This document shows, piece after piece, positions 1-64,000 of a DNA stretch of 64,000 bases. The notes under the pieces are model-generated. The model saw nothing but the letters and a program-made list of their open reading frames with translations, had not been told where the DNA came from and ran no database searches. The position numbers and the translations under genes are program-made. Every line of letters begins with the position of its first letter. Within the stretch, counting starts at the first letter, position 1. The DNA comes from Magallana gigas (Eukaryota), in NCBI RefSeq assembly GCF_963853765.1, contig NC_088854.1, forward strand, positions 54,932,001 to 54,996,000. Reading direction: 5' to 3'.

Positions 1-651
1 TAATAAATTAATCATAATTCAGCAAAGATTTAATAATAGTAACACGATCAAGGAAAGTTTCTTGTTAAATAAGTGCAGAAACAGATTTGGAGGCCAAAGT
101 TCATCCCAACAATTTCATCAAGTTAAAAAAAAATTCCTAGCAAATTTTCTTGTGAACTCCTAATCCAAATTCTAACTAGTATGGTTGAAAACATGATCTA
201 AAATAATTTTTAACCAATCCACTCATTTTGTCATAAAGGTATGATTCATACCTTTATGAAATCTACAATAAATCTACAATGAAACTTTATGGTTTGTAAT
301 CTTTAAACAAAGATCTAAATAAACTATTCCATTCATTAGGTATTAATACAGCATCATCATCACATTATGATATCTTATGTTCTGTATTATTTATCATTAT
401 GCTTCTCATATTTCTGTTTTGCATTTGACAAATTGAAAGGGTTTCTGCACACATAATTATAAATAAGGAAAGGCATGATGCCTCTGTCTACATCCCCTTT
501 GTATGTCATTTGGTGCTGATAGAAATCACATGCAATGTGCATGCTTTGAAATTTACTTTTGAAATCTTAATCCACTATACAGAATGTTAGCCAAAACTAA
601 ATACCCTAAACATAATATATAAATGCCTAAGACGTGGAGCGTCTTTCGAAT

Positions 652-872
652 TACTATGGAATCATCACATTTGTGGTGGCTCAATTTTCATGGAATTCGT
701 GGGTACCTTTCATCCACGAATTAACATCCTCCACGAATTAATAAATTAGGGTAATAAAGTCATATTTCCTCTGTAGGTTTAAGAGAGTGCACGAAATTAC
801 GTCCCCACGAACCTGTAAAACTTTAGCAATCCACGAAAATTGGCCCCCACGAAAATTAATGATTCCACAGTA
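652..872. mobile_element. MITE (Tc1/mariner-like, TA-ended TIRs)
   Basis: Termini tactatggaatcat ... atgattccacagta are inverted repeats; internal ccacgaa subrepeats; related copy at 33870-34091. Confidence 0.75.
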
Positions 873-1419
873 TATGAGGACTATCACAGACCATGGATAT
901 TTTATAAATTCTGTACAAAACTTCAGAGCATAGATAACGTAAGTATTTTCTCCATTATATTCATTATATTTGCCCTTAATAAACCCATAGTGTAAATCTG
1001 AAAGTATGTAAATCTATATATTTTTTTTATTCTAAGCCTTTTTATTTCATTCTTAAAATAAGACATCCATATGTTATCTTCTAAGATTAATATTAATGAG
1101 TGATTGGAAGCTATTTTTAAAAATTGTCTTGGTTTGTCACCTTTCGTAAAACATGAGATGATTAAAAGTCCTTGAAAAATTGTAAGCTCTTTCTTTTGAA
1201 ATATGATAATAATGGCCATTACAACAGATTTTAATGTAATATTTTTTTAATCTGCGGCTATATATACTACCGGGTGATCCATTATTTCTTATATATAAGT
1301 TCACTAAGAAATACCACTTCATAATTTTCATTCTCCAAACAATTGAGGAGAGAGTCCTCTCAAAAAACGAGGGGGTTGTTCTTGGTGTTTGCCTATGAAT
1401 GGTTTAACTCGGTTAACTC

Positions 1420-1520
1420 GGTCCATTTCAGGACCAGGTTGATTTTTGAATGTGCCTTTGGTTGGTTGAAGAGACGATTTTACGTACTTAATGCTGAAAT
1501 CCGGATTACACCGAAAAAGC
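1420..1520 (+). mobile_element. PIF/Harbinger transposase C-terminal relic
   Basis: ORF 1343-1537 contains HFRTRLIFECAFGWLKRRFYVLNAEIRITPKK, resembling the R..IER.FG.LKRRF..L..E.R motif of Harbinger/HARBI1 DDE nucleases; recognised by eye only. Confidence 0.55.
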
Positions 1521-1589
1521 AGGAGGAACGAGGCTGACAAGAATATAGGTAATGAACTTGTGAACAGGTTTCTTTATATTCCCCAAAAT

Positions 1590-2225
1590 GATCTGATTTT
1601 TGGGAGCTGATTTTAATCAACTCTCCTATGCAGTTACTCTGGCAAACCGAAAGTGAAACAGTGTTTTGACCTAAGCACAAATCATCACCGCTGACAAGAC
1701 GTAGATCTTGAAAATAATAGATAAATTCAGTGTACTGTATGCTGTACCATTGTTTTTCAAAAGAAAAGTATCTATAATTACCTTGAAAATAGTCAGTTTT
1801 ATATAGTACGAACAATTCAATTGTTTTTTGTAGTTGCATTTATTCCTACGCTAGAGTTCAATAAAGTCTCGTTCAATCAGACGCTCGGCTGTCTCCGTAA
1901 ATCTCCGACAAGCAGAGAGTCTCTCTTGGTAGTCGGAGATTAACGGAGACAGCCGAGCGTCTGGTTGAACGAGACTAGAGTTCAATATTGCTTGGATCCA
2001 GACGTGTACAATTTTAAGAAATATTCCGATTACTGATACACAGTTTGATGGAATTAATTTTATCTTTAAATATTACACAACATGATTCATATGGGGTTTT
2101 CTCGAAATTCTTGTCGGAAAAGTTCGAGAATTCATATTATAAAAATTTGCATAACATATCGTTGATTTTAAAATTGATAATAAACAATAAAATCAACTCC
2201 CGACAGTACTTCAGTACTTTGATTT
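1590..2225. repeat. Segment duplicated at ~11375-12022 in the same orientation
   Basis: Shared blocks include ttttaatcaactctcctatgcagttactctggcaaaccgaaagtgaaacagtg, the ~112-bp hairpin, atctttaaatattacacaacatgattcatatgggg and caactccc..cagta.ttcagtactttgatt. Confidence 0.85.
1865..1976. mobile_element. Miniature fold-back (hairpin) element with 13-bp flanking direct repeat
   Basis: agtctcgttcaatcagacgctcggctgtctccgt... is mirrored by ...acggagacagccgagcgtctggttgaacgagact; ctagagttcaata occurs at 1851-1863 and 1975-1987. Confidence 0.75.
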
Positions 2226-2242
2226 CATGTATCAGTTGAATC

Positions 2243-2453
2243 TACTGTGGTTTCATCAATATTCGATGAATACCAATTTTCGTGGATTTCGTTGTTGAGT
2301 TGATCCATGAAATTAAATGTTCATTGAAATGCAATTTCTATTAAGATTTTGTATTGAAAGGGTCATTGGCCACGAATTTACGTATCCTTGAAACTGTGAC
2401 TTTCACTTTATCCACGAAAATTGATACCCTTGAATATTAATGAAACCACAGTA
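2243..2453. mobile_element. MITE (TA-ended TIRs)
   Basis: tactgtggtttcat ... atgaaaccacagta terminal inverted repeats. Confidence 0.75.
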
Positions 2454-2805
2454 TGTATCTTAAGTGTACTTTCAGAAGCATGCAAAATTGGCAGTCATAT
2501 TCTGAGAGCCAGTTGTAGATGACGAACAGAACGTGGACTTCGATTGGTGTATCCAATGGTAGTTCAACGGACCCAAAGAACATTGAGAAATATGTTAAAC
2601 TGCATTATTTTTAAAACCTCCATTTGCTGTAGATGGAAATGTTAAGTTTAGTTGCTATTCTGTATTGTTATTTAATCTATATATCGAAAACTAGTCACAT
2701 TACATCGGTAAAATTTTATAAAGCAGAGCATTTAACAGATGTATCTTAGCTACATTTATAAAATTAAACATCAGAAACACAATTTGATGTTTTGTTTTTA
2801 ATAAC

Positions 2806-2808
<3 letters not shown>

Positions 2809-2840
<32 letters not shown>
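2809..2840 (+). repeat. (GA)n microsatellite
   Basis: Uninterrupted GA run. Confidence 0.95.
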
Positions 2841-2843
<3 letters not shown>

Positions 2844-2938
2844 CGTATGTTCAGAATTTTATACAATTACTGCACTTATTTGTTAAACATCACAACAGTA
2901 TGTATAACAAAAGTAGAAAAGAGGTATATAAGAATTGT

Positions 2939-5367
2939 TCAATGATCGATGATACTTGTTATGTTTTTAGCTAGTTCTCGGATAGGCATTTTCAGCCGAC
3001 GTAGCATTTCGTTCATGAACATGTAGAAAGTCGTTTCCTCTCGTAATTTCCGTTCTTGCTGTACCAAGACGGCGTACTCCATTCGTCTTAAATCCTTGGG
3101 TCGAATCTTCTTACGCTGACCCATATTTGTTACATTTTTTGACCTATAACGCATAAAACTTTATATTTATTTATCATTAATTCAGCGGTGAACCTTTGAA
3201 CTAATTAATACACAAAAATATGTGTAGTTACAGAAAAAACTTAATGCCGCCTTCCCAACATTTATTAGATAATTATTGTGAAAGTCAAAATCATTTAATA
3301 AGAACAATAAAAAGTAAGAATGAATTGTGTTTACACGCTTGGCTCATTGTAAGTCGTCGTTTTAGTGACGGTACTAGATGTAGAGTTTACTACCGCTACG
3401 GTGACTACATTCCTGTTATCCTGTGTCTGCTTAGAAATGTTGTAAGTGACTGTGCTCTTGTCTCCTTCATCTTTGTTTCTTTCGTCTGTAATGATAATTG
3501 CTTCAATGAAATAATTTTGCAAAATATATAACACTCTACAATGAGATTTCAGTGCGTTAGAAAAAAAACTGCTGAACAAAACAATTGTATCTTAGAAATG
3601 GGTCTGGTTATACTTAGCAATAATGGTATAGTTAGCAAAATTAAATGTTAATATAGGAATGACTGTATACATTTTTTTGTTCATCGATAAATGAATCTAA
3701 AAACCGCATCGCAAACTTTATGAAAGCCGAAGGCTTTCATACAAAAGTTTGCGGTGCAGTTTTTAGATTCATTTGTCGATGAGCAAAAAAATTATACTGT
3801 CAATGCTTATATTTCAATTTCAAACACAAATGTTGTATATTTAAGCGAAATTTATTGTAAAAAGCAAGAGTTAACAAGAAACAAACAAGGTCATGAAATT
3901 AACACGCGGAGTGATTTACTCGAGGGGTTGTTTATTGTGTATTACTCTTGATCTGGCTTTACATTTACATTGATTGAACAATTTTGAAAAACAGAATTGT
4001 TTATAAAAGATATATTTGAGGTTTGTTTTTTCAACAGCGATTGTTGAAACAGGTATGCACCCTCACTGCCCTGGTCGTCGGGATAGTTGGACCCCGCACC
4101 GCCATCGCTCGCTGATGCCAAGCTGGAGAGAGTCTTGCTTATTGCGAGTTTCTGGTTTCCCGAGCATTTTCTCGCATAGTTGCGGATAGAACCTTCGTTT
4201 CTGTGTCCACTCAATAACATTATATGACGAAATTCTATTCCTGCGTCACTAAGCGCCTGAATGCTAGTTGCTCGGAGGCAGCGTGCTGTGTACCGTTGTT
4301 TACACTTAACATTTTTGGATATATCACACATAAAAAAATCCTCATCAATTTCTTGCAGAAAATTTAAATCTTCACCATTTTCTTCCATTTCTAGTCTCAC
4401 TTTGAAATCTCCGTGCTCATCCGATTCCATCGAGAAAATGATTTATTATTCTTGCAGACGTTTATGTATATTTCATTTCCTTAACAAATACTACTATAGC
4501 TAATGTTAATCTTCTGCACCATTCATACATGTATTTCTATTTTGTATGGTATATATAAAACTAAAAATCGTTATTGTTTCGATGCACTGCCAATGGGTTA
4601 GTATTGAGTCTGTGCAGAAAGTAGAACGCTAAACTCGCATTCATCGAGCTATGAACGGAAAAGAGCGTAATGGTGAGAGATGGGAAGAAAGTGATATACA
4701 CAAAGAAAATTGAATTATATGAACATTTTTAAGAGGTTCTGGAAATGTCAGGTTCACAAAGATGAATAAAGCAAGTGAATGGTTATTTGAAGAAGAAAAA
4801 TTATTCAATATCTCAATTCTTACTTCCTATCTTTAGTCGTCCTCTGTCCCCAGTTTCAGGAATGTTATTTGTATTTTGCTGTCCATTTTCTCGTTCCTTG
4901 GGATAGGGAGTAGACTCCATAGAGTTAGGAAAGTTTTCTCCCACACACATTCCAGATTCGGGAAATTTTTCGCATTTCAAACTTTCTGGCCACTCAAATC
5001 CAAATTTATTCATTAACGTTTCGCATCCATTTCTCGCTTTATTACACAGAGAGCGACACGGAGGAATTGGCTTCCCCGAAACGGTGCACACGGGAGCATA
5101 CAAAATACACAGGAAAAACTGCAGTTTAGGGCTACACTGGACTTTCACAAGGGGAAATAACTGATGAACCTCTAGTCCGGCGTCTTCTTGTTTTTGATGG
5201 TTTAAAAGATTTGGCATCATAGTCCATTTATAAGGCATGTTTTTGCATGATGGAATCGAAATCGGTTCACATTTACCGTGAGATGGTAACACTCTTTGTC
5301 CATTCCCAATTACAATTACAAATGCAAGGCGCAAAAAGAGAGACAGATTCGCTTTTAAATTTGCCAT
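2939..5367 (-). CDS. Secreted Frizzled-CRD protein without TM domain (3 coding exons: 5367-4824, 3485-3335, 3143-2939; 299 aa)
   Basis: Exon 1 has a signal-peptide-like N-terminus ([23 protein letters not shown]) and a complete 10-Cys Fz CRD with FZD1/2/7-type motifs ([36 protein letters not shown]). GT-AG junctions at 4824/3485 (phase 1) and 3335/3143 (phase 2) are phase-compatible and give an unbroken 900-nt CDS. The CRD exon is secure; joining of exons 2 and 3 is predicted. Confidence 0.65.
3706..3757. repeat. Hairpin next to the Crypton relic (possible element end)
   Basis: gcatcgcaaactttatgaaagcc-gaa-ggctttcatacaaaagtttgcggtgc is an imperfect inverted repeat. Confidence 0.6.
3942..4430 (-). 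mobile_element. Crypton-type tyrosine recombinase relic (internally deleted)
   Basis: [18 protein letters not shown]...[16 protein letters not shown] matches the C-terminal HxxR...GH...Y catalytic part of Crypton-like recombinases, with H replaced by R in HxxR. The N-terminal catalytic Arg region is absent and the ORF is only 162 aa. Confidence 0.75.
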
Positions 5368-6466
5368 ATCAAAATTTTCTAAATGCAGTGCATTTACTCG
5401 TGAAGGCAATGCATGGGTATTGAAGACTTAATGTAATGATCCTAGAATTAAAAGAATACTGATAAGTCGTTCCCGCATCTAATAAATGTCTTCAATAAAA
5501 CGATTATTAATATTTATATTCCTTCAACTTCTATTTAAGTTTCTAGATCGTTGAAATATATTACTACATGTACATGTACAAACAAAACCGTATAAACTGA
5601 GATCTAGAAACTTTTGGATGCGCATACTCATATACTTAAGAGGTCTGTATAATAGACTAAATGTATATACATGCATAATTATAACATACACAAAGAGAGC
5701 TCGGTGTAATGGCATTTTAACATCATTGTTTGATACTTGAAATATGAATAATTTTAGGAGTTGCATTGAAGTGCTTTGATGACAAAAGCTTCTCTAAACA
5801 AATAAAGAAGAAAAAAGATGCCTTTCTAAAACAATTTACTGTACTTTCACATTAAAATTTCTATGATGTACATGTACTTGTGATCCTTGCTAGATGTACA
5901 ATGTACGTTATATACCATTGACCTAGTTGTGCTAGATGTACAATGTACGTTGTATAAATTTTAACAATGTCTTTTGTAGGAGGGTTTTCTTTGCATTTTA
6001 AATATTGCTTTTACGGAGATGAAATTGCATTCATTTTTCCCTGATGGAATGTGTATTCTACGGATACTAATGTGTAATAAGTAGCACTGCAATGTATATA
6101 CATGTAATGAAAATATAATTAAAGTTTACGAGGGTTCTTTGGTCTCTGCAAATAAAACACTGTGTTGATCTCCTTAAAAAGATCAAAGTACTGAAAGTAC
6201 TGAAAGACGGGGTCTTAAAAGTTTGAATGTTTGTAAATGTCCACTTTTTCCTCGAATATGAATCTATGTTAAAATTTGGCTTTTTGCAATTGCCTGATAC
6301 CTTGTCAAAGTTTTACTGAATCCCGGCCGGTACTGACCTTCATGATTTAAAAAAATTAATGAAATAAGACCCCAACGAAATTTTAAAAAAAAAATACAAC
6401 TAACCTGGAAAATTAAAACAACTATATCAAGGTAGATAATTTAAATCATAAGATTAATTTAATTTT

Positions 6467-6788
6467 CAGTCGCAATTTCTCGGGCCTTTCCGGCAGGCTC
6501 GGAAAAACACCTCAAATGTATTACCTAGGCGTCCATGACAACCCCCTTTTTATAAAACTTGATATAAATACAACACATTTTACGATCTGTTGAGATGTAA
6601 GCTAGACTTCATTAAAATAAATGATTTACCCTAAAATATAACACTGAAGCGACTTATAGGGCTTTCTAGCCGATACTTATTTTAATGGGAAGCGACTCCA
6701 TTTTGTTTAAAATTCTAACATCCGGTAATGTTAATACATTCGAGGTGTTTTTCCGAGCCTGTCGGAAAGGCCCGAGAAGTTGCGATTG
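6467..6788. mobile_element. Non-autonomous DNA element with ~50-bp TIRs
   Basis: cagtcgcaatttctcgggcctttccggcaggctcggaaaaacacctc is mirrored by gaggtgtttttccgagcctgtcggaaaggcccgagaagttgcgattg. Confidence 0.75.
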
Positions 6789-8708
6789 ATTTAATTTTGT
6801 GATCGAAGGGAAAATCCACAAGTCGGACGGTATCCGTTTATGAAAACTCGAATACTCTCAAACTACTGAATTACCGAACAAAGTTAACATTTGTATACCG
6901 ATAACAAATACAGGCACCTGACGTTAGAAGTATTAATATTTTCTTTTTACAATAAGATTATTCCAAGTACTATAACAATAACAAGGTTCGTCACGGTCGC
7001 CATTTTGATTTTCAGACCGACTTCTCTGACACGATTTTTCTTGCAGCGATTTATGTAAAATTAAGCCGTTTGCCACTGACTACTTTTTTGTGTAAAATCG
7101 TGCATCATCTACACGAATTAAGAAAATGGAGACCGAAAGTGAATGAATCTTGTCGAATGATAAAGGCATTAACTGATAAATGTAAAGAGATTAGTCAATT
7201 AAAGGACTTGTTAGAAAAAAATAAGTAGAATGTCATGATCAGTCACTTAGTGCTAACGAAGGAGAGAACTTCAAGATGTCATGCCTAAGAAACATATTCA
7301 CACGGCGGTAATATGTTTTATCGACAATTGATAAAGCAATTATGTTTATTGTATGATTATTGTAAATTGTTTATTTTAGGTATTAATTCAGAATTATTTG
7401 ATTTTAAAATTTCTAATGCAAAGTTGACACTTTTAACAGAGAAATTAACAAATGTTGTAGGACATTGTCATTTCAGGGATCTGCGTGTTTTCAATACACG
7501 TCTATTAAGCGCAAATTTTCGTGCGTGGCTTGGAAAAAATGAACTTAATTTCGAAAGCGATTTAATTTGATTTTTTTCGAAGAGCTACAATAAAGGATTT
7601 GTAATTCAGATTTTAAAACTACGATATAAACTATCATAATGAGTTTTCATCTTCTTAAAATTGAGATAAGTACTATTTTTATTTACATATATTACCACAT
7701 GGTAAATTAAAAATCTAAAACATAACAACCATGCATTATCTCTGAATCCATATGTCTAACATTGGTGTGAGATATTTACCGATTGGAGAAAGATCAACTG
7801 AGTTTTTTTATGATAGACATTAATTATCGATGAAGAATTTTTTAAAATCATGAATGTAACTGAATTTGTCTGTTATAAAGTATAGGGAAAAAAGTGTAAA
7901 CTTATATCTTATAACATTTAAAAAAAATACATATATATTCCAACTAAGCCGGACAACATGAACATTAACATTTAACTTGGTTCTTCAAACGATAAGATTT
8001 TATGTATTGTTTGATGTATTGGTCACCCAAAATGTATAATCTATAGAGATTTATACAATGCATTGTTCAAAATTTAAATTCAGTTTAATTCAGTAAAGAG
8101 TCAATGAACGAGAAGGCAAATTTAGACTTGTTTTTTTTTCTATGTACAAAATTCCTTTATAGACGATCAGCAGTCATACAGCAAGTAGACTGGAAGCCAA
8201 TGAAACACCTATTTGTAAGACAATATGTAATTCCTGATATGCAAGACATCTGTGTATAACCCGTCCAGATTTTAACTTCGGCTCTTGCATGAAGTTTGGT
8301 AGTATTCAGGGGATATATTGTTAAAATGATATTCACAACTTTAAAAAAAATGGCATATTGCGTTTGGGAACTTTACTTTCGATTCAACCATAAACCTCTC
8401 CTATTTATTAATGAGCTCGTCCACCAACTAAAACGTCAACGGCGTTGTGCATTCAGTTACGTTACTCATTTCACAAATCGCTACAACTATTGAATCCGAG
8501 CAAGAATATTTTGATCAATAAAACTATTTGTGTATTTTCTTTATAGAATTTGATTTATACATAGAGGACTTAAAAAGATTTAATGCGTGTTTTTATAATA
8601 TATATTTACTGAAATGCATGAAAACTCCTGCACTATTTTCTTACGCGTAGACTCAATTCATGTGTTCTGTGCGTGCCTTCCGGTTTGAGACTTCGGCTGA
8701 CAGTAAAC

Positions 8709-8737
8709 TAATAGACGGGGTCCCGTGACCCCGTCTA
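8709..8737. repeat. GC-rich short hairpin (possible transposon subterminal hairpin)
   Basis: tagacggggtc-ccgt-gaccccgtcta is a perfect 11-bp stem. Confidence 0.5.
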
Positions 8738-10117
8738 AAAATCACTACATGTGTTTGAAAATAAAGGAAATATAGGAGTTTTAAAAGGTAAAATATCAGG
8801 ATTTTGTTAGTTTATATTTCATCGCTAAACAAATCATTTCTAGAAAATTAGGTAGATCTGATGGTTAATATGTTGACCATTTTGCCACCTTAAAAGATGT
8901 ATCGAAGTGTTAGATATACAGAGTCCAATGGGGACAATTCAGAATATGACTAGAATTTCCAAAACCTGGTAAGTTGACACCACGCCTGTTTGTACTTTTT
9001 CCTTTTTATTCTTGTCTAAATAATATTGATGCAATATAACGAACCAATTAAAAAATTTCTCTTAAAAAATCTCCTTTTGGCTTTCTGAAATCAGAGTTAT
9101 TAAAACATTAAAACTAAGAAAAATTAGCAATAAGTAATATCGATCAAACTCAAAATAGTCAAAAGTAATTGAACTTCAAAAATATTATGTTTATATATTT
9201 TATTTACAATCAACAATAAAACTTTCAAAACAATTTCAACAAATTCATACACTTTGAAGATTTTTTAAAATTTAAAATGGTTTTGTTAAAGTCGAATGAG
9301 TGAGTGGATTTAAACACATAATTTTTAAAAATAGCAAATGTAAGTATTAGAATTTATTTAATGGTTAAATGTATTCATTTTCTAATGTTGTTTCCTTTAG
9401 ATAAACAATTCTGTTCATGTTGACGCTTCTCACATTGCCATTTACAATATCTGCTATTGTTACAATAATGATTTCCTGGGGAAAAATACTCTAAGAATTA
9501 AGGCTTTTCAATCTGACGCTCTTTTACCTGTTTAAAATAGGTAAATAGATAAAAAAAATAAAACCAAATCAACACCGGTAATAATTCATTGTATGGAAAC
9601 AATCTAAAATATCGACAAAAATATCGGACAAACGACCATCAATCGCCAGCACTGGTTCTTTCTTGAACTTCATTTTACCCTAGACTCAAAAATACACAGA
9701 AGTTGTAAATGAGATACATGTTTTAAGGATTTTTAATAACGATTAATTAATGTGAGATGGAGATATTTCTACCACCAAAATGAACCAAAAAATCCATCTA
9801 CATGTACTTTCTAATAAACAAAGGATCAAATACAGAAAACATAAAAGAATCTTTCAAATTTTCTGAATCCATTTATTCGTTTAGAAAATAATTGCATATC
9901 ATGCATTATTGCAATTATATTAATTGGCCTGTTATAGAATTGTCCAATAAAGATCAATTATTCATTGAACGTTTGTTGAGTTTTTATTTGTTGACAATTT
10001 CTCAAACACCATCTAAGATAGATTATTCTTGAATCGATACAATCTTACCTGTGTATCCAGGTTCCAATATTAAATATTGGTTGCTTCTTTGTGCTTCTAA
10101 ACACTCTCTCCAGCAAA

Positions 10118-13100
10118 ATGAGAGTTTCCTGTATTATTTTTTCAGTTTTCTTACCAAATTCTGTGATTGCGAGTTGTTTAGAGCGTTTGACTCATGGCTA
10201 TCGTTTAGACAACTTCACTACAGAAATTATATCCAATATTGGTGTCCACACTTGTATTAAAGAATGTCTTCTTCGTAAACCTCACTGTCAATCCATCAAT
10301 TACAACATACAACATTTCCTGTGCGGACTCAACTCTAGAGAGGATGAAGACATCGAGTTGGAGGGAGTCCCGGACTACAACAGTATCTTCGCTAACGTGG
10401 TGACAGATTCGCTGGTATGGTCACTATCTGCTCTATATACATTGTTTCACATTATTTTGAAAGCTTTAGACTTGTGGTTTTCAATTATATTCATGTGGTT
10501 ACAGTGTATTCGTTATACAGTGTATTCGTTAATGACCGTTTGTGAATTACATCAACTCCCCTCAGTACTTCAGTACTTTGTTTAAATCTTCCTTTGACAG
10601 CAATCTCTTGGAAAGTGCAAGGAAGTAGTCTGCCAACCCCTTCATAAATGTGTCACGACCCAGTTCACTGAAGTTTGTATTTCAACAGGTATTGTCAAAA
10701 TATGTATTTTGCTTTCTTTCTTCTTTCGATTACAATTATTTTTTTACTTTGAATCTGGCATATATATAGTTGTAAGGTTTGCAAAATTCTTACATCGAAG
10801 CTTGAGTATTTTTTACGTCTTTTAATGTGTAAGCGCTATGACCGTTAGGTTAGGCCGAGCGCAGATATTTATGGTTTGAAACGCAGACAGTAGGACCCCC
10901 TGCTAACTTAAACCATAAAGTTGAACCAAACGTACATATAGCATGATCAGTGTTCATTATAACATCATCTTTAATACGTAAACAATTTATAAATGGTCTG
11001 TCTTTGTAAATAGCTGAAGGAAAGTGTGTGATAGCATGAATTTGTTATTTCTTGTTCCAATGCTTATCCATTTAACAAGTTGATAAATTTTTTTATTTAC
11101 GTTTTATCAAGTATCTAAAAGATCGGTTCCTTGCTGCTAGTGTATTTATTTTCCATCTAATGATTTGATAAGATCGACACGTGAAACTAGTCTTATATCT
11201 GATTAATTATCTGGTTTGCATAGTCAATTATTTTTATTTAAAATACTTTCCATTGAAAACTCGGGACATTGTTTTAAAAAATAGAGTAAATGGTCAATAA
11301 ACATAGAAAAGTGCCACTCGGTTTAAGCATTGAATGCTTATTTTGGATGTCGTGTGTCCTACATAGTTTACATTTTTGGGAGTCGATTTTAATCAACTCT
11401 CCTATGCAGTTACTCTGGCAAACCGAAAGTGAAACAGTGTTTGGACCTAAGCACAAATCATCGCCGCTGACAAGACTTAGTTCTTAAAAATAATAGAAAA
11501 ATTCGATGTAACGAATGCTAAAGCATTGTTTTTCAAGGAAACTTATCTATAAACACTTTGAAAAAAGTAAGATTTTATATAATACGAACAATTTAGATAT
11601 TTTTGTAGTCTCATGTGTTCCTACGCCAGAGTGTAATAAAGTCTCGTTCAACCAGACGTTCGGCTGTCTTCGTAAATCTCCGACAAGCAGAGAGGCTCTC
11701 TTGTTTGTCGGAGATTACCGGAGACAGCCGAGCGTCTGGTTGAACGAGACTAGAATTCGATATCAATAGTGCTTGGATCCATACGATTTTTAGAATTGTT
11801 TCGATTCGAATACATAGTTAGAAATCTATCTTTAAATATTACACAACATGATTCATATGGGGTTTCTCGAAATTTTTGTCGGAAAAGTCTAAAAATTCAT
11901 ATAATAAAAAAGTGCGTAATTCAAATACAGATTAGAAACTAATTGCCATGCAAGATAAGTTGATTTTAAAATAAATGATAATCGATAAAATCAACTCCCC
12001 TCAGTATTTCAGTACTTTGATTAATGTATGTTATAAAATGGCATTGTTTTGAAGACTTGGGTGTACAGAGATCGATCATTGACTGAACAGTCTTAATCAG
12101 TGTAAATGATTAATATATTTGCTACAAAAGCAAAACAATCAGATAATATTTTGTATTATGTTCTGGTCGATATTTCTCAGGGTACAAGACGTCATACTGA
12201 CGTTGAAAATTAATTAGGTTTTCTACGTCTTTTGTTCAACGTCTTGTACGAGTAATGTTGTTTTTCGGTTATTCAACGTTGTCAACCATAATCAACGTAT
12301 TTTTAACGTTGGTACAACGTTGTATGCCTGCTTGGATGACACAACTAGAGGTGCATTATAGGAATTGAATACCGCGCGTTTGCGCGGTATGATAATTTGT
12401 CTGCTCCACTTGGTGTGTCATAGGACCGACGACATCCGAAAACAAGCATTCAGTGCTTGTATTTATTTTTCGTACTGATGTCTATTTGAATGATATATTT
12501 TTTTATCGCGGCTATAAAACTATTATTTACGCTCTTTCAAGTCGGTGATATGACATGAACAACCATACTAACATGTTATTTAGTTAGTTTTCATGACAAA
12601 AAATATAGTCCAGAATCTTTGTGGAGAAAAATCTATTTTATTAAGGAGAAGATGTATATTAATGATTGTTTTTCAAAAGTACATATGAAATTGGTTTTGT
12701 ATGGTTACGGCGAATTAACAAAGTGTATTTATAGAAATTTGAATGTCGGAGATTTCCAATGCAAACATAAGGGTAAGTATACACTGAATGTAAATAATTA
12801 GTTATTTTGTTGAACAAAATAGCGGCCAACATGGCGGCGCCAATGGACTGGAAGAAACTTTTCCAGCCCATAGTATCCCTGATTCAACTTTTTCTTATAG
12901 AGACTTGTTACCATTAAGCCTCGCTTCGCCCGCCTCTCGCTGCGCTCGGTATAATGTTTAGCCAGAGAGCTTAGCTAATTTAAGAGACTGTTATTCTAGT
13001 ACCCACATTTTTGTAAGATGTGAATAGATGTGGTCTTACCATTTTTGTAATCCAAATGGTAAGTGGTAACTAGTTTACAAAATAACAGTTCATCGTATGT

Positions 13101-16100
13101 TAAATTGATTCCTCGGTTGATTGACTTTTAATGTCTTAACATCACAAAAAGCACCAGTTGCTATCATGACAATCGTTTTAGAAGCATTAAACATTTTTCA
13201 TTGATATTATATATTAAGGAAGGAGTCTTTTCATTATCAAACATACTTCTTAAAATAAGAAATGCATGAAATTTTGACACAGTCAAACGGATCATATTAC
13301 TTAATGATTCTATCAGTTTAATTAAATTTGACCTTTTTGTTTTCGGATAAAGGTCAGGTCAAGGTCACTACCTTTTTCCTCAACGTAAAGAATGATAAAA
13401 ATAAGTGTAGCTCTTTATAGTTCTGTAGACATTTGTTTAAGATTTGAAGATTCAAATCTTCAGTGAAATCATAGACCATGAGAGTGTCTATCAGCTTATA
13501 CTACTAAATTGGAATAAATATTTATACTAAAATTGATATTGCTTAGCCCGCATTTCCTCTAATTTTCTTAAATTTTGAAGAAATTTTGATTATTTTTTTA
13601 TGCTTCCAATAATAAAATATTTCTAATTTTTTATGTATTATGAAGACTTTATATAAAGATATAAATTGACAGAAAAGCTAATATATTGACCATTTCATAA
13701 GAGAGAAAAACTGATTTTAGTGATTTTTTCACAAAAATCAATGTATAGAATGGGCGCTTTGAAAAGCTTATAAAAATGTAATTTGATAGGCAAATCATAT
13801 TTTAAAAACATATTCTGAAACCCAAATATCATATTATTAATTCACATTAGTAAAAAAAAATTCAACATTATTCAACATTCAATTCAACATTATTGTTATT
13901 GTTTTTAAAATGCTAAAACAGACTCATTATATATATATAATCTGCAGCAATTCTGAATTGCGCAACATGTGATATTTTCCTACGCCAATGTTACGCCAAA
14001 AATATAGTCCTTGTTCCATTCTAAACATTGATTACATTTTTCTATGCCAAGTTGTATGATAGTAAAAAAGAAAGAAAAATATACTATTTTAATTTCCTTT
14101 CATCTTGATTTAATGAACAATTAATCAAATTTACGTTTGACAAGTCGAAAACCAGAAAAGACTTCCTTAATGTAATGCTCACTTTGCGTCCTCTGAATAT
14201 GGGCCAGGAACCAAGAAGTACGGTTGTAAATTGAATTACATTATCATACATTGCATGGTGCTTGGTATTTTTTATCCTCTATGTTACTTTTTATCAAGTA
14301 GATTTTTTGGGAGGGGTCAAGTGATGATACATGTAACAAAATTCACTTCACTTCTACAAAATCACAAATATGTCTTGCATTCATCTGTATAGCTTGTAGC
14401 AAAGGAACGTATGGTAAGGATGGTCAGTGCCTGCCTTGTCCCGTGGGTCAGTACAACGATGGCTCTAAGCAATGGTGTTCTTATTGCCCTCCTGGAAGAT
14501 ACAATAACAAAACGGGGTCAAGTTCTTGCCGACGGTGTCCAAAGGGTACTTACAATACGTTACACGGCCAGACTACCTTAGGTAAGACTTAAACCAGGTA
14601 ATGTGTCAAACCAACTGGCAAATTGAAAACCTGTTCGAGTTATTTTGGTATTTCATTTTTCCAGGTGATATGAAAGTGTTTGACTCAATGCAACGCTGTA
14701 CACTTGGTTTACCCTATTACTTTTGAATACAGCTATAATTCCTCTGCTATTGATGCCAGTACCGTTATTGTGTTGAGCCAAGAGTACTAATGGTGATTTA
14801 TATGGTATATAATAATCTATCTTTTATTTTCAGATTCTTGTGTACCGTGTTCACCTGGAACTTATCAGTCTAAATCAGGTTAGGTATAATAATTGATGCA
14901 ATATCCTTACAGGCCACTCAATTATGTTTCAGTGTTACCACATCTGTTTTTAACCTAACGATGAAATTTACACTCCATGGAATTAATCTTTACCAAATCA
15001 CGTTACATAAGATATAACATTCTTGTTATCATTAGATTTTATCCAGATAGCTTTATATCCGTGTTTATGAACTGAAAATAATTTTATATGGGCTTTGTTC
15101 GCCTACTTTTTCTCCACATATGCCTATTTTTTCTTAATTTGGAACCATCTCCAATTTCAACCAAAAAATAATACATTTCATTCTATGTAATGGAATATTC
15201 AAATTTTCTGAATTAAAAGAGTCATCATTTTTATGAGGAGATTTGGGTGTTTTAAATGTTTAAAGGTTTTACAGCTGTTTTAGGTGTGTTGAAATCTTCT
15301 CAAGACCAAGCTAATAAAAATATTACGAAACCTTTGCAATATATTCATGTTATATTACATGAAAGTAAATGTGATTTTGCGAAATCAATTTTTTGTCACT
15401 ATTATCTAAGCATTAAGTGAATATATAGATTCAGTTATCAATGGCTTTACACTCTGTTGGATATAATTTGATTAAATTTTTGGTTCATCAAAGACTAGAA
15501 TTAAAGTTACCATTGATTCATTTTATTTTATGGGCGACATTTGCATGGATAGCACTACTTTCTAAATCATTAGATCATGGGGAAATAAATTAAACATTTT
15601 ATCCTTTATTTACATATCTTTAGAATCATCTGAATTTTCATAACTTTGACACCACAGTACTGGTTATTGTTTGAATATACATGTATTTTGAAATTTTAAA
15701 CAAAATTGATTAAATAATCTGCCTTTTCCATTCCGGTTCAGGTCAAAGGAAATGTTTGAATTGTCAAAATTCATATCAAGATCAAAAAGGCCAGGCATCC
15801 TGCAAATTATGCTCCAATCTCTCTCAATGTGTCAACGATGAGAGAACAGAGTGCCACAGTTCGTATTCAGATAACGGTGTATATTTCAATTATTTGAAAT
15901 TCAAAAGTATCGTCGTTTGATATAAATTTTGGCAGATCATCAGATGTTTTAAAATTTAATTTTCCGAAAAATTAAATATAATGCTTTTATAAATCAAATC
16001 AGAATTGGTGATCTGTTGATTGTAGCTCTTCGTGATCTGTTGATTGTAGCTCTTCGTGATCTGTTGATTGTAGCTCTTCGTGATCTGTTGATTGTAGCTC

Positions 16101-16315
16101 TTCCCCAACATGTGAAACGGATGGGATATGACGGGTACAATGAGGGGGACAAAAACAAACCTCAATGCAAGAAGGCATGCCGGGAGAAACTGGACTGTGT
16201 TGGTTTCACTGTGTCTCCTGATGACAACTCGACCTGTTATACACACACACGATTCAGACTTACGCAATCAAAATCGACTAATTTCTACGAATTTCCATCT
16301 GGCTGTCATCCTTGA
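10118..16315 (+). CDS. Secreted Cys-rich protein: signal peptide, PAN/apple-like domain, ephrin-receptor-like (GCC2/GCC3-type) Cys repeats, C-terminal PAN-like domain
   Basis: Phase-compatible exons 10118-10414, 10601-10688, 14393-14581, 14834-14878, 15742-15876, 16098-16315. PAN pattern CIKECLLRKPHCQSINYNIQHFLCGL; repeats CPVGQY, CPPGRYNNKTGSSSC, CPKGTY, CSPGTYQSKSGQRKC; second PAN-like CKKACREKLDCVGFTV..C. No TM segment seen. Confidence 0.75.
11375..12022. repeat. Second copy of the 1590-2225 segment, inside intron 2 of the PAN gene
   Basis: Same blocks and same hairpin (11640-11751) as the first copy. Confidence 0.85.
12180..12335. mobile_element. MITE-like fragment with caacgttg subrepeats
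   Basis: Clustered gacgt/caacgt motifs ending acaacgttgtatgcctgcttgg; left terminus not identified. Confidence 0.4.
16009..16103 (+). repeat. 24-bp tandem repeat (~4 copies) containing the 3' splice acceptor
   Basis: Unit tgatctgttgattgtagctcttcg; AG at 16024-25, 16048-49, 16072-73 and 16096-97. Confidence 0.95.
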
Positions 16316-17074
16316 TATGTCTAATCCAGGATAATCACAAAAAATAAAAATCTCTTTTTTCAAAAACCAAATTTCCAGTAATATTTAACCCTTTGCATAT
16401 AAGCTCCCAGGGACAATGATTGTATCATAATGGGATTTTTCGTGGATATTAAAAAGCAATCTGAACTATTTTTCTGATAAACGTTAAGGCTGTAAATTGT
16501 GAAATTGATACGGAATCAAGCTAGTATACAAAATGTCTAAACTTATTGATGGCGTTACTTCCATAAATGATTTAGAGTAGAGCCGGGGTCAAATTCAAAA
16601 TGTAGAAAAAATAGTTGAACCAAATTGCAGGTTCCTAATATTACCTCTATAAACAGAAGTGATTGATGATGTTGCTTCAAATGTATTCATGCTATCCTAC
16701 ATTGCATCAGAGTATGACCAGATTTGAAAGGGGTCAATGTTTCTAACAAATAATAACTAAAGTCCTTTTAAAGAAATTTTGGATATTGAAAGATCTGTTA
16801 AAGTAAAATGTAAGCAATATAATTAATTTTCATTGATGGGGGTGGGAGTGGGGTGTGGACGGGTTATTTTAAATTTCATTTTACATTGAAAAATTTGAAT
16901 ATCAGACGAAATACTTTTACGAAGCAAATATAAGCGTACGATTTGTGAAATGAATGTAAAATGATAGCAAGATGATGTTTCAGGGGAATCCTTAGTAGTC
17001 ATTGCAATTCGTCGGACTGAGAAGGGGAGCAATTTTTACACAGAAATGAAGCCTTTTGAAGAAAACAGAGATTA

Positions 17075-17345
17075 TTATTTTATATCATTATACTTTCATG
17101 TTAAATACTGAAATCCGATTGGTTTAGACGCTGTTGGTAATCCGTTCTATTACCCTCAGCGTTAGCAACACACTTGGTAACGGGTAACACAACGAATTGT
17201 TACATGCGCATAAATTGTGCACGTACGGTTCGCCGTAGAATTCACTTCTTTTCTGTATAAAAGCAGTAAAATTTTCTTTAAAATTAAGACATTCAGTATA
17301 AAAAAATAAATAGTGCCTGTTTGGGAGGATAACTGTTAAAATTGA
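17075..17345. mobile_element. Probable dispersed non-autonomous repeat (Crypton-like)
   Basis: cattatactttcatgttaaatactgaaatccgattgg...ataaatagtgcctgtttgggagg resembles non-autonomous repeats I associate with oyster genomes; family assignment is from memory and unverified. Confidence 0.35.
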
Positions 17346-20300
17346 ACAAAAAGTTACCTTTTAATGACTACCGTCATTGTTTTCTGGTAACGATTGATAA
17401 CCGTTAGAAATAAAGGGCAATATTGTAGGGGTGAACTATTACGATGTCGGCGCTGGTGATGGGTAGGATTGCTTTATTTACCCCCCAAATAGCAAGCATG
17501 TGTGAGTGCATATGTCATTTTCATTAGGACAGATATACACCATAAGAAAATGGAACTTTTTGGCAAATACTGTTAACGTTGTCTTTACCGAACCGGGAAG
17601 TCTGATGTAAAGATAGGCAAACATAACTCTAAGTTAAAGAACAACATTTTGTTACAGCAACAGGTTGTACGAATTTATTTCACATATATTTTAAATGAAT
17701 ATTACTTAAGAAAATGAAACTTACGTTCTTGTTGATAAGTTAATATGACATTAGACTTCGCTGGAAATCATGAATTTAGTGGCGTGAATTCTAGACTGAT
17801 TTCTCCCCTCTCCCTTATTATTTTACTAAAATGTCCTTTGCAACCAACACGAAGAATTTGAAACATCCATGTTCTGTTTAAGTTTCATTGATACTCTGAT
17901 AAGTGAAAATTACTTCCTTATCTATTGTGAATTGTGTGTCACTTGATAGTTTTAAAAACCCAATTATTTTCAGAAGTTAAAAAGTTCTCTATAGAAAGTT
18001 CGGTTTTTTAGCATTTTGAGCATCACAAATAGTGCATATAATTCGCTTATGGACTGTGGAAGTGTGTTAGCAGTTTACAAACCCGCCAGTTCGTAAATTT
18101 CAGATTCATTTTATAACAAATACTACTAAAAAGTTCTTTCAATATGCTTAGACTTCAGTGTGACCGGAAATTGAATTTGGATTCTATAATAACCCTTGCT
18201 TCAAACAATGTCATTTTCGAAAATACCGCATATAAAACCTCGTCGTCAGGTCTTCTTTTTATTAATTATAGAAATAGCATTTAGAAGAAAAGGCAAAGTA
18301 TATATTTTAGTCATTTATGAGAAACCAAATGGTCATATAATGGAAAACTTATTTGTTGCATCTGTGTTTTGGTCTTTTTTTCAGGAAAGGTTACTCTTGC
18401 AAAATGGATGTACATTATAAATTTCTTAGGAAGTATTTTAGATAAATTAGTTGTGACAAAAGAAGCTAGATTATTAACATTTTACTTCTTCTTTTATATT
18501 TCCTTGATACGATGCTTCAAAAGCTGGTGTTTTATATGGTATATATTTTTAATTTTATTCTTCTGATAATGAAATAAAGTATTTTTTCCGAACAGTGTCT
18601 GATCACTCCTACATGCCATGATTAATTCCGTCATCAATTTTTGAGAATATGAGAACCGCTCGATATATTTAAATAAATTATTTTTATATCACAAGGCGTA
18701 GTAATTTAAGAGAATGTACATTAGAAGATTATGAAAATTGTTTACGTATTTTGTAGCAGAGGGTTTATGATCCCTAATGTCGTAATAATAATAACAGGTG
18801 TAAAAAAAAGGTTCTGATGTAGCGAGGACCCTGACAACTTGACGGGGTCAACCGAATGGAGCATCAATTGACGTCATCCGGATTTACACATATTAAAAAG
18901 GTGTGAAACAATGCAGCCATCTAGGCCCTCAGGCAACAGGCAGACGTTGTATTGTACAGCGATATATATAATTCAAGTAAATAAATAGAAAAAAAACTTG
19001 TTTTGCATGTCCGCATGCAATCAGGTAAAACTAGAAATGAAGTGATTAAATGCTTTGCTAACATAAAGTTTCTAAGAACATACTTGGAATAAATCACCAA
19101 ATGTACGCTAGTCCTGTCGCTATCTCTAACACACAGGAGGTCAACAGAAATGAACAAATGCCATATGACGTTCATAAGGTGAAGGAGTACTGAGAAATTA
19201 TGCAAAATTCACAATTCAATAATTAGCATATAGGTAAATGTTTCGTCCTTCTCATTGCTGACAATGTCGCTTCCGTGCATCAATAATCCTCTCACGTGTA
19301 TTGTAGCGGAGGATGAACAACGTATCTAGGTAAGATATATGTATAGTTTTTTTAATTGAAATTTTCTATTCATAATGACATTCTAAATCGTGTTATGTCA
19401 AGCCGTTGCATCTTTGTGTTATCAAAACCACGTGGGATGGTGTCCTGACTTTGTAAGTACACATATACTGTAATTCGTCCTTTCTCTCTTTAGGATAAAA
19501 GTAAATTATACTATTTTGTGCATTAGGGGCTTTTTTAACGTACAGGTGATACATCCTATGGATTAAAATATTTGGTTCGAAAATTTCACCATGTTTTTTC
19601 TCTTGTTGTAAACAGGAGTTGTAAACGAGGAGTTCTTAAATTAGTAAATTCTTGACCTCGATTAGTTCCTAGTGTCACAGTTTAATTGCTAAGGAAATAT
19701 GACGACGGTGGGTTTATTTAGAGGAATCTGTTTAATTGTTAACTATTCATGTATATCGCGTTTCGTTGTAACTCGCCAGTTAACACTTGTAGAACAGGCT
19801 GATAGTGGAGCTTCAAACCTCTTATCCAATACTAGTACCAAAGGTAAGAATCAATTTGCTCTTGCATGCTGTCTCTGAAATTGGTGGTGTGGGTAAGGTA
19901 TACAGCAAAACAGTAACCTGTGGACTAAATTTGTGTTTGTGAGCACATGTTCAGCTTTTTATTTTACAATTTACCTTTTCAAAAATTAAAAAGCTCAAAG
20001 AATGATAGGGGAGGCGGGTGTAGAATTTTCTACACATGTTTTGTTTAGAATACTTAAAAAACTTGTGCAGACAAATTGCAAACATGGTGGTTATAATATA
20101 ACAACTGCTCTCACGCCTTGAGAGAATGGATATTCAACTTAAAAACTGTTAGAGGATGAGAATTCTATAAATAGCATGGGGGAAACAACAAAAATACGCA
20201 TTTACCTGGATTTTAACATATTCACATTCCTTCAGACTTTCATTAATTATTATAGCTAAACACTAGATGCCCCTTGGCTTACTTACTTACATAAAGACTT

Positions 20301-21121
20301 ACATCTATATGACGAAGGATACATCGGGGACTGTCAGTTCCAGAAAACTGTCTCATATGATAGACTTAATTTCCAATAAATCTACTGTTAGAAAGACCGT
20401 AATGTATCTTTAATTACCGATCAAATGAATGATTAGTTTAAGAGGTTATCGCATAAGGCTATTTGCATATTGTTTATATTGCCACTGATATATGAAGTCA
20501 GTACCATCTTGCAATGTCTAATTTTAAAAGAAGAAAAAATATTACGTTGAGCGTTTGGCATTGCATCATACGCAACTGTGATTGTAAAAATGTTTCGATG
20601 TGAAAGAATTTTATAGATAATCAGACTGTTTCCTAAAAAACACTTTACATTTCTAGAGAATGTTTGCACAAACATGTGTACTGATGAACACTATATTAAG
20701 AACTCGTTTCTTAACATTAAAGGGTTCCATAATTCACAAAAGCTTATTATATCTTTTAGATGTGTCTTTTAACAGAAATTTCGAATCTGTGATAAAACGA
20801 ATATATAAATAAGATTGCAAGCATTATCATCATGGTATAACGAAACGAATATGTATGAATAAAATGATTAACTTAAAACAATTCAGGTTTCTAAATCATA
20901 AACACCAACGTACAACGGATCTCTTTATACTTTGCATGTAAACACGTAGATTTTGAACGTCTCACAAAACACACTCTTACCCAACAAATTCACGCAACTC
21001 GTTAAATTAATCTCTCTTTTTCAAAACATGGTATAACACATTACATTTGTTTCAGGATCTGGGCAATAAGTCGCAAACGAGTACATTCACCTTCAACCAC
21101 GTGACCTGGTACGGAGGCAGT

Positions 21122-24100
21122 ATGACGATCACGTACCAATTCCGGGTGGCGAACACTACCCTGGGTGGCTTTGTAAAGCTGCTGGGGATGTGGAAGGGGA
21201 GTGTGTACAAGCTGGTATACAAGGAGATGATTATCTTCGCTCTGCTGTATGCTGCCATAAGTCTGGTCTACCGGCTAGGGCTTAACGAACAACAACGATT
21301 GTATGACCTTGCTTTTCTTGCATCCAAAATCATTTATTAAGAACCAAACATATTGCAAACTTGTAAAAATTGAAGATAAATACGTGTCTCTAAGTAATAC
21401 TTTTGCAAACAAAAAAAACCCCACTTTTGAAAATAACATTGTAATTTAATGCGAAGTATTTTAAAGAAAAGTTTTAGTCCAAATAGGTGAATGTTGGTGG
21501 TTTTTGTTGCTTGCAGAATATTTGAGAGCATAGTCCTCCATTGCAACAACTTCACCAGCTTGATACCTGTGAGCTTTGTGCTGGGATTCTACGTCACAAT
21601 GGTGGTCGGCAGGTGGTGGCAACAGTTCATCAACGTACCATGGCCCGACAGGTAAGTCCCAGTACCTCCCCCCCCTCCCCCCCCCCCGTACAATCACGCA
21701 ATAAACAGAAACCAGGTGACCTCAATCTTGTAAACAAATCAGCAGCCAGCAAAAGGAGATTAATTGGCCCTGGATGCAGTTTTATGGCCGTTATATGAAA
21801 TATGGGGAGCGAATGTATAAAAATAAAAAATGGGACTACTAAGAAATGTACACACCACAACAACAATGATTTGACGTTTGCTTTAGAATCGTTAAATGTG
21901 TAGCTATGTTTACTTCATGTAGAGAAGGATAAAAACTGTTTGCAGTTATCATTTGCTTCTTGCTTGTTGCTATGCAATCGATATTAAAGCAAAAAAAAAA
22001 ATGAATTCCATAAACTGAAAATTTACGTCGGGACTATTGAAAGGTTCTCGAGAAGACATAACACATAAAATATTGTGTCGTTACATTTTTTAACAGTAAT
22101 TCATGACCTTGTAAAGGTAACCTGCTGTAATGTGCTATGATATTCTACATATAGTAAGATAACTTACAATCTGTGCTATGATACGCTATAGATTGTAAGA
22201 TAACTTACAGTCTGTGCTATGATACTCTATATATTGTAAGGTAACTTACAGTCTGTGCTGTGATATTCTACATATAGTGAGATAACTTACAATCTGTACT
22301 ATGATACTCTATTTATTGTAAGATAACTTACAATCTGTACTATGATACTCTATTTATTGTAAGATAACTTACAGTCTGTGCTATGATACTCTATTTATTG
22401 TAAGATAACTTATAGTCTATGCTGTGATACTTCGTTTACACTATGTTCTTGTCACATTTGGATTTTGAGTTGTGAATCTGTGTTTGCCACCATGCACCAA
22501 GGCTATCAACACCATGTTTTTGTCAGATTCCGTTTAGAGTAATGACCTCCTTAGATAGTTAGCGGTCAGTGCAACTTTAATAGATGATATACTAGTATGT
22601 TATTGATACATTTGGTACCTTATCTATTTCTAAAAAAAAAAAAAGGTTTTTAGAAATCCAAGACAGTTTCTACCCATTAACTATTCTAGAAGGAATATTG
22701 GAAAGATTTAACAAAAGAAAGTCAATATAATTTACATTGTTTTAAGGTACATTTCAAGTCATTTCATTATATAACATTTTTGAATAAGTTTTTTCGTTAA
22801 GTCACAAATGAGATAATTTTATTACTTTGCCCTGTAAAATGCTGAATCACACCGGAAATAGTTATATTATCTTCATATCTTACGAATCAATTTTCTAGTA
22901 AAATACCGATCGATGCTTTCAAAAAGAAGATTATTTTTCAAGTTTAACAATTAAAGGAAGTTTTTCTGAATAGCAGACACTGTCATGCCTTTTTTATCGT
23001 TGGGGGACTGTTTACGTTTGCTTAGCTAAATTTTGAACCCGACGTAATTAATACGCAGAATTATTGCACGCGAGGGTGATATAACAGTTTCGGGAGGGCG
23101 ATATAACCATTTCCTGTTAAATATAACTTTTTCCGGTAGGGCAATATAACTATTTCCGGTGTGATTCAGCAATTTACAGGGCAAAGTAATAAAATTATCT
23201 CATTTGTGACATAACGAGAAAACTTATTAAAAAATGTTATATATAACATTTATCACATGTTTATCCCAATATACGGTGGATATCACTCATGGGATAAATT
23301 TTTGATATTCCACTGTGTGTTCTTACGCCACGTGACGTCATAGTTAATCATTACGTAGGTTTAGACGGTTGATTGACGTAGAATGAAAAAGTAAATAATT
23401 AATTCAGTTGAGGGGTGTTGAGATATAAATTTGAAACATTTAATGTTGTTTCAGTAATTTGTCATGAATTCATAAAAAAATGTTAGAAAATGAATGTCTG
23501 ATTGTTAAACTTCAAGGAACTTTTTTTCCATGCGTAACGTTGTTGACGTGTTGTAAATAATGTGTTGTGCGGCTCACAATCACAATTTTTACAGAAAAAG
23601 TTGGGATTAACAAAATACTTGCTAAAACATGTGATAAAAAGAATCTCTCATGATTTGCGATGGTATATGATTTTTATCCAACTCGCTGTGTGTTTTCTAT
23701 CCCCTCGTCAAGGCTCGGGGATAGAAAACACACAACTCGTTGGATAAAAATCATATACCATCGCAAATCATGAGAGATCCTATATATATTACATGACTTC
23801 GAGGGCGACATACCAGAATATTTGCCCCGAGGTGACACTTGGTATTTTTAACAAGAAATTGGTTTGAGAAGTCCAAGACAGTTTCACCTCATTAACAAAA
23901 GAAGAAAAAATTTGAAAGATTTTACAAAAGAATGTATTAAAATGTATTTCATCTTGGTATGAACTACATTTCAAGTCATTCAACTCAGCCCTCTGATATA
24001 CATGTAGAAGTTTACCTGTACTTATACTACCTGTGTATACATGTACTTTCATACTGACCATGAACTTCTTATCAACTATATGTATTCAGATTTCTGTAGA

Positions 24101-27100
24101 GAAAGAAGACTGGTCATACGACTTATTGATTTATTCATGATCCTAATATTGCAAATATAAAACATAGCGCTAATAACAGGATTGCAATCATCATAAACCT
24201 TGCCAAAATTTCAACGAAAAGAAAAAAAATTCGTATGCTTTCCAGTTATTGATAACAAAAAATGTTTAACCGTACTCAAAATGACCAGACATATCAATGT
24301 TATTTAGGTGTTTGTTTCAGAGCAAAACTCCTAATACATCGATGAAATACCGTTTGCCAATTAACAACTATTTATGTATTCCTTTTCTTGATTTTTTGGT
24401 CAACAGGACCCTGTACCTGATGTGCTGCTACCTCCAAGGGAAGGAGGAGAAGCCCCGGATAATCCGTAGGACAGTGGCCCGCTACATGATGTTTGGCCTC
24501 ATTCTGATATGTCGTTCCATCAGCGTGGCTGTTGTGAAGAGGTTTCCCACCCTGGACCACATAGTCGAGGCAGGTAATCCCTTTCAAGAAAATTACATGC
24601 TTCACGCATGCGCAGCTCTTCATTTCACTGTTATTTAGACCTTGTAATGTTCCTTTCTTAAAATTTATTACATTATTAAATTGTTTTGTTATAAAATGAA
24701 CTTCTCATTTTACATATATAGGGTTCATCACAAGTGAGGAGGCCCTGTTGTATGAAAAGGTGGACTGTAAATATAACAAGTTCTGGGTACCGCTCATGTG
24801 GGCAAACGCAGTGCTGGCCCATGCCAGGAAGGAAGGCCACATCAAAACTGACTGGGGACTACGAATGGTCATCGAGGTAACGAACAAGTTGTCCCGATTA
24901 GTCTTTTAAAAGCAGTTTTAGAGTTTATGTTGATAATCTTCAGGCATGAGTTTTACTAAGCTTCTTAAGTTTAAGATTTCATCGTAACCGTAAGTTACGA
25001 TGAATATCTGTTTTACCAAACTTCTTAACTTTAAGTTACGTCAAAAATATCGTCGTAACTTACGACAGCCTATGGGCTACTCTAAGTTAAGAATTTTTCG
25101 TATTTTTCTAAATAAATGAATAAAAATGGCCGCCTGCATATTGTTTATTGAAGTTTTGAGAGAAAATGAAGACAAGGCTTTGCGTCGTGAACGCGTTTTC
25201 AGAGACAGGAGTCAAGTTCTTTTAAAATATGTTGACCGACAGCGAGCTAATTGGGCGATATAGGTTTCCAAGGCGAGTTATTCTGCAGCTGACAGACGAT
25301 GTCAAAGACCACATACAACCACAACCTTTGAGGTCGCATGCCATTACAGCTCACATCCAGATAATTCTATGGATATGACCTTTAAAAAAAATAACAGAGG
25401 AAATTCTAAATGAAGCTGGACTTATAAAGCATCCTATCAATCAAATTCTTACAAAATATTAATATCATAAAACATCACACTCATGATATTGATAAAAAAA
25501 TACACTTACTATGTTGGTTATGTTCAAAGAATGATTCCGAATGATATCCTTACAAACATTTCTATTTGTCCACTATTTTGAAAGAAGGATGAAGAGTAAA
25601 CAAAAGGGCCACAACTGTATTATTACTTCATCGAGTTGTTCCCCTTTAACAAGATTGTGTGTGATGAACCATACCAATTTAAAATAAAATTTAAAATAAA
25701 TATTGCCTAAAAGATATATAAATATTTTTTTGATTTATTGTGTAAAATTAATATCATTTCTTGTTGACAGTCAAGAATAGTTAGAATATATTTCCATACC
25801 CATACTAAGCAATATTATAGTTCAAGTATTAATCATAGTATAGTAAAATGGTGATCAAGGAAATAAATGAATACATTATTAAAGAATTAAAGAAATAAAA
25901 GAAGATAGGCTTTTTTGTCATGGACTTTTTTTAAACTAAATGAATAGACCTATAAAATTGTGTTAAGCCTAATGGGGTAGCCGATATAAATGTATATGAC
26001 ACTTTTATCCGCTACTTGTGTTAATGTCTGGTTAAAAAATTCTGAACCTTTTCGCCCCCCCCCCCACCCTCCCCCGCATCAAATAATCTTTTTTTTTTCT
26101 TTCTTTGAAAAGTCTTTATTTCATTTAATTATTAGTACATGTATTGTAACCGGGTCTTGATGCAGATGACATAATAACACCAAGTCAATTTTATAGGGTT
26201 CGATTCCTTTTTCAATAAATTGTAGGAATATGGTAATTGCAGGAAATCACAATAGAACAACACATACATAAAACATATAAGCACACGACAAAGACAATAC
26301 AAACACAAACATCGCACAGACATTGACATAAAACATATATTTAACCTATTAATATTATCAGCAAAGAGCGATAATTTAATAATTTATATTTAAACTATAA
26401 ATTCCAAATGATCAGAAATATTTACGGTAATAAATATCAATAAACCTAGTACAGCAAGGACAGAAACATATAGTTACCAATTTATGGAACTGAGTGCAGG
26501 TCCTATTTACTGGATTTCATATCATGAATCGATCACCATATTCAGTATACAATGAATATCGTAAATTTACTTTACTCCATTTAATTATATTCCTTTTTTC
26601 ACTATAACTTCTATCAACTTTGTAACTCATGTGCTGTATTTATTATTTGTGTTAAAATGTTATTCTTCATGCAATCTCCTATGGGAGGAAATAAAGATAA
26701 TTAGAATTAATGAATGAACAGTCTGGGCAATTTAATGAATAAAACATTTACATGCATGTAGCTTTTCATGATAATTCATTACAAAGTTACACACATATAC
26801 TTTATTAAAAACATTCACTCTCCACACTCATACGGGTTAAACATATTTATTAATTCTTTATATTGTAAAACTATTCTTTCTCCATTGTTCAAAACAGTTT
26901 CGCAGACGATAAAATGTAAATAGCCGCGAAAACGAAAGTGCCCTCTGCGCTTGCGCAGCGTTCATAACTACGAATATTCACACCTCCGTTATTAGAGAGT
27001 TCCATTACGGAAACTTGCGAACGTTTCGTAAGTTAAGGTTACGAATAAAACTTACGAACACGTTAGTAAAACAGAACATTCTTATCTTAAGTTAAAACTT

Positions 27101-30059
27101 ACGAAGTTCTTAAGTAGTAATATTTTTGCGTAAGATAAGAAGCTTAGTAAAACTCATGCCTGGTCTGATGTATTATATGCAGGCGATAGCTGATTTCCGG
27201 GATCGATGCTCGCTGTGTTTTGTATACGACTGGATAACCATACCACTGGTTTATACCCAGGTAAATAAAGTCGCGTGCTCTCTTGTATTGATGGCGAGTC
27301 CTCGATCGTTCGTTGTTTTACAAAGTATTGTACATGTTTAGGTTGTGACTCTTGCAGTCCATAGCTTCTTCCTGACCTGTTTGATAGCGCGCCAATTTCT
27401 GGATCCCGCCAAAGGTTATGCCAACTATGAGTACGATATGTATGTACCAATCTTCACACTGCTGGAGTTCTTTTTCTACATGGGTTGGTTGAAGGTAAAC
27501 TCGTTTTGTAAGCAGAATGAATCCATCACATTCTTGGCCCATATTTGTTCAATTCCTGACAATTTTACTTTTTTTCTGAAGGTTGCAGAACAGTTAATCA
27601 ACCCTTTTGGGGAAGATGACGATGACTATGATATCAACTGGCTCTTGGATAGGCATTGGGCAGTAAGTTGCCATCTCCTGTTTATTGATTGGTGTTTTAT
27701 TTCTTACATAAAGTATAACATGCACATTAACCGTTGATGAACCACTCTTCCTTTGATATAAGGTGGCCGTCACGCTCATCGATGAGATGTGTGGCGATTT
27801 CCCGCCATTAATCAAAGACCCTACGTTCGATGAAGGAGTCACAGACTTGCCCTATACAAATGCTTCTTTGGGATCCAAAAAGCCAATGTTCTTGGGCTCA
27901 ACATACAATTTAACGTAAGTCCTTCATTGGCCAGCGTTATCACTGTGTTTAATGGTTGCATAAGATTTCCTAAGCTTTAGTCCTTGTTTGTGTGTATTGT
28001 ATAGGTCCCCTACTCTCCAGGACCAGCGAATCGTCCATCCCGACGAAATGGTGGACTACAACGAAAACCGGTCTGTATTCAATCATACGGGCAACAGCTT
28101 CGCGGGGTCCATGCTCAGTCTGATAACAGGAAGAGCGTCCTACTCGTAGGTGTTTTCAATTCTTAGCATTGCTTTTACTAGTCTTAGATTTACATAAAAC
28201 CCAGAACGTAGCATCTCATCTGTACTGTTTCAGTCAATATAATCACGGTGATCAGCTGAGCGTGCCCTCTGAGCGGTACACTACCCAGCTCAACCAACAC
28301 ATGGACCACCTCCATTACCCCGGTCAGACGGCCGGTCAGACCAAGACACGCAACCATTCAGTGATAGGAACGGTTAAACCAAAGAGGAAGATTTCGTTCG
28401 AGGTGACAGCTGACGCGCGGCTGGGTTCAGCGTGGGCGTCGGACACCCGTCTTGACACTGTTAACCAGGATTGGGAGGCAAGATCACGTGCCAACACGAC
28501 CGGAAACGAACCGCCAGACATTCCTGTAGAGAAGAACGCCAGGAAACGGAAGAGAAGCTTCCCACTGAGCTTCCTGTTTAGGTTAGCGGATTCCAGAAAA
28601 AATTCCTCTGGATCCCTTGGTTCTGCAAAAACGGTTAAATCACGTGACGGTAACGAAGGCGAACACGATGCGACGCCTGAGTATGTCCCTCTACGAAGGG
28701 CAACAACCACAGGTCCAATGATAAGGACGGCTGGAGACAGGCTGGACAAGAGGAGAAAGAAGAGTGCGCCATTGTCGTTATTTAGGAGTCAATATGACAA
28801 CGATATTGTGGAAAACAATTCCACGGATTCACTTCCTTCCAAACTAGACAGTCCAGCTACCAGACACAAAGCCACGAGGTACAATGGGTGAAACACCTTT
28901 TTTCTAGTTTTTGCTCGCATCAACAATAAGTCTTATGTTTGAATTATTCATCCGTCATTCCATGTATCTATTAATGGCTACAATTGGGTGATTAGCGAAA
29001 AATAAATTTGTAACTGTAAAATTGTTTAAATGTGGCAATCGGGGAAAATCATTGTTCATAATATACTCTTCTTTAGCCACCATTGGCGCCCTGTTAAAGG
29101 GTAATTACTATATTTTCTTAGCTTTCACAACCTAACACTGCATTTACTAACACGCTTTTACCAGATTACGTAGGAGAATGTCTTTGGACAGCAAATTGTG
29201 AGTAGAAATGGATGATCATTTTCTTTTTCAGAGGATCTGCTTCAGGACAGTTCATTTGGTGGTGGTTTTTCAATAAATGTTGGTGACAGATTGTAGGTCT
29301 TGATACACTTTTTTATAATGCTTTTAACAATAGATTATTTGATAAATTGCGATCAACTGTACTAAATCCACTATCCATTGTAACAGGTTTACGATTGAAC
29401 AAGTTCCAGACGACATCCCCTTAGACGAGGAGTTAACCCTGATCCATCATAGGAATGCCCAAAAAATCAAGGAATCGATGAGCGGAAAGAATATTTCCCG
29501 CGCACCTAACTTATCCGCTATTGAGGAGGGTGGAACTATTACCAGCATCACGCAGATTTTACCGGAAGATGATACGCCTCCGACTCCAGATGTTATAGTG
29601 GAAGTTCCAGAGGAGGGTGTGTTCAGTGAGGGTGATGAGGAGACATCAGAGGAGAAGGAGCACACTCGGTAAGGGACAACCCATACACTAAATCATGTCC
29701 ACCCTAAATCATGGCCACACTAAATCATGTCCACCCTAAATCATGTCCACACTAAATCATGTCCATACTGAACCAACCCATACACTAAACCATGTCCACA
29801 CTAAACCATGTCCATACTGAGCCATGGTCACTTAAAAAAGTTATGCTACCCCCCATCATTCCCCCTATCTGAACTTTTTTTGCAAGAATAAGATCCTAAA
29901 AATGTTGCGTTTGGAATGGTTGGGGGGATTTAAGAAGTCTTATAGTGAGTTTGATTTTTTTTTTATCATTTTTCTTCTCATCTTTTCAACAGGAGAGATG
30001 AGGAAAGCAGACCACTTCTGGATAGACCTATTCCAACAATAGTGATCGAGGAATGGTGA
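21122..30059 (+). CDS. BEST: Bestrophin (Ca2+-activated anion channel) with long C-terminal tail
   Basis: Exons 21122-21300, 21517-21651, 24407-24573, 24722-24876, 27183-27260, 27342-27494, 27582-27662, 27763-27914, 28005-28145, 28234-28878, 29165-29197, 29387-29668, 29993-30059, all phase-compatible. Hallmarks [46 protein letters not shown] and PYT..FLGST. Confidence 0.95.
22117..22430 (+). repeat. 41-bp minisatellite (~7.5 copies) in bestrophin intron 2
   Basis: Unit ~aagataacttacaatctgtgctatgatactctatatattgt recurs every 41 bp (22156, 22197, 22238, 22279, 22320, 22361, 22402). Confidence 0.95.
22768..23242. mobile_element. Non-autonomous element with ~100-bp TIRs
   Basis: tatataacatt...gtcacaaatgagataattttattactttgccctgtaaa...cacaccggaaatagttatatt is mirrored at 23142-23242. 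Confidence 0.8.
23242..23780. mobile_element. Element ending in a 136-bp near-perfect palindrome (23643-23778)
   Basis: atctctcatgatttgcgatggtatatgatttttatccaac...cccctcg-tcaaggct-cggggatagaaaacacac...atcgcaaatcatgagagat; additional inverted pair tttatcacatgttt / aaaacatgtgataaa. Confidence 0.7.
24941..27162 (+). mobile_element. Internally deleted PIF/Harbinger element in bestrophin intron 4
   Basis: Exact 27-bp TIR caggcatgagttttactaagcttctta / taagaagcttagtaaaactcatgcctg. 25163-25370 translates, with a frameshift, to RRERVFRDR...[42 protein letters not shown], similar to the HARBI1-type N-terminus. No TSD evident. Confidence 0.8.
29685..29830 (+). repeat. ~16-bp minisatellite in the last bestrophin intron
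   Basis: Unit cacactaaatcatgtc, about 8 degenerate copies. Confidence 0.9.
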
Positions 30060-31025
30060 CTTTAGTGCAATATATATTTATTTTTATAACTTCATATACA
30101 CGATTCTGCAACAACCACGGTTTGTCCAGCTTGATAGTGATTTCAAGGATCACAATTCCCCATAATATATGATCCGTCTGAAATTAGGAACCTTTAATTA
30201 TTGATTACTTTGTTGAATCATTTGGTGTTCGGAGGTAGTTGCACACATATGGAGGAAGTATTTTGTTCCTCACTGCTGAATAAATTTACACTAGTTTTTA
30301 TAAAGATAAACGCTTATGTTCTGTGTTATTTTATCTACAATGGATTCATTTCTACTAAATTGAGTTCCAGCTTTCTGATTGCTGTGTGTCTGCTACTTAG
30401 TGTTATGACTGTTAAGACTGCTAAAGCGTACAATTGATAAATATATTTAGTTCATTCATGGAACTACGTAAAATATACAGCTGGTGCACATAAATAACAC
30501 AAAATGTATAAATTATTTTATTATAAATCTTGCTCTCCACAACCACAGTATTCTTGAACAAAACATACAACAATCTCATAAATACTATATTACAATGTAA
30601 ACAATGGGAAAAAATGCATTCTCAAGGTGAAAAAAGGGAGATAATAATGAATAATGCAATCAATAATTCCATCACAGGAGGAGTGTATGGCATGGTTTAG
30701 AGATAAAACAAGAGAGAGGTATGAAACATGCAACTAATGTTGACTAGAGATGATAGATGATAAAAATATCAAATGGAAATCACATGATTGAAATGTTGCA
30801 ATGAATATTGATTTTCTGATCGGTTGGGTATACATATTCCTGAATGTCACCAAACGTTACATAATTGTAGAAGACACAATACAGATCTCTGACAATATTG
30901 AGAGACACTTCCTCACCAAACAATAAAGCAAAGGAAGGAATGTGGGTGTATACATAAAGATGACAATTAAAACTGGTAAACTCAAATAATGCACTTGGTA
31001 AAATCGCGATGAAATAAACACAGTT

Positions 31026-34000
31026 CTAGGCCTTCAGAAGAGCGTTGACCACAGCTTTGGCATTAAGGTTGCGCAGGTCTGTGTACGTCTGTCCCGTGCC
31101 TACAAACACAATGGGCTGACCCGTAATGTACGTCATAGAGATGGCAGCTCCCACCTAAAAATACAAATAACATCGTCCATTAATAAAAACAGAACACATC
31201 CACAGATACAATCAAATAATTACTTCATGTATTTGGTTTTGCTTCATTGGTCATTATAGATTGATAATTTGGTCTGTTTTATTTCAAAACAAAATTTAAC
31301 TTTTGTGCTCATCATATGATTTATCACTTTAAAATTTTCTCTTGGAAATTTAGGTTAAAAACAACCTTAAAGTTTGAATCATTCTTATTTTTTCCTCTCA
31401 TTATTTATTTCCTAAAAACTTATCTTAGTTGGTCTTTCAGATTTACACACACGAATCCTCCACTTTTTTAATTAATATATATATATATTTCTAAATAAAG
31501 ATAGCTAACAGGAGCTTTAAAATACATGTACCTTGTCATCAATCGTGTCAAACTTGGTCAGGATGATGCCATCGATGAGGCGGGGGTTTGTCATGTTGGA
31601 GTGGTCAGCCAGGGCCTGGTTGAACTTAGTCAGCTGATCAACAGCCTCGTTTCCAACCAGCGCCTCCCCCACAAACAAAACCAGGTCTGGCTGGTTCACC
31701 TTTATCAGCTGTAAAATGATATAAATGTTGTATTTCTTCTGTCCCATATGTTTCATGTTAGGAAATTTAAATATTCCCCGAGTAACACAATCTATCACTC
31801 GTGGTTCTTTTTTTTACCATGAAGCATGTACCATATGTCTACTTACTTTTTTTTTAGACTTATATTGTATAGCAGTGAAATGAACATGAATGATGATAGA
31901 AGTAACTAAATGCACATGTGTTTAGGACATTAATGTATACAAATTGCACGAAATGTATTTTGAGTTTCAAGAAGAGTTTTTTATGTACATGCCTTAGAGA
32001 GAGCCTTCATCAGAGGTTCATTGTCCTGCATTCTGCCAGCTGTATCCACCAATACTACATCAAAGCGAAGGTCCCTTGCTGCAAGAAAGTAAATTTATAG
32101 CCAAATCAGAACCAAACACAAGTGGATTTTTATTATTTTTATTAAATTGATCATTAAAAGTATCAAGCATACATAAAAAGTAATTAGAGGGTTACCTGAG
32201 TTGATGGCTTCCAGGGCAATGCCAGCAGCGTCTTTTCCATATCCCTTTTCATACAGCTTCACCATGGTTTGTCCACTGTGAGCCTCTGGGGGGTGGAGTG
32301 CGTTAAGTTTACGAGTGTGGGTCCTCAACTGCTCCACAGCTCCTGCTCTAAAGGTGTCGCAAGCCGCAATCAGAACACGGAAATTATTCTCCACCAACCA
32401 GAAACAGATCTAGAGAAAGGTATAACAAAATAATTTTGCACAACCTAAACATATACATTCTTTTGTTAATTAAGGCATATTTAGAAAAATCTTAATTCTC
32501 CCTTTAAAAAGAGCATTTTTGGTTATAAAATTTCTAAATGGGTCATGTAAAGCACATGTTTTAACTCAGCAGACTTCACTGGACATGTAATTTTGGCATC
32601 TTCTGACAAGAAGCATAACTCTAACAGTACTTATGTTAAGTATCTTCCAAGTGACTAATTTTGCTATGAAAAGTTTGTTTTTAGTTTGGATTGAATAAAG
32701 CACATTCTAACACTGTAGACTTCACATGGAGTTTAGCGTTACCTTGGCCAGATTGGTCGACTTCCCCACACCATTGACCCCACAGAACGTGATAACAAAA
32801 GGCCGGTTCTTCTGCTTGGCCTCCATTGCGTCTCTCAAGATATCAATTCTACGTTTCGGCACCAAAAGCTGAACACAAGCCTCCTCTAGGGTTTTCTTTA
32901 CCGTATTAGATATAGCTGCAACATCAAATCATGTAATAATGTAATACAATATAAAGATACTTTTTATGACTTTGCAAATAAAATCAATGTAAAAAAAGGT
33001 TTCCAAAATTTTAATTGCCAGACCAGAACTACTCTGGTAACTACATTAATACAGTATTTGAGCTTTTCATTTCAGAAAAAATCTGTTCAAGGGACAAGAA
33101 TTATGTTATTTAACATTTTTATCACTTATGACACAGCATAGTGCGACTTACTGCTAAAAGTTCCAAGAACTTTCCCCTCCAGTTTGGCACCAACAGAATC
33201 ACACAGTTTCATAGCTATGTCGCCAGCAACATTCTTAGCTGTAACACAAGTTTCATACATTTATTTACTGATATCTTTTAATAGTGTGCAGTAAGTCAGC
33301 TACAATATGACTACAGTCTATAAGAAATCTCATATATTTCTTCACCATTATAAACTATGATGTATTAATCTTTCTAGTGTCATTTTATTAAAATTCTTTT
33401 AAAAATACTTTAATACAAATTTTCAGGTACATTCATTTGTATAAAATCTTTTGAAAATGTTTGGACTTGTTAGTGGATGCCTACCGATGAGGTGGTCTCT
33501 CATTTTCTCCAGAGCTGGCTGCAGGTCCTCTCTGGTCAGAGTTTTGGATCCGACTAGGTTCTTGAACATGCTGAACATTCCTCCACCAGATTTTCTACAA
33601 CAGACAGTTCAGAAGTGTCACAACTAAATATTCAATACCCAATTATTACAACCCATATCTTGTTCAGCAGACTATTACTTTCAAGGCACTGACCCTGAGG
33701 GACTGCTGTTACTGGTTGAAGCTGATTCCTCCTCAAATTCTTCTTCCTCTTCCTCTTCCGATTCCGGCTGTATGTCCATCAGCCCTCCAGACATTTTCCC
33801 TACACAAGCCATCTTAAAACAAAACACATCACCATTAATCTTAACGTCTACGCAAACAATAGTTTGCAAAACTGTGGAATCATTTTTATTTGTGGGGTCA
33901 ATGTTCGTTGGTAGCCAAATTTATTTTGGTTCGTGGGGACGTAATTTTGTTGGTAGTGTAATCGGGATAATTTTGATTAATATTAAACAAATGATTGTGT

Positions 34001-37000
34001 GGTTCTTCTCGGGGATGTAAATTTGTGGGCAATGGTTACCCACGAAAGCCACGAACATTGGTCCCCCACGAACAATGATGACTCCACAGTACATGAATGC
34101 AACTGGGAATGTTTTTTAAGTGATTTTTTTATGGAATTTTTTAATCACTTGAAAATCAAATGATGTCAATATGTTCATATTTGTATAAGCAACATGGTTG
34201 ACATATTTAGAACCAACCTCCTCTTGTGAAGGCATTTCATTCTGAGCATTTACAGCCGCCTCTGCTGCCCCGTTAGCATCGGAGAAGTCCAGATTAACCA
34301 TGTCCCTGTTAGTCCCGTTTAATTCCCACTTGGTGGCCTGTTTTCCTTTCTTTTTGGGCGGCTCTGCTTTTTTGGCAACTGGGCTTTTTACAAAAAAAAA
34401 AGCAGACATAAATCATACGAGTATGGACTTTGTGCAACAATCTTATTCATTATAAGTCAAAATCAAAATGATCTTTCCGTGAAGATTAAAATATTTGTCC
34501 AAATAAAAACCAAAAAATCAAAAACAATAATTAGACCTGATAGAATGATTTTCTGATGATCACTGACCTACTGGGTTTCTTTTTGCTATTCATCATAGAG
34601 AACATCTTCTCCCTGTTCTTACGAATCGTCTCCTCATCCAGCCCATCTCCATTAACAGTCACATTTGATTCAGGTTTGACAGGAGATTCCACTGGCTTTT
34701 CTGGCTCCTTGGGTCCTACATCTGATTCATTTAAAAATAATTGTATCATACAAGCTCAAAGCTATATGTAAAAATTTCCTTCCAAAATACAATTTTAAAT
34801 TGTTTCGTTGATATCTATAAAGCTTACCCACCATAAGATGACTGTTTGACTTACTTTTGACAGGTTTGTTTTCCTTCCCTTTGGCTTTTTTCTCTTCCTT
34901 TTTGTTCACAATCATGGAATCTACAGTTTTCTTGGATTTGTCAGACTGGTCAAATGTTCTCATCTTCCTATTCAGAGAAATAACTTCATGCTTTATATGC
35001 TAAATTTATAATGATTTATCATTGTCAAATTATGTCCACTCTCCTTTTCAATTTTTTTTAACAACTAATAACAAAGATTATATGTCTGACCCTGATTACA
35101 TATTCATAAACTTAAGAGTTCAAAAATACATTTGGATAAATTACACTTTTTAAACATGCTGACAGTTGTATTTATTAGTCAACTACCACTGTAAATGACT
35201 AGACATGAATTAGGCCTTCCTTTTTTTAACAAAGACAGGAAGGATCACAGGAAACAAGCACAGATCTAAGGAAGACAACCCCAGCAGACATCTGTCTCAA
35301 TTGATGGTTTATAAAGGAGTCAGACAAGTGACCGTTTACACCAACAATGTCAAGTGTTGCAGCGAAGCCGAGGACGGCTTTTGATATTCTGTGGAAGAAG
35401 ATTGGCGATTTACTGTAAGTGGCTTTCGTCTCCAAGATCTTTATTATTTATAAGTTTTGGAAGCAGACTGGTTGTTTACTGTGAGTTTCCTCACTATGAT
35501 TTGAATTTGTTGGTTACTATGGAGGAAGACTAGTATTAATTGGTTTCCACTCAGACTCTGAAAGCTTCTTTCATTGGTTATTTATGCAGGCTCCCTGACA
35601 CACAAGACATGACCTCCTATCAAATATCACTATGTTTAGTTACCTTCCCGCCTGGGCCTCTTTACGACTTTCCTCTTCCCGAGCCTTTAACATTTTGTTG
35701 AAGGTCTCATCGAAATCAAAACCACAAACCATAGCATTTGCTTTGTTCTGTAGAACATCTTTGTACTTATTTCTAAATTCCATCTGAATGTCAGTCAAGA
35801 ATTTATCAATGTATGATAACTGGAGTATTTTCTGGTAACCAACCTGGAGATAAAACAATGAATTATGTATTATACTTAAATTTCATTGTATTTTTTTCAT
35901 TAGTTCTGCAAAAGTAATCTCAAAACTCGAAAGATAATCATGCCAGGTTAGAGATCAAGGACTATTTTCATTTAGAATTCTTGAATTAATTACTCTTGAT
36001 AAACATGATAAATGTTATTTTCTTAATGAATTAAATTGCAATACCAATTACATTATAAAAGGAAATTGAAAAGATCTGACACTTTCTGTTTTGCATATGA
36101 CATAATTAAAAATATCTATGCATCCCTAAACTCTATCTTAAATTTTATCATTTGGATGTTACAAATATTATGTATCAAAATCAAAAATAATTATGACCAG
36201 TTGCTAAAATCTAAAATTCTCTTACCACAAAGACCAGTTCAAATTCATTATCCAGCTTGTACTTGAGAGTAAGTGCATCATGAGTAAAGGAGCTGTTACC
36301 ACTTCTTTCCTACAATAGTATCAATGTTAAATATTCCAATACTGTTATTTTAGTAACTGTAAGAACTGCAGTAACTTCTGAATCATATGTATCTGCATCT
36401 GATACAGATTTTGCTATTAACACAATAGAGTTTTAACAATTCTTTAATTCTGAAAAAATACTTTTAGCTCTTGAATTTCTTATATATCTTGCTTAAAGTA
36501 GATAATACCCAGTTTCTGATAAATTTTAGGTTAAGTTGACAAAAAATCTGATCAAAAACATATGTGATGAGTTGTTGAATGGTCAGCCTCTCTTAATAAA
36601 CACATCCTGGGATTTATCTAGCTATTTTGTTTTACTGCCCTTTTTATATTTAAAGGGGAAAATTCATGTAGTAGGTACGATCTGAGCGCAGAAGGCATAA
36701 AAATGCTAGTCCCCCCCCCCCCACCAAAATAATTTTTTTTTAAACAAATGGAGCAAAATCCTGCATTCTGGGAGCTTCTAAAGTTCATTTCTCTATGTTT
36801 TTAAAAAGGCAAGAAAAAACACATCTATTAGTTTTATATTCTCTGTTCAATCTGGGAATTTTCTCTCTGAAAAAAGGTGAATTTTTGCACCTATTTTTAG
36901 AGGGTTACCATTTATCGGTAGTAAAAACAGCCTTAATAAATCCCCGACATCCAAAATTCAAAATCATTATTCTTAAAATTATTGATACATACATTTGACA

Positions 37001-37594
37001 ATATCTGAAACACATTTACAACAAAAAAAGAAGGGAATTATTGAAAACTTTATTGCAATATCTCAAGGAATTAGACTTGTGAAAGGTTTCACAATTGAAA
37101 TATAAATTATTCATTTTGACAGCAAAAAAATGTATTATCAAAATGATATTACCAGTTTTTCATAATTCAAACATTACTTAGTTAATGTCATACTAAACCC
37201 CAGATCAGAATTGACCAGCTGGTATGAAAAGTAAGGGGGGGGGGGGGTAGCAAAACACAAAACAAAACAAAAGATCATAGAAAGGTCAGTGATGTAAAAA
37301 AAATTTACATATTTCATAAGCTTTTAAAAAAGAACCCCTTAAACAAATCTCATGATTTCCTGGCTACATGTAGTTTAATCACACCAGGACCTGATATGCT
37401 ACAACGTGATATCTTGACAGTCATGTACCATATGTGACATGATTAGCAATTCCCTTCCCATCACACAAATGTCTTACCTGTAGAATAACGCTTTTGATCA
37501 AGGCGTTAATTGGTTGTGTAAACAGTTGAGATGTTCCTTGAAAATACCATAAAACAATACCACCTTTGCTGAAAATTGAGAAAAAGTCCAACAT
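31026..37594 (-). CDS. SRPRA: Signal recognition particle receptor subunit alpha
   Basis: Starts [16 protein letters not shown]; SRX exons 37594-37478, 36309-36226, 35843-35644; Lys/Glu-rich linker; GTPase motifs [38 protein letters not shown] (exon 32078-31993), [10 protein letters not shown]; ends VVNALLKA*. Confidence 0.97.
33870..34091. mobile_element. MITE in SRPRA intron (same family as 652-872)
   Basis: actgtggaatcat ... atgactccacagta termini; ccacgaa subrepeats. Confidence 0.75.
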
Positions 37595-38023
37595 CTTGCT
37601 GTTAGTTGCGTGTTAGCGTAAAGCGGAAGTTGCACAAGCGGAATGCCAAATGAGACAACTGCGTTGATTGGCTGCTTAAGAGAAGACCGATTTACGAGTA
37701 TAAATAAATATATTCATTCCTTTAAAAAGTAGTTCAAAGGACTACCTGTAGATTATCAATATTTCAGAGTAATGTTCAACAGAAGTCAATTTGTTTAAAA
37801 ATTATTTATATTTTTTCTCTATCTTCCGCACCCAAAACAACGTTATATTTAAAGGTATGTAATAAGGACATAGATCGTTGATATGTTCTTACGCCACGTA
37901 CTGTGCAAGAACGGCCATCTTTGTCACATGTTCAATTTTCCATCTCATGTGACCTGTTGTTTGGCCCCGTGATCAAGCTTGCTTTATTTCCAGGCAAATT
38001 CAAACCTTTGCCAAATCGTCCAC
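37595..38023. promoter_or_regulatory. Probable bidirectional promoter / 5' UTR region of SRPRA and USF
   Basis: Start codons are ~430 bp apart head-to-head. Motifs: ETS-like cggaagt (~37624), CCAAT on the minus strand (gattgg ~37666), ccacgt (~37895), YY1-like ggccatcttt (~37913), E-boxes gtcacatg 37923-37930 and catgtgac 37946-37953. Confidence 0.6.
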
Positions 38024-41000
38024 ATGGATATGCTAGATCAGGCCTTAGAGGCCAGGTTGGTATAAAATTAGTTTCTTTTGGATAAATTATGAAGTTTAGT
38101 TGAAGTGACATTCTCAGAGAAGGCGTCAGATAGTTCCTGATTGCAACTATACGATTAGCATGCTATTAAGTGTGTCATTGCGGGAAAAGTTGAATGTTGT
38201 TATGGAACACGTGTTTTTAATATTTTTTCTTTTTCGTGTAAAATCTTTTAATTTGACGTTTTCGTAGGAATTACAATAACCATGTTTTTAAAAATAGGCG
38301 GTTTTTCATCTTTAATAAATATTTTTTACACGTTTAAGGTTCAAGGTTATGAATATTAGCAGACATAAATAACATAACATAACAAAATAATGGCATGTCT
38401 CTGATATTAGTATCTGAAATGAATTTATATTTAATGGATAATCATGTAGATTATTTTTTTTGGGTGGGGGGGGGGGTAACAAATATTGATCTTTAAATAT
38501 TAATAATGCAGGTGCAGCAACTTTCATTTCTGTTTCAAGAGTTCAAGAAAGTGTGTAACTTTAGAATTTTATCAGAAAAAATTATGACTTACCCGGTTTT
38601 ATTGACTAAAACTAATATGAATGATAGATTTAAAATGCAGACAAATCATCCCAAACAACTTTGATACCACATAAATCTGGGGATTTATTGTGATATGACA
38701 ATTACATGTACTTAGATTTTTATGCTTGCCATCTCTTCTTATTTGTCATGTTTGTATTTATTTTTGTAGTATGACATAACAAAATTATTTACTTCCCATA
38801 AGTTATTTAAAATATTAAGACTAGAGGATTCTAAATTTTAAATTAGTTTATTAATAAAATGTTTTCAGATTGTTGTAGAAACATAAAAAAAAATCTAGGG
38901 AGAAGATGAAATAATTTTTTAAAAAATAGTAATTGATGTATTTAAATAACACACTAATTAAAAAATTATTTTAAAAACTGACTTCTTTTGCACTTCATAA
39001 TCATCTTGTTCACAGATTTAATGTATAGTAGATGAAAAGCTATTTATAAATACATAACTCTACAAAAGTCTTTGAGTGTAATGTTAATTTTTACAACTCA
39101 GTGCCCCCCTTTCAATTTTCGTTATTGTAATTGTGCTAATTTAGGATTTAAAAAAAGACTTCTAATATCTACAGCCATGAAGACACCAAAGATTCAACTG
39201 GTTCTGATGATGTTCAGTTAACAGGTATGTGGATTTACTGGTAATTAATTCCAAATTTCAGGCCTGATGGGCATACAGAGATACAAGGAACAAATGAACA
39301 CACATTGAAGAAAGAGAAATTTACAAATAATGGTCTAAATGATAATATTTTATAAAGATGGAGTAAAAAACAAAATCAAAGTGTGAACAAAGAGGATTTT
39401 CTTACTTTATCATTACCATAGCAACTACTAAAATAAAACAGAATATTAAATGGCATTTAAATAGAAGACTATTAGCTTGCATATTAAAGGGTAAAGCTGT
39501 CATTTATTATTTTCTTCTATTAGGAGATGGAGAAGAAGGAATTGGAACAGTGCAGAATGTAGGATCATCCCAGATTACCTTAGATCCCAATCTACAGTAC
39601 CAGCTTAGAACCGATACAGGTCAGAGATATACTGAACTGTTGTGTTTTCTCTTGTGTGTTGCCTTATGTCAAGGCAAGAATTTCTATCTATAACCTAGGG
39701 AAAATTATGGAAATATTTTTAGAAATAATCAAGACAAGAATAATTATCTTGTCATTGTTAAATATAGAATATAAGCATGTGAGTATTTTAAGTGGTTTCA
39801 CAAAATCCTTTATTGTAAATGATGCATATAAAACAAGTGCTTTTATACTTGTTGATGCTATGATCTTACTAGGTCATCATTCATTAAAAGATGAAATAAC
39901 AAATTGACCAAATCTATTTTGTAGGATTTTAGTTGTTGTTTTTATTTTTTTATTATTTGGAGGGAGTGCTCCTGGGCATGCACAACCCTAAATTTGCCTT
40001 GTGAAACTAATTTGTTTTATGTATATCAAATAACACATCACAAATTTTTTTTTACCTTTAATATTTTATATATTATGTTTTTTATGTACCATCAGGTCAA
40101 GTGACATACAGAGTTGTCCAGGTCACAGGTGATGGAACAGAATCAGCTCAGGTGGTGGCCACAAATGCCTTCCAGCCAGGAGCTCAGGTAAGTAGAAAGA
40201 AAATGTTTATAATGTTTAACAGGAAATACTGAACTGACAATGCCAAAATTGAATTCCTAGTGAAAATAATCCATGAAAAGAAAGCAATGTCTCATTGATA
40301 ATTTATCTCCATTTTCCAGGCAGTGATACAGAGTCCATTCAGCAATGGTGGCAGCCCCACCCCTGACAACCAGGCCACAGAAACGAGGTTCACCTACTTC
40401 CCCACCACTGTGGTTACAAACGCGGACCAAGTGACATCACAAGGAGATGTATCAGGTACCAGTGCTGCGCTGGGTCAGGTCACAGCTGCTGGAGGTGAGA
40501 GTTACCTCCCATGGTGTGCATTGTGTGTTCTATCATCCAAGCTATATTAAAACGCATGCCCAGATCTAGAGGGGAGAGGTCATTTGATCTGCAAAATTCA
40601 ATTACATTATAAAATTGCCAAAAATGTGCCTCAGCAAACTCAAATAACCATCAGACCCCCAACCCCCCTCCCCCGGGAAAATTTTCTGGATCCGCGCTAC
40701 TGGTGGGAATAAGAGGAAAGTTGAAGAATATAACTGTTGATTTCCTACAACTGTATTTCATTGGTTCAAAAAAAATAATATAGATTTCTGAGTGAACACA
40801 AGGACTCAACATTCTAATTTTATACTAAACATGTATTTCAATACCTTTTTGCAGGTGCATGGGCAACTGGTGACACAGCATTACAACAAGGTAGTTGCTT
40901 TTCTGAGTTTTACCCATATATTATGTATGATAATACAGTTTTATATAATATAAAATCATGTACACTAGAAGTATTTCTATTATTTACTTTTTTCATACAA

Positions 41001-42043
41001 CATGGAATATTTATTGAAGAACAACTTCACTTATGTGATAGGAAATCCTTGAAATGCACTCTGTAAAGACTTAAATGATATTCATAAGTGATGTGTCCTA
41101 TTGTGTTGAATTTTGTTGAATGGATAATCTATTAATATCCATGTGAGGTTAAAGGTTATGTCACTCACATTTCATGTAGAATAATCTGATTCATGTGGAC
41201 AGTTGATGTCCAACATGTAAAAATGAGCATTTTAATTATTTTTAACAACAAGATGTTTGTTTGATTAAGCAGGCCAGTTTTATGTCATGATGTCCCCCCA
41301 AGAGGTTCTTCAGGGTCAGAGAAATATTGCTCCACGAACAGGATTTACCCCCAAAGTGGAGGGGGTCAGGACTGGGAGAGACGACAGGCGAAGGGCCACA
41401 CATAATGAAGGTAATGACTTTTATGAGCCCTGAGAGACTGATACTAAGTGATTTCTAATTGGTGCAAAAAAATCGTATGGGTCAAATTATTTCTGTTGAA
41501 TGAACACTTGGTAATTTTGTTCCCTGTTAACTCAATGAGTATTAATATTTTGTACAGTGGAGAGAAGAAGAAGGGATAAGATAAATAACTGGATAGTTCA
41601 ACTGTCTAAGGTCATCCCTGACTGTTCCCAGGAACATACCAAACAAGGACAGGTAACTCTTTCATTACTGTACTGTCAGGTTTATTCAATATGGACAATT
41701 CTCCATTTTATTTAGTTAAGCTTGTCACATACTCACTTACATGCATTTGTGCATGCATACTAGTACTGCTATGTATATACACATTGTGAATGCCTTTATC
41801 AGAATTTATTTTCTTTTCTTTCAGAGCAAGGGTGGAATTTTATCAAAAGCCTGTGATTACATAACAGAATTAAAGACTGCAAATTTGAGAATGAGTGAAT
41901 CTCTGAAAGAGACAGAGAGATTGTCTGTGGACTTGGAATTATTACGACAACAGTGTGAAGAACTCAAGAGTGAGAACTCAATTCTACGAGCTCAGTTACA
42001 GTCTCACGGTCTGATCCCCGACATTCCAGGCTCCAACTCCTAA
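38024..42043 (+). CDS. USF: Upstream stimulatory factor (bHLH-leucine zipper)
   Basis: Exons 38024-38055 (MDMLDQALEA, like USF2 MDMLD), 39175-39224, 39524-39619, 40096-40187, 40320-40494, 40855-40890 (optional), 41273-41410, 41558-41652, 41825-42043. Motifs QVTYRVVQV, AVIQSPFSNGGSP, GQFYVMMSPQEVLQ, RRATHNEVERRRRDKINNWI, SKGGILSKACDYI and a zipper. Confidence 0.97.
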
Positions 42044-45000
42044 CTAGTGCTTCTCTTTTATTTTATATGGAATATGATCTACTGTGTCTTTGTTTGTATA
42101 AGTCACTACACATAAGGAGAATCATGGTATCTCTGCCTCTCAGCCCAATATTGTTCAAGTATATTACAGTCAGTCTTTGTGAATGGTCTTGCATGTTTAT
42201 ATTACAAATAATTTTACGCATAAATCACAAGCTGTTGTCACATGTATTATGTCTTAAGATGGACCATTTTTTAAAGTTTTGATTTCTAAGAAATCACTAC
42301 TTTTTGAAACTATTGCATCATTCAAGATTATCCATTTTATAATGAAGATGGAAGTACCAGGTCATTTGTCTCACCCTCATAGATGAACTGTGAAATTTTT
42401 CAATTCAGCCATTAAGTTATACAGAATAATTGAAATTTATTATCAGTTGAAGGTTTCTAATTTTGTTTAAGCTATTATAAACATGTATTTCCGAGTTAAA
42501 ATTATGGGCAACATTTAACAGATCAATGTCTACCGGTACAACATATTGTTAAGTTTATTTTAATATATTAAAGTCCTGTGTATGTATATATTTGCCAAAA
42601 CATGCTTTTTAAAATTCTAAATCATATTTCCTCAAACTTTATTTTATAAAAAATAATAATAGATGTAATGTTTTTAGTTTAAATTCTATACCAGTTATGT
42701 TAAGATTATTTTGAAAGATAGCTTACACCAAAAGTCACATTTATGATATCAGAAGATGAAGAAATCCTTCATCCTTAAGATAATAAATATAAGACAAATA
42801 ATAAATTTTGAATGAAATTTCACACCTATATGTAAATTGTAAATTCCTTAACTTGAGCTTTAGTTGGTTACCATAATAAGTGATGTACCGTAATCAAACT
42901 TGTAGGGCTATGGAAAGCATAGGAGATGACAACTACTTATATTTGAAAGAAATAATGGCATAATAAGAGACAATGGCAAGTTAACTTGTTCTTCTGGACA
43001 AGGTTTATTATTTATCCACCTTTTAAAACAAAAATCACACTTTTATGCCAATTTTATTGGCATTTTATGTACATTAGCCACGACAATCAAAGATTTTCTT
43101 AGTATTCTGAGCTGCAAAAGATTTGAATAATAAAATGAATAAATGAGGTTAAGAATATAAAATCATTGCTCCTGCAAAAATGAAGTGTGCCACCAAGCAA
43201 TTGACAAATTCATATCTATCTCTACATTTAAACAAATGCACATGACTGTATGTATGTACATGTATGTAAATTACACAAAAACCCAGTATTTTCAAACTGA
43301 AAATGATAAGCTATCAAATGATCAGAGAAATAATGATAATCACTCCTGACACAATTGTTTGTCAGAAAAATTTGAAAGCACATTATCTTGATTATTATAT
43401 GACATGATTTTAAGATATTGATGGATATACTATATAAAAGGGTGGTTATTGTAGTTGAAAAATTATTAATTAGAACTTTTTGTTAATAATTTAGAAATGA
43501 ATTTGCATTTTAATATTTTATCTTGAAGAAAAAAAAACCTAAACCTGAATACATGTAAAAATTTTATTTTTCTTAATATGGTAAAGCCAAATGTATTACA
43601 AAATGTACTGAAACTTTGATTACAAAATGAGAGCTCTTGATGTTGTGGAAAGATATACTAGTAATAGAGATGAAACTGGTCTAGATGTTATTGTGTTTAT
43701 ATAAAATGCAAAATTAAATCTTTTATACAAAATAAACAGCTCTTGTTTTCTATGGAATAGATGACTACACAAGGCAATGAAACCAAGACGTTTTTTTCAA
43801 TTATAAGGGGCTTTGCCAACAAGCAGCTCCTGACTAGTTCAAACAATATCTGTACTTATTTTCATAAGAAACTTAAGGTCAGACGACGCATTCGTCTAGC
43901 ATCTTTTTTGTGTCTCCTCGTAATAAAGAGTTCCAATAAAAATACGGTAATCCTGATTTTAACTGAAATTGGTTTCAAAAATCATAAATTTGTAATTCCA
44001 ATAAGATAATATAGGAAATTGCATACTCCAGTATCTCGCACAAATGCCTGGTAAGGTACCCTAATTTTTTTAAAGAAAGCTGGTCTAAGTAGCTCATGTT
44101 GTAAATCAATAACAAATTCCTGGAAAAAGTTATACATTTGTATAAATTTGAGGAACTTGTCATCTGACCATAACTTAAGAAGCTTAGTAAAACTTAGTCC
44201 GATTAATTACGATTATATTAAAAGGAATAAATAATTCTGAATTAATGTTTTAAAAAATATTTTATTCATTTTTTTTATACCAACAATAATTTATGTTCTT
44301 ACATTTAAGGAAAAATCAGTGCACCATCTTTCATTGAAGCATGAAGATCTCTTAAATATTTCTATCAAACTGCTTATTCAAACATTAATACATGTATGCA
44401 CACAGAGGCAATGCTCTTATCCTCTTGCATCAATGATCATTGACATAATTAATGAAATTTACAGGAATGTTGTATGATATACATATGGACCTGGTGCACC
44501 AAATGACGCAATACACTAAAATTTTGCACACAATGCCAGAGGAATAAATCATCAATACTGACAGCACCAAACTGTTGCTGTTAAGACCCAACCAACAAAT
44601 TCTGATCAAACACTGATCTACCACACATTCATCACTATTGAACAAGCTCAATGACAGTCTCTTGAAATAACTTGAAAATATTCATAAATAAGTCCTCATC
44701 TTTCACTCACACAATTAAGCAACCATTTAGCACATTCAGACAGCACTCACTAATCATCACCGACCATCCAGACTTTGCACTACAAAAATATAACAATTGC
44801 ACAATAAAAATGACAGACCACACAGATGTGCATCTCTATGGTGGTTCTGTGGGAATCAATGAGATTGAACTCTAACTTGAGTTTGAACATGTTGACATAC
44901 ACAAACTTTCATAAAGTTTTGAAATAAATTTGATGTAGAGTGTTAATAATGCCAATCCACAGTTATGGACATTTCATGATAATAAATTAGGCTATGATGA

Positions 45001-45392
45001 AGAAATAAATGTCCGGCATTCAATTTTATCCTAGATGGATATGTAGAATGTTCAGTGACAAGAAATATGTCATCATAATTAGTTGTTGGTCAAGTACAAT
45101 TCTTGTAAATTTCTTTCAAAATTATTACAGATTTGATATCAAACTGTTTAAAGAAAACTTGCATCTGCAAAAGTCCTAATGCTTTTATCTAATACTTTGC
45201 TTTTTAATACCAAAAATGTCCTAATGTTCTATGCTAACATTTTGCTCTTGTAAAGCCCAAATTCACAGATTTTCCGAAGTCAAATTTTTTATATATTATT
45301 TTAACTGCCTGTTTTTCTGCATGTCAGGCACATGGTCTCAACACCAACACTGAGTAAATTGTTCAATATATTAATCCTAATCCCGACTGGGG

Positions 45393-48300
45393 TTATAAGT
45401 CACTGGCGTCATGAGTAACCGCATCATCGGGATCTTCCGTTTTCTTTGTTGTTGTGCCCTCTGATCCCTCACTGCCTTCACCTTCATCTACGATAAATAA
45501 AATAAGAAGGTGTTACAATAAATCAAATCAACAATACATGTATTAAAAAAATCTGATCCAAAAAGACTTGCTGAAAAAAAAAAAAACATCTTCCCAAAAC
45601 ACGAAATTGAAAATGTTGCAAAATATTTGAAAATTGAGTTCGGGGGAGATCCTGCAATCTTACCTAATTGTAAAATCTCTTCCTCTCCTTCAGATTTCTC
45701 CTCTCCTCGTTTGGATTTGGGTCTTCGTTTAGGTGCTTTGGTCTCTGTCTCTGGTACATCTAGCTGGGGACCTTCATCAGTACCAGATTTTGTACTCTCA
45801 CCTATAAACATTTATTACATCAACATAAAAATTCAATCACTGTCGCTGGAAAGAGCTGAATTGTTTTATCGGTCAAAAAATTTATTGTTGCTTATTAGAA
45901 TACATTGAATATGTTCTATTGTATCAGTAACCCTTGATTATTGATCTAGTTACCTGAGGTTGAATTGGACGAGTTGGTATCTGTCTTTGTATCGTTTGTG
46001 GCTGTGGTGTTTTTGCTGGCTTTTGGCTTGGTTTTAGGTCGATACATCTTCGCCTTGTTTATCAGGTATTTGACCTCCCTGTCCAGTGCTTGATATTTCA
46101 TAGCAATGTCATCCACTAATAGTTTGGGTTTCTCTGTCAGAGGTGTTATATTCTGGTCCTTTGTCATGGTCTCCAACCATTGCTATAACCAATATTATAT
46201 GCCAATAATTGAAAACAGTAATGTCAGAAATTTCAGCAGCATTCTTCACATTCTAAATTCATCTCATTTGCTTACTGCAGTGAATTAAATTCTTAGTTTT
46301 GAAACATTAAAATTTGTGGTTGCTCAATCTTTACATGAATTTTGAGGTTAACATCACCCATGATTTATCCTTCCCAGCAAATTAAGATACAAACTCTTTA
46401 TTTACTATACAAACAAGCAAATCCAAGAAATTACATTCTCACAAACCTATTTTAATGCATTTGGTATTGAAGAATGACATTGACAAAATTGTATTGGTCT
46501 ATTTGATAAATTTCTTTGCTAACTGACTTCCATAGATCTCACTGATGAGTTTCTCTACTAACTGACTTATCTACTAGTAGGTAACATTATTGAGTTTCTC
46601 AAACATTTGACATAAAATGGATTCATTGAAGAGTTTCTAAATTGACTGACTTATATAGGTCTCATTAATGAGCTTCTCAACTAACTCACTTACACAGGTC
46701 TTATTGATGAGTTTCTTTACTAACTTACATAAGTCTCATTGATGAGTTTCTCCAGCGTGGTGGCCTCCACCTCAGTAAACATGGGATCCTCCCCTAGGGA
46801 TAGGTTCCTGACGCTGACCAGGAAGAACTCAGAGTGGTTAAGCATGGAGTTGAGGGCATCCAGGGCCTTGGGACGCTCCTTCAGTTCCTTCACCCTGTAC
46901 ACCAAGTCCTTCACTAACTTCTTCAGTTCCTTCAACTTGTTCAAGTACACCTATCAACAGTACATCATCTATGTTATTGTGAATCCATATTTTTAAAAAT
47001 TATTGATTTGTATTTTTAAGTCATCTTTCTCAATTTGTGGTTTTCAATAACTGTTGAAGGGAATTGTATTGGTTCTTCACTAATTTCTATTAATTAAGGT
47101 GTGTTTGTTCCAAAAACTTTATTTTCTTCAAGATAAAATCCTAAGTAGCTTACCAAGTAAAAAATATGTACATGTGGTAGCCCACTTGGTAAAACTACAT
47201 GTATATATTATACACTTATATAAACAAATGAAAATTAAATTCCCATGAATCAAATCTAATTTTCTCTACTGCAAAAATAATCCCTCCCCCCATCCAAAAA
47301 CAAGTCACTGCCTTTAGAATACCTCCTTCTTGGCATCCTCTTCCTGTTCGTACATCCACTCGCCGGCCTCCGCGAACAGCTTGCTGTACTCCTCCCTCTG
47401 GGCGGAGGTCGAACACTTCTCGTGGTCCTCGTCCGTCAGTTTGTCATTCATGTCATAGATGTACGCCTCCAGATCGTTCTTAGCCATCTCTAACAACTTC
47501 TTTTCTTTGTCTTTTGCTGTTAATTCAGCTAGTCTGAAATCCAAATATCATTACCATTCCATAAAAGTGGACGCATGATATGCTACCGAAGCTTTGATCT
47601 CATATTTAGCAATATCCATAAACACATACATTTGTATGGATAAACATCAAATTTATGATTCATATTCTTCAAGAATGGCTCTACGGTTTACATATTTGCC
47701 ACTATTGTATTTTTGTCCCTTTCATTCTGATCATCCTGGTTATCAGTGGGAAAATTTAAGACAGGACTAATTAAAAACTATTTCAAAATAACTGTGTTAA
47801 TTAGAAAATGTATGTATTTCTGTTTGTGGGCAAATTGAAGACAGAATGAAACAAGTCTGTAGAAGGGTGGAAAAAACATGGGGCAAAAATAACCCTGTAT
47901 ACAGTACATTTATATAAAAGATGTTTCAACTAAATGGGTAATGCTAAACTTCCTATTATTTAAGACATGTTATACCATAATTTCAATTAAATATTCTCTA
48001 CCCTTGGGTCAAAAGTACCGTTACAGGTATGGGCATTTCAAAAATATATTAGGTATCATGCACATAAAACACACAATAACATATCACTAACCTCTTCTTG
48101 GCAGCCTTGAACTTTTCTGTAGTAATTGGTAGGATATCAAATGATTCATTCTCTGCTAAAATATCCTCTTTAATGAAGGTCACTTTGGGGGCCTGAAAAT
48201 TGAAAATGAATTCTCCAGAAACAGTGAAGACATTAGATTTTTACTTTTAATCAAAGAAACTTTATCAATGGTGGTTGGGTAAAGTATCAACCTGGGTTGC

Positions 48301-51300
48301 CTACCTTGACTTCCTCTGTCTTGTTTTCAGTTTTAGTGGTATTATCAGCTTTCTCTGTTTCTTTTTTGACAGTTTGCTTTTTCCCCTCTTTCTTATCCTC
48401 TTTTTTATCTTCACTCTTTTCCTTGGTGGGTTTTTCTGTGGTCTCTTCATTCTTCTTCTCTTCATCAGCTGGAATCTGTACCAAGCAAGAATTGAAAACT
48501 TTATGCAAATTCACTTTATAATGGTATCTTTTTAAAATATCTGTTACATGTACCGGTAATTGTACAAAAATATTAAAGCATATTGTAGATTCAGTACTAA
48601 ACGTGTGGAATTAAAATCGCAAGAAGCACATCTTGCAGATATTAAAACCTCGCTTTTATTTTCAGACAGTTTTGAACATATATAAAATTTTTATATGAAA
48701 GGTGATTTTATATTTATCCGATTTAATACAAAACAGTGGAATGACAGAATAAAGTACTTGAGTAAAACAAGAAAATTACAGTATCAAATTGAATTTGACA
48801 TTAATTAGAAAAAATATTGTTACCATCATATACCGGTAATCCTCCTATATTCTACTACTACTATATATGTATCTGTATGTTAAATTTGTTAGACAATACT
48901 CATACATTAAAAAGAAGAAAGATTTAACTGAATATTTGAGAAGAATTAGTAAAAACAAACAAATAAACTGAAAAACATCTTTTATATTACTTTTTAAAAC
49001 ATGTATGTATGCTTAAAAGTAATATTCAATGAAAGGTAGGAAACTCCAGAGGGTAAAGCTGATTAAATTTGTGAGTGTATTCATCCTCAAATCCCATCAT
49101 GCAGCACATCACACGTACAGTGTCAGAAAGGTGAAATAAAGATCAGGGCTTGAAATATATACTGTATGGCCACTTGTCTGGAGCCAATATACATTACAGT
49201 TGATATAGTGCTCTCTGAAAAGCACTTGCCATTTGGGCCAGCTATTTAACACTTTTCCATTATTATTGATCCAATGGGTCAATTTTTTTTGGCTGAAAGC
49301 CTGTTTGACCAGTGGAAGAACAAGTATTATTTCTAGCCCGAAAGACAAACAGCACATTTGCACATAAAGCGAAAAACAGAAAAGTTCTGTAAAGGAACCT
49401 TTTTGTCCCCATTGTCTGGCTTTGGTTGTTGAGCCTCGGATTCCGTTTTTCCTTCACCTGATTTATCGTCAGGTTTGTCTCCCTTTATACAAAAAAATCA
49501 TGCAAATCAACAAAAAAATATATAAACTAAATTATCCATGGAAAAAAAATATTGAAGAGGACTTTGCATTGACTTTCTAAGCAAACTATATGATGAATTT
49601 AAACAAAATAAAATGAACTTAAAACTAAATGAAAATGAAACCCACATTGAAAATTGTTAAGTATGGGAAAAGAGTTAGTAGGAAGCCAAATGAGGAAGCA
49701 CATTGCAGGCAGCTTGTGATTACCTCTTGTGCCGTTTCATCTGTTGTTGGTTTCTTATCCTCCTTATCTTCTTTGCCTCCAAAAAATCCACTTATAGTAT
49801 CCCCTAATTCTAAGAAGAATATAAAAATATCTATGCACATCATTTTTATAATTGCTCTTCTCTTCTATAATATTGTTCTCTTTTTGCCACAATTTAATGA
49901 AACAAAAATGAACCTCATGCATTTGCACTTAAACAATGTCCTTCTTCATATCAAAACTAAAATCATTGCTGTCGCGATCCTAACTTGAACACAGTGTCTC
50001 GTAACTAGATTTGCATTTTGTTATAATTTAATCTGGATCATTGCAATGTTCGGAATAATATTCTAATCCTGAATTTCACCAGCACACTTGAGAAATTTTA
50101 TTTTATTCATTAAGTGATAAAAATGGGCAATATGCAATGTTAAATCAGATACACGCTGGCCTGAGAACCAAGGAATTAATTTTTGCTGGCCTCATGTTCC
50201 TGTTTGTATCATTCACTCACTTGACCAAGTTGATTCCTCTGGTGGACCTTCCTTCTCAAATACAAATTCAACCTGTGCAAATAAGGCAAAACAAGAAATA
50301 AGAAACTCTGTATGAAATGACAGATACCAACAAAATGTAAACAAATAGTTCTGTACTTCCATATTTTTTACTATTTCTTTAACTTGGTGATAAAGAATTC
50401 TACATTCTCTATTAAGATCTAAATTATATTGATTGTTTTAAAAACAGATTTCATATTGTTGTCTCACTCTATCTAGGTGTAAGATTCCATCCTCGTCCAT
50501 CCTGAAGTGAGCCTTCACCCCTTTACTGTCGGCTTTCTCAACATGCTTCTTGAATGCAGTTTCTACACCTTTCAGGTGATAGGTGTGAATCAGGTGATCA
50601 GGGAAAGACCTGAAAAATAAGAAAGAAGATAGTACATAATACACTGTGGACAATGACCATACAGTAGATGATGTAGACGTGAATAAACATTGGACATTCT
50701 GTATATAAGGGCTATTTTTCACTTGTAGAAGGTTTCGCCTCGTCTTGAATTCGCTCAAATTTGTATTTAAAGGGATGTGATTTGAGACTAATTCTCCCGG
50801 TCTTAAATTCACCCATTGACAATGATGGTTAAAGGGGTGGAAAAAAAAACAGAGCAAATACTGTATACAGGGAAACACTTGCCCCATTTTATTTTCACCC
50901 CTTTCGCCCTCCTTGTCTTTGTTCACACAACTGCTTCTGGGTGAATTCAAGACGGGTGAAACTGTTTGCAAGTCTAAAAGGGCAAAAATTACACGGGACG
51001 AAAAATAAATCTATATACAGTATTGCCTTGTATACAATAGTGAAAATGGACAAACACTGGGCATTGTAGACTACAATAATACATAGATCATTGTGGACAA
51101 TGAATTTACATGATCAAAATTCCAAAGTCATACAGATTTTTTTTCATTTAAATTGATGAGAAAACTCTACGGTGAAATCTTTTTTCAAACCTTGCTTTTT
51201 ATTCGCACTATGCATCTACGGTGAAATCTTTTTTAAAACCTTGCTTTTAATTCGCACTATGCACTATGAATACTTTTGCACTATGGATTCATTCCTCCCA

Positions 51301-54300
51301 AGTTCTCAAAGTCTGAAGCTAAATAGTCATAATCTCTCTTGTTTTACTTACCTCAAATCGTCTTCACTAAGAAAACTCAGGTCCCCATATGATACATTGA
51401 AGGAGAAGTCTTTAACATGTTTGTTGAACGTCATCACCTTCTTTTGAGGGTAGGGGTTCATTCTCCCAAATAATGTCCTTTTTACTATTTTTGGCTTGTC
51501 TTCAGCACTTTCAGCAGTCTGCTTTTCAAACTCCACCTATGATTTATGAATCAACATTGGAATATTGTGAACGAAAATTATGCCCATTAATTTTTTTAAC
51601 AGTTCGGTTTCAATTTTTAATCAATACAAATATTTAAACATTGTAATAGAATCCATGCTTACAACAATAGGATAGTGGCAGGCATCCTTGATCAAGAACT
51701 TCTTGACCTTGAAACCTTTCCCAAGGTCTGCTGCGTGGTATACAGCTCCAAGGGCAGCAGCCTCATCAGTGTTTATACTCTTACCCAGAACATCTCTAAA
51801 CAAAAACAAGGTCAAACCAATACATTCTAAACCTTCTCTCTGCATGTGGAAACTTTGTTTCCAAGCTTAAAAACAATTTCTAACATACTAGTGTACAAGT
51901 ATGTGGATAAAGGGAGGTACACACACCTCTTGAGGAACTCGAGCAACTTCTCTTGAACTTTGGGCACTCTGGTTCCTCCACCCATCAAAATAACGTCAGT
52001 GATTTCAGGCTGTAAAGAAGAAAAAAAAATACCGTAGTTCAATCAAGATGTTTAAGCTTTAAAATCGAAAAAATGAACCAAAATATTTTTCTTTGAACTA
52101 CATGCAATTCTATACCAGTGTCACTTGTGATGTTTGGAGTGCGTCTTCGATTGGTTTAGTGACTCGGTCAAACAGATCCTTGTTCATCTCCTCAAAGTCC
52201 TCGCGAGTGACCTTGGCTTTGAAGTCAATGTCCTCAAGCAGACCCTCAACCTAACAAAGTCATCCAAAGAACATTGTCATTTGGGGAAAAAACACATTCA
52301 TGAACTGAAAGTCATATAATTAATTAAATTCAACAGTGTTAAAATCTGGGATTCAGAAAACATGCTATTCACCAAGTTGAGGAGAACTGTTTGAGGAGAT
52401 GAAATATTACCTGTGCCATATGTTCTACATTAGCACTGAGGACCTTCTTTAATCTGTTGGCCTCCTTGAATAGTTTTCCCATTGATCGGTCATTGGTGAA
52501 GACGTCAGTCTTTGTTTTCTTTTGGGCATTGAATAATTTGGCCAGGTGGTTCCTGAGTCGAAGGGTCATCTCCAGTCCTCCGAGTGACTTGTCAAAACTA
52601 CACACAAAAAATCATTTTTTTCAACCTAACAAAAAACCTGGATTCATAGAATATTTACTCTCTAACATTAAATAATGCCTTCAGCTGTTCCGATATGACT
52701 TACCCTACTCCCTTGACGACCAGTTGAGGGTTGGTCTCAACTCTGTCTCCTTCCTTCGACTTCACCATCTGGTAACCTGAGAGAGAAAGCCATCAATTTA
52801 CAAAATAAATAGCATAATCCAGGTAATTACAAAATCAGGCACACAATATTCACCATACAATCCATATTTCAACTGTCAGTTATTAAGTTATGAAAACAAT
52901 ACAAAAACATATTTCACATTCTACTAGGGCACATTTTTTACATGTGGATTCTGCCTTGTGTAAGAAATGCACAGTACAATCTCTCTACTATATTTAACTA
53001 TATATCTTTGTTTCATCAGGTACTGACCTACTAGTGTGGCTGATGTACTGGTGGCTCCAGCATCATAAAACATGTAATACTGGGTGGTGCTGTTGAACAT
53101 CTTCCTTCTGAATACACCGTAGTTCAAGGCCACTGTCAAATCATGCAAACACAAGATTTTCAAGATCAAGGATTTCAAAGCTTGTTCTTTAAATAACAAA
53201 GCAAATTTTTTACATAATGCTTGTATATGTGTGTACATATGATTGTTGTAAAAATTTCTTAAACCACAGATTATGGATTCGATTCTAATGTGTATTAGGT
53301 AACTTTATCGTTATTTCTGTTACCTGCAACGTTATCACTGATGAGCTGCAAGACGTTAATTCCAACCAATTCTGCGGCCTCTTTGACCGCTCGTCTCTCA
53401 GACTGGGTGAAGTAGGAAGGGACAGTGATAACAGCATCAGAGATTGGGGTATCTGAAAACAATTAAGATATAAAAGGGCACCAAAGAAAGGGGTGTCTAA
53501 AAATCATAAAGCATCACTGATCAACAGGGATGTCAAATAAATGGGCAACTGAAAACAGCACTACATCAAAGAATAATAGGGCTTGATGGTCGTGGCCATT
53601 TTAAGACTGCATTGATTTCCTTTAAAAGAAGAGCTCTATACAATCATATAGAAAAATACCCAAATTCAAAAGGCAAAATGTTTTTTCTTTATATTACTAA
53701 ATAATAGTTTATAGCTAAACAAATGATACATATATCTTGGAATGTTAGGTAGATCTAATGGATAATTTGTTGACCGTCCAGACTCTTTAATGGAAGTGTA
53801 TTTACACTACTTTTAATAACAATTAACTATTTTTCAACCTTGAAGCAACCATAAATGTGGCACTTAGTTACAGTTCATTATAGAGAAGAAATAATTACCA
53901 GCAAATGCTTCCGCCGAGGACTTTGCTTTTTCGAGGACCATGGCCAATAACTCTTCAGGACTGTAGGTAGTCTCACTAACAAAGACCGTTAAACGTTCAT
54001 CAATGGAGATTACAGAATCTGCATCAATTATTGAACTGATATTCCAGAAAGACTCTACTTTAACAAACATACACGTGTAACTGTACTTACTCATCTACTT
54101 TAAAAAGAGGTGTTCCCCTTTCTTCATCTTTAACTATGTCATAATAAGGGAATCTTTTCCTGTACAAATCAACTTGTGGGTCTTCAAACCTTTTACCAAT
54201 GATTTGAGTCAAGTACCAGTAGGCCTTCTTTGGCACTTTCACAGCCTAAAATAGGTTTGTGAGAGAAGAAATATAACTGCAGTCCAACTCATTGTTTTTC

Positions 54301-55569
54301 TACCTTAAGTTTTATTGCATCTTTCCAACATTTCTGTAGACTTTGATACTGATACAGTAAGTAAAATAGGAATCTACATACAGTGGCTTCAGCTGCTGTA
54401 CCAAACAGTCGATCCCCATCTCTAAGAGCAACAATAGTTGATGATTTTCTGGAGGATTCACTGAAAAACAGCAACTCTTCATTCTAAATCTTGAATTCTA
54501 AATTAATTAAGGTCAAGCTATCAAATTCACTTCTTGAAAAACTGCTACGATAAATAGCCTATACATCAGCTAAATTATTTCTGTGGATAATTTACGTACT
54601 AAATTCTAGTATTCGTTTTACGACTAGGTAAGTACATGTATTCAAGCATCCAAATGCAATTCTTTGCTTTAAAGAAGATCAACCAAAAAAATATTAAGAA
54701 AATTTGTAAAGGAAAAGTTAAACTTACTCATTTAAGACAATTTCCATTGGTACACCAGGCTTGAACACAAAAAAGTAACAAATAGTCAGTTAAAACAAGA
54801 TAATACCATTTAAAATACAGTAAGAATAGCAGTTTTAGAATTTATAGAACATCAGTAATTCTTTGAAATACCTTGACAAGTCCTATTTTTATGAATTCAC
54901 TCCCGAGATCAATGGACATTACGGCCAGACTTGCCCCATCTACAACATATTGAGTGGTTTAATAATGCTGTTATACATGTTATATGAGGTATCTAGATCT
55001 TTTGTTTTACTGATACATTATTTATACATGCAGTGAAATGAATTTTTGGTGCAATTATAAATGATAAACAATTTTTTCATATATCCTGATATAGGATAAT
55101 ACATTATATTTACATTTGCATGTTATATGAACCTAGTGAATAGCTTGTTCAATTTTGTGTGAACATTTTATGACATCACAATGATATCTGCATGCACTTA
55201 TCATTTGAGGCTTGCATTATTGTAAACATAAAAACATGGTTATTTTAAGAGTTCAAAACGATTTGCCTTTCTCAAATGTAAATATAAGTAATAAACAGCA
55301 AGTTAAAAAGTTCACCAGGAAATGAACTAGGTAAGACTAGATGGGTACATGATCAAATCTTCTAATAAGCCCCTCTGAGTAGCCCGCAGGGTTTCACAGG
55401 ATTTGGTCACCTGTCGACCCACCAAGTTCATATCCTGGTGAACTTTTTGACTTGCTGTTTATTTTTTTAATGTGCATATACTTGATCTGAATATATACTC
55501 ACAGGCCGTGGGGAATAGCAGGCTTATACATGCCAGCAGAGCCAGCTCTTTTATGTGTGTGGAGCGCAT
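45393..55569 (-). CDS. HYOU1: Hypoxia up-regulated protein 1 (GRP170/ORP150; ER Hsp70-family nucleotide exchange factor)
   Basis: Signal peptide exon 55569-55503, then [106 protein letters not shown], acidic insert, [23 protein letters not shown]; ends HDASDL*. Confidence 0.97.
46515..46760 (-). repeat. Degenerate ~35-40-bp tandem repeat derived from a HYOU1 exon end plus 5' splice donor
   Basis: Minus-strand unit GAAACTCATCAATGAGACTTAT|GTAAGT(CAGT)TAG repeated about 6 times into the intron below 46729. Confidence 0.75.
50858..51021. mobile_element. MITE (TACTGTA-ended)
   Basis: tactgtatacagg ... ctatatacagta termini; a similar right end occurs at ~47885-47906. Confidence 0.6.
51164..51262 (+). 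repeat. ~50-bp direct tandem duplication (intronic)
   Basis: tctacggtgaaatctttttt.aaaccttgctttt.attcgcactatgca occurs twice. Confidence 0.9.
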
Positions 55570-56470
55570 TACTGAAAAATCAAAACCAAAGAAATTATTA
55601 AACATATGACGATAATTTAAGTCTTACTTATTTTCAGGAAGTCCCCATTACATGTCTTCGCACATCAAAAGTATACCCACAGGTCACACGCGTTACATAT
55701 TGTTACACTGATAAAAACAAAACATCCTTTTACAAATATCATGCTTTTCTATCATAGTTCCACACATGGCTACATTCGCTAATGACCAAATGAATGAATG
55801 ACGTTTCAGTATTCACAGCTGCTGTAATATTTTTACTACTGTACTGATTCAACATAAATGCACATCCATTTGATCACATCTAAAGACAGTATGCGATAAA
55901 ATTAATTTATGTGTTACATACCATTCAACTTTTAGCGAAATAAAAAATCGCCAATTGACAACTGCGCTAAATGTAAACAACACGTGGATTTCTTACACTC
56001 TATTGTATTTACATATTTTTCATTGAATTAATGAATACATTTAAGCATATTCAGTGTTTTAACGCAACTAACCTTACAGGAAATGCCTCCTAACTATAAT
56101 CTTAAAGTTGTTCAGTTGAAGTTATCTGATTTAGCTGGTGCAATGTGCGAGTTATTTCGGTAAACCGGCAAAATGTGGCAATTCTTGATTGGAAGACATA
56201 CGGTTCCGGTTCTGCGCACGTGTTGCTACACGTAAACTTCCGATAAAATTTATTATAGGTTGAAAGTCGGAAAAAGAACAGTTCCCGTATTAATGCAAAG
56301 AATTAATCACAAATTCGCCAGACGTAAAATATATAATATAAATGGCACACTTCGAAATTTATCTAGAAAGTTCTGGAAATTTCATTGCTGGAGGTGCGGA
56401 TCTCATTTCTATCTCAGATTTGTTATCGAGAGAGTTGTGTGTACGCCGCGCGGATCTATACAGCTATAGT

Positions 56471-57522
56471 GGGTGCGTTCAGAGTACTGCCGTTGGCAGA
56501 CAAAAGTTACCACTGGCAATTTTTTTTACCATTGGTATACCAACGGTACCAATGTTTGCCGATAAAATTTACCATAGGTAGACATTTCTGCAGACGATCT
56601 AGAGCTCTGTCAGCGATGGTAACTTTTTTATGACGTCACAAAAATGGCGGATATTTTGTAGCACTGAAGGCAACAGAGTAATTTCACAGCTTTTCCACCT
56701 TAAACCTTGTTGTAGCTGAACAATTCCTTTAACCATTGTAACATTCCAAAAATACAACTGAAAAAAAATCTTTCCGCATATGTAGGCATGTTGCAGGTGT
56801 TTGGGGGACATTGGTTGGAATATGATTGCCATCTAAAGCAATAAAACATGTTGAAATTGAAAGTTTTCTCCAATTATTTGCTTAATTGTGATGAAGGCTA
56901 TCTATTTGGCCTTAATATTTTTTAAGGAGGATAAAATACTCTATAAAAAACTTCCTTTTGAAGATGTTCTAAAACCGTTCAGCCATACATCGAAAGTTCT
57001 CAAACGTAGTTTCCACAAAACACCAATAGTTCCTTTTCAACATTAGGGGTGGGGCCATTTAGATTGTTGTCGGTATTAACCATAGCATTGACTTTCAAAT
57101 GTGTCCCTGGACAAACGGTATCAAAATCATCGGGTGTCTATATTATGGTATTAAAGTAATCGCATAGTTAAGACTCGCTCTAGCCATGTTTTTCCAAAGA
57201 TATACACACGTTTTGCGGGAGAAGAAAAACTGTAAGAAAAAAATTCTTTATTGTAAACAAATCATAATTTTGAATGTATCCTTTTGGTGCAAAATGATCA
57301 ACGAAGTAAAAATATTGCATCTTGGTTTGACATTTTCCGCTAAATAATCAGCCAGTGTTACCAACGGTACACCAAAGGTACCATGTTAACATTGGTAAAT
57401 CTTCCACTATTTGTACCCCAAAACTCGTTCAGAGTATATATGGGTCATATGGCACAAATGGCACAAATTGTTACCATTGGCAAACTTGTATTGGTACCAC
57501 TGGAAATACTCTGAAAGAACCC
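56471..57522. mobile_element. Non-autonomous PIF/Harbinger-like element
   Basis: TIRs gggtgcgttcagagta / tactctgaaagaaccc (14/16 match), 3-bp direct repeat agt on both flanks, subterminal ccattggtacc/ccaacggtac subrepeats. Confidence 0.7.
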
Positions 57523-57594
57523 AGTATATGTGGCACGCCAAATCTCCAAAATGAGCTGTAATAAACATACAGGTTCACAGTAATGAGTATATGA

Positions 57595-59620
57595 AAAAGG
57601 TCTAACAGTTGTAAACTATAGTTTGTGGTCAGAAATTAACGACGTTCATCTTATATTTCACATCTGTCAACCATATTAAAGGCGATCATCTATGTTTCAG
57701 GAAGCGTAAGACTATAGTTTTCCAAGAAGCTTGCCTGACTAAACATAACAAAATTATTAAATGAAAGCATGCATGAATCGATGAGGCTATGTTTTAAAAA
57801 ATTAATGTTCACTGCTGATCATAAATTCATAAACGGAACGTTTATTATTTAAGAAGAAATTTCAGTCGTTTTCTTTTCTTTGATTTAGTGCATGTTCATC
57901 ACTTGAAATTTAATAATTTCATTTTATTTTAGGAATGCATATTCGTGCACATGCGTGTATCATTTAAGTAATTGCATGTAAGCTTGAAGGAGGAAGATAA
58001 AACAATCAAATTTTACATTGTTTTTTTGTTACATTAAAAAATATCAAGGAACTATAGGAAAGGATAGGGTTTCAAGCACGTATTATCTTCATTAAAAAAA
58101 ATCTTGACAAGCAATTAAGGAACGGGGGGGGGTCTCAAAATCATGAAGGAAAGTTGTAACTTCAATTCAATTCAATTAAAATCCCTTATTTTCGGTGTCA
58201 TACATTACATGCTCCGACAAAAGTGGAGGGTAGGGGGCACCCACTACACTTCCATTTTTTAATAAGTCAGTCAAGTTAAGAAAAGTGTCTGCTGCGAAAA
58301 AAGTGGGAGAGGTAGAGAGGTTATATGGAAAACTATAACTAACACTGGATACAATCATTTGTGATTGCAAAAATAGTTTATCAGTATAAATATATAGTTT
58401 CACGATTTGTGAAACTATTATTAACATCTCTTAATTATACCTAACGAGTTTACAGATTTGAATCTATATTCATCAGCAAAATCTATTGTTGACAGAAAAA
58501 CCTAGAGTAACATTCGTAAACAATAGTTTATAAGTTTAACTGATGAAAACAACAGATAACGAATCGTTAATTCAGTATTATGGCACGCCAAAATCACAAA
58601 TAAAGCTAATCTTTAGAGTTTCACATAGCCTTACTATAGTTTATAAACTGTAAACTATACTGTATGGCACGCGCCAAATTCACTAAAAATGTGGTAACCA
58701 TAGTTTCACAGTCGATAAACTAAGTTTAACGGTTGTAAACTATAGTTTACGGACAGAAAACTATAGGCAACGACGATAATCTATGTTTTACACCTGTAAA
58801 CCATATTTAACGCGATCATCTAAGTTTCAGAAGTGTAAAACTATAATTAACACTGAAAACAACCATTTGCAATTGCAAAGCAAAGTTAGTAGTTTAACTG
58901 ATAAATATAGTTTCACGAGCGTGAAACTGATTAACAACTCTTAACCATATAGTTAACGAATGCAAATTATAGTTCACAGATGTGAATCTATATTTAGTTA
59001 ACGTTATTTGCAGACAGATAAACTTAGATTATCATTCGTAAACTATAATTTACAACCGTTAAATATGGTTTAACAGATGAAAATTATAGTTAATAAAGGA
59101 TCACTAATTATAGTTTACGAATCGTTATCTATAGTTTACGGTTCGTAAACTATAGTTAACAATAAACTATAATTGAACATTACAATGTAACTATAGTTTA
59201 ATGAAGTTCCATAAACTGTAGTTAACAGTTGGTAAACCTAGTTATCATCTGTGAAACTTTATTTAACGCCGTTAATCTATATTTCACATCCGTAAACCAT
59301 AGTTAACGCGATCATCTATGTTTCAGGAAGTGTAAAACTATAATTTACACTGAAAATAACCATTTGCAATTGCAAAACACAATTTATCTGATAAATATAT
59401 AGTTTCACGATTGTGAAACCAAGATTAAAAACTATTAACTATAGTTAACGAATGTTAATTATACTTTACAGGTGAGAATCTATATCTATCAGCAAAATCT
59501 ATTGTTAACAGTTTACAACCGTTAAACATAGTTTTACAGATAAAAACTATAGTTAACGAATTAATCGTTATACATGTAACTTCAGTTTGCGGTTCGTAAT
59601 CTATAGTTAACAGTCGATAA
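57595..59620. repeat. Degenerate ~500-bp higher-order tandem array built on aactatagtt palindromes
   Basis: Homologous blocks start near 58330, 58838 and 59335 (aaactataa.t.acactg...catttg..attgcaaa); a second block type lies at ~57608, 58731 and 59230. Confidence 0.7.
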
Positions 59621-60015
59621 ACCTCGCAAAGAAACTTCGTTAGTGTATATTAAATACGGTTAAAAAATATTAGTTTTGTGATTGTAGTTTTTATGCCTAA
59701 AAACCCCGAATCGGTCACCTTAAAATATTAAATCCCGCGGCACACGACAGGATATGACATCAGAGGCACACAGCAACGATAAACAATATGGACGTCGGAT
59801 TAGTGGGAAATGGATGAAATGTTTAGTTGTGAAACTTTTCTTATCGCTATGAATTTACAAAAGAAGTTAAATAACATCATTTGAAGTTATAAAGTACGAT
59901 TTTGTGATCTAGAAGAGAATACCTAATGTAAAGTGTAAGTGATAATTAGGCGGATAATTAGCCGACTTCGAGTCAAAAACGGGCACCTGTTTGTTTGCCG
60001 TAAAGATAATCAACG

Positions 60016-63000
60016 ATGGTTGGAGGTAGCAGTGCTCTAAATCTCTCGCTGCTAAGCCGAGGAGTCGGTGAAATATCAAAAAATGGACACGAGAAGATTG
60101 ATGTGGTGTTTGAACCTCAGGTATAAAGAATGATTTTATATTAATCTCAAGTTCTCTTGTGTATCATTGAAAATTTAATTCCAACAGGTTAATTTGTAAT
60201 TGAATATGTATAGGTGGAGCAATGATTGCATTCATGAACTGAATGTTGTAACTTTCACACCCCTAAGATGTGTGTTGTTTCAACGAGTCAGTATATCTAT
60301 TTATGCCCATAACAAAAATAAATGAATGAAATTAAAGTATTCATGAGGGGTACGTATAATTTTTAATTGTGTTAATGGTTCATAAGCATAGTTTTTGTCA
60401 TATGAAACTTTTTTTAAGTGTCAAATTCTCAATTTCTTATAGACTTAGACCTATTCTTAGAAACCTTGATGTATTTCTATTTGTTACACTGTGTTTTAAA
60501 CTATAGTACTTAGAGCTAGGTGAAAGCGAATTTAAAGTAATCAATCTAAATATGATTAAAAACAAGATTAACTACCGAACATATGATTAGTTCTGTAGGT
60601 TTAGTAAGAAATGTTGGGTCATGAATAAGATATATGAAAATTAAACCCTGGAGAGAGAACTCAATTTAAATGCCGTGTTGTGCAAAGCTTCAATGAAGAA
60701 CCTTTCAATTATGTATGCCGGCTCATTAATGGTGACTGAGCATGAAACCTGAAAACTTTTCCCTGATGATACAGAATCTTTTTAAAACTTGAAGTGATTG
60801 ATAGCGCAAGGCATGGATTTTGAGCAAGAGAAAAAGAAAGTACTATAGCTGTGTATGTGTTCAGTAAGCCTTCATTTGAGACACTCATGCATTGCATGAT
60901 CTAAGAGCTAGACTAAAGTGTATAGAGATCTTTGAGACCTAGGTAATGCTTGTTTACCTTCTTGCATCAAAGTGTTTGTGTAAACTGTGTTCCTTTCTCT
61001 TCAGGAAATTGCATCTGAGCAAGACTTTTTTATGTGAATAAAATAGTTTTATTTTCTTTAGATTGATTGTTTGCAGGAATATCTAAATAAATTCTTTTGA
61101 TTTTGAAATGATATTTAAGTGAAATTATAATTTAAAAACAAATAGAAATGATCTATGATACATATTCCTAAGATATTTGTGATATGTATATGTACCGTAG
61201 TTGTATTGGTTGTAGTTATTTTATCCTGATATAACCATGCAACCTGATATAACCTTGCTCATTTCAAAACCATGTGTTACTGTACACCATTTAGAAAAAC
61301 GTTTAAAACACCCAGTAAACACAATTTCAGCTTAGTACATGTACATATTTTAGGATAAAAACAAATTAATATATTACATGTTTCATAATTGTTATCAAAT
61401 GCTTTGAAGGGAGTGAGTTTTCCACGTTCATTTACTGAATCATGCTGTGTTGGTTTAAAGATATAATTGATTTAATAGAAAAAAAATCATTTGTCAATTT
61501 CCCTTTTGTTCATTATATCTTTGTTGTAATGAAAAAAAAATATGCATGTTTCAAGTTCTTGTTTCTTTGTAGGACTACTACAACTTTGTCACTGACTCCA
61601 GAAGAATCTACCTGCCCCCAATACAACACTCCTATACATACGATGAACCAGAATTCTCAATATCACGGACATCCAAAAAGTCTGTACAGGAGATCAATAT
61701 GCCCAAGACATTCACCACCAGGAAGGGGGCCCTGCTCCTGTTCTCGGAGGATATGGCCCATCGCAAACGACACTCCCATCACCACCACATTCACAAAAGT
61801 CACATGGATTTTGATGATAGGGAGTCACAGCTGTCGAAAAGTGCAGATGAAATAGATCTGAGAACTGTAGATGATTTAGCTAAATCTATTCTCTCCTTTG
61901 GAGCTCAGGTAAAATGCTCTTTCTTCAACTCCCTCTTATATCCATTGTCTGATTTTCATCGTACACTATGTATGGAAATTGCATAATTTGTAGATGCAGA
62001 TGCAGGTTTCTTCTCCTTTCCTTTTTAAGAGCAAATGCTATTTGATAAATTTCTTGGACTAACAATTATATTCTTTGAACAGGGTCCTGAGAGAGAAGAT
62101 GGAATGTACCTTAAATTTGTTCATGGGCGAAGGAAAAGAGATTATTTTGACAGACAAATCCGTCCTGGTTTTTCAGCCAAAAGGTATCTGTCATCGTGGA
62201 CCAAATGTTGGGATGACAATGTTCTGGAGAAAGTCATCAGCAAAGGTACGACAGATTTCAAACCATTAATATGAAAACTCACAGACTTGTATTAAGTAAT
62301 AAAGGTGTTTCCTGTGATATGTTACTGGAAAAATAATATTTTATTCTAAGAAATATCAAGGGGTTTTACTAAGGGAGGAAACAAGTTACTGTATCTTACA
62401 GCTGTAAAATTTGCAATATTTGTGTTGACAGTGTTGTATTAACCAGTAATACATATAAATTTGCATTAAGTAATTTCAAACTGTTAAAAAAAAAATTTGA
62501 CATTCAAAATGTAAAATAGAGAGAATGATTTAAAAAAGGGGTATAAATGTTTTTTTGAGTGCCATTGAAAAAAAAATGATGTGTTTATTACTATCTGACA
62601 TTTTCAATGATTTTAAAAGAGTCCCTTAAGACTTAGTTACAATACATGTATTGTTTGCAGGATACTTGACGGAGAAGTCTCTGTTCTACTACAACCCTCT
62701 GATGCCCCACCTCCAGCGGCGCCTCAATGACGACATGTCACACTACCCCACCCCCTACAAACTGATGAGGAGCATGTTAATGTCCCCTGGGAGCCTGTCT
62801 GGCTACACCTTCTACAGAATCAGACCAGAGTCAGCTGAAACCATTAGTAAGTGAATATAAAACCATAATAGGAATTAGAACTAGTACATGTATTAGGATA
62901 CTGGAAAGCAAGATGCAAGAATTCTGTAATTTCATTATGTGGTGTATTTTACAAAAAGATATTTATATACATGTGTTTATATAATCATAGAAAATGTCAT

Positions 63001-63447
63001 TTGTTTAGTTATGTAGATTCATGTACAAGGGTATATTGTTGTTCATTAACCGTAATTCCAATGACCTTGACCTTTGACAGTGACACAAGATGTTGACCTC
63101 CATGGAGTTCCACCCAGCCAGGGGGCCTCCATAAAGGTCATTAGTACAAAAGATGGTGTTCAGAGGGAGGTCACATACGGCAGCCTGGACAAGAAAGCCC
63201 AGGAGGAAGTGTTGACGGACCTACTGGTGAAGAGTGCGGTTCACTACGCCATGAAGAAACAGCAAGTCAGTATACCTCTTGTTTTATGCAGAAGTTTATG
63301 AAAATTCACAGTTATCTGATGTGTTACACCCAAAACAAAAATTCATTTATATATTTTATTTAAGGGAAATTAACTATACAGAATACAAGTATTATCAATA
63401 TTCATAATTAAATATTGGAGACATTCAGGTATTTTAGTCTTAGACAC

Positions 63448-63517
<70 letters not shown>

Positions 63518-63671
63518 TTACAAACAGACCCTTGAAATTTATTTTGTTTCACAGGAATACTTTGAGGACAACCTAATGAGAGCTATGGAGTCCAATAAGA
63601 TTCGGGAGGTGTCCGAGGGTCATGAGACGCCGGCATCCATGCCACAGTTTGACATGAAGGAAGCTGTAGAG
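60016..63671 (+). CDS. KIAA2012: KIAA2012-like uncharacterised protein, 5' part (continues beyond the window)
   Basis: Phase-compatible exons 60016-60120, 61573-61908, 62083-62245, 62661-62846, 63081-63265, 63555-63671. Motifs LSLLSRG, KIDVVFEPQDYYNF, PKTFTTRKGALLLFSE, DLRTVDDLAKSILSFG, RQIRPGFSAKRYL and QDVDLHGVPP match the human KIAA2012 N-terminus as I recall it. Confidence 0.8.
63450..63512 (+). repeat. (TC)n microsatellite
   Basis: Uninterrupted TC run in an intron. Confidence 0.95.
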
Positions 63672-64000
63672 GTGAGTTTATTCCACAGAACTGACATTAT
63701 CAATCAAATTCATATCTATCAGAATGATAATCAATGGTCTCATTTTAAGACAGCATGAGCATCATGCTGCTTTTGATCTCATTTCAAAATTATGCTGTAT
63801 TTTCATCAATATTTTTGGAATCCAATTTTTCATATATTTTGTTGTTGAGTAGATCATTGAAATCATACATTCGTCCACAAAAGATATGTTACATGAAATT
63901 TTTTTTGATAGTACCATTCTCTACAAATTTACATTTCCTCAAAAATGTGAAGTTTGATAAATCTTATAGAATTGATGCCAACAAATTCTAATGAAGCCAC

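Follow-up and report, generated by a model that had tools for sequence, protein, structure and literature searches.

Does the Frizzled-type CRD encoded on the minus strand of NC_088854.1 in Magallana gigas, which is followed by no 7TM region, belong to a gene of its own, and if so, from where were its parts obtained and what might it do? The locus lies in a window of 64,000 nt (positions 54,932,001 to 54,996,000 of the contig). An initial annotation proposed that a partial duplicate of a Frizzled-1/2/7 (Fz1/2/7) gene had recruited new downstream exons to become a secreted Wnt modulator or decoy. The elements that it named (signal peptide, 10-Cys CRD, splice sites and reading frame) were all recovered at the positions assigned to them, and its framing as a single-copy gene is corrected here to three tandem copies.

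Structure and transcription of the CRD-only gene

The three-exon chimeric gene is real and transcribed, with junctions found in several independent studies (Table 1). Both in-phase splices that had been proposed were observed in RNA: the joint 3485>4824 (CT..AC on the plus strand, i.e. GT..AG on the minus strand) in contigs of X7, X12 and X1, which come from three studies, and in three raw poly-A reads of X21; the joint 3143>3335 in X7 and X12 contigs and one raw read. Record 9 of X12 (671 nt) bridges all three exons (2852-3140, 3333-3485 and 4824-5014) with 2 mismatches (99.7% identity to the window copy), which proves the chimeric product, and the strand of the first-mate reads fits minus-strand RNA. 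The contigs end at a (CT)n microsatellite (2798-2851), a repeat skipped in mapping.

Exon 1 occupies an open reading frame at 4813-5409 (minus strand) with its start ATG at 5367, and is joined through a phase-1 donor (A/GTAAG after 4824, GT at 4823-4822) to an acceptor at 3485 (..ttacag/A); the exon 2 donor is T/GTAAA after 3335 and the exon 3 acceptor is ..tatag/G at 3143. Manual and scripted checks agree on a spliced coding sequence of 900 nt that is open for 299 aa up to a TGA stop. Should intron 1 be retained, translation would stop after 185 aa, with a CRD-only product that ends in ...GSKN. The Fz domain PF01392 is matched by exon 1 over profile positions 1-109 of 110 (E=2.1e-34), and the product has exactly ten cysteines, at residues 33, 41, 78, 87, 94, 104, 108, 115, 132 and 141. 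As the initial annotation had claimed, the CRD is of the Fz1/2/7 type: among solved structures FZD7, FZD2 and FZD1 are the best matches (E ~1e-55 to 2e-56, with FZD7 at 2e-56), and FZD8/5 (E=1e-41) and sFRP3 (E=2e-33) are weaker. No transmembrane segment was found in the 299-aa product past the signal peptide (the 19-residue Kyte-Doolittle mean peaks at 1.36), and Pfam gave no netrin (NTR) domain match in exons 2 and 3, the tail being free of cysteine. In the AlphaFold model of the NCBI protein P0001, pLDDT is 88-97 over the region equivalent to the CRD, below 50 over the exon 2 region and 70-78 over tail helices at 244-278 and 283-295. The predicted product begins with a signal peptide and a CRD of the Fz1/2/7 type, continues as a Ser/Thr-rich, disordered linker of ~95 aa and ends in a basic tail of two helices, with no membrane anchor. 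A search of the ESM Atlas for look-alikes of the tail gave no usable match.

With just ~4.8 kb of the window lying downstream of exon 1, the window alone could not exclude that the CRD exon opens an ordinary full-length Frizzled gene whose 7TM exons lie farther on. This reading is already refuted, and we leave it practically no probability. Every RNA junction that leaves exon 1 leads to 3485, and the transcript ends after the exon 3 stop codon; a genome-wide search with the 7TM profile PF01534, in which all 12 candidates were scored, found no match in or near the cluster; this chromosome has matches only at 33.56 Mb, in a different Fz, and at 55.05 Mb, in an intronless Fz1/2/7 gene. Splicing of exon 1 to a 7TM exon, the outcome that the initial annotation had set against its own proposal, is thus absent from both kinds of evidence.

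Because NCBI already predicts the CRD-only architecture in C. gigas and C. angulata, by models with matching exon joins (P0001, 296 aa; P0003, 294 aa, from C. angulata), the gene model itself is not new; the NCBI entries are misnamed "frizzled-7-A" and "frizzled-1-like". A literature search found no paper that mentions XP_011421677 or gives a description of this particular gene in oysters.

Table 1. Features of the CRD-only gene and its surroundings, in window coordinates
Feature	Position	Strand	Evidence or remarks
Decayed DDE_Tnp_4 transposase C-terminal remnant	1330..1519	+	tblastn with C6 transposase E=5e-13; Pfam E=0.012
3' UTR, limit of RNA contigs	2852..2938	-	X12 record 9 begins 2852, X7 record 15 begins 2866
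Exon 3, coding part (67 aa + TGA at 2941-2939)	2939..3143	-	Basic two-helix tail
Intron 2 (191 nt, GT..AG)	3144..3334	-	RNA joint 3141/3143>3333/3335 in X7, X12, X21
Exon 2 (151 nt)	3335..3485	-	Ser/Thr-rich, predicted disordered; RNA joints at both ends
Intron 1 (1338 nt, GT..AG)	3486..4823	-	RNA joint 3485>4824 in 4 runs
Replacement segment in intron 1, specific to copy A	3620..4702		A and B introns align only at ends (1-121, 1205-1338)
Exon 1, coding part	4824..5367	-	Signal peptide, Fz CRD and 40 linker residues, then phase-1 donor
Segment homologous to parent	4895..5455	-	blastn, 84% nt identity; parent locus G000:C2:55048468-55049025 (L012)
CRD proper, Cys1 to Cys10 (aa 33-141)	4945..5271	-	Count of 10 Cys
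Signal peptide, predicted (~aa 1-23), in exon 1	5299-5367	-	Hydrophobic N-terminus, inherited from parent
5' UTR / approximate transcript start	5368..5482	-	X7 RNA contig to 5482, X12 to 5473; parent 5' UTR homology to 5455

The parent of exon 1

The proposed partial duplication of fz1/2/7 was borne out by the intronless full-length Fz1/2/7 gene, which lies 111 kb from the window gene on the same strand (G000:C2:55047270-55048978) and is 84-85% identical to it in nucleotides. Homology is confined to the 5' UTR, the signal peptide, the CRD and the start of the linker; as judged by this alignment, exon 1 is a ~0.56-kb partial duplicate of the parent with the CRD complete. In a protein tree of CRDs the window copies fall in a polytomy of oyster Fz1/2/7 and CRD-only sequences, and the tree was not used for dating because its 115 columns are too short. 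The dS between copies and parent (0.21-0.27) is similar to the value (0.24-0.29) that separates the window copies from L025, a CRD-only sequence obtained in a different run (SRR27362814) that seems to represent a second oyster species; these values rest on ~100 synonymous sites and gene conversion with the nearby parent is possible, so that dS cannot order the events. P0013, considered as a further CRD-only gene, was rejected: its CRD belongs to a full-length Fz of another organism, in which the 7TM is called immediately downstream.

Exons 2 and 3 and the PIF/Harbinger element

The recruited downstream exons that had been postulated were traced to a transposon: on homology and frame, exons 2 and 3 come from a PIF/Harbinger Myb/SANT-like gene, whose native 3' exons they are, and are read in their original frame. 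Exon 3 sequence is present at four genomic loci overall, and has 65% amino acid identity (E=3e-20) to an element at the locus C6. This element possesses a Myb_DNA-bind_5 exon (E=5e-8) with a phase-1 donor, an acceptor and frame in common with window exon 2, exon-2-like and exon-3-like segments, and a convergent transposase (DDE_Tnp_4, E=1.4e-24); it has the Myb_DNA-bind_5, Ser/Thr-rich and basic helical exons and the convergent DDE_Tnp_4 gene by which PIF/Harbinger Myb-like elements are recognized. The five-part layout recurs in another mollusc genome (L037). A phmmer search with the exon 3 tail matched P0240-P0244, including two independent spliced proteins, P0241 and P0243, with the exon order of window exons 2-3; P0243 joins the C-terminal half of Myb to exon 2 and exon 3. 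An ATG8 Pfam match of exon 3 (E=3e-4) and a PDE8A_N match of exon 2, both under gathering scores, were rejected because the Harbinger homology explains these exons.

The transposase remnant (nucleotide matches to C6 at 1329-1387 and 1413-1513) is convergent with exons 2-3, the arrangement of intact-type elements. Intron 1 of tandem copies B and C contains a decayed relic of the Myb_DNA-bind_5 exon, which has been replaced in the window copy (copy A), and the window gene product has no Myb domain. Within the replacement segment, 3942-4430 (minus strand) is a tyrosine-recombinase-like ORF fragment, noncoding for the gene, with a weak Phage_integrase match (E=0.028); RNA contigs in many variants over this segment are consistent with a multi-copy element.

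Tandem copies and selection

The CRD-only unit has been triplicated in tandem, with 3-8% difference among the three copies: copies A and C are intact, and copy B has a stop in exon 2 that results from a 1-nt deletion. Downstream of every unit are older CRD relics with shared stops and a lost Cys, which shows that fragments of this kind do degenerate here. Values of pN/pS between copies are 3.07 (A-B), 1.14 (A-C) and 0.62 (B-C), none of them significant; exon divergence (5-6%) is close to that of introns and flanks (6-8%), and the recent evolution of the copies looks unconstrained. On the branch leading to copy A there are 12 nonsynonymous changes and no synonymous one (p=0.056), among them the loss of an N-glycosylation sequon after Cys2 (NWT to KWT) that is common to all Frizzleds, and three changes in the Cys5-Cys6 loop. 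For exon 3, dN/dS between copies is 0.36-1.05 on very few changes, and the transposon-derived tail appears little constrained.

Over a longer period the picture is different. Against L025, pN/pS is 0.49-0.62 (P(omega<1) = 0.008-0.049), a long-term omega of ~0.5, below 1. Six sequences (A, B, C, L025, P0001 and P0003) keep every one of the ten cysteines and an unbroken exon 1 frame, against ~8.5 neutral hits expected in Cys codons over the tree (P ~2e-4 for none). The residues that form the lipid cavity of FZD7 (F86, P88, L89, V92, L134, M135, F138 and F140; PMC6333880) are, by alignment, retained 8/8 in B and C and 7/8 in A (F86L).

These data bear on two other accounts of the gene. It may be a recent chimeric by-product that does little or nothing for the organism, a transcribed 5' fragment of Fz1/2/7 spliced to transposon exons and drifting towards a pseudogene. 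The between-copy pN/pS of about 1 or more, the similar divergence of exons and introns, the window branch with its lost sequon, the premature stop in copy B, the decay of older relics and a tail derived from a nuclear DNA-binding protein would all be expected of such a by-product; the significant constraint relative to L025, the preserved cysteines, frame and lipid groove, and spliced RNA in several independent studies would not, and we regard this account as unlikely, though a serious contender. Alternatively, conflict-driven amplification may have produced a fast-evolving decoy, or a binder of something other than Wnt, such as a pathogen toxin or adhesin or another lipidated ligand. Such a role would suit the tandem triplication, the excess of nonsynonymous changes between recent copies and on the window branch, the clustering of changes in surface loops that follow Cys2 or lie between Cys5 and Cys6, and the use of Fz1/2/7 CRDs as toxin receptors in mammals (PMC6333880). 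However, no test for omega >1 was significant (p=0.056 and 0.078), and the long-term omega of ~0.5 also argues against it. TcdB itself is a toxin from a pathogen of the mammalian gut, and we know of no oyster pathogen factor that targets Frizzled. The decoy account is accordingly given a quite low probability.

Proposed origin and function

The explanation that we favour, with somewhat more confidence than doubt, is that an Fz1/2/7 head was joined to Harbinger exons to yield a gene whose product is probably a secreted, Wnt-binding modulator. The 5' part of the intronless Fz1/2/7 gene would have been duplicated 111 kb away, where a GT just beyond the duplication breakpoint could serve as a phase-1 donor and be spliced to exon 2, and then exon 3, of a neighbouring decayed PIF/Harbinger Myb/SANT-like gene. 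Because the first intron of the transposon gene is also of phase 1, the two 3' exons are read in their original frame, and they would supply the tail, the stop codon and the 3' end. The Myb exon would have been skipped, leaving the relic in intron 1 of B and C that is deleted from the window copy, and the whole unit would later have been triplicated in tandem.

The protein is predicted to be secreted, and its CRD may bind the palmitoleate and the finger of Wnts in the manner of the parent receptor CRD. If so, it would titrate or redistribute Wnts extracellularly, as sFRPs and soluble Fz CRDs do, with antagonism, or potentiation at low dose, as the expected effect on signalling. As for the tail, it is most probably a passenger and might at most bind heparan sulfate or promote oligomerisation. 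Given the retained lipid groove, the retained disulfide cysteines and the long-term omega below 1, a role as soluble Wnt modulator is plausible, and is the most likely of the functions considered.

A bolder version of this proposal, which we consider improbable, is that the three copies are fast-diversifying oyster soluble Fz1/2/7 heads of altered ligand specificity that shape Wnt gradients or act as pathogen decoys, with the tail as a matrix tether or oligomeriser in place of the sFRP NTR. Altered specificity is suggested because the window copy has changed surface loops and has lost a conserved glycan.

Comparison with known Frizzled-related and Harbinger-derived genes

The window gene shares the predicted signal peptide and 10-Cys CRD of Frizzled receptors, and lacks their PF01534 7TM region and cytoplasmic KTxxxW motif. 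Like sFRP1/2/5 and sFRP3/4, it combines a signal peptide and a single 10-Cys CRD with no anchor, and the products of both are expected to be extracellular Wnt binders or modulators. In contrast to the sFRPs, it has neither an NTR domain nor a CRD of the sFRP clade, its CRD being of the Fz1/2/7 receptor type; its origin appears to be independent and recent within oysters, and its C-terminal module is transposon-derived.

A closer parallel is found in the lineage-specific lophotrochozoan genes that consist of signal peptide and CRD, FzCRD-1, -2 and -3 of Platynereis dumerilii and a CRD-only gene of Aplysia (Bastin et al. 2015, PMC4669655). With a signal peptide, a single CRD, no 7TM or NTR, and an origin by CRD duplication, the window gene is of this type. 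FzCRD genes have been explained by recent duplication of the CRD of an ancestral frizzled-related gene, their products being regarded as Wnt binders that are likely to be secreted, and no such CRD-only gene is given for Crassostrea (PMC4669655). Whereas Platynereis FzCRD-1 derives from sfrp3/4 (PMC4669655), the window gene derives from fz1/2/7, and it differs further from the FzCRDs in that its parent is documented 111 kb away, its breakpoint is defined, its 3' half comes from a transposon and it exists in three tandem copies.

The splice variant FZD4S and recombinant soluble Fz CRDs likewise free the CRD of a true receptor from its 7TM, by alternative splicing or engineering of the receptor gene, whereas the window gene is a separate duplicated locus. 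Soluble receptor CRDs can act on Wnt signalling in either direction, as inhibitors or enhancers, according to dose and context (PMC4669655; PMC4068752), and soluble Fz8 CRD modulates Wnt3a signalling biphasically (PMC4068752).

Secreted-type proteins with Fz1/2/7-like CRDs only are also encoded by Saccostrea, another oyster genus (the two-CRD proteins P0002, named 'sFRP4-like', P0164, P0165 and P0170) and by teleosts ('frizzled-like 1', e.g. P0142), but these have at least two CRDs in one exon (L026) and no Harbinger tail. The dS between the Saccostrea two-CRD genes and the Crassostrea genes exceeds 2 and is saturated, nor do the two sets group together in the CRD tree; the multi-CRD genes of Saccostrea and teleosts probably stem from a duplication that was independent or much older.

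Vertebrate host genes made from PIF/Harbinger parts include HARBI1 and its Myb-like partner NAIF1, and in them, too, Harbinger coding sequence has been drawn into a host transcript. Unlike these, the window gene uses only two 3' Myb-like exons and no DNA-binding domain, and since the tail is part of a predicted secreted protein, its original nuclear function cannot apply.

Implications

The window gene is one more lineage-specific CRD-only Frizzled-related gene, and genes of this kind have been described before in other animals. As a case of gene birth it is unusually complete at the level of sequence: a single genome displays the parent, the breakpoint, the cryptic donor, the transposon exons in their native frame, the Myb exon that was bypassed and is decaying, and the tandem amplification that followed. 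Annotation of this CRD-only gene as a Frizzled receptor inflates receptor counts, and surveys of lophotrochozoan frizzled-related genes omit it. The gene would add a receptor-derived soluble CRD of the Fz1/2/7 type to the mollusc Wnt toolkit. If its product does bind Wnt, oysters would have independently reinvented the strategy of the sFRPs, and a role in shell or larval patterning would be directly testable.

Gene structure and predicted product

The genome is AT-rich and 564 Mb in size, and the minus-strand gene of the window (copy A; exons 5367-4824, 3485-3335 and 3143-2939) has its nearest annotated proteins in Crassostrea gigas and C. angulata. Its exon-1 reading frame matches profile PF01392 (E=2.1e-34) over profile positions 1-109 of 110, and the solved structures most similar to the encoded Frizzled cysteine-rich domain (CRD) are human FZD7, FZD2 and FZD1 (E about 1e-55 to 2e-56), followed by weaker matches to FZD8/5 (about 1e-41) and sFRP3 (2e-33). 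The three exons join into a 900-nt frame of 299 codons that ends in TGA at 2941-2939. The ten-cysteine CRD of FZD1/2/7 type, the splice sites and the unbroken frame proposed in the initial annotation are all present in the sequence. All cysteines of the spliced product, exactly ten, lie inside the CRD, and no hydrophobic segment other than the signal peptide was found in the 299 codons.

The same exon joins were predicted independently by the NCBI pipeline in two proteins, P0001 (XP_011421677.1 of C. gigas, 296 aa, labelled "frizzled-7-A") and P0003 (C. angulata, 294 aa, labelled "frizzled-1-like isoform X2"), both of which read ...KIG-N-ERNKDEG... and, 16 residues further, ...IIDH. The gene model is therefore already in databases, misleadingly named as a receptor; no published description of the gene was found in the literature. 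The AlphaFold model of P0001 has an N-terminal signal helix, a confident CRD (pLDDT 88-97), a disordered region at residues 150-240 that corresponds to the linker and the S/T-rich exon 2, and two helices from exon 3 (244-278 and 283-295, pLDDT 70-78).

Features of the CRD-only gene, its tandem copies and related loci (plain positions are window positions; C2 and C6 are chromosomes of the oyster genome, G000; L-numbers are genomic stretches)
Feature	Position	Strand	Remarks
Exon-1 ORF	4813-5409	minus	ATG at 5367; hydrophobic N-terminus and complete Frizzled CRD
Donor 1	after 4824	minus	A|GTAAG, phase 1
Acceptor 1	before 3485	minus	..ttacag|
Donor 2	after 3335	minus	|GTAAA
Acceptor 2	before 3143	minus	..tatag|
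Transposase remnant	1330-1519		relative position and orientation as in C6-type element
Copy B, CRD exon	C2:54899224-54899820		95% nt identity
Copy C, CRD exon	C2:54868590-54869186		95% nt identity
Copy B, unit	G000:C2:54897494-54899778		exon 2 at 54897878-54898027
CRD relic of unit A	L013:7083-7892 = G000:C2:54929083-54929892		about 2.1-2.9 kb before window start
Equivalent CRD relics	L014:4423-5240; two in L016
Myb_DNA-bind_5 exon	C6 locus	minus	E=5e-8; frameshifted; ends in phase-1 donor ...ACT G|gtaagt
Exon-2-like	C6 locus	minus	near-identical acceptor ..cattacag|ACGAAAG; same open frame; similar S/T-rich end
Exon-3-like	C6 locus	minus	65% protein identity to window exon 3, E=3e-20
DDE_Tnp_4 transposase	C6 locus, downstream	opposite	E=1.4e-24
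Saccostrea echinata two-CRD gene	L026:10001-10945		same type of protein: P0164, P0165, P0170

Transcription and splicing

From three RNA runs, each of a different study (X7, X12 and X1), Logan contigs were mapped on 2400-5800 at a likeness of at least 97%, together with raw poly-A reads of a fourth run. Both joints on which the proposed gene model depends were recovered in contigs and in raw reads: 3485>4824, which is CT..AC on the plus strand and hence GT..AG in the sense of the gene, in contigs of all three runs and three raw reads, and 3143>3335 in X7 and X12 contigs and one raw read. A single X12 contig (record 9; 671 nt long, with two mismatches) connects all three exons, including 191 nt of exon 1 (4824-5014); because the exons of copies B and C are 3-8% divergent from those of the window copy, this transcript derives from the window copy or its allele. 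The orientation of the raw reads, with first mates on the plus strand, fits a minus-strand transcript sequenced from a standard stranded library. Among the contigs and reads mapped on 2400-5800, no other junction leaves exon 1.

One X7 contig (record 19, six mismatches) runs unspliced across the boundary of exon 1 and intron 1 (4642-4853). Intron 1 retention, if real, would yield a tail-less CRD protein of 185 aa ending in ...GSKN, as the Logan ORFs P0004 and P0005 also do. An X1 contig departs from the window at 5410 and continues upstream in 31 unrelated letters; an alternative 5' exon, an allelic difference or a chimeric assembly could account for this. The 3' UTR can be followed up to a (CT)n/(GA)n microsatellite (2798-2851), where the RNA contigs halt. 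Outside the gene, 2400-2456 has extreme RNA word depth (up to about 31,000 in X7), and hundreds of raw reads continue from it into unrelated sequence on either side; the interval is either a short repeat with high expression or belongs to an abundant RNA or a mobile element.

Parent receptor and tandem copies

A genome-wide search for the Frizzled seven-transmembrane (7TM) domain, in which all 12 candidates were scored, identified four full-length Frizzleds without introns and a single multi-exon gene, and no 7TM match in or near the CRD-only cluster. This removes the main alternative, that exon 1 is spliced to a 7TM-encoding exon. The parent is an intronless gene on the same strand (C2:55047270-55048978), 111 kb from the window gene, encoding a 568-aa Fz1/2/7 with CRD, 7TM and C-terminal ESNV. 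Homology to it is restricted to 4895-5455 (84%): it takes in about 90 nt of 5' UTR, runs through the signal peptide and the CRD, and stops within the linker. For the final 24 or so codons of exon 1 and for the donor site, no homology was detected. The initial annotation was right in its structural inference of a partial fz1/2/7 duplicate that recruited new downstream exons, and the find is real.

Copies B and C each possess exons 2 and 3 in unchanged order. Copies A and C are intact, the latter encoding 296 aa that are essentially P0001. The CRD exon of copy B is fully intact, and a 1-nt deletion in its exon 2 creates a TAA stop 17 codons into that exon; copy B is probably a target of nonsense-mediated decay or the source of a tail-less product. 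Each copy is followed, at a distance of about 5-7 kb downstream, by Fz1/2/7-type CRD pieces (two, 5.2 kb apart, in unit C). These relics share stop codons in frame, an internal deletion and the replacement of a Cys by Tyr, which indicates that an earlier partial duplicate had died by the time the unit was triplicated; they give a picture of unconstrained CRD fragments at this locus.

A second, independent and very recent CRD-only partial duplicate, of Fz5/8 type, is present on the minus strand (L036:4246-4752 = G000:C2:33618245-33618751). Its 169-aa open frame has 90% protein identity to an intronless Fz5/8-type receptor at C2:33.56 Mb, about 58 kb away, and the two are 95-97% identical in nucleotides over about 1 kb including the 5' flank. 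By sequence comparison, 5' partial duplication of intronless Frizzleds seems to be recurrent in this genome.

Transposon origin of exons 2 and 3

Within the genome, the exon-3 peptide is matched at four loci only: the three CRD-only copies and C6:38273537-38273710, within a decayed PIF/Harbinger transposon. With exon 3 as phmmer query, an exhaustive search of 1.84 billion proteins matched seven. One of these, P0243, is spliced from the C-terminal half of a Myb domain, an exon-2-like and an exon-3-like segment; the five-part layout is repeated at its locus in a different mollusc assembly (L037), where the convergent transposase is 73-87% identical. In intron 1 of copies B and C (intron positions about 700-1110) the Myb exon persists as relics with 43-49% protein and 72-81% nucleotide identity to the C6 locus. 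In copy A this stretch is replaced by an unrelated 1.1-kb segment (3620-4702). That segment contains a tyrosine-recombinase-like ORF fragment (3942-4430, minus strand) with a weak Phage_integrase match (E=0.028), over which RNA contigs show many variants, as expected of a transcribed multi-copy element.

The history of the gene can therefore be read from the sequence. A truncated 5' copy of Fz1/2/7 came to lie about 0.5-0.7 kb upstream of the Harbinger Myb-like gene, either because the fragment landed near the element or because the element inserted behind the fragment. A GT beyond the breakpoint serves as donor in phase 1, as in the first intron of the Myb gene itself, so that the two 3' transposon exons are read in their native frame and provide tail, stop codon and 3' end; the skipped Myb exon decayed.

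Selection on the CRD

For long-term comparison, a contig of run SRR27362814 (L025), which has 83% nucleotide identity to the window over exon 1 and flanks and an identical exon-1 end, was treated as a copy from another oyster species. Against it, copies A, B and C have pN/pS of 0.49-0.62 (binomial P for omega<1, 0.008-0.049). The parent has pN/pS of 0.20 against its ortholog in another oyster, and its CRD has a zero-length branch on the protein tree. All ten cysteines are retained in A, B, C, L025, P0001 and P0003; the neutral expectation is about 8.5 nonsynonymous hits in Cys codons for a tree length of about 0.32 dS (P about 2e-4). We read these sequence data as pointing to moderate purifying selection on the CRD fold of the family.

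Comparison of the recent paralogs gives a different picture: they diverge by 5-6% in exons, close to the 6-8% in alignable intron and flank. Their pairwise pN/pS values (A-B 3.07, A-C 1.14, B-C 0.62) do not differ significantly from 1. Polarised with the parent, the window-copy branch carries 12 nonsynonymous and no synonymous changes (p=0.056), among them N47K, which destroys an N-glycosylation sequon after Cys2 that is common to Frizzleds, and three further changes in the Cys5-Cys6 loop. In our reading, the family has evolved under relaxation or diversification since the tandem duplications, the data fitting either.

Likely function and relation to known genes

The fatty-acid cavity of the human FZD7 CRD is formed by F86, P88, L89, V92, L134, M135, F138 and F140 (PMC6333880), which fall on the motifs HQFFPLVKV and LMNKFGF. 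In the alignment all eight residues are identical in copies B and C, and seven in the window copy (F86L, conservative). As a secreted, soluble receptor head, the protein would bind the lipid and finger of Wnt and so sequester or redistribute Wnts, which is the best-supported mechanism. The data show how the gene is built, that it is expressed, where it came from and how it is conserved; secretion, binding of Wnt and the direction of the effect are inferred. Soluble Fz8 CRD modulates Wnt biphasically (PMC4068752), and sFRPs and Platynereis FzCRD genes are thought to act likewise on Wnts (PMC4669655). The other role suggested in the initial annotation, that of a toxin decoy, would be conceivable but finds no support in these data. 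The tail is the former C-terminus of a nuclear Myb-like protein, and its basic cluster of 12 residues is probably a former nuclear localisation signal; speculatively, in a secreted protein the tail may be a passenger, a heparan-sulfate binder or an oligomeriser.

Lacking a 7TM, the window gene is not a Frizzled receptor, and the missing NTR domain and the receptor-type CRD set it apart from sFRPs. It matches the lineage-specific CRD-only frizzled-related genes described for Platynereis and Aplysia by Bastin et al. 2015 (PMC4669655), whose list for Crassostrea does not include it. CRD-only constructions recur, as multi-CRD proteins in teleosts and, in Saccostrea, as proteins of secreted type that are encoded in one exon and carry two Fz1/2/7-like CRDs in tandem; among the latter, P0164, P0165 and P0170 (367-391 aa) have a hydrophobic C-terminus as well, and no 7TM was found within 10 kb of the two-CRD genes. 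The kind of gene is already known, and the window gene adds an oyster case to the CRD-only class; its additional value lies in showing cleanly how a gene has captured exons of a transposon.
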